Made by a program: the position numbers and the translations under genes | From: Isurus oxyrinchus | Taxonomy: Eukaryota | Assembly (NCBI GenBank): GCA_026770705.1 | Contig: JANJGN010000009.1 | Location: 164,176,001-164,240,000, forward strand | Direction of reading: 5' to 3' | DNA: 64,000 bases | The notes under the pieces: generated by a model | Seen by the model: only the letters and a program-made list of their open reading frames with translations | Told to the model about the DNA's origin: nothing | Database searches by the model: none | In this document: positions 1-64,000 of the stretch, one piece after another | Layout: every line of letters begins with the position of its first letter | Numbering within the stretch: the first letter of the stretch is position 1

Positions 1-25234: not shown

Positions 25235-25559
25235 GTAAGTGTTACTTTCTACAAACAATGTGGCGAATGAATGTTTTAAATTCATGTCTATCCAAACTGG
25301 TCACTGGTTCAGTTCCTTCAGTTTATCTGAGAAATTGCAACTGGCCAAATTCACTCTCTCTGGTTCCTCAAACATTCTGAACAAGGTCACTAAGTTGCAT
25401 TTTTCATGAAAAATGGACAGGATCAGAAAATATCCCCAAAACATGCAAAAATATTGCCGAATCTCCAATAAACCCATCGAATCAAAATAGCATTTGATTG
25501 ACAGAGCTTTCATAAAGCAATTTGTCTATTTCCAGCAGATGGAATTGTGAAATGCAACC

Positions 25560-26030
25560 TCCAACTGTTGTGTCCTAGTTTGGGAAGGATATCACTGATA
25601 GAATAGAGAAGAATTGAATTAAAATGAACCCTTGGACGAGAGGTTTTAGTCATGAGGAAAGTATCATCACAACTGAGGTGAATGACCAGCTGGAGGACGT
25701 GGAAATTGTTAGAAATTTGGATAAGGTAACTCTAACTATTTCCACTAGTCAGTGAGTCAGCAACAAGAGAGCATTAACTTTAAAATTATCACTAAAAGGA
25801 CAAAGGGAGAAATTTGGAGAATTTTATTGATGCAAACTGTTTTTAGGACATGAAATACCCAACTGAAATAAGTTTACAAACAAATTTAATAATAGATTTT
25901 AAAAGGGAAACAAATGTATGAGGGTGTGGGAAAAGGACAATGAAATGGAATTAAATGAGGAGATCATTCAGAGAACCAGCATTCGAGTGATGGGCTGAAT
26001 TCCCTCCCCTGTGTTGTAAAAATTCCATCA
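25560..26030 (+). mobile_element. Old CR1-type 3' fragment
   Basis: Degenerate similarity to the CR1 tail at 6905-7350. Confidence 0.5.
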
Positions 26031-26308
26031 CTCCAGACAAAATCTCAACTTATCCTGTCTAAAAAATTAACTATTCCCTCCCCATAAAACAGTGACCCTG
26101 GTTCTGAAACAAGGAGGACTTTAGCCTATTTGAATGTAACGGTTCAATTTTCTGCAGAGTGGGTGCAGCATGTTCACCGAGAAACACCAACATGGGCACA
26201 AAACAAAGAGAATCACATTTTCACCTGAGCAGCAGGAGACAGGAATTTACATATGCAAATATATTGACTCTGGTCATGTGGTCTCTTGCCTCAGTTGTCA
26301 GGGAAGAA

Positions 26309-26458
26309 GGGTGGAATTTTACACCCCCATTGCGGCAGGGACTGGGCTGTAAAATGCAGCCAGCCATTCTAAACTCCATGCACTCCAGCAGGACCATAAA
26401 ATCCCACTGTCACAAGGCTCAGACCAAAGGCTGTCAGCAGCAGGTAGAAATTACACCT
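26309..26458. mobile_element. MITE-like element of about 150 bp
   Basis: Imperfect TIRs GGGTGGAATTTTAC / GTAGAAATTACACC; also at about 62032-62181. Confidence 0.45.
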
Positions 26459-26479
26459 GTAAACTGTGTTTGTACTGGA

Positions 26480-26990
26480 GTTGTCAGCAGGGACTCAGTT
26501 GCACTCTGACCTTTGATGCCAGTCTTTTGTAGTTACAAGTTCCCCTTAAGAGTTAAAATTCAAGCTGATACCATGATCCAGCACTGAGGTAGTGCTATAC
26601 TGGTGGTGGTGCTGCTGTGTAGATGAGGTATTAAACTGAGGATCCACATCCCCCTTAGGTAGATGTAAACAATTCCAGGGTATTATTCACAGAATAGGGA
26701 AGTTCTCCTGGCGTCCTTGAAGCCTTTATTCCTCAACCAATACACACAAATAGGGAGCAGGAGCAGGCCATTTGGTCTTTTGAGCCTGTTAATGTCACTA
26801 CAAAACAGATCATCTAGTGAATGTTTTACTGATGTTTGTGGGGCTTTGCTGTGTACGAATTAACTTCCACGTTTCTTGATATTAAAACTGTGGCTTTACT
26901 TCAAAAAAGTACTTCATAGGCTCTGAAGCACTTTGGAATATCCCAAGGTTGTGAAAGGTGATGAATCAACACAACTTGTTTCTTACTTTT
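26480..26990 (+). mobile_element. Deu-domain SINE (SacSINE1/AmnSINE-like)
   Basis: gcactgaggtagtgct...gatgaggtattaaactgagg...gtagatgtaaa...tttgtggggctttgctgtg...cttcaaaaaagtacttcat...gaaagg follows the DeuSINE motif order as I recall it. Confidence 0.75.
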
Positions 26991-27561
26991 TGAAACAAAC
27001 CATTTATTAAAATACATCTGAACCAATTATCTGAGTGCAAACTGCAGGGGGGGGAGGGGGAGGGAGGAGCCAGTCCCAGCAGCAAGGTGGTCATTATAAT
27101 TAAATGGTCAGAAAATCACTGGCAGGTTTGAGACATTCATGGTCAGTGGGTGAAGGTTGTCATCTTTACTGCAAGCTCAGAAAACTGCCCCCAAAGTGCA
27201 GAAAGTGACCATTGCCAGTATTAGGATGTGACTGTTTAATGTGTTCACATGAAATTCATGTCAAGAAAGTGTATCTCTGGATTGCAGTCCACCAACTTGA
27301 GCCCTTATCAGGCCCACTAGTAACTCTGTCCCACCAACTCTCAGATATAGGAAAGAAAGTGAAATTACCAGTAAAGATAGATCACCATCAGGTATCAGCA
27401 ACCTCTCCACTTGTGACCAGAGAGGGGTAAATTACACAGAAATCAATTCTACCAGCCAGGCTTTTCCTCAATTAATGAGGTTCCATTTGACAATGATGCT
27501 CTCTCAGTTGAATACAAGTGAAAATGAGGTGAATCTCAATGTTATTCCCTTGTGTCAACAG

Positions 27562-27679
27562 GACGTGAGTATTGTTGTGAAGCTTGTACAAGAGTATCAC
27601 CAACTACATATTTGACAAGTACAGATATAATTTCCACTACCAATCGAGCCACAACTTCAGATCCCGAAAATGCTGAAAG
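27562..27679 (+). CDS. CD300/pIgR-like receptor copy A, exon 4 (Cys cluster plus Thr/Ser-rich stalk)
   Basis: Open GREYCCEACTRVSPTTYLTSTDIISTTNRATTSDPENAE; aacag acceptor phase 1 and AG|gtacaa donor phase 2 match both neighbouring exons. Confidence 0.85.
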
Positions 27680-28239
27680 GTACAATGTTCTCATGGATTG
27701 GCATTGCTTCCATATGTGAGAGATACAATTGGCCAAAGGAGTGAAAGTTGTTCATTAATTGTAAAGTAGCTCATCAGAATGGAAATGGTGGCTGGGTTTA
27801 TATCATGCTGTTGTGTTAGCTTCTTAATGAGGCTGCATTTTTCTGTTGGAAAATACAAGCAAGGAGTGAGCTTTTCCATTGTGTTGCCGCTCAGATGGTG
27901 TTTTTTGCCTTATTCACCTTGATTACTTCACCGCTAAGGTAATCTCACAGTGTGTGAGGAGTTGTACTTGTCAAACTTACCTTGCTGCTGTCTACACTGA
28001 CAGAGTACTTGTATTTGGGCTGATGAAAAGGAAGAATTAGCGTGATATATCTGCACATCCCTTGGTTTCACTAATGAGAGACATCTTGCAACTCTGGTCC
28101 CATTTCCATATTATTAGCCTAAGCTGTTGACAATAAGTAGCAGAAATTGTAGTCCGATGTAAACACTCAGGAATCAGGTCTTTGAAGTTACAATGGTGAT
28201 AAAGAGAAAATGCCAACTAAATGTCAAACAGAAAGAGGG

Positions 28240-28450
28240 ACAGTTGGAAATGGACAGCAGGTATGTCCGCAGCTGTGGAGAAAATAAACACGTTCATGGT
28301 TTGGGTGCAGACACTTCTTCAGAATTCTAGTCCACACACGAAGCGAAGCAGGTCCACTCACCCCACAGATCCCAACTGAGCTGCTGAATGTTTCCAGAAT
28401 CTTCTGTTTTCCATTCATATTTCTAGCACATGCAGTGCTCTTACTTTTAT
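28240..28450. mobile_element. Old Penelope-pLTR-like short element
   Basis: Minus strand ttCTGAAGAagtgtctgcacccaaaccatgaac is a decayed hammerhead-like motif; flanks resemble pLTR ends. Confidence 0.4.
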
Positions 28451-28491
28451 CCAGATTATTGTCAATGATTTAAAAAGGATTGAAAGTCTAT

Positions 28492-28760
28492 GGTCTGAAT
28501 TTTCCGCTCGGCGGGGGTGGGGGTGGGTAGAGCGGGAGCGAGCACGGGCAGCTGTGGACCCCATCGCCATCCACCATCGGGTTTTTGACGCCATTTTGCG
28601 CGGGCGGCCAATTTAGGCCATCCCAGCGTATTTCCCGGCTCCCGAGGATAGCGGCAGTGGGCGAGAAGCGGGGAGTGTGCACAGACAACCGGGTCCAATG
28701 GTGACCCAGCGGCCTGTTTAAATGAAGGCCTGGCAGCCTGTTCCAGCTGCTCACAATGGC
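28492..28760. mobile_element. CpG-rich non-autonomous TIR-element fragment
   Basis: Starts ggtctgaattttcc, similar to the Harbinger TIR; abrupt GC/CpG shift. Confidence 0.45.
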
Positions 28761-29022
28761 CAGTGCAAAGAATTTTCACTTACAATTTAGCTTAATATTA
28801 CAGTTAGACATTATGGACATGCTAAAGAAATTTGCTTCGTTTGATTTTTATCTAATGATCATGAAGTTGATAAGTAAAACTTTAGCTGATTCTTTCAGCT
28901 AAAGTCCCTTGTCTACTTTATGTTGCTGCAAAAAATTACAGTGTAAAGCAGAGAGTCATGTTTCAAAAATGAAACAGTCTCATTTCATTTAAATGGTTTG
29001 ATATTTCTTCTCTTTTGCTCAG

Positions 29023-29113
29023 TTACATTATCTGGGATGTGATACGCTGGGTGCTCTTTACTCTCCTGGTGATTTGTGCTGTTTCAGGCACATGGTGTAC
29101 GAGAAAATCTAAG
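29023..29113 (+). CDS. CD300/pIgR-like receptor copy A, exon 5 (transmembrane, YIIWDVIRWVLFTLLVICAVSGTWCTRKSK)
   Basis: Hydrophobic helix followed by a basic stop-transfer; ttttgctcag acceptor phase 2 and AAG|gtgaga donor phase 0. Confidence 0.9.
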
Positions 29114-29158
29114 GTGAGAGTTATGGACTGTATAAGAATCATTATGGGCAGTTTGCAA

Positions 29159-30083
29159 TGTTATGATGTGGCAGATGATGTGTGTCAGGCAGACCAAATC
29201 CACGAGTGAAACTTGGTCGAGCTGTCACAACGGTTTTGCAATTTATATTTATTATGAGATGCATGCACTGAATTCAGACACCATAAGTCTACCAAACTTT
29301 TAGAGATTTAAAAAATATATCGTTAAATATATTTATTAGCAAAAGATAGATTTCAATTACATACATAAGTCTACTAATTTCTTCGATAATAACTCGTAAA
29401 ATTCCTAATTAGCCTTACTCCCAGTTACACCTCCTTTAAGGCAACTGTACAAAGAATAGATATTAGGTTTCAAGCAGATCCAGCAAATTGACACAATGAT
29501 CTAGACAGTGGAATTCCAAATGGCTTTCACCAGCTTCAGTTTCGTTAGACAGCAGGCTTATGCACAAATGCTGGAGGCTTCATTAAGGCTACTTCAAACA
29601 CATCTGTTAGGTCTCATATGGACTTCTCCTGACACATAGCCTCATTCTCCTTTATATATGTTTCCCTCTATTTAACATGTAAACCCTATTGTTTCAGATA
29701 CCTTTGAAACTGTGTCTTCCTCACAATGTAAAAACTTTCATGTCGATACTATATATTGTCAGTAACCTTTGAGATAAAGAAACACATTCCTTCATCTTGC
29801 TTAGCTGCCTAATTGTGAAGAGACTAAAATACTTTTGAAATCCAAATCTCCCTTCATTTACCTAAAAAGGCAAATTCCCTTTACACTTTACTTGCTAAAC
29901 CAGTATCCATGTTTACTCATTAGCATGTCAAATACCTAGCTTCTTTTGTTGAGTTATATCATGCCATCTACCTGATTCCAAATGTAATTAAATCTCACAC
30001 AGACAGACCCAAACACTTACCCCCATAAACCTACTCCACAATAAAGCAGAAAATATTATGAAAATTATTATACTTTCATGACA
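29159..30083. mobile_element. Solo LTR-like element (925 bp)
   Basis: Termini TGTTATGA...TCATGACA (imperfect inverted repeat); flanks GCAA/GTAA may be a 4-bp TSD. Confidence 0.6.
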
Positions 30084-30189
30084 GTAAATTCTCCATCAAT
30101 TATTTCAAAAACATTGATCACAGATATTGTCAAGAAAAACTTGCATTGATGTTAAGGTCCACAGATTGAAACAAGGTGTTTTACAGATT

Positions 30190-31135
30190 CTATGGGCAGA
30201 ATCATCTGAGATTTGCACAAAGTGCAGTAGTGAGTGGGAAAAAGGACATCCCGGGTGTGAAAAAACAGCACAGACCAAGACCCTGATTTCCCAGTTTTTA
30301 CTGGTGTTCCATGTTAAAGTATATGAGCCCCACTCAGGCCCGTATTCTTATTTCCCATTTTTTACTGTTTTTCCCTTCTGGGATATTATCCGCCGGCTGC
30401 AATGGCAGATTTTCACACCTTATTATCCTATTCCTGGCACGTCCCACCTCATTAATTATGCGTTCACTGGAAACACACCGGGTCGCTGGTGGGAAGGCCT
30501 CTGACGCGCCACCCCACCGTCACCTCAGGCCTTCATTTATCCAGACGCCCTATTTAAAGGCCGTTTCTGCAGAGAGATGGCTCTCTCTCTAGGCATCAGA
30601 AACTGCTAGGAATTCATAGCTGCCAAAGGGAGGAAACATGTTGCATCCAAAATTTAGCACTGCCTCCCTCAGCCTACTGGGCACTGTGAGAGCTGCCGTG
30701 AAGTCCTCTACCCCAATTCTAGGCGAAGACCAACAAGCATGGCAACAAATCTAGCATGGGAGGTGGTGGCAGCAGTGGTCAGTGCCAATGCACTGCTAAA
30801 GAGGACAGCCACCCAGCGCTGAAAGAGGATGAATGGTCACCTTCTTTCTGCTAGGTTAAATCACTTTTCTCATCACTCACAACTCAAAAACCCATCACAC
30901 ATTCACTGGGATCTCACTCAATACCAGTTCAAAGGACATCACCATTCTCCCTCTCACACACACCTTCCTCTGCCCTGCCGTTCCTGTCCTCATCCATGGC
31001 ACCACTTACCACCCACACGTGCCGGGTGCCCTTCTCATGTGACCTGGCAGGCACCCTGCTTACGCTCTCTCCATCTGTATTCCTGCAGAACAAGCTGGAT
31101 GATGTCAGGGATCTGACACTTACTGAGAATATAGG
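30190..31135 (+). mobile_element. Harbinger Myb/SANT-family 5' fragment
   Basis: AWEVVAAVVSANALLKRTATQR*KRMN at about 30755-30835. Confidence 0.7.
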
Positions 31136-31139
31136 AGTC

Positions 31140-32375
31140 ACGGACACTCCCTTGGAATCGCACGCAGACCCGTGGAAGCTCTTGCTGTTTGTTTAAATAT
31201 TTCTTGCCATTCCATCTCATAATCATCTTTCTCCCTCTTTATTCGTTTTTTGGTCATCCGCTGCTGGTTCCTAAAAAGTTCCTAATCCTCAAGCATACCA
31301 TTAGTTTTCCCCCCTTTTTATACTTTAGTTGTTGATTGGATACTCTCTCTGACTGCCGTCGTTAACCATGGGTGGTTCATCCTTCTCATCAAGTCCTTCC
31401 TTTTGAGCGGGATAAATTTTTTCTGAGCGTTATGAAATATTTACTTAAATGTCTGCCACTGCTCACCCACTGACCTTCCTGTTAGTCTATTCTCCCAGCC
31501 AACTCTTCCTTCATAACTCTGTAATTGGCCTTATTTAGGTTGAGGACACTGGTTTTAGAGACGAGCTGCTCACCCTCAAACAGAATTTCAAATTCTACAA
31601 TGTTGTGTGATCGCTATCCCCTAGAGGATCCCTAACTACACGATCTCTTATGAATCCTACCTCATTACGCATTGCTAGATGCAAAATAGCCTGTTCCCAA
31701 GTAGGTTATGCAACATATTGCTGAAAGAAACTATCCTTGGTACACTCTACAAATTTGTCTTCCAAGTTAGCCCTGCCTATCTGATTTCTCCAGTCAATAT
31801 GCAGATTAAAATAATCCATGACAATTGTAGAACCCTTCTTACATGCCTACATTATTTCCCAATTTATGCTTTGTCCTACAGTGAGCAAACTCTTTGGAGG
31901 CCCATAGATGAGTCCAACGCATGGCTCGTTCCCCTTACTAATTGTTATTTCTACCCAAACTGATTCCACATCACGATCTCTGCCAGCTATATCACCACCG
32001 CACTGATACCTTCATTTATTAACAAAGCTACCCCACCTCCTTTTCCTTTTTGCCATTTTTTTCGGATTGTCGAATACCCTTGAATATTGAATTCCCAGTC
32101 TTGGTCACCCTGCAACCATGTCTCTGTCATGGCTATCAAGTCATATCCATATATTTCTATTTGTGCCGTCAACTCATCTGCGTGCATTCAGATAACAAGC
32201 CTTAAGCTTGGATTGTTTACCATTATTGCCCATTCTGGTTCTCATTTCTGCTGCACTCTTCTGCTCCTTGTCCTGCCCCTTCTCATCATACTTTGATTAC
32301 CATTCGGCTCTTCACTACCCAGCACCTCTGCTCTCTCATTTCCTTTAGATGTTTTAAACTTCCCTTCAATTGTCC
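31140..32375 (-). mobile_element. CR1 LINE fragment (endonuclease), paralog of 295-1530
   Basis: ORF 31987-32187(-). Confidence 0.85.
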
Positions 32376-32898
32376 CTGTTACTATGATCCCATGTAATCC
32401 ATCCATAATAGAAACATTCCATAGTTTAATCTAATCTTACAAAATAATCGATACAAGAAAAGGAAGCGAGGAAATGAAGGCAGAATCTAACAGAGCATCA
32501 GAGATGATTGTTTGTCAACAAGAACACAAGGAGACGTAAAATTATACAGACTGCAACAGGAGACTGAGATACAGACCCAAGAGAATTGTTACTGGAAGCA
32601 GCAATTGCACTGTATAAAATATATTTAATAAAGTAGCCACAGCAATCAATTTCTACCCATAACGCCAGTTGCAGGGGAACATTAGTTACCCATGAGAAAA
32701 TGGTGTTACATCTCTTCAAGAGGGGCACAACTGATAACTTTTCCCAGCACATATGCAATGGGTGAGGAGTGTGATGTTGCCACAGCTCCAGTTCATCACA
32801 TGCTTTGCCTCGATTTGCTGGCATAGCCAGAATTCTGTTCACATGTAAAATAATGCATCGTTCTCAGTCTCAATTAATCTGGTGATTTTCAGTTCCAG

Positions 32899-32934
32899 AC
32901 ACTCAACGGATCAGATCCTCAGAGCTTGACCTAA
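32899..32934 (+). CDS. CD300/pIgR-like receptor copy A, probable exon 6 (short tail TLNGSDPQSLT*)
   Basis: ttccag acceptor in phase 0 in non-TE sequence after the TM exon; total CDS 927 nt = 308 aa plus stop; AATAAA at 33042. Other tail exons cannot be excluded. Confidence 0.5.
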   Translation, partial: TLNGSDPQSLT

Positions 32935-33268
32935 GAGGGAAAATGAAGATTCCGGGGTTACATCTACATTGATGGAATTTTTCATCCTGACAAAATATTC
33001 ATTATTCGTCGAGCTTTGAATTTCTTTTAATAATTCTACAGAATAAAAATCGATTTTCTCATCAAATAATTTTGACCATTAAATTAGTGGAGCAATCAAA
33101 AAGCAAAATGATGGCTGCGAACTTCAATTTGTATATCTACATCCTGACAATAATTTCTCTGTTTGCTGCCTTAGTGTCTACACAACTTTATTTCTTGTTT
33201 TAAGACTATCAAATTCTTTAAGAAATAAGCAACTTGAAAGGTTCATTTATTGGAAACCAATCGCTTCA

Positions 33269-36200
33269 TATTATGATGCAGCTGAGCTAAATGCTGAGCG
33301 GTTCAAATCCAGGAGGGAAACTTGAACCAACTGTCATAACTAACTGTTGCAATTTGTATGATTGAAGATGCAGGCTTTAAATTCAGTAGTAATAAGACGA
33401 CTGAGTCTCAACAGGTTTTTATAAAACTAAATTAAACATTTATTAATACAAGAAAGATTGTGAGCACATGCATATGTTGACAAAATTACTACTATAATGT
33501 CTACAAAAATCCCCTAATTAATCTGGCTCCAAGTTATACCTCCGTTAAGGCATCAGTAAAACACATGGATTTAAACAGACCCTGGGCAAAGCTCACTCTG
33601 GACGGTCACATTCAAATTGAGTTTCTTTCAGCTCTGGCTCTTTGCAGACAGCGGCTTGAGGCTTACGGACTGGAGGCTTTAGTTCTTAGAATCGCTCTCC
33701 TTTTTACCAACAGCCTTCTAATCCTTTTTACACATTTTTCTCTTTGAATGCAATTTTCATTCTACCACTATTTCTTTTGAAATTTTAACTCTTCAAATAA
33801 TAAGACACTTTCATACGACCCACTTTATTAGTAATCCTTGGGAAAAATAAACAAACACACAGTTTCTGAGCTTCACCTGGTTAGGTGTAATATTTCACAC
33901 CATCTCTGAACCCAAGGTAGGGGAGTTAGTTTAAAGAAAAAATGCAAATTGCCCCCATATTTACCTAATTAACATTTCAAACCTATCCTTTTCTATACAT
34001 CAAAGCCTCTAGACAAGCTGGCTTTAATCCAATTAGGACACACACACACACAGAGGGCAGGATTTTCCAAGCCCGCTGGCAGCAGGTGTAATAAGTGGCA
34101 TGTGTGGATAATATGGTGTGAGCTGCTTCACAATGGCAGCATGAAGGCAGGTTGTGATCGTCCGCTCAGCCCACCTACAGCGGGTCGTGCTTCCCGCTAT
34201 CGGTCAGCGGGGAGCTAATTGTTATACATCAGCATGTAAATAAAAGGCCATCCTGCCAGGCTCTTGGAACCCGGCCGTATCCTCTGTCCACGTTAGCGGG
34301 AAAGCACGCCGACGTGATTCACAACAGCACACAGGCAATTTGTACCTGGTGGCCTTGACTCTGGGGGAAATGGGGTGAGTGAGCAGCAGTGTTCTCCACA
34401 GCTTGCCTGTTGTTTACAGGCTTCAGGGATGCCTGACCCCGGATGTGACTGCTGAGAGGGGGGTCTCCGGGGGGGGTAAGAGCTGGCCAGCCTTGAAATG
34501 CTGAGGGCAAGGTGTCTAGTGGCAAGTGCTGGCTGCCTTGGAGGTGGATACTGAGGGGGAGATGTCCGGGGTCATGTGATGATCAACCTCAGAGGCGAAT
34601 GGTGTCGGTGGCTCCATGCTCAGGACCATCTCAGATGCAGCCATTAAACTTAAGACGCATCTGGTGCTGCGTCCTCCTTCAGTACCTCAGCCCTTTCAGG
34701 AGCTGGTGCGCAGTATCACTGGTCACAGATGCTGGTGTGATGGGGGTCAGCCCCACCTTAAAGATGCTGAGAGCTCACAGAGAGAATGAGAGAACTCTGT
34801 GGGGCCTGCCCACTCCATTCTGGCAGCAATGCCCAGCACCGCCGAGGTGCGGGCATCAGTAATGTGTCCAGGGAGTGTGAGGCTGGACCATCACTGTTAT
34901 CTGAAGGTTGCACAGAGCACAGGGAAAAGGCCCTGGACTCATACACCTGCCCTTTATCTTACACAGGAAGGTTTCACATCTGAGTGACAAGAACACTGCT
35001 CATCAGAACAAGGAGCCACAGGCAGGGTGACATTCTTAGGAGTTTACCGACAATAGTGAACAATATGTACATGTGACCAACACCCGTACCCAGGCTGTGC
35101 AACTACATTTCCCTAACTTTCCTAACTCTGCCACTACATCTTGCTGCTCCCCGGACATCCACAGCAGAGGTGGAGCTAACCTGCTGCATGTGACGCCCTG
35201 TCTGTGATGACACTGGTGGGCGTCCTCTGGAGGGCTGAGACTTGGTGGGCCCCGGCCTGCTTTCGGGGTCCTGCTGTGTGGTAGTGGCCCCCTCCTCGGC
35301 CTGGGGGGCTGGAGCTGCTGAGATCCTAGGAAGAGGGGAGTCGGGTTGGCCAGTCACTCCCAGAACCTCCTGAGTCGATGGCCCCGGAGTGTGTACCTGC
35401 TGCTCCTCCTCCCTATCGGTGTCTGAGGGCCCCTGGCTGACTCTGAGAGCGGAGGATGTAGCTGGAGTGAGACTTAGCTAATTGTAACCCCTCTCTCATA
35501 CACACTGTTGGAGGCTAAATATAGCATCAGCGATGGAGTTCACAGTGCACAGCAGCACAGGAGTGACGTCCTGGGCCAAGGTCTCCATGGCAGCTGCCAT
35601 CCTGCCATTGTTGACCTCAGTGTATTGCAGCGCCGGAGTTATCACATCAGCCTGAAGATAGACAGTCCCCTCCATCATGCCTTGCAATCTGAGGAGTGCA
35701 GCGGGCATCCCTTCCTGATGTTCCCGAGCTTGCCTTTGCAATTCCAGTAACTGTGACATGACCGAGCCCAGAGGCTGTCATCTGACTCGGACTCAGCAAC
35801 ATTGTGGCCTCCAGCATCCTCTGAGGGGCAGGGGACCTGGGAAGTCCCTGCCTCCACCTGCTGTAGATCAAACAGTGCGATGTGCTCCCAGATTGTGATC
35901 CTCAGGCTACTCTAAAGCTAGGTCCCACTGAGGTGTGTGTCTCTGCGCTGGCAGAGGCTGTGGGTGAGCTCTGTGACGGAACTTCAGGGAGAGTGCCTTC
36001 AGATTCCTCTTCAGAGGTTTCTTCAGGAGACCCTGGGTCATGGACTCTGTCGGCTGCTTCCCAGATGTGTCTGTGAAAGCAAGGGGAGATAATGAGTGCA
36101 TGGCAGTGGCCTGTGATAAAGGACACATCACTCACAGCATGGTTATCTGATGGGTGTTGCACTGCTGGACCCTCACTTGATAGGGCAGTGCCAACCTTAC

Positions 36201-37139
36201 CATCAGCACAGGACCGGCCCCGATCATTGCCGGTCAGCTGGATGGCTCTGCTTTCGAATTCTGTCAGAACTTTGATCTCCGGCATCCCTCCACCTGTCTC
36301 TGACCTTTCCCCCCTGTTGTGTGCCAGTTTGTCCTGTGTGGATATGGATGGGGACAGTGTGTCAGGATGCCTGCAGGGGACAGATGATAAGTATGCCTGG
36401 CCTGTGTGGGTGGGGAGTGGTCCCGTGGACAGGGTGAGAACAATGAAGGTGTATGTGAACAGGTGAATGGTGATGTCCCTTGCACTGGCAGTGAGTGAGG
36501 GCCCTGTAGATGTGTGATGGGTTTGTGAAAAGAGTGACTTACCCTGGAGGAACGGAGGAGATCATTCATCCTTTTGCGGTACTGGGTGACTGTCCTCCTC
36601 TGCAGGACGTTCACACTGACCACCGCTGCCTCCACCTCCCAAGCCGGGTTGGGTACTTTGCTGCCCACCCTGCGGTCAGAGCGTGGGGTAGAGCACATGC
36701 CTGTGCCCCTCCACGGCATCCAGCAGTCGCTTGAGGGACCCATCAATGAAGCAGGGGTCTGCAGTCTTTTTTCCCTCTGCTGGCCATGTCTCCCAGGCAG
36801 GGGTGGTGAGCTGGTGGCGATGAGCGCTTTGATGGTAGCTGCCTTTTAAAGATGGTGGCCAGCGTGTTGTAACAGCGGGGTGATGGTGCGTGGGCGAATG
36901 AGAGCCCGCTTGCCATGGAAACGGTGTGTTTCACGGGGGTGAATAAATAATGAGCCGGGTTCGGGATGATATGGTGTGAAAACCCGTCATCTTCGTCGGC
37001 AGGTAGGACTCCATTTTACCCACCCGCTACCGCACTTAGTGCAATTCTGGGAAAATTCTGCCCACAGGTACAGACACCACTAAACTCTCATTTAAAATAA
37101 TTTCCAATAACATTATAAACATTAATATAACGCTTCACA
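33269..37139. mobile_element. Solo-LTR-like element, paralog of 2425-6294
   Basis: Duplicated sequence with the same CTTCA flanks. Confidence 0.5.
34055..37063 (-). mobile_element. Harbinger Myb/SANT element, paralog of 3211-6218
   Basis: Same TIRs and ORF fragments. Confidence 0.8.
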
Positions 37140-37749
37140 CTTCAATAATATGTTTTACATGGGATGGAACCTTTATAACAGTAGAATGGGAGACCCACAG
37201 GTATAATAAAGAAGGTGTTTTCCTTTTTGAAACCTGATATGATCTTAATGTTATTATGTTATGATTTTTATCCATATTTTAGCAAATACAATCTACACTT
37301 TTGAGGAATTTCCTGTTTCCTAATGACCACAAGCGCAGTTTCAAGCACGAAGCCTGATTCCCTGTTTGACCACCTCCTCTCTTGCCCCCTCCATTGCCTC
37401 TGTGCTGTCAGACTGCCTGTCCAGCTGTTTGTCCAACAGCCAGTCCCAGATTACAACTGAACATTGTGAAGACTGAAGCCACTGTCTTTGTCCCCACTAC
37501 AAACACTTTTCCTTATAGCCACTGATTCTATCCACCTCCCTGTCCAATTGAGTTTTCATCCAATGTTGTTCTTACCTACAAATTCGACTGCTCCAATACC
37601 ATCCTAGTTGACCTTACATCTTCCACCCTGAACCAACTTAAGCTCATCAAAACCTTTGCTGCCAGTTTTACGATGAGTAAGGCTCTATATCAATGCAAGT
37701 TATTGTTCTTGTGCTCCACACTTCCCGGTAGGAAGTAACATGTTGGACC

Positions 37750-38195
37750 AGAAAGTGCAGGAGGGGTTTAGAGGAATGGTTCCAAGAATAAGCAACTTCA
37801 GTTACGAAGATAAAGTGGAGAGATTGGGACTGTTCTCCTTGGGGAGGAGAAGGCTAAGAGGAGATTTAATCGAGGTGTTCAGAATCATGAGGGGGCTGGA
37901 TAGAGTAGAGAAGGAGAAACTGTTCCCACTCGTAAAAGGGTTGAGAACAAGAGGGCACAGATTTAATGAGATTTGCAACAGAAGCAACTGTGATGTGAGA
38001 AATGAACATTTCCACATGAGTAGCTCGAGTTTGGAAAGCGCTGCCTAGAGTGTGGTGGATGCAAGTTTAATTGAGGCTTTCAACGCTTTCTATTATTTGA
38101 ATAGAAACAATGTGCAAGGATACAGGGAAAAATCAGGAGAATGGCACAAAGTCATATTGCTCATTTGGAGAGCCGGTGCACACACGATCGGCCAG
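37750..38195 (+). mobile_element. CR1 LINE 3' fragment, paralog of 6905-7350
   Basis: ORF 37740-38048 identical to 6895-7203. Confidence 0.9.
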
Positions 38196-50273: not shown

Positions 50274-53200
50274 AAAAAACAAAAATACAAACAAAAAACT
50301 GCGGATGCTGGAAATCCAAAACAAAAAGTAAGAAATACCTGGAAAAACTCAGCAGGTCTGGCAGCATCGGCGGAGAAGAGCACAGTTGATGTTTCGAGTC
50401 CTGATGACCCTTCAACAGAACTAAGTAAAAAGAAGAGAGGGGTGAAATATAAGCTTGTCTAAGGGGTGGGGGTGGGGGTGCGGGTGGTGAGAGAAGGGGA
50501 GAGGTGGTTGTTGGGACAAGCAAGCAGTGATAGGAGGAGATAACCAAAAGATGTCACAGACAAAAGAACAAAGAGGTGTTGAAGGTGGTGATATTATCTA
50601 AAAGAATGTGGTAATTAAGAACGTATAGCAAGACAAGCAAGGTACAGATAGGTCATGTGGGGGTGGGGTGAAATAAGACTAAAAGGGCATAAAATGTATA
50701 GATAAATGATCAGTGGAATACATTAAAAATATTGCAAATAGGTGGGAAAAGAAAAATCTATATAAATTATTGGAAAAAAGAAAAAGGATGGGGAAGAAAT
50801 GGAAAGAGGGTGGGGATGGAGGAGGGAGTTCAAGATCTAAAATTGTTGATCTCAATATTCAGTCCGGAAGGCTATAAGGTGCCTAGTCGGAAGATGAGGT
50901 GCTGTTCCTCCAGTTTGCGTTGAGCTTCACTGGAACATTGCAGCAAGCCAAGGACAGACATGTGGGCAAGAGAGCAGGGTGGAGTGTTAAAATGGCAAGC
51001 GACAGGGAGGTTTGGGTCATTCTCTGCAGACAGACCGCAGGTGTTCTGCAAAACAATCACCCAGTCTGCATTTGGTCTTTCCAATGTAGAGGAAACTGCA
51101 TTGGGAGCAACGAATGCAGTAGACTAAGTTGGGGGAAATGCAAGCGAAATGCTGCTTCACTTGAAAGGAGCGTTTGGGCCCTTGGACGGTGAGGAGAGAG
51201 GAATTGAAGGGGCAGGTGTTGCACCTTTTGCGTGGGCATGGGGAGTTGCCATAGGTGGGGGTTGAGGAGTAGAGGGTGATGGAGGAGTGGACCAGAGTGT
51301 CCCAGAGGGAACGATCCCTATGGAATGCCACCGGGGGGGTGAAAGGAAGATGTGTTTGGTGGTGGCATCATGCTGGAGTTGGCGGAAATGGTGGAGGATG
51401 ATCCTTTGAATGTGGAGGCTGGTGGGGTGATAAGTGAGGACAAGGGGGACCCTATCATGTTTCTGGGAGGGAGGAGAAGGCGTGAGGGTGGATGCGCGGT
51501 AGATGGGCCGGACACGGTTGAGAGCCCTGTCAACGACCGTGGGTGGAAAACCTCAGTTAAGGAAGAAGGAGGACATCTCAGAGGAACTGTTTTTGAAGGT
51601 AGCATCATCGGAACAGATGCGACGGAGGCAAAGGAACTGGGAGAATGGGAAAGTGTCCTTACAGGAAGCGGGGTGTGAGGAGCTGTAGTCGAGGTAGCTG
51701 TGGGAGTCGGTAGGCTTGTAATGGATATTGGTGGACAGTCTATCACCAGAGATTGAGACACAGAGGTCAAGGAAGGGAAGGGAAGTGTCAGAGATGGACC
51801 ATTTGAAAATGATGGAGGGGTGGAGATTGGAAGCAAAATTAATAAATTTTTCCAGGTCCAAACGAGAGCATGAAGCGGCACCGAAGTAATCATCAATGTA
51901 CCGGAGAAAGAGTTGTGGGAGTGGGCCGGAATAGGACTGGAACAAGGAATGTTCCACATACCCCATAAAGGGACAGGGGCTCATGTGGGTACCCTTAGTC
52001 ACACCTTTTATTTGGAGGAAGTGAGAGGAGTTGAAGGAGAAATTGTTCAGCGTGAGAACAAGTTCAGCCAGATGGAGGAGAGTAGTGGTGGATGGGGATT
52101 GTTCGGGCCTCTGTTCGAGGAAAAAGCTAAGGGCCCTCAGACCATCCTGGTGGGGGATGGAGGTGTAGAGGGATTGGACGTCCATGGTGAAGAGGAAACA
52201 GTTGGGGGCAGGGAACTGGAAATTGTTGATGTGACGTAAGGTGTCAGAGGAATCACGGATGTAGGTGGGAAGGGACTGGACAAGGGCAGAGAAAAAGGAT
52301 TCAAGATAACGAGAAATGAGTTCCGTGGGGCAGGAACAGGCTGACACGATCAGTCTGCCGGGACAGTTCTGTTTGTGGATTTTGGGTAGGAGGTAGAAGC
52401 GGGCCGTCCGAGGTTGGGCGACTATCAGGTTGGAAGCTGTGGGAGGAAGATCCCCAGAGGGGATGAGGTCAGTGACAGTCCTGGAAACAATGGCTTGATG
52501 TTCAGTGATGGGGTCATGGTCCATGGAGAGGTCAGAGGAAGTGTCTGCGAATTGACGCTCAGCCTCTGTGAGGTAGAGGCCAGTGCGCCAGACAACAACA
52601 GCACCACCCTTGACAGCGGGTTTGATGACAATGTTGGGGTTGGATCTGAGGGAACGGAGTGCAGTAAGTCACAAAACAACTGTTTGCTGAAATGCTAAAC
52701 AAAGATAAATATTGAGATAAAAGCAAAGAACTGCGGATGCTGGAAATGCAAACCAAAGACAGAAATAGAAATATCTGGAAAAACTCAGCAGGTCTGGCAG
52801 CATCGGTAGAGAAGAGCACAGTTGATGTTTCGAGTCCTCATGACCCTTCAACAGAACTAAGTAACAATAGGAAAGGGGTGAAATATAAGCTGGTTTAAGA
52901 GGAAGGTGGGTGCGTTGTTGGGACAAGAAGCCAGTAATAGGTGGAGATAACCAAAAGATGTCACAGACAAAAGAACAAAGAGGTGTTGAAGGTGGTGATA
53001 TTTTCTAAAGGAATGTGCTAATTAAGGGTAGAAAGCAGGACAAACAAGGTACAGATAGACCTAGTGGGGGTGGGGTGGGGTGAAGGAATACTAAAAATTC
53101 TAAAAATTAGAGATTAACAGTGGATGGAAATACATTTAAAAATAATGGAAATAGTTGGGAAAAGAAAACTCTATATAAACTATTGGAAAAAACAAAAAGT

Positions 53201-55705
53201 GGAGGAAGAAACGGAAAGGGGATGGAGATGGCGGTTGGGGCCAGGGAACTGGAAATTGTTGATGTGACATAAGGTGTCAGAGGAATCACGGATGTAGGTG
53301 GGAAGGGACTGGACAAGGGGAGAGCGAAGGGAGTCAAGAAGAGAATTGAGTTCCGTGGGGCAGGAAGAGGCTGACACGATCAGTCTGCCGGGACAGTCCT
53401 GTTTGTGGATTTTGGGTAGGAGGTAGAAGCGGGCTGTCCGAGGTTGGGAGACTATCAGGTTGGAAGCTGTGGGAGGAAGATCTCCAGAGGAGATGAGGTC
53501 AGTGACAGATCTGGAAACAATGGCTTGATGTTCAGTGGTGGGGTCATGGTCCAGGGAGAGGTAGGAGGAAGTGTCTGCGAGTTGACGCTCAGCCTCCACA
53601 AGGTAGACGTCAGTGCGCCAGACAACAACTGCACCACCCTTGTCAGCGGGTTTGATGGCAATGTTGGGGTTAGGCCTGAGAGAATGGAGTGCAGTATGTT
53701 CAGAGAGAGACAGGTTAGAATGGGTGAGAGGAGCAGAGAAATTGAGACGACTAATGTCACGCCGACAGTTCTCAATGAAAAGATCAAGAGAAGGTAAGAA
53801 TCCAGAGGGAGGGGTCCAGGTGGAGGGAGAATATTGGAGGTGGGTAAAAGGATCCGTTGAATGGGGAGAGGACTCCTGCCCAAAGAAGTGAGCCCGGAGA
53901 CGAAGACGGTGGAAGAAGAGTTCAGCATCATGCCGAGCCCGAAATTCATTGAGGTGAGGACGTAAGGATATGAAACTAAGTCCTTTGCTGAGCACTGAAC
54001 GTTCAGCATCAGAGAGGGGAAGGTCAGGGTGTATAGTGAATACCCGACCGGGGCTGGGATTGGAAGATGGGGTGGGGACAGAGGGACAGGCAGGGTTGGA
54101 GGGTCCTGGATGTGTGTTGGTATCACTGAGTTGTTGCAGCTTGCGTTCCTTAGCACTTGAGAGAAAGAGAAAAGGTTTCTTGTTGAGGCGACGGATGAGA
54201 CGAAGAATAGAATGAAACTGGGGGCACGGGCAGCTTTGGAAAGGGGTACGGCGATGCTGCTGGAGGGAGAGGTCGAATGTGTTCATATGGCAGCGCATGG
54301 CACTGAGTGTGGATCTCAGAATGCAACGGGAACAGTATTCCGAGGAATGTTGTATGTCCCAGAGATACCTGTAATCCTGGGTTGGTTCGAATCCGATGGA
54401 ATTTCAGTTGAGATCCACATGGGGTAAGTCGGAGACGGAGACAGTCACTGAGAAAGGAAATATGGCTGTGAAAGCGGGTTTTAGTAAACACCTTGTCAAA
54501 CACCAGGAGAGAAATGGAAAGCAATGAAGGTAAATAAGGCAAAAGAGAGATATGAAAATCCTGACGGAGAGTAGTACAAAACTTCTTTAAGGTAGGGATG
54601 TCTTGAAGAGAAGTGGCAGTCAATTAAACACGGATAAAAGCAAAAAACTGCGGATGCTGGAAATTCAAAACAAAAACAGAAACATAAATAGCTGGAAAAA
54701 CTCAGCAGGTCTGGCAGCATCAGCGGAAAGAGCACAGTTGATGTTTCGAGTCCTCATGACCCATCAACAGAACTAAGTAAAAATAGGAGAGGGGTGAAAT
54801 ATAAGCTGGTCTAAGGGGTGGGGGTGGGTGGTGGTGGAGGGAGAAGTTGTTGGGACAAGCAAGCAGTGATAGGAGGAGATAACCAAAAGATGTCACAGAC
54901 AAATGAACAAAGAGGTGTTGAAGGTGGCGATATTATCCAAAAGATTGTGCTAATTAAGGATGGGTAGCAGGACAAGCAAGGTACATGGTGGCATCATGCT
55001 GCAGTTGGAGGCGGAAATGGCGAAGAATGATCCTTTAGTGCGGAGGCTGGTGGAGTGATAAGTGAGGACAAGGGAGACCTCTTCATGTTTCTGGTAGACT
55101 TGCTGCCTTCTTCCAGTGAAGCTCAATGCAAACCGGAGGAACAGCACGTCATCTTCCGACTAGGCACTTTAGAGCCATTGGGACTGAATATTAAGTTCAA
55201 CAATTTTAGATCATAAACTCCCTCCTCCATCCCCACCCCCTTTCTGTTTCTTCCCCCTCCTTTTTCCTTTTTCCAATACTTTATATAGATTTTTCTTTTC
55301 CCACCTATTTCCATTATTTTTAATGTATTCCACCGATCATTTATCTATACCTTTTAAGCCCTTTAAGTCTTATTTCACCCCACCCTCCACTAGAGCTATC
55401 TGTACCTTGATTGTCCTGCTATCCATTCTTAATTAGCACATTCTTTTAGATGATGTCACCACATTCAACACCTCTTTGTTCTTTTGTCTGTGACATCTTT
55501 GGGTTATCGCCTCCTATCACCGCTTGCTTGTCCCAACAACTACCGCCGACTTCTCTCTCCACCGCCCCCCCCGCCCCCCGACCCATTAGACCAGCTTATA
55601 TTTCACCCCTTTCCTATTTTTACTTCGTTCTGTTGAAGGGTCATAAGGACTCTAAATGTCAACTGTGCTCTTCTCTGCCGATGCTGCCAGACCTGCTGAG
55701 TTTTT
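50274..55705 (-). mobile_element. Penelope-like retroelement array (RT plus GIY-YIG endonuclease) with tandem and inverted pseudo-LTRs; present only in copy B
   Basis: RT FTMDVQSLYTSIPH..FLRYIDD (51553-52524, and N-terminal part 53180-54298); GIY-YIG NLVYCIRC...LYIGKTK.RLGDCFAEH (50872-51331); four pLTR copies; candidate TSD CCAGGTTGG(A/G)GAGT at 50260 and 55706. Confidence 0.93.
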
Positions 55706-56086
55706 CCAGGTTGGGGAGTTCTGGGTGAGGGTTTGAAGGAGCCAGCCTGTATCCTTTAAAGCTGCTCCCAAAATCACACAACCCAGGAACGCAGTTGGGA
55801 ATCCCAGAATTAGGACACACCCGCCATTTTTAAAGGGCTCCTGAATCAACCCAAGTTGGTGAAATCCAGGCGGTCACTTTGGTCTGAAGGCTGCACAAAG
55901 CACAGGGTAGAGGTCCTGGACTGAGACACCTGCCTTTATCTTGTACAGAAAGTGTTCACATGTGAGTGACATGAACATTGCTCATCAAAACAAGGAGCGA
56001 TAGGCAGGGAGACATTCTTTGGAGTTTATTGACAATAATGAACAGTATGTACAAGTGATTAACACCCGTGCCCAGGACGTGCAACT

Positions 56087-56225
56087 GGCCTAAATAGCCA
56101 AGTGGTTATGGTACTGGGTTTGTAACCCCAAGATCAGGAATTCAAATCTCACAATGGCAAAATATGAAACAATGTAACTTGATCTGAATAGGAACAGATG
56201 GAAATGTGTTTGTACTCAAAAGAGT
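56087..56225 (+). mobile_element. tRNA-headed (Thr-TGT-like) short SINE or tRNA pseudogene
   Basis: A box TAGCCAAGTGG, anticodon arm tggg-tttgtaa-ccc with TGT in the loop, B-box-like GAATTCAAATC; acceptor stem does not pair well; followed by a tail ending AAAAGAG. Confidence 0.7.
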
Positions 56226-56239
56226 TACATTTCCTCAAC

Positions 56240-56426
56240 TCTCGACGCCTTCCGTGCTCAGTGGGGACTGGGGTGCTTTATTGACCCCTTTTAGCACTTT
56301 TTGGTTTAAAGTTGTAAGTTTCCTTTAAACTTCGTTCTTGGTTTTACAGCTGACCTAAATTAGGGGCTGTCCCTTATTTATCCTAATTTTGTAAATTTAG
56401 TTTAATTGTTTTGACTCTATAAGAGT
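56240..56426 (+). mobile_element. Tx1-type 3' end, stacked unit 2
   Basis: Similar to 57063-57259; bounded by target repeats at 56226 and 56427. Confidence 0.85.
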
Positions 56427-56440
56427 TACATCTCCTCAAC

Positions 56441-57259
56441 CCCCGTAATATGAGCCGCCTCGGGGACATGTCCTCTGTGCCATTTGGCACAGCAAAGAGG
56501 AGCTTTTTGTATGGACTGCTGCTGCACATCTTCCATTTTCTCGCCCTTGTCCGCCGCCTGGATATGCCCTGGCATGCCTTGTTGCCTTCCGGCAGCGGAG
56601 GCCCCCGATGGGAGGCCCTCTGAGGAGGTGTCCTCCCCCTTTCTATTGGGGACCTGGGTTCGAGGGTGTTGCATGCAGCAGTCCCCTATAATAGGAGAAT
56701 TCATAGGTTCACGGACTCCCAAGACACATGCCCTTTTCGTGGTCTTGTGGAGTCCGTGGACCATGCATACATAGGGTGTGGTAGGTTGCACTCCCTTTTC
56801 AGTTACTTGATGAACCTTTTGTTAATGTTTTGTTTGCACTTCAGCCCCACGCTCCTGATCTATGGACACCCGGTGCGGAAGGGGGTCGGAAAGGAGGAGG
56901 ACCTCCTCGTGAACCTGCTCCTGGGCCTGGCCAAGTTGGCCATTAACAGGTCCAGGCAGCAGGCGATCGAAGGGGGAGTCCCGCCCAATTATTTATCCCT
57001 CTTCCGCGGCTACGGTCGCAGCCGGATGTCCCTGGAAAGGGAGCATGCGGTGTCTGCCGGCACTCTCGAACCCTTCCGTGCTCGGTGGGCACCGCGGGGA
57101 CTGGGGTGTTTTGTTGACCTCTTTTATCACATTTTGGTTTAAAGTTGTAAGTTTCCTTCAAACTTTGTTCTTGGTTTTACAGCTGACCTGAATTAGGGGC
57201 TGTGCCTGATTTATCCCAATTTTGTTAATTTAGTTTAATTGCTTTGACTCTATAAGAGT
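56441..57259 (+). mobile_element. Tx1-clade non-LTR retrotransposon, ORF2 C-terminal fragment plus 3' UTR, stacked unit 3
   Basis: LSIGDLGSRVLHAA..TCPFRGLVESVDHAYIGC..LLLGLAKLAI (decayed CCHC knuckle and L1/Tx1 C-terminus), ORF 56666-57142. Confidence 0.85.
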
Positions 57260-57273
57260 TACATCTCCTCAAC

Positions 57274-57470
57274 TCTCGAGACCTTCTGTGCTCGATGGGT
57301 GACCACGGGGGTTGGGGTGCTTTATCCAGCCTCTTAATCACATTTTGGTTTGATGTTGTAAGTTTCCTTTAAATCATGTCTTTGGTTTTGCAGTGACCCT
57401 AACTTAGGGGCTGCGTTTTATTTTGTTCCTCATTTTGTTAATTTAGTTTATTTGTTTGGCTTTAAAAGAG
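57274..57470 (+). mobile_element. Tx1-type 3' end, stacked unit 4 (closest to 20020-20236)
   Basis: Shares diagnostic sequence with the copy A insertion; bounded by target repeats at 57260 and 57472. Confidence 0.85.
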
Positions 57471-59016
57471 CTACATCTTCTCAACTTTCCTAATCCTCCC
57501 GCTACATCTTGGTGCTCCGCAGACATCCAGAGTGGAAGTAAAGACAGTCTGCTGACTGCTATGCTCTGTCTGTGATAATTTTGGCGGGCGTCCTCTGGAG
57601 GCCTGAGGCCTGGAGGGCCCCGGCTTCCTTTCGAGGTCCTGCTGTGTGGCATTAGCACCCTCCTTGGCCTGTGGACCTAGAGCTGTCAAGGTCACAGTAA
57701 GAGGGGAGTTACCAGGATGAATGGCCCCGGAGGGTACACATGTTGATCCTTCTCGCTATTGGCTGAATTAGCGAGCAGCAGGGGTAGCTGGAGTGAGATT
57801 GAGCTGCCCGCACCCCTCTCTCATACACACTGTCAGGGGCCAACTATACATCAGCAATGGAGTTCAGCCCCACAGCAGTGTAGGAACGGTGCCCTGGACC
57901 AACATCTCCAAGGCACCTACGATCCTACCAGTGTTGACCTTGGTGCATTGACATGCCAGCGCTATCACCTCAGAGTGCAGGTGGATGGATTCCTCCATAT
58001 TAACTGAAAATTTTATTTAAAAAGAGAGAAGGTCACCATCTAATCCTTTATTAACTGTGTTTAATTGTATGCAGTGGTAGCATTAAATAGATGTCTTCAG
58101 GTCTGGGCCTTGTACACACTGTCTCCTGGGAGTTCTGACCAGCTACCCTGCTGTCTTCAGGGAGATCTGGCCAACCATCCTGCTGTGTTCTGGGAGATCT
58201 AAGCAGCTACCCCCTCACATAGGCTTCAGTATTCCCTTAAATGTGTTTCTTCTCTTTCATCTCTCTTTGTTGCAACCAGTCTGAAAAGAAATGCTTTTCT
58301 TCAAAGGATTGATTAAATCAATCTTTACCTCTTAGACTTGTAAAAACAAACTTACTCTATGTTTATGTCACGTCCTTACACCTTTTTACAACCTGCATAT
58401 ATCTCCCTTTGAACTAAAACAACACAATTCAAACTATTTCTGTTATTGCTTCATGTACAAATCTGTTGTAGTTCTTTTTTGTTTATTAACATATCAAAAC
58501 CACTCCAAATTGTTGACTTTTGACCCTATCCACTGATGAGGCAGTCCATGTCATGGAACCATAACCTTAAATCTGGAGATAGGCTCGTCAGGGATGTCAG
58601 GAATCACTTCTTCACGCAAAGTATAGCGGAAATCAGGAACACTCTCCTCAAAAAAGCTCTTGAACTTAAATGAAAATTTCAAAACTGATTGACAGATTTT
58701 ATCTGGTAGCAATATTCGGGTTATGGGACCCCGGTAGGTAAATGGACAGAAGATACTGGTCAGTTGGGATTTAATTGAATTGTGGAACAGGCTGAAGGGG
58801 CTGCATGTCCGAATCCCTTTTCCATGTTCTGGAGCCCCAGTTAATTTTTCAGTGGTCTGGGCCTTGTGAGGAACAATGTGCTGTGAAACAAGCTCACAAA
58901 CAGTTAGCATTTCAAAGAGACACTTTCCAATCACCAGGCAAACTGTGACCTGTGTTGTTTCAGAGTACAGTTTGTGACAGTGAAAGCAGTGAAGGCCTGC
59001 CAAACCTCATTAAAAT

Positions 59017-59156
59017 CAAGTTCTGTCGAAGGGTCATGAGGACTCGAAACGTCAACTCTTTTCTTCTCCATCGATGCTGCCAGACCTGCTGAGTTTTTCC
59101 AGGTAATTCTGTTTTTGTTTTGGATTTCCAGCATCCGCAGTTTTCTTTGTTTTTAT
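59017..59156 (+). mobile_element. 140-bp Penelope pLTR-derived insertion unique to copy B
   Basis: 11-bp TSD CTCATTAAAAT (59006, 59157); empty site at about 23434 in copy A. Confidence 0.9.
59019..59057 (+). ncRNA. Minimal type I hammerhead ribozyme-like motif with variant core
   Basis: AGUU-CUGUCGA-A-GGGUC-AUGAG-GACUC-GAAA-CG-UC-AACU: stem I AGUU/AACU, stem II GGGUC/GACUC, minimal stem III; activity untested. Confidence 0.6.
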
Positions 59157-60627
59157 CTCATTAAAATGTTGGTGAAAGTGTCACTTTTCTCTGGCTAATC
59201 CCTTGACCAAAGAGGGAATTTTAATTCCCCTCCCCCATCCTGCATCGTGTTGAGGCATGATGGGATTTGCTGGATCCAGAACCTTCTCCAGCACGGCTTG
59301 TGATCCAGGAGACACACGAAAGCTTCGCCCCCCCACCCCCAGGCAAATGTTTTATACAATTTCTCCCTCCCCATGATTGGCCAATCCTGCCCCAAGCAGC
59401 AAAGTCACCCTGACTCCCTCCTCGCTGTTGTGCTCCGAGGCAACATTCCCACCAATTTCCAAACTTTTACCATAACCTTCCTACTTGGAAACCAGCCAAA
59501 CATTCAATCAGTGTGCAAGAATTCTGGTGAGATTTTGCTGTTAAATTCGGCACAAACTCAACATTCCTGGTATTTCCAGCTTTCTCACCACCCCACACAC
59601 AGTCCCCCCTCTCGTCTCCACGTACCAGGGTTGAAGTGTTCTATCGCAGCATGCAGAGAACCAGAGCCAATCACATTTACATTCTTATCCAAAGCTACAA
59701 AACATGTAACCGATATCTGACAACATTTTGCCCTCATTTTACCCTTTGCTTTTCTAAGATTCTCTCCAACCAATTCACATTCAACTCACAAACAATGAAG
59801 TAGCATTGGAGGCTCACTACCAGCTACGAAGAGATATTGTTCACCATCATATTCATGTTAACATACTCTCAGTATCATAGCTGCTGTTCTGATCTGGAGA
59901 CCTGATATGTTCTGATATAATGGCTGAAAGGGTAACTCAGGCCTCTAAGAGGATGGAGAGATATGGGGATGGATTTTTAAAAAGTATGGTGTCAGGATTA
60001 GAGATGGGTGGGTGTGAAATTTGACACCGCTGGTCTCCATGCCAATTTACTGTTACAATCCCAAGCCCGAAACATTTAGAAAGCAGGCGGCTTGCAGTCA
60101 AGTGGTGGGCAGCTAACTTAGGAAATAACATTTACCAAAGGGGCCAATTAAAGACCCATTCCTGCGCCCACTGGGATTTCATTCAGCAATGCAAGCAGAC
60201 CACATTACCCCTTCAGGATCATGGCCCGGCAGCTGCCGGGTTTTGAAACATAAAATAAACTTACCTGGACTTTCCCCTTGCTGTCTCCATGCTCAGGTCA
60301 GCAACTCCCACCTCACCTGGTGAGGCCCTCTAGCATCAGGAGCCCGCCCTCTGTCCCTGATTGGAAGGTGAGCCAGTTCCAGTCTTTTGATTGGCAAGAA
60401 CATTGAAAATTGCAGTGGGCATGCCTAAAGAATGGTGAATGGTGTCAGGACCTGAAACAATCTCCCATGTCCAGTTCCCAAACCCAAATTTAACATCCAC
60501 CCCATAGAGTGGTAGATGTGTTGGTGAGATTCCAACATGGCAGAGCCTGGCTGAGATGAAGTGCAAAGTTTGAAGAGTATTTGATTATTAAATGTTCAGT
60601 ATCTGAATGTTTCTTTCTTTCCAACAG

Positions 60628-60957
60628 AACCCGTGTCTGTTCCTGTGCTTAGATTTTCATCACCAGCAAATGTCTCATGTTCTGGGGGTTCAGTGTCCGT
60701 CTCCTGTGAGTCTGTCCAGGGATCCCTTCCCATTCAGTACACATGGTATGAAAAGAACCTGTCTGAAGATTCAAAGATCTCTGACACCAATAAACTGGAT
60801 CTACATTGTCAATCCTTCAAACAGCAACATCATCAACATTACTGCACAGCCTCGAATAATCAGGGAGTAAAATCCAGTGACACTGTCACTGTTAACTCAA
60901 CACTCATGAATGTAACAACGAAAAGCTACAGTTATGTGATACAAATTGGAAATATTG
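60628..60957 (+). CDS. CD300/pIgR-like receptor copy B, exon 3 (Ig C2-like domain)
   Basis: Paralog of 24905-25234 with intact frame and splice sites. Confidence 0.95.
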
Positions 60958-62199
60958 GTAAGTGTTACTTTCTACAAACAACGTGGCGAATGAATGTTTT
61001 AAATTCATGTCTATCCAAACTGGTCACTGTTTCAGTTCCTTCAGTTTATCTGAGAAATTGCAACTGGCCAAATTCACTCTCTCTGGTTCCTCAAACATTC
61101 TGAACAAGGTCACTAAGTTGCATTTTTCATGAAAAATGGACAGGATCAGAAAATATCCCCAAAACATGCAAAAATATTGCCGAATCTCCAATAAACCCAT
61201 CGAATCAAAATAGCATTTGATTGACAGAGCTTTCATAAAGCAATTTGTCTATTTCCAGCAGATGGAATTGTGAAATGCAACCTCCAACTGTTGTGTCCTA
61301 GTTTGGGAAGGATATCACTGATAGAATAGAGAAGAATTGAATTAAAATGAACCCTTGGATGAGAGGTTTTAGTCATGAGGAAAGTATCATCACAACTGAG
61401 GTGAATGACCAGCTGGAGGACGTGGAAATTGTTAGAAATTTGGATAAGGTAACTCTAACTATTTCCACTAGTCAGTGAGTCAGCAACAAGAGAGCATTAA
61501 CTTTAAAATTATCACTAAAAGGACAAAGGGAGAAATTTGGAGAATTTTATTGATGCAAACTGTTTTTAGGACATGGAATGCCCAACTGAAATAAGTTTAC
61601 AAACAAATTTAATAATAGATTTTAAAAGGGAAACAAATGTATGAGGGTGTGGGAAAAGGACAATGAAATGGAATTAAATGAGGAGATCATTCAGAGAACC
61701 AGCATTCGAGTGATGGGCTGAATTCCCTCCCCTGTGTTGTAAAAATTCCATCATTCCAGTCAAAATCTCAAATTATCCTGTATAAAAAATTAACTATTCG
61801 CTCCCCATAAAACAATGACCCTGGTTCTGAAACAAGGATGACTTTAGCCTATTTGAATGTAGCGGTTCAATTTTCTGCAGAGTGGGTGCAGCATGTTCAC
61901 CGAGAAACACCAACATGGGCACAAAACAAAGAGAATCACATTTTCACCTGAGCAGCAGGAGACAGGAATTTACATATGCAAATATATTGACTCTGGTCAT
62001 GTGGTCTCTTGCCTCAGTCGTCAGGGAAGAAGGGTGGAATTTTACACCCCCATTGCGGCAGGGACTGGGCTGTAAAATGCAGCCAGCCATTCTAAACTCC
62101 ATGCACTCCAGCAGGACCATAAAATCCCACTGTCACAAGGCTCAGACCAAAGGCTGTCAGCAGCAGGTAGAAATTACACCTGTAAACTGTGTTTGTACT

Positions 62200-62712
62200 G
62201 GAGTTGTCAGCAGGGACTCAGTTGCACTCTGACCTTTGATGCCAGTCTTTTGTAGTTACAAGTTCCCCTTAAGAGTTAAAATTCGGGCTGATACCATGAT
62301 CCAGCTCTGAGGTAGTGCTATACTGGTGGTGGTGCTGCTGTGTAGATGAGGTATTAAACTGAGGATCCACATCCCCCTTAGGTAGATGTAAACAATTCCA
62401 GGGTATTATTCACAGAATAGGGAAGTTCTCCTGGCGTCCTTGAAGCCTTTATTCCTCAACCAATACACACAAATAGGGAGCAGGAGCAGGCCATTTGGTC
62501 TTTTGAGCCTGTTAATGTCACTACAAAACAGATCATCTAGTGAATGTTTTACTGATGTTTGTGGGGCTTTGCTGTGTACGAATTAACTTCCACGTTTCTT
62601 GATATTAAAACTGTGGCTTTACTTCAAAAAAGTACTTCATAGGCTCTGAAGCACTTTGGAATATCCCAAGGTTGTGAAAGGTGATGAATCAACACAACTT
62701 GTTTCTTACTTT
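62200..62712 (+). mobile_element. Deu-domain SINE, paralog of 26480-26990
   Basis: Duplicated sequence. Confidence 0.75.
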
Positions 62713-63281
62713 TTGAAACAAACCATTTATTAAAATACATCTGAACCAATTATCTGAGTGCAAACTGCAGGGGGGGGAGGGGGAGGGAGGAGCCAGTCCC
62801 AGCAGCAAGGTGGTCATTATAATTAAATGGTCAGAAAATCACTGGCAGGTTTGAGACATTCATGGTCAGTGGGTGAAGGTTGTCATCTTTACTGCAAGCT
62901 CAGAAAACTGCCCCCAAAGTGCAGAAAGTGACCATTGCCAGTATTAGGATGTGACTGTTTAATGTGTTCACATGAAATTCATGTCAAGAAAGTGTATCTC
63001 TGGATTGCAGTCCACCAACTTGAGCCCTTATCAGGCCCACTAGTAACTCTGTCCCACCAACTCTCAGATATAGGAAAGAAAGTGAAATTACCAGTAAAGA
63101 TAGACCACCAGGTATCAGCAACCTCTCCACTTGTGACCAGAGAGGGGTAAATTACACAGAAATCAATTCTACCAGCCAGGCTTTTCCTCAATTAATGAGG
63201 TTCCATTTGACAATGATGCTCTCTCAGTTGAATACAAGTGAAAATGAGGTGAATCTCAATGTTATTCCCTTGTGTCAACAG

Positions 63282-63399
63282 GACGTGAGTATTGTTGTGA
63301 AGCTTGTACAAGAGTATCACCAACTACATACTTGACAAGTACAGATATAATTTCCACTACCAATCGAGCCACAACTTCAGATCCCGAAAATGCTGAAAG
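63282..63399 (+). CDS. CD300/pIgR-like receptor copy B, exon 4 (stalk); remaining exons lie beyond the window
   Basis: Paralog of 27562-27679 with the same translation. Confidence 0.85.
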
Positions 63400-64000
63400 G
63401 TACAATGTTCTCATGGATTGGCATTGCTTCCATATGTGAGAGATACAATTGGCCAAAGGAGTGAAAGTTGTTCATTAATTGTAAAGTAGCTCATCAGAAT
63501 GGAAATGGTGGCTGGGTTTATATCATGCTGTTGTGTTAGCTTCTTAATGAGGCTGCATTTTTCTGTTGGAAAATACAAGCAAGGAGTGAGCTTTTCCATT
63601 GTGTTGCCGCTCAGATGGTGTTTTTTGCCTTATTCACCTTGATTACTTCACCGCTAAGGTAATCTCACAGTGTGTGAGGAGTTGTACTTGTCAAACTTAC
63701 CTTGCTGCTGTCTACACTGACAGAGTACTTGTATTTGGGCTGATGAAAAGGAAGAATTAGCGTGATATATCTGCACATCCCTTGGTTTCACTAATGAGAG
63801 ACATCTTGCAACTCTGGTCCCATTTCCATATTATTAGCCTAAGCTGTTGACAATAAGTAGCAGAAATTGTAGTCCGATGTAAACACTCAGGAATCAGGTC
63901 TTTGAAGTTACAATGGTGATAAAGAGAAAATGCCAACTAAATGTCAAACAGAAAGAGGGACAGTTGGAAATGGACAGCAGGTATGTCCGCAGCTGTGGAG

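Follow-up and report, generated by a model that had tools for sequence, protein, structure and literature searches.

Hammerhead ribozymes in Penelope-like elements

Penelope-like retrotransposons carry minimal hammerheads in their end repeats, with a short stem I, an extra nucleotide after A9, a G10.1-C11.1 pair, GAAA and a palindromic C-G followed by UH (Cervera and De la Pena 2014, PMC4209133). Their consensus is CUGANGAH...GAAAN-N-U-H. A6 stands in every row of the 56-motif alignment of that study, whose search required A6, and the core variant highlighted in its main text is U3-A8. Published work leaves open why hammerheads have been retained in these elements (PMC4209133, PMC11167929, PMC8557442). 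The motif of the anole element Poseidon PAc cuts only with the element's own protein, and hammerhead mutants are without effect on its insertion in vitro (Frangieh et al. 2024, PMC11167929), while Naiad elements are successful in spite of lacking hammerheads (Craig et al. 2021, PMC8557442). With a CUGCUGA core, kobs falls from 0.3 to 3.55e-6 per min at 0.3 mM Mg2+, about 10^5-fold, and the A6C hammerhead stays active in Mn2+ (PMC7151607). Other mutants of the CUGA region have low activity (PMC9901934), and our literature search found no measurement of an A6U hammerhead.

The motif described here, from the shark Isurus oxyrinchus, is like the published minimal hammerheads in each of these features and differs from their consensus in one respect only, U or C at position 6. 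A natural pyrimidine at this position is also found in the A6C hammerhead of phage Bcep176 (PMC3088659, PMC7151607), and the CUGCUGA tested there corresponds to a C6 side branch in the shark. Bcep176 is a single phage sequence with full stems that cuts in Mn2+, whereas the shark motif is a minimal putative ribozyme, mostly U6 and fixed across more than 100,000 copies of a retrotransposon. The shark element resembles PAc in an apparent internal start of reverse transcription, in two 3′ ends about 35 nt apart and in uncut RNA as the template; in PAc the cut site is without reads (PMC11167929). The PAc hammerhead is canonical, overlaps the start codon and was found dispensable through made mutants in vitro, whereas the core change seen here occurred naturally, is fixed in vivo and sits in a motif about 175 nt upstream of where the ORF begins. 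Naiad and Chlamys are likewise high-copy Penelope-like elements without a canonical hammerhead (PMC8557442). They are deep clades with no recognisable motif, in contrast to the stepwise change seen here inside one lineage with a C-terminal endonuclease, whose A6 ancestors the genome still contains.

Motif copies in the window and the element that carries them

The window, the whole stretch of 64,000 nt that was analysed, contains seven 39-nt motifs at the coordinates and on the strands given in a preliminary description, all seven with U at core position 6 (Table 1). They represent only three independent sites, because the 9782 and 40412 motifs, which have the same flanks, go back to a single insertion doubled by a segmental duplication (about 30.8 kb) and those at 50384, 52820, 54736 and 55626 all lie inside one compound tandem-plus-inverted array. 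The solo insertion that contains the youngest-type motif is flanked by two CTCATTAAAA copies (59006-59015 and 59157-59166) and is missing at the paralogous site near 23434.

Table 1. Motifs and associated features of the window, numbered from its first letter
Feature	Position	Strand	Remark
Motif (CUGUUGA), 5′ end of ~103-nt solo copy (9782-9884)	9782..9820	+	
Segmental duplicate of the 9782 insertion	40412..40450	+	
Decayed compound Penelope-like array: three head-to-tail end repeats and ORF pieces	50277..55711	-	
Motif (CUGUUGA), 3′-most end repeat; older ATGAG-loop subfamily	50384..50422	-	
TATA-like box (TATATT), 29 nt upstream of the first base of the 50384 motif	50446..50451	-	putative promoter role
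ORF piece with reverse transcriptase	51553..52668	-	Pfam RVT_1, E 1.2e-05, under curated cut-off
Motif (CUGUUGA), middle end repeat	52820..52858	-	
Open piece, 5′ part of the element's ORF	53180..54403	-	resembles the element's intact ORF
Motif (CUGUUGA), end repeat upstream of ORF start	54736..54774	-	
Inverted 5′-truncated copy, part of the 50277..55711 array	55099-55711	+	
Decayed motif, inverted copy	55626..55664	+	
Short solo insertion, ~-3 to +138 of the putative transcript	59016..59156	+	
Hammerhead-derived motif, youngest subfamily type (CUGUCGA, GUC)	59019..59057	+	would-be cut after 59053

Several details of the preliminary description need adjustment. The 55626 copy is decayed as described, but its damage goes beyond the loss of GAAA, its first stem-I pair being broken too (CGUU). 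The extra nucleotide before stem II, which had been listed among the peculiarities of the family, is part of the published consensus CUGANGAH and standard for Penelope-like elements (PMC4209133); in the 54736 copy it is U. Variants had been read as CpG decay. This fits the stem III changes (ACAUC/AUGU) but not the core CUGUUGA, and GAAACUUC in the 9782 and 40412 copies is a G>T change, again not of the CpG-decay type. The expectation that canonical searches would miss the motif agrees with an Rfam scan of the window, in which no hammerhead is reported at E up to 10.

The motifs are the hammerhead of the end repeat of a Penelope-like retrotransposon, probably of Neptune/Nematis type. End repeats with the motif flank one ORF with reverse transcriptase (DKG, YIDD) together with a C-terminal GIY-YIG domain. 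In the intact ORF, RVT_1 is matched at E 7e-08 and GIY-YIG at E 9e-04, the latter under its curated cut-off, and the CX2-5CxxC linker that precedes the endonuclease in Neptune/Nematis elements is present as CPRKRCNTC at residue 792. Three identical CUGUCGA motifs surround a 926-aa reverse transcriptase and GIY-YIG frame at locus L063, where a single mismatch separates the two tandem units over 3,339 aligned nt. Changes at the ORF end since U6 affect 13/72 sites in one codon position and 2/144 in the other two. The insertions also include tandem and inverted ones, and a tail of 30-40 nt is optional.

Stem I and stem II with G10.1-C11.1 are retained, and 98.6% of 144 cells pair (both arms, both stems). 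The extra nucleotide between A9 and G10.1, GAAA, the palindromic 15.2/16.2 pair and UH are all there, and the CUGANGA core with A6 is absent except in older stages of the same lineage. Across 16 aligned copies of one lineage, stem covariation amounts to 2 one-sided and 0 two-sided pair types. A PDB search returned no solved relative, and a descriptor scan of the fetched loci no unrelated hammerhead family.

Position 6 across the genome and the order of core states

A 30-nt motif pattern has 86,203 matches genome-wide and its reversed control has 0, so chance is excluded. A6 occurs in 136 of the 86,203, near the T>G rate (4/100 among the matches listed, of 1,921). The U6 clade contains four A6 copies, all of them at loci retrieved for having A6; in the tree they form no single group. 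The proposal that the family transposed with U6 is borne out by this scarcity of A6 and by the ORF-intact, near-identical tandem units, which carry U6; genome-wide, the youngest copies have CUGUCGA and not CUGANGA. Exact matching, which is biased toward young copies, counts 102,701 copies with U or C at position 6 and a further 13,008 of the first U6 stage, against 16,683 with A6. CUGCUGA (C6) makes up 87/100 among the matches listed, of 1,921, and U4G plus U6 makes up 64/100 among those listed, of 751, several with a common upstream signature. In contigs of three organisms (A, B and C) no other letter reaches 5% at core position 6, which hints that U6 is common to relatives, although older A6 copies may have failed to align.

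The tree, built with the motif masked, is one ladder from CUGAAGA through CUGAUGA and CUGUUGA to CUGUCGA, with C6 and U4G as side branches; A6 was therefore lost once on the main line. This order, together with the state counts, reverses the earlier view that CUGUUGA is a decay product of CUGUCGA: CUGUUGA is the older state. The oldest U6 stage has CUGUUGA in 32/33 sampled copies and CUGUCGA in 0/33, with about 45% of the other CpGs in its copies still intact, and a by-eye count among the 100 matches listed gives 96 and 1. CpG decay supplies a root-independent order, with 38/50 for the A6 stage, 36/66 for the first U6 stage and 13/58 for the ATGAG stage. A U-U mismatch in stem II marks an early side variant, from which the main line does not descend.

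Insertion ends and constraint on the motif

Copies start at the first base of the motif, about 30 nt below a TATA box. This start site is placed from insertion ends, not RNA reads: 93/139 5′ ends fall at -9..+8 and 4/139 at +33..+39, and TATAWW is found at -29..-32 in 115/130 copies. Estimated genome-wide, about 7,600 ends lie at +1, about 590 at the cut site and about 460 at a control site, all corrected from small samples (20, 12 and 12 loci); the raw cut-site count of 327 is inflated by internal changes, seen at 7/20 inspected loci. A splicing origin of the +1 ends, through a 3′ splice site at AG|TT, is not supported, with upstream element sequence in 0/139 truncated copies over the tested 300-nt stretch. 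At the other end, 247/262 3′ ends reach +90 or beyond, a set of 273 has 116 at +99..+109 and 68 at +135, and among 199 U6/C6 copies none stops at the cut site. The A6 ancestors have 2/53 5′ ends and 2/63 3′ ends there, one exactly at +35. Since cut-site ends are already missing in these ancestors, their lack is no proof that U6 changed anything.

The main line has five changes after U6, once a change at +32 (CpG decay in the group majority) is dropped from the tally: N7, two loop bases, A-U to G-U in stem II, and GUU to GUC. All five are at places that hammerheads tolerate (placement p=0.004). Of 30 constrained motif sites 1 has changed, where 5.4-8.7 changes would be expected (p=0.03-0.002). 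Neither of the catalytic bases G8 and G12 has ever changed, though the 10 core sites alone give p=0.06-0.16. The TATA region, changed at 1 of 15 sites, and the downstream box (5/47) are under a constraint equal to that of the motif, and the spacer from TATA to +1 has changed at 17/19 sites with its length nearly fixed. Folding models give the lowest energy to a form other than the hammerhead, whether for the monomer, the motif in context or the dimer.

Cleavage with a pyrimidine at position 6

We favour, with modest confidence, the explanation that the main line swapped core A6 for U and then gave rise to more than 100,000 copies, with self-cleavage probably near-silent and dispensable and the rest of the motif probably kept as the first 39 nucleotides of the RNA, a 5′ leader. 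Transcription would start at +1 from a TATA/initiator promoter, and the protein would begin reverse transcription further downstream than the would-be cut site, by 65-100 nt, so that only uncut RNA would give the observed copies. The pyrimidine is expected to lower the rate by orders of magnitude in Mg2+, as published for C6 and assumed for U6, and selection may still act on the leader fold or promoter sequence, not on cutting. Further core damage has still been amplified, in the C6 side branch and in U4G plus U6. The preliminary description had left the choice between a working variant and a family that no longer needs cleavage, and comparison of the copies leans to the latter.

Counting against our explanation, hammerhead-tolerated changes after U6 would also be the outcome of residual catalysis. 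It is conceivable, if rather doubtful, that U6 and C6 motifs are slow and still cut in the cell through the element's protein, a partner copy or another metal ion, residual cutting being selected. Changes that respect the hammerhead, GUU to GUC among them, would fit, as would the low but detectable activity of natural A6C (PMC3088659), its function in Mn2+ (PMC7151607) and the protein-assisted cleavage shown for the anole element (PMC11167929). However, GUU is common in published minimal motifs, so GUC need not be selected, and such motifs are very slow already, dimers included (PMC4209133). Amplified U4G plus U6 copies, cut-site ends without excess, the lack of two-sided compensatory change in the 16 aligned copies and the folding models also speak against selected cutting. 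We think it unlikely that the U6/C6 motif is a live conditional ribozyme, cutting only on rescue by the element's protein or by a metal (Mn2+, for example); if so, more than 100,000 hammerheads with a variant core would form a natural family, in which a constitutive cutter at the RNA cap has turned into a switch.

The 39 bases could instead be a dead relic kept as DNA only, acting as initiator and downstream promoter elements and matching hammerhead tolerance by chance. Their placement exactly at +1..+39 suits a promoter, as do the equal constraint on the TATA region and downstream box and the changed spacer of near-fixed length; Drosophila Penelope has a downstream promoter element RGACGTGY (PMC2377424), and the shark element has GAAACGTY at +28..+35. 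We nevertheless hold this to be quite improbable, given the placement test, the pairing of both stems on both arms and the failure of the early U-U mismatch variant to found the main line. Least credible, indeed very improbable, is that silencing was itself favoured, loss of cleavage leaving more intact templates and leading to a copy-number burst. Only uncut RNA would yield the observed copies, U6/C6 copies exceed A6, and Craig et al. suggest that proliferation may gain from hammerhead loss (PMC8557442), but with 13,008 copies the first U6 stage does not exceed the A6 stage (16,683), the burst followed at a later point alongside loop and upstream changes, and exact-match counts favour young copies.

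The family is a natural experiment in which the A6 ancestor, first U6, later U6C7, C6, G4U6 and ORF-intact copies coexist in a single genome and their order is known, which makes hammerhead retention testable on natural sequences. Should cleavage be silent, a ribozyme has been caught becoming a non-cutting leader in an element that is still active; a dispensable cut is already in print, so the surprise is limited. If the motif still cuts, the hammerhead core is more tolerant in cells than test-tube data say.

Two folding explanations for the pyrimidine were rejected. A competing 5′ hairpin (+1..+60) favouring U6/C6 shows no more stability than shuffles (z -1.2 to +1.5, 9 copies). Forms with A6 and GUC misfold more strongly in folding models, but relief from misfolding is rejected as the origin of U6, since the gap to the hammerhead fold rose from 1.4 to 2.4 kcal/mol at the actual step.

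The end-repeat motif and its element

We recovered all seven 39-nt hammerhead motifs exactly where the preliminary description had placed them, each with U at core position 6 (U6; canonical CUGANGA has A6), and they amount to three independent sites. The window carries a cluster of immunoglobulin V-set exons in duplicate, which we take to resemble CD300/pIgR-type genes; the host genome, probably that of a jawed vertebrate, has 4.98 Gb and is poor in CpG. The stretch missing from the paralogue near 19794 may be an insertion or a deletion, since it includes some non-element sequence.

Features of the window and of L063, an ORF-intact tandem copy outside it
Feature	Location	Observation
Motif pair	9782 and 40412	Duplicates of each other
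Compound array	50277-55711	Holds four motif copies
Solo motif	59019	Insertion with 10-nt target duplication; paralogous site lacks it
Segmental duplication	1-28280 versus 30845-64000	Blocks 94-99% identical; cluster of immunoglobulin V-set and Ig exons
27-nt tandem repeat	7550-9100 and 38370-39770	Several frames open; minus strand gives a Ser/Thr/Ala-rich, mucin-like stretch; copy number differs between the duplicates
Stretch absent from paralogue near 19794	50237-55872	5.6 kb, including the Penelope array
Decayed LINE pieces	42645-45879 and 12218-15241	Endonuclease/exonuclease/phosphatase match
Second GGACTCGAA	L063:5045-5059	Youngest subfamily; just upstream of the first motif base (+1); same word as +22..+30
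Upstream ATG with 18-codon frame	L063:5077-5133	Made by the ATGAG loop, in a different frame from the main ORF; also in abundant later subfamilies with this loop

At L063, three identical CUGUCGA motifs are spaced about 3.35 kb apart, and the open frames between them (865 and 926 residues) carry RT and GIY-YIG domains; a single mismatch, plus gaps, separates the two units. The protein contains a CX4CX2C linker, which points to an element of the Neptune/Nematis type. Compared with the published Penelope minimal hammerhead consensus (PMC4209133), the motif agrees at all positions but 6, and its extra nucleotide belongs to that consensus. The anatomy works like that of a Penelope minimal hammerhead, but the motif is not classed as a member because it lacks A6. 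A literature search (A6U with hammerhead; Penelope with shark and hammerhead; related terms), which left Lunse et al. 2017 outside its scope, returned no report of such a family.

Order of the core changes

With four core letters left free, the motif pattern had 86,203 exact matches in the genome and none for its reversed control; the matches included 136 with A6 and 1,921 with C or G at position 6; CUGCUGA made up 87 of the first 100 of the latter, counted by eye. Patterns that left CpG sites free, for which reversed controls gave 0 matches each, returned 16,683 copies with A6 and the old loop of the earlier subfamilies, 13,008 with U6 or C6 and that loop, and 102,701 with U6 or C6 and the ATGAG loop of the later subfamilies; all these counts are exact matches and are biased toward young copies. 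A broad canonical pattern had 12,580 matches versus 496 in its control, and almost all of the first 100 resemble older stages of this lineage.

The sampled set comprises 273 distinct copies from 173 sequences and is not random, since many loci were picked for matching a pattern. The 88 copies that reach the ORF end give a tree (541 columns, motif and CpG columns removed, rooted on CUGAAGA copies) in the form of a ladder, in which A6 copies with long end branches are basal, followed by CUGUUGA, the ATGAG-loop groups and CUGUCGA, whose end branches are near zero. No single branch separates the outgroup cleanly, as one row is off, and explaining the A6/pyrimidine label takes 5-6 changes, made up of the main switch, an A6 row interleaved there and four A6 copies fetched for being A6. 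CpG decay of 76%, 55% and 22% gives the same order with no need of a root. The tree places window copy 50384 within the older group with the ATGAG loop, and a shorter tree puts all four array copies there, so the proposed CpG decay from CUGUCGA runs backwards for the array.

C6 arises in several places on the tree, frequently in each of the two arms of a single inverted pair. The further change U4G accounts for 64 of the first 100 of 751 matches on U6, versus 16 for C and 20 for A. The 14 loci examined place it in several backgrounds, three of which share one upstream signature, so this combination is partly recurrent mutation and partly a small subfamily.

Starts and ends of integrated copies

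Among copies with truncations near the motif, 93/139 begin at -9..+8 relative to its first base and 4/139 at +33..+39, around the would-be cut after +35; among loci picked blind to the core the counts are 35/54 and 1/54. Genome-wide, the junction pattern for +1 matched 856 times, that for the cut site 327 times and that for a control site 418 times; correction by letter odds and inspection of 12, 20 and 12 loci, respectively, gives about 7,600, 590 and 460. The +1 pattern takes in a somewhat wider set of subfamilies than do the others. TATA and initiator elements have well-known consensus forms, and TATAWW begins at -29..-32 in 115/130 copies with an upstream part, separated from the motif by a spacer of fast-changing sequence and conserved length. 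From this arrangement we infer that the element's RNA opens with the 39-nt motif. In the youngest subfamily (L063) the TATA box is set back from the motif by an extra 3 nt.

The 3′ ends fall into two clusters, near +100 and near +135, the second peak perhaps partly reflecting subfamily divergence. Using an anchor that does not presuppose the 3′ end position, 247/262 copies reach +90, and stops at +33..+39 number 2/63 for A6 versus 0/199 for U6 or C6. These starts and ends indicate that integrated copies derive from uncut RNA, both before and after A6 was lost, while some RNA may still be cut. One of the two A6 stops, that of an old copy at L196, lies exactly at +35, a single case.

Most likely, a TATA/initiator promoter would start the RNA at +1, the element's protein would initiate reverse transcription inside an end repeat, some 100 or 135 nt from +1, and copying would then continue across the motif in its uncut form. 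Use of the 5′ repeat would produce the short solo or fold-back copies. In three fold-back insertions (L243, L247, L281) the stem I arms (AGTT and the reverse of AACT) form the inverted/forward joint, which looks as if the copied stem had primed its own second strand.

Constraint on the motif and its possible roles

Along the main line after U6, 78/270 sites changed in the 3′ UTR, and at the ORF end 13/72 sites changed in one codon position, read as the third, versus 2/144 in the other two. The motif changed five times: at N7, at two loop bases, from one A-U to G-U, and from GUU to GUC. Certain hammerhead positions are known to tolerate change under the standard consensus. Four of the five changes lie within 8 such sites of 38 (p=0.004), and the 30 constrained sites hold 1, compatible, change versus 5.4-8.7 expected, although p values are optimistic because the tolerant sites were picked after the changes were seen. 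The TATA region and downstream box are as constrained as the motif, and the stems of 16 aligned copies show no two-sided covariation; the sequences thus establish constraint, which promoter, fold or cutting may each explain.

That equal constraint is what a motif kept purely as promoter DNA would predict, and the clustering of changes at hammerhead-tolerant sites sits poorly with it; we regard this reading as improbable. A cut that still matters is a more serious contender, if a doubtful one: tolerated changes suit it, as does the rescue of a CUGCUGA core by Mn2+. That silencing of cleavage drove the copy burst would match the abundance of U6 and C6 copies, and is very hard to credit, the first stage after A6 was lost (13,008) being no larger than the A6 stage (16,683). 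We lean towards cleavage having fallen silent with the motif retained, which we hold slightly likelier than its negation. With a pyrimidine at position 6, cutting is likely negligible in Mg2+: in another hammerhead the change to CUGCUGA cost about 10^5-fold in kobs, though Mn2+ restored activity (PMC7151607). That the core change did the element no harm fits the in vitro data for an anole element (PMC11167929).

What the first reader, a model, noticed from the sequence alone, without database searches (positions are those of the whole stretch)
56081..57490. Site-specific Tx1-type retrotransposon stacking at the stop codon of a Harbinger Myb/SANT gene
Seen: four inserts lie head-to-tail, each ending in AAGAG and followed by a copy of TACATYTYCTCAAC (56226, 56427, 57260, 57472). 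The three Tx1 inserts differ in length and sequence, so they are not a simple tandem duplication. In paralog A the same site holds one insert with a 15-bp TSD (20005/20237). The related Harbinger copy has an empty, diverged site (CTACATTTCCCTAAC, 4257-4271). On the minus strand the target reads ...RKVEKM* / RKVREM*, the apparent end of the transposon's Myb/SANT gene. Known: Tx1-clade endonucleases are often sequence-specific, and Xenopus Tx1L/Tx2L target the DNA transposons Tx1D/Tx2D. Inference: a Tx1 family uses a PIF/Harbinger transposon as its dedicated landing pad. The TSD regenerates the target and restores the gene's last codons and stop, so the host gene stays intact and reinsertion can repeat. 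I do not know of a description of this pairing.
Basis: partly seen in the sequence, partly recalled or inferred. Interest (0 to 1): 0.88.

Follow-up and report, generated by a model that had tools for sequence, protein, structure and literature searches.

The report
Tx1-like LINE stack in a DNA transposon
Several truncated copies of a Tx1-like jumping gene, plus a small partner element, have inserted one after another at exactly the same 15-base site at the end of a gene carried by a DNA transposon; this is a clear example of a habit already described for Tx1 elements in frogs and crocodilians.

Summary
At 56087-57485 a tRNA-headed SINE and three 5'-truncated LINE 3' ends (186, 818 and 197 bp) lie head to tail. 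Each ends in AAGAG and each is followed by a copy of YTACATYTYCTCAAC. A diverged copy of the host repeat has the site empty (4257-4271). On the minus strand the 15-mer is the last four codons plus stop of an ORF.

The best reading is repeated target-primed insertion by a sequence-specific Tx1-like LINE, with the target duplication restoring the site.

- "Paralog A" is the same locus, copied by a ~30-kb segmental duplication inside the window. It is not independent.
- The pairing is published. Kojima 2015 (PMC4494074) reports Tx1-9_AMi in Harbinger transposons, and Tx1-Mar with partner SINEs in a Mariner, with tandem inserts sandwiching a target duplication.
- Harbinger/Myb identity is only weakly supported here: no Pfham hit, no transposase, candidate TIRs only.
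- Reads show most host-repeat copies have the site empty. Most SINE copies lie elsewhere, and few copies of the LINE 3' UTR seem to run into this target. A second hot spot lies inside the SINE. A "dedicated landing pad" is not shown.

First readers noted the same theme at seven other places in this genome. Four are ~1.4-kb stacks nearby, probably paralogous copies. Verdict: new member of a known kind.

The parts
55873..56086 (.). Host repeat, the part lying 3' of the ORF's stop codon (left flank of the target).
   Evidence: 98.6% identical to 19793-20004 and 84% to 4044-4256. Read depth is about 4000 at roughly 4% sampling of each run. 1106 reads continue with the empty-site sequence.
56087..56229 (+). 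tRNA-headed SINE, outermost layer of the stack. It ends ...AAAAGAGTTACA. Only CT of the target remains on its 5' side, so it has no 15-bp duplication.
   Evidence: Rfam tRNA covers the full model at 56088-56159, 19.4 bits, below threshold. Depth is about 11,000-13,700. Its last 29 nt align with the LINE tails in 24 of 29 columns.
56225..56239 (+). T1, target copy TTACATTTCCTCAAC.
56240..56425 (+). ins2: 186-bp 5'-truncated LINE 3' end. It starts at TCTCGA and ends CTCTATAAGAG.
   Evidence: 91% ungapped identity to 57064-57258.
56426..56440 (+). T2, target copy TTACATCTCCTCAAC, identical to T3.
56441..57258 (+). ins3: 818-bp 5'-truncated LINE. It holds the last 158 codons of ORF2 (56666-57142, CCHC knuckle decayed) and a 116-bp 3' UTR.
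   Evidence: BLASTP against TX1-named ORF2 proteins: residues 1136-1285 of 1298, E 2e-21, and E 8e-15. phmmer gave 149 hits. Reads continue upstream of 56441 with a 0.98-agreement consensus, so longer copies exist.
57259..57273 (+). T3, target copy TTACATCTCCTCAAC.
57274..57470 (+). ins4: 197-bp LINE 3' end of a different subfamily (ends GGCTTTAAAAGAG). It is the oldest layer and is shared with copy A.
   Evidence: 95.9% identical to 20044-20236, and 82% to ins2 and ins3.
57471..57485 (+). T4, the target copy still joined to the ORF. On the minus strand it reads GTT GAG AAG ATG TAG (VEKM stop).
57471..57695 (-). Last open segment (74 aa) of the host repeat's gene, ending ...RIRKVEKM*.
   Evidence: It is homologous to 4257-4511 and to 20237 onward.
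20005..20251 (+). Copy A, the same locus in the other unit of the segmental duplication: target, one LINE 3' end (20020-20236), target.
4257..4271 (+). Empty target CTACATTTCCCTAAC in a diverged copy of the host repeat. Its duplicate is at 35103-35117.
3211..6218 (-). Candidate complete host element (copy C, about 3.0 kb). It is bounded by 17-nt inverted ends GGGCAGRATTTTCCSAG and carries a decayed multi-exon Myb-like gene. There is no transposase ORF.
   Evidence: Inverted ends are at 3211-3227(+) and 6202-6218(-), 5 matches against 0.7 expected. The Atlas lead is Myb_DNA-bind_5 at 0.88 for ORF 5422-6000. Pfam gave no hit.

Best explanation
A sequence-specific, or strongly site-preferring, Tx1-like non-LTR retrotransposon has inserted repeatedly by target-primed reverse transcription at one site of a multicopy TIR-bounded DNA transposon. 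That transposon carries a Myb-like gene and is probably a transposase-less Harbinger derivative.

The inferred steps are these. The endonuclease nicks the bottom strand at or just after CAA|CTACA. This lies directly 3' of the gene's stop codon, and the LINE is antisense to the gene. The top strand is cut 10-15 nt further on, after CTCAAC. The target is therefore duplicated on both sides of each 5'-truncated insert.

The copy of the target that keeps the native left-hand context (GTGCAA) is hit again each time, so layers are added outward. The order is ins4 first (it predates the segmental duplication), then ins3, then ins2, then a partner tRNA-SINE that shares the LINE's 3' tail.

Shown here: the anatomy, the empty site, the different subfamilies and truncation points, and the Tx1-like ORF2 tail. 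Inferred: the nick positions, the order of events, the endonuclease as the source of specificity, and SINE mobilisation by this LINE.
For: - Four elements lie in one orientation. Each ends AAGAG and each is followed by the 15-mer.
- The empty site in copy C shows the 15-mer belongs to the host repeat. The commonest state genome-wide is also empty: 1106 reads continue from 56086 with ACTTCTTCTTAACTTTCCTAAC....
- The inserts differ in extent (186, 818, 197 bp) and belong to distinct subfamilies. Each subfamily has its own genomic read support. Depth is about 80-200 on ins2, 1100-2500 on ins3 and 180-300 on ins4, and the reads' consensus differs from the window copies.
- No other copy of the LINE 3' end or of the SINE exists in the 64-kb window. 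All copies present sit at this one site.
- T2 and T3 are identical, as expected for the duplication made by ins3.
- ins3 ends with the C-terminal 158 codons of an ORF2. Its full-length relatives have APE + RVT_1 + zf-RVT, and two are named transposon TX1 149 kDa protein.
- The behaviour is documented for the Tx1 clade. Examples are Tx1L in Tx1D, Tx1-Mar/SINEU in Mariner-N4_AMi with tandem insertions sandwiching a TSD, and Tx1-9_AMi in Harbinger (PMC4494074; PMC1950540).
Against: - Genome-wide specificity was not measured. The one read-laying run did not list the loose ends at the LINE 3' junctions.
- Depth falls from about 2500 (57151-57221) to about 680 (57222-57292). That suggests only a minority of ins3-like 3' UTR copies continue through the last 22 nt into the target.
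- About 480 reads per run join the ins3-like 3' UTR, through a different terminus (TCATTTAAAAGATT), to position 56133 inside the SINE. Close relatives therefore use another target.
- At most about 2% of SINE copies continue into this target, and SINE 3' flanks are heterogeneous and AT-rich.
- ins2 and ins4 share the same 5' truncation point. ins4 is 24 nt shorter at its 5' end than its counterpart in copy A. Some gene conversion or rearrangement inside the stack is therefore likely.
- Only two independent host-repeat lineages can be inspected in the window: C (empty) and A/B (filled).
Confidence: 0.75

Rival explanations
1. The specificity lies in the RNA, not only in the endonuclease. On this view the element's transcript carries target-like nucleotides at its 3' end: at least TTACA, possibly the whole 15-mer by read-through from a source copy sitting in the same site. 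These nucleotides anneal to the nicked target. The downstream '15-mer' would then be partly or wholly element-derived and the true duplication would be shorter, about 10 bp.
For: - The SINE consensus runs through ...AAGAGTTACA at thousands of unrelated sites. Loose ends and SINE-to-SINE joints begin at 56228-56230, not at 56224.
- Three 15-mers that follow an element start TTACA, whereas the native site starts CTACA.
- In both A and B the downstream 15-mer has CTTC where the upstream ones have CTCC. That fits a downstream copy templated by the ins4-type RNA.
Against: - The empty sites show that the full 15-mer pre-exists in the host repeat.
- At SINE-in-SINE joints the element ends ...AAAGAGT and is followed directly by ATCAGG, without TACA (table 5c).
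- The CTTC/CTCC pattern is equally explained by one mutation before the segmental duplication.
Confidence: 0.15
2. The stack arose locally from a single insertion plus its flanking 15-mer. Tandem duplication or unequal crossing-over copied the unit, and divergence and deletions followed. It would not be a series of separate retrotransposition events.
For: - The locus lies in a region of active segmental duplication.
- ins2 and ins4 have the same 5' end.
- The 15-mers differ from each other about as much as old duplicates might, 0-3 of 15 positions.
Against: - ins3 is 623 bp longer than its neighbours on both sides.
- ins4 is only 82% identical to ins2 and ins3, while the surrounding duplication is 94-98.6% identical.
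- Each type is backed by its own set of genomic reads, whose consensus differs from the window copy.
- The outermost unit is a SINE, not a LINE fragment.
Confidence: 0.05
3. Hitchhiking. One or a few ancient insertions were spread by transposition of the host DNA transposon and by segmental duplication. The apparent recurrence at the site in this genome, including the other first-reader notes, would then be copy number rather than targeting.
For: - Copy A and ins4 are one event copied by duplication.
- Four other notes describe stacks of nearly identical length (1398-1416 letters) within 650 kb upstream. They are likely paralogous copies.
Against: - Within this one locus at least three further, different elements were added after ins4, at the same nucleotide and in the same orientation. 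Hitchhiking cannot produce that.
- Kojima 2015 used the same argument, 5'-truncated copies of different length, to reject hitchhiking for SINEU-3.
Confidence: 0.05

Closest known systems
Tx1-9_AMi in Harbinger DNA transposons of Alligator mississippiensis (Kojima 2015, Genome Biol Evol 7:1702, PMC4494074)
   Same: A Tx1-clade LINE is preferentially inserted at a fixed position of Harbinger-type DNA transposons.
   Different: - Their target lies about 300 bp from the transposon's 5' end. Here it is the last codons and stop of the Myb-like ORF, about 1 kb from one candidate end.
- The host lineage differs. The nearest named relatives of this LINE are from whale shark and sawfish.
- No sequence comparison with Tx1-9_AMi was possible.
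Tx1-Mar LINEs and SINEU-3 in Mariner-N4_AMi of crocodilians (Kojima 2015, PMC4494074)
   Same: - A Tx1 lineage and a partner SINE share one target in a DNA transposon.
- The TSD is about 16 bp.
- Tandem insertions sandwich a TSD.
- Both target-site duplication and target-site truncation are seen.
   Different: - 90% of SINEU-3 copies lie in the target.
- Here the tRNA-SINE is overwhelmingly elsewhere.
- The SINE head is tRNA-like, not snRNA-derived.
Tx1L in Tx1D of Xenopus laevis (Garrett 1989; Christensen 2000; as cited in PMC4494074 and PMC1950540)
   Same: A LINE with an APE-type endonuclease nicks one specific sequence inside a non-autonomous DNA transposon.
   Different: - Tx1D is a piggyBac-type element.
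- Endonuclease specificity was shown biochemically there and is only inferred here.
R1/R2 in 28S rDNA and other target-specific non-LTR elements
   Same: There is a fixed target in a multicopy sequence. RNA 3'-end/target complementarity may play a role.
   Different: The target here is a selfish element rather than a host gene. R2 uses a restriction-like endonuclease.

Membership tests
Tx1 clade of non-LTR retrotransposons | ORF2 with an APE-type endonuclease, a reverse transcriptase and a C-terminal Cys/His knuckle. | tested here: inconclusive
   Only the last 158 codons are present (56666-57142). They align end to end with the C-terminus of about 1290-aa proteins that carry Exo_endo_phos + RVT_1 + zf-RVT. 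The knuckle reads C..R.......H....C, so one Cys is lost.
Tx1 clade of non-LTR retrotransposons | The RT domain groups with Tx1 rather than L1 in a phylogeny. | not testable with these tools
   No RT domain lies in the window and no reference set is at hand. Indirect evidence only: two relatives are named 'transposon TX1 uncharacterized 149 kDa protein' by their sources (Oryzias, Takifugu). None of the 20 hits looked up is named L1.
Tx1 clade of non-LTR retrotransposons | TPRT hallmarks: variable 5' truncation, a defined 3' end and target-site duplication. | tested here: met
   5' ends lie at three different element positions: ins3 at 56441, copy A's insert at CATGCGG, and ins2/ins4 at TCTCGA. 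The 3' end is the common AAGAG. Copies of the 15-nt target flank the inserts.
Target-specific LINE (Kojima 2015 criterion) | More than 20% of a family's flanks are one kind of sequence. | tested here: inconclusive
   In the window 4 of 4 LINE 3' ends are at the target, but they lie in one duplicated locus. The read summary did not list the junction loose ends. The depth drop across 57222-57292 suggests a minority of ins3-like 3' UTR copies reach this target.
PIF/Harbinger DNA transposon | DDE transposase (DDE_Tnp_4 / PIF type). | tested here: not met
   No candidate ORF lies in or next to any of the four copies in the window (six-frame ORF list; ORFs of the copies scanned). The copies could be non-autonomous derivatives.
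PIF/Harbinger DNA transposon | A second gene encoding a Myb/SANT-like DNA-binding protein. | tested here: inconclusive
   - Pfam gave no hit even at E 10.
- The word-based homologue search found none.
- The AlphaFold single-sequence model was unusable, pLDDT 49.
- The ESM Atlas nearest named clusters are all Myb_DNA-bind_5/4 at 0.88 with 170 shared features, which is a lead only.
- By eye the ORF has the AW..V...V......RT..Q.RKR.NDL pattern and a following TGGG motif (recalled resemblance).
PIF/Harbinger DNA transposon | Terminal inverted repeats and a 3-bp TSD (usually TWA). | tested here: inconclusive
   17-nt inverted ends lie at 3211-3227 and 6202-6218, and in the duplicate at 34055/37047. 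The flanking triplets are AGA and ACA: not identical and not TWA.
tRNA-derived SINE mobilised by the LINE | A tRNA-like head with an internal promoter, and a 3' tail shared with the partner LINE. | tested here: inconclusive
   - Rfam tRNA scores 19.4 bits (gathering score 29) but covers the full model. ARAGORN finds nothing.
- The tail matches in 24 of 29 columns; 4 of 500 shuffles reach the score.
- Copy number is very high by read depth.

The most novel reading that the evidence does not exclude
This genome may hold a recent radiation of closely related Tx1 lineages. They would share most of the 3' UTR (at least 85% identity), but their last ~20 nt and their targets would co-vary. One lineage ends ...CTCTATAAGAG(TTACA) and enters the transposon's VEEM-stop site. 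Another ends ...TCATTTAAAAGATT and enters position 56133 of the tRNA-SINE. First-reader notes suggest a third in U1 snRNA genes. If the terminal nucleotides mimic the target, this would be a natural series for studying how APE-type LINEs are retargeted.
Probability: 0.3. Interest if true: 0.5.

Novelty: new member of a known kind. Interest (0 to 1): 0.3.

Why it matters
The locus is a clean, layered record of a site-specific LINE re-using a target that its own duplication regenerates. The empty site, the order of events and a partner SINE are all visible in one locus.

It extends the known habit of Tx1-clade elements, which parasitise DNA transposons, to another vertebrate lineage and to another position in the transposon. 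It introduces no new principle.

Practical value: it warns that such stacks get multiplied by segmental duplication and must not be counted as independent events. It also points to a set of sister lineages with different targets that could be used to study endonuclease retargeting.

Tried and rejected
The contigs behind the closest protein hits (P0001-P0003) could not be fetched, so independent 3' flanks could not be read.
- **Metagenome scan** with a conserved 18-nt LINE 3' UTR pattern gave 120 loci. None had any BLAST similarity to the locus, so all are chance AT-rich matches.
- **Homologue search** with the Myb-like ORF found nothing. The tool's length window (0.55-1.75x) also excludes full-length proteins.
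- **Pfam** on eight ORFs of the host repeat and the LINE tail, and again at E 10, gave no relevant hit.
- **AlphaFold** on the 193-aa Myb-like ORF gave mean pLDDT 49. It was unusable and no fold search was run.
- **ARAGORN** found no tRNA in the SINE.
- **Generic inverted-repeat search** missed the candidate TIRs. They were found by eye and confirmed by pattern search.
- **Read laying** printed only the best-supported joints and loose ends. Those at 57258/57273 and 57470/57485 were not among them, so the key genome-wide ratio could not be read off.
- **Chance** was rejected as an explanation: there is one shared nucleotide position, one orientation and four different elements.
- **Other first-reader notes** were not accepted as independent support, because four of them have almost the same length as this stack.
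Full report
**What is there**

Between 56087 and 57485 the plus strand carries four retroelement pieces head to tail.

| Element | Coordinates | Notes |
|---|---|---|
| SINE | 56087-56229 | tRNA-like head |
| ins2 | 56240-56425 | 186 bp |
| ins3 | 56441-57258 | 818 bp |
| ins4 | 57274-57470 | 197 bp |

Each piece ends in AAGAG and is followed by a 15-mer.

| 15-mer | Coordinates | Sequence |
|---|---|---|
| T1 | 56225-56239 | TTACATTTCCTCAAC |
| T2 | 56426-56440 | TTACATCTCCTCAAC |
| T3 | 57259-57273 | TTACATCTCCTCAAC |
| T4 | 57471-57485 | CTACATCTTCTCAAC |

The 14-nt pattern is over-represented in the window: 10 matches against 2.3 expected, and no shuffle reaches 10. All exact matches lie at element junctions.

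**The inserts are LINE 3' ends of different kinds**

ins3 contains an open frame of 158 codons (56666-57142) followed by a 116-bp 3' UTR.
- A full HMMER scan found 149 relatives.
- The long relatives are about 1290-aa proteins with Exo_endo_phos, RVT_1 and zf-RVT. The window ORF aligns with their extreme C-terminus: residues 1136-1285 of 1298, E 2e-21, including the Cys/His knuckle.
- Two relatives are named 'transposon TX1 uncharacterized 149 kDa protein' by their sources, in Oryzias and Takifugu. The closest named ones, about 60% identical, are from whale shark and sawfish.

'Tx1-like' is therefore reasonable. It rests on annotation transfer over the C-terminal domain, not on an RT tree.

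ins2 matches the ins3 tail at 91% (ungapped). ins4 matches either at only 82%.

Public reads of the same species and a sister species give each type its own support. Depth is about 80-200 on ins2, 1100-2500 on ins3 and 180-300 on ins4. At many positions more than 90% of reads differ from the window copy. Upstream of 56441 the reads continue with a 0.98-agreement consensus. ins3 is thus a 5'-truncated copy of a longer, abundant element.

**The target belongs to the host repeat**

A diverged copy of the same repeat (copy C, 4044-4603; duplicate at 34890-35451) has the site uninterrupted...gtgcaaCTACATTTCCCTAACtttcc.

In the reads, 1106 per run leave the window sequence at 56086 and continue ACTTCTTCTTAACTTTCCTAACCCTGCCGC. 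The empty site is therefore the commonest state in the genome, and the family-majority target is CTAC(T/A)TCTTCTTAAC.

On the minus strand every version of the 15-mer reads four codons plus a stop (VEKM*, VEEM*, VREM*; the family majority reads VKKK*). Each stands at the end of an open segment: 57471-57695 and 4257-4511. The LINEs are antisense to this gene and lie directly 3' of its stop codon.

**Copy A is not independent**

A self-comparison shows that 1-28280 and 30845-64000 are two units of a segmental duplication, with 92-98.7% identity block by block. The finding's locus (B) and 'paralog A' (20005-20251) are the same position in the two units.

| Segment | A vs B identity |
|---|---|
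| Left flank | 98.6% |
| Insert | 95.9% |
| Right flank | 94-96% |

In both units the downstream 15-mer has CTTC where the upstream ones have CTCC. This argues that ins4 was already there before the duplication.

B then gained ins3, ins2 and the SINE. It also gained a 5.6-kb retroelement block at 50237-55872.

First-reader notes list four more stacks of almost the same length (1398-1416 letters). They lie 9, 221, 572 and 644 kb upstream. I read these as further paralogous copies, not as independent events. I could not inspect them.

**How it most likely works**

The layers are best explained by repeated target-primed reverse transcription at one sequence. The bottom strand is nicked at or just after CAA|CTACA. 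The top strand is cut after CTCAAC. The stretch between the two cuts is duplicated.

The oldest layer (ins4) is next to the gene and the youngest (the SINE) is outermost. Re-insertion therefore seems to use the target copy that keeps the native left context (GTGCAA). T2 and T3 are identical, as expected for the duplication made by ins3.

The SINE has only CT on its 5' side. That means a target-site truncation, or a very short stagger, rather than a 15-bp duplication. Kojima also reports both outcomes.

Details that do not fit a simple series:
- ins2 and ins4 begin at the same element position (TCTCGA, 2-nt AC microhomology).
- ins4 lacks 24 nt that its counterpart in A has.

Some conversion or deletion inside the stack is therefore likely.

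**How much of the '15-bp TSD' is target**

The SINE consensus runs through ...AAGAGTTACA at thousands of sites. Loose ends and SINE-to-SINE joints start at 56228-56230. The three 15-mers that follow younger elements begin TTACA, whereas the native site begins CTACA. The first 1-5 nt may therefore be copied from the element's RNA. That would leave a true duplication of about 10 bp and 4-5 nt of element/target homology. This rival mechanism is not excluded.

**Is the transposon a 'dedicated landing pad'? Not shown**

- The host repeat is abundant, with depth about 4000 on the left flank, and its copies are mostly empty. From the drop in consensus agreement (0.77 against 0.84) I estimate very roughly that no more than a fifth of copies are filled.
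- The SINE has depth about 11,000-13,700. Only about 200 continues past 56229, and its 3' flanks are heterogeneous and AT-rich.
- Depth on the ins3-type 3' UTR falls from about 2500 to about 680 in the bin that contains its last 37 nt and T3.
- About 480 reads per run leave at 57236. They continue TCATTTAAAAGATT and then join position 56133 inside the SINE. About 1100 reads join a SINE 3' end to the same position.

Close relatives of this LINE, and the SINE itself, thus have a second preferred site in the SINE's B-box region (CCCAAG|ATCAGGAATTCAAATC). A first-reader note made the same suggestion independently.

**Is the host a Harbinger with a Myb/SANT gene? Plausible, weakly supported**

- Copy C is bounded by 17-nt inverted ends, GGGCAGRATTTTCCSAG, at 3211-3227 and 6202-6218. 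The pattern has 5 matches against 0.7 expected. The element is about 3.0 kb.
- It holds one decayed, intron-containing gene on the minus strand and no transposase ORF.
- Pfam finds nothing in any segment. The word-based search finds nothing. The single-sequence fold was unusable.
- The ESM Atlas places ORF 5422-6000 next to Myb_DNA-bind_5 clusters at 0.88, which is a lead only.
- By eye the ORF shows the AW..V...RT..Q.RKR.NDL pattern, a GTGAGT donor and a following exon with TGGG. This resembles Harbinger Myb-like/NAIF1-type proteins as I recall them.
- The flanking triplets (AGA and ACA) are not a clean TWA duplication.
- All copies in the window are pseudogenes, so 'the host gene stays intact' applies only to the reading frame's end.

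**Comparison with what is known**

Many Tx1-clade families are target-specific. Xenopus Tx1 sits in Tx1D, a non-autonomous piggyBac, and its endonuclease nicks that site in vitro (PMC4494074; PMC1950540).

Kojima 2015 reports the following in crocodilians:
- Tx1-Mar families and SINEU elements share a target in Mariner-N4_AMi.
- The TSD is about 16 bp, and tandem insertions 'sandwich a TSD'.
- Hitchhiking was tested and rejected using 5'-truncated copies.

The Tx1/Harbinger pairing, the stacking and the partner-SINE idea are therefore all published. What is particular here is the host lineage, the position of the target (last codons and stop of the transposon's gene), the clean four-layer record, and the hint of sister lineages with different termini and targets.

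**Verdict**

The feature is real and well preserved, and the mechanism is understood by analogy. It is a new member of a known kind.

Confidence in the site-specific TPRT reading is 0.75. Interest is 0.3.

Masked N runs (10066-10228, 40696-40858) were left untouched.

Noticed in passing
window 1-28280 vs 30845-64000: The window is two units of a ~30-36-kb segmental duplication, with 92-98.7% identity by block. Unit-specific insertions include a 5.6-kb block at 50237-55872 in the second unit.
   Followed up: partly
window 56132/56133 (inside the SINE): Reads show a second insertion hot spot. About 1100 reads per run join a SINE 3' end (...CTCGAAAGAGT), and about 480 join an ins3-like LINE 3' end with a different terminus (...TCATTTAAAAGATT). 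Both join directly to ATCAGGAATTCAAATC at 56133.
   Followed up: partly
window 56086-56230: Head-to-tail SINE dimers are common in the genome. Joints run from 56228-56230 back to 56086, about 900 reads per run.
   Followed up: no
window 50237-55872: This block is specific to the second unit and has internal direct and inverted repeats. ORF 51556-52668(-) has a weak RVT_1 match (E 1e-5). By eye its N-terminal motif resembles Penelope-like elements.
   Followed up: partly
window 7737-8847 and 38583-39585: A 27-bp minisatellite of about 41 copies at 86-90% match. It is open in several frames (Ser/Thr/Ala- or Glu/Val-rich).
   Followed up: partly
window 18602-19048, 48990-49490, 24862-25377, 60585-61100: Immunoglobulin-domain exons lie in both units of the duplication: V-set at E 3e-10, and Ig_3/Ig_2. 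The region looks like a duplicated immune-type receptor cluster.
   Followed up: partly
window 3211-3227 and 6202-6218 (also 34055-34071, 37047-37063): 17-nt inverted ends GGGCAGRATTTTCCSAG bound the ~3.0-kb Myb-like-gene element. The flanking triplets AGA and ACA are not a clean duplication.
   Followed up: partly
window 13173-13556 and 43466-43984: These are fragments of another LINE, with a weak APE endonuclease match (E 0.002). It is unrelated to the Tx1-like element.
   Followed up: no
window 10369-11428 and 40859-41851: A CA-rich 68-bp tandem array lies next to the masked N runs.
   Followed up: no

Follow-up and report, generated by a model that had tools for sequence, protein, structure and literature searches.

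Four insertions at one site of a Harbinger-like element

In the window, the whole stretch of 64,000 nt from Isurus oxyrinchus that was analysed, a Harbinger-like element at 55874-57973 is split at a single site by four insertions. From 5′ to 3′ these are a SINE, a short older Tx1 tail, a longer Tx1 with the C-terminus of ORF2 and the oldest Tx1 tail, each followed by one copy of TACATYTYCTCAAC (Table 1). The window SINE ends in ACTCAAAAGAGT, followed by TACATTTCCTCAAC, and the same 14-mer comes next after each of the Tx1 ends, GACTCTATAAGAGT at 56426 and 57259 and GGCTTTAAAAGAGC at 57471. The ORF2 C-terminus (56624-57142) shows 90% amino-acid identity to intact 1303-aa ORF2 copies. Since a paralog at 19794-21364 holds the oldest Tx1 tail only and the site is empty in the host copies at 3212-6220 and 34056-37065, the stack would have grown by later insertions on its 5′ side. 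With nine further copies on this contig, which are segmental duplicates and have identical flanks, there are ten identical copies on C9. No 5′ target copy precedes the SINE, as had been observed originally, and this is real but ordinary: it is missing at about 23 of 48 host-site SINE junctions judged by eye, four of which break at the same GTGCAACT.

Table 1. Coordinates of the host element and of the units stacked in it, as positions in the window
Feature	Position	Strand	Evidence or remark
Whole host element, empty target site at ~4258-4272, inverted ends GGGCAG...CTGCCC, broken Myb/SANT-like ORF on minus strand	3210..6220	+	Second copy at 34056-37065
Host part upstream of target site, ends GTGCAACT	55874..56086	+	84.6% to host copy 3212-6220, positions 834-1047; aligned to empty and paralogous sites
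SINE copy, family positions 4-143, youngest (5′-most) of stack, no 5′ target copy	56086..56225	+	95.7% to copy L013; absent from paralog 19794-21364
tRNA-like head: A box TAGCCAAGTGG at 56095-56105, TGT anticodon at 56121-56123, mutated B box at 56140-56148	56088..56159	+	Rfam tRNA 19.4 bits; box motifs; A at 56140 against G in the family B box GTTCAAATC
Internal ATCA-class site (family ATCAAGAGTTCA), joining point of youngest Tx1 and repeated SINE tails	56133..56144	+	Junctions; loose ends at 56133 in runs X4 and X15
Terminal hairpin ACTC-AAAA-GAGT, common to older Tx1 ends	56214..56225	+	Stem counts over SINE and Tx1 ends
Target copy 1 (TACATTTCCTCAAC)	56226..56239	+	Sequence comparison
Short 5′-truncated older Tx1 tail, ends GACTCTATAAGAGT	56240..56426	+	83% to Tx1 reference 6948-7127
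Target copy 2	56427..56440	+	
5′-truncated older Tx1 with ORF2 C-terminus (56624-57142), ends GACTCTATAAGAGT	56441..57259	+	92% to Tx1 reference
Target copy 3	57260..57273	+	
Oldest Tx1 tail, ends GGCTTTAAAAGAGC	57274..57471	+	77% to Tx1 reference; also in paralog at 20020-20237, 95.6% identical
Target copy 4, then host resumes to at least 57973	57472..57485	+	

The host is read as a non-autonomous, Harbinger-like element. Its ends are inverted, and CAG flanks the window copy on both sides if the ends are read as WGGGCAG (by eye, in one copy). The Myb/SANT-like ORF gave a match to PF13837 below the cut-off (E 0.0024) in one of the four copies scanned, and its frame matches Myb exons lying beside DDE_Tnp_4 in two of 30 DDE_Tnp_4-bearing loci (tblastx, E 1e-8 and 4e-5). 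Pfam found no DDE_Tnp_4 transposase in the scanned parts of the window host copy and no matches in the frameshifted host frames. The genome as a whole holds 73,235 candidate matches to this Harbinger-type transposase.

The window also contains Ig-domain exons (V-set, Ig_2/Ig_3) at 48990-49493, 24862-25380 and 60585-61103, inside a segmentally duplicated unit of ~31 kb, so that the stack would ride in an expanded immune-receptor-like gene array. Another RT-bearing repeat, unrelated to Tx1, is present at 50300-55710 in several copies and both orientations (RVT_1 fragment at 51553-52668), and at 7500-9200 and 38340-39800 a 27-nt unit is repeated in tandem, with long open frames in the two strands.

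The SINE family and its Tx1 partner

The SINE family is 143 nt long and starts with GCTTGGCC, 4 nt upstream of the start noted originally. Exact pattern searches, whose counts are lower bounds, returned 17,918 heads genome-wide, 19,567 3′ ends followed by TA and 9,417 followed by ATCA, with zero matches for the reversed-pattern controls. Both A and B boxes are present in the family by motif check, and the SINE itself has no run of four T, and some adjoining linkers end in T-runs. The window head scores 19.4 bits against the Rfam tRNA model (E 0.85; cut-off 29) and six other copies from five loci score 23.7-32.5 bits, two of them above the cut-off; across the window and the SINE copies of 60 loci, ARAGORN called no tRNA. 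Judged from these scores, the head is tRNA-like only. The Rfam scan of the SINE returned tRNA matches only, with no U1/U2 head, and poly(A) is absent, hence the family is not SINEU.

Of 108 complete SINE-ended clusters, 43 were assigned a target site duplication (TSD), 12-17 nt in length. A single TSD can enclose an array of as many as 34 units, the number seen at L220 (C1 11.48 Mb) between one 14-nt pair. Contigs from runs under three organism labels, sharing at most 10% of their words, contain both SINE and Tx1, and one contig of organism C spans the junction of Tx1 end and SINE tail; these contigs, whose RNA nature is guessed and which speak to presence only, are slender grounds for holding that more than one genome has the arrangement.

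A search from the ORF2 fragment led to many copies with an open 1303-aa frame (150 of 14,343 candidates were scored). The element has an ORF1 of 714 aa and an ORF2 of 1303 aa; Pfam gives APE and RT domains in ORF2, with zf-CCHC, the knuckle expected in ORF1, below the cut-off, and ORF2 is 49% identical to the Xenopus Tx1 149 kDa protein over 99% of its length. By these features the partner is a LINE of the Tx1 clade. Older Tx1 copies end in AACTCRAAAGAGT and variants, and the last 12 nt are those of the SINE. One older-end pattern gave 341 matches; all 40 loci fetched continue with TAC/TAT and 23 of the 40 lie in the host site. No intact ORF2 was found among these 40 older-type loci.

The shared end can fold into a hairpin with the consensus ACTC-NAAA-GAGT in both SINE and older Tx1. 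A terminal stem of at least 4 bp was counted in 574 of 595 SINE ends, in 111 of 123 ends binned as older Tx1 (a bin that includes a few AAAGATT ends) and in 0 of 111 youngest Tx1 ends, against a background of 9.6%. In the oldest Tx1 tail a swap of G-C for A-T preserves the stem. Tandem Tx1 of different subfamilies (L044, L120, L174, L087, L197 and, in the window, 56240 and 57274) often share their 5′ truncation point, which suggests that the 5′ end of a new copy anneals to the resident one.

The original prediction holds in part. A tRNA-headed SINE unit with A and B boxes and a TGT anticodon loop had been described, and these features are present, with the length corrected to that of the 143-nt family, the B box mutated in this copy and the head tRNA-like. 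The end said to be shared with Tx1 is equal to that of older Tx1 over the last 12 nt, with the same 14-mer next. The proposed partnership with Tx1 is supported by tens of thousands of dispersed copies with TSDs, the common last 12 nt and hairpin, the TACA class of sites described below and the stacking with Tx1 at one site.

Target classes, SINE tails and composite junctions

The SINE sample comprised all clusters behind the first 100 matches of the 3′-end plus TA pattern on contig C1, 0-14.9 Mb (locus L215 is not represented, and two clusters extend past the edge of the fetched sequence). In it, 8 of 53 clusters (15%) lie in the Harbinger-like host site. Of the separately fetched loci, 16 of 40 of the youngest Tx1 with its tail and the above 23 of 40 of older Tx1 are in that site. 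The exact 13-mer comes directly after 1,206 of the 19,567 SINE ends genome-wide; of the first 30 loci with it, several of them from one cluster, 29 do lie in the host. Against a background of 3 empty host sites and 5,870 TACA words in 723 kb, the enrichment of the SINE at the host site is roughly 300-fold. By the working rule of Kojima, as given in the portion of PMC4494074 drawn on here, target specificity requires more than 20% of flanks of one type, and the SINE falls below it at 15% while older Tx1 (23/40) lies above. To call the SINE target-specific, as had been done, is too strong, with 45 of the 53 position-sampled clusters outside the Harbinger-like host. The genome-wide count and flank comparison proposed with it returned many copies and a strongly enriched host site, although most flanks are not the Harbinger target; most copies thus sit outside the host, one half of the outcome that was to refute the reading, yet at non-random sites, which start with TACA or TATA. 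The three layers of Harbinger host, Tx1 and SINE are real, with a specificity that is weak and a pattern that follows SINEU/Tx1-Mar.

The sites fall into two classes according to the element end. Without selection by pattern, the 3′ flank begins with TAC/TAT in 51 of 57 SINE-ended clusters and in 32 of 32 older Tx1, and with ATC/ATT in 13 of 13 bare youngest Tx1. Ends in AGAGT or AGAGC are followed by TA in 106 of 106 cases and ends in AGATT by AT in 117 of 121, both counts being in part selected by the pattern; for a G-marked SINE tail, unselected, ATC comes next in 105 of 113. Two AAAGATT ends in one tandem locus (L244-L259) are followed by TACA. That locus (C1 28.19-28.21 Mb) strings together older Tx1 fragments, whose 3′ ends are intermediate, in one long tandem run. 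A C at positions -4 and -1 is common to both site classes. The SINE target is the C^TACA class, shared with older Tx1 copies.

The endonucleases of two TACA-class copies, both decayed, are 95% and 92% identical to that of the youngest Tx1, and the beta-hairpin loop, whose role is taken from PMC1950540, is unchanged. With an endonuclease that hardly differs between the TACA and ATCA lineages, the target is likely picked by the RNA end, and the simplest reading would be one enzyme together with pairing of RNA read-through bases with the nick. Precedents are available, in the parts of the texts cited, for a 4-nt read-through that pairs with the target in R2Ol (PMC6795142), for stem-loop binding by ORF2 (PMC4176376) and for serial template jumping (10.1101/2021.04.30.442027).

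The original prediction missed a lineage, the youngest Tx1, which lies at a site within this SINE and has the SINE 3′ half attached. Twenty intact copies were fetched, and every one has the end ...AAAGATT and then the SINE internal site ATCAAGAGTTCA, after which come SINE positions 51-143 in 17 copies and the next Tx1 in three. Genome-wide there are 2,614 AAAGATT ends and 1,944 exact SINE-tail junctions, and 82 of the first 100 ends match the junction; for the exceptions 17 regions were fetched, and 12 of them have a bare end in a unique ATC/ATT site, where a clean TSD of 13-15 nt is frequent. At the other extremity, the SINE site opens all 27 full-length youngest Tx1 copies, and what is left of the host 14-mer comes next; one full-length older Tx1 starts directly with the host 14-mer. 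The bare youngest end has no terminal stem (0/111), and the SINE tail provides one 93 nt further on. The youngest Tx1 is sited in the SINE, is without a hairpin of its own and mostly carries SINE 51-143. Since the shared 93-nt stretch contains the tRNA T arm, it passed from the SINE to the LINE. Bare youngest ends, about one in five, have been copied without the hairpin, which argues that it is not strictly required.

Of 80 5′ junctions of truncated youngest copies, 64 belong to copies with the tail and 16 to bare ones. The tail-bearing copies stand after a SINE 3′ end and linker (36), after a 3′-cut SINE (17), directly after genomic flank (6) or after another Tx1 (5), and in none of the 64 does a SINE head ending at the B box precede them; among the bare copies, 10 of 16 join genomic flank directly. 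SINE sequence thus lies before 53 of 64 tail-bearing copies and 4 of 16 bare ones (p 2e-5), an asymmetry that is without account in the model put forward below. Perfect 15-nt TSDs surround a truncated Tx1 with its SINE tail and no SINE head at L167 and L168, so that Tx1 and tail can move as one unit. The same SINE-linker-Tx1 joint is found at different places in L163/L164 and in L160/L161, which indicates that composites are also copied again. A 5-nt insert is seen in 11 of 74 tails behind the youngest Tx1 and in 32 of 214 free SINEs. Capture of a single master tail is ruled out, given that the tails are as diverse as free SINEs, and tail swapping must be assumed; plain repeated insertion into SINEs with a TSD is likewise absent in the 64 truncated copies.

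Linkers ending in at least three T occur at 15 of 39 junctions from SINE to truncated Tx1, against 9 of 173 from SINE to SINE (p 3e-7; background 2.5%), and 24 of 35 linkers are foreign to the local flank. Four of 60 scanned loci have a tRNA gene in or beside a SINE array, and in two of them (Lys and Val) the T-run trailer abuts the SINE 5′ end. The tRNA-Lys, -Val, -Met and -Asp with genomic trailers lie at L039 1289-1362, L152 716-788, L053 1686-1757 and L218 3589-3662, and a partial one at L029. The tRNAs in the arrays are probably captured pre-tRNAs, and the linker and tRNA junctions look like jumps onto Pol III transcripts. A direct test of the pairing between RNA and nicked DNA compared the two TSD copies and gave a weak result: the 3′ copy is the one nearer to the consensus 10 times and the 5′ copy 3 times, with only about six of the 10 clean (p 0.05 to 0.25).

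Mechanism, rival explanations and known systems

Taken together, we consider it probable that the tRNA-headed SINE is copied by the Tx1 enzyme by means of the shared hairpin and the C^TACA site, and that the youngest, hairpin-less Tx1 uses the 3′ 93 nt of the SINE as its tail. As the junctions suggest, Pol III would transcribe the SINE and read into the flank up to a T-run, and the Tx1 ORF2p may bind the ACUC-NAAA-GAGU hairpin of the transcript. ORF2p would then nick at the loose consensus C(A)NC^WWCA, the sites of which are observed, and give rise to duplications of 12-17 nt. The first RNA bases downstream of the element end could pair with the nicked DNA, so that a lineage would re-use the site class of its source; end and class are correlated in the data, and pairing is the cause that we propose. 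The TACA class, at its best in the Harbinger-like 14-mer, would serve the SINE and older Tx1, and the ATCA class, at its best in the SINE B box, the youngest Tx1 and the G-marked SINE variant. A single founder Tx1 with AAAGATT would have landed in the ATCA site of a SINE, leaving descendants that begin with ATCAAGAGTTCA and mostly end with SINE 51-143. Jumps of the reverse transcriptase between RNAs may account for the head-to-tail arrays within one duplication, the swapping of SINE tails and the capture of pre-tRNAs. The model expects RNA 5′ ends at the ATCAAGAG site.

More tentatively, and as a possibility that we raise without favouring it, the LINE, an autonomous element, may have lost its own RT recognition hairpin and come to rely largely on the tail of its own SINE parasite, with target choice inherited through the target bases at the RNA 3′ end and not through the endonuclease, such that one mis-insertion could found a lineage with a new target.

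The main rival is repeated targeting with repair by SINE RNA, whereby the youngest Tx1 would enter the SINE B-box site each time, what looks like a tail would be the half of the target SINE that lies downstream, and a jump to SINE RNA annealing to the old head would repair the 5′ end. It would account for the SINE sequence before tail-bearing copies, and it agrees with the bare youngest end lying always at ATC/ATT, with the six of 27 full-length copies that stand directly behind a SINE head, with four truncated copies behind heads cut at positions 36-49 and with tails that mirror the SINE population. However, none of the 64 truncated copies shows a head with its duplication, genomic flank directly adjoins 10 of 16 bare copies, and L167 and L168 are without any head. 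In addition, the linked head variant lies upstream of insert-bearing tails in 0 of 5 cases where half would be expected (p 0.03, in a small test), and on the whole we hold this explanation to be unlikely.

A division of labour between two enzymes, in which an older TACA-cutting Tx1 protein would copy all hairpin RNAs in trans, including the youngest Tx1 by way of its SINE tail, and the youngest protein would cut ATCA, seems to us more doubtful still. The near-perfect prediction of site class from end type (106/106 and 117/121, in part selected) could be explained by it, as could the asymmetry in jumps to SINE RNA, but there is no fixed endonuclease difference between the classes, the loop being identical, and the identity of TACA-site units to the youngest reference reaches 99%. 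Nor was an intact ORF2 present in the 40 older-type loci fetched, although with 150 of 14,343 candidates scored an intact older copy may be missed. Finally, the unit in the window could have arisen only once, as a processed tRNA or as a chimera from a template switch, or hitch-hiking on a DNA transposon or segmental duplication could have spread the family. The ten identical C9 copies are indeed segmental duplicates with the same flanks, but exact copies number ~18,000-20,000, spread over many contigs at unrelated sites and with TSDs of their own, and the paralog is without the unit. Both a single-copy tRNA pseudogene and hitch-hiking are therefore rejected for the family, and we give them practically no credence.

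Returning to copying of the SINE by the Tx1 enzyme, what is new is the reciprocal nesting of LINE and SINE and the linkage of element ends to target classes, which we observe as structure and from which we infer the mechanism. In the textbook account a LINE is the source of the SINE 3′ end; here 3′ ends appear to be passed in both directions within one family, and young copies with intact ORFs make the idea testable. How sequence-specific retrotransposons switch targets is an open question, and a switch is usually ascribed to a change of the endonuclease. One family here offers two target classes, nearly the same endonuclease and thousands of junctions, and if a 4-nt RNA trailer sets the class, this would bear on the evolution of targeting and on the steering of retrotransposon-based gene insertion. 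Our literature search, which lay outside Repbase, Dfam and SINEBase, found neither this SINE family, for which a name may exist already, nor a LINE whose tail derives from a SINE described; the term Tx1 is absent from the main text of PMC13343379, and the abstract and introduction of PMC7265360 contribute nothing on read-through.

In regards to known systems, for which parts of the sources cited were available, the closest is that of the crocodilian SINEU-1/2/3 and Tx1-Mar in Mariner-N4_AMi (Kojima 2015, PMC4494074). There too a SINE and a Tx1 share a preferred site in a DNA transposon, with tandem insertions around the TSD, and the preference is graded, at 90%, 23% and 13% in SINEU, with the 15% found here being near SINEU-2 (13%) and not SINEU-3 (90%). 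Unlike SINEU, which has a U1/U2 head, the present SINE has a tRNA head with Pol III boxes and no poly(A), and its 3′ end is common to the LINE, whereas the corresponding text reports that none was found to be shared for SINEU-1. The host is also different, being Harbinger-like, and here the LINE lies within the SINE and has the SINE tail. As in Tx1-9_AMi, which targets Harbinger (PMC4494074), and in Xenopus Tx1L in Tx1D, a Tx1 ORF2 prefers one site of a DNA transposon; the text on those elements speaks of no SINE partner, and here one lineage has changed its target class with the endonuclease visibly unchanged.

The shared 3′ end forms a stem-loop as in HE1/HER1 of sharks, UnaSINE/UnaL2 and ZfL2 (PMC3747384, PMC4176376, both in part). 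In those stringent pairs the partners named are of CR1, L2, RTE or I type, while here the partner is a Tx1 and the part shared with older Tx1 is only about 12-18 nt, and, unlike in them, the youngest Tx1 has received its shared 93 nt from the SINE, tRNA T arm included. Similarly to R2, as far as the cited parts of PMC6795142 and 10.1101/2021.04.30.442027 describe it, target-derived bases at the RNA 3′ end would guide priming, and jumps would occur end to end between RNAs. In contrast to R2, the enzyme is APE-type and of loose specificity, and the pairing would set the target class instead of refining one fixed site.
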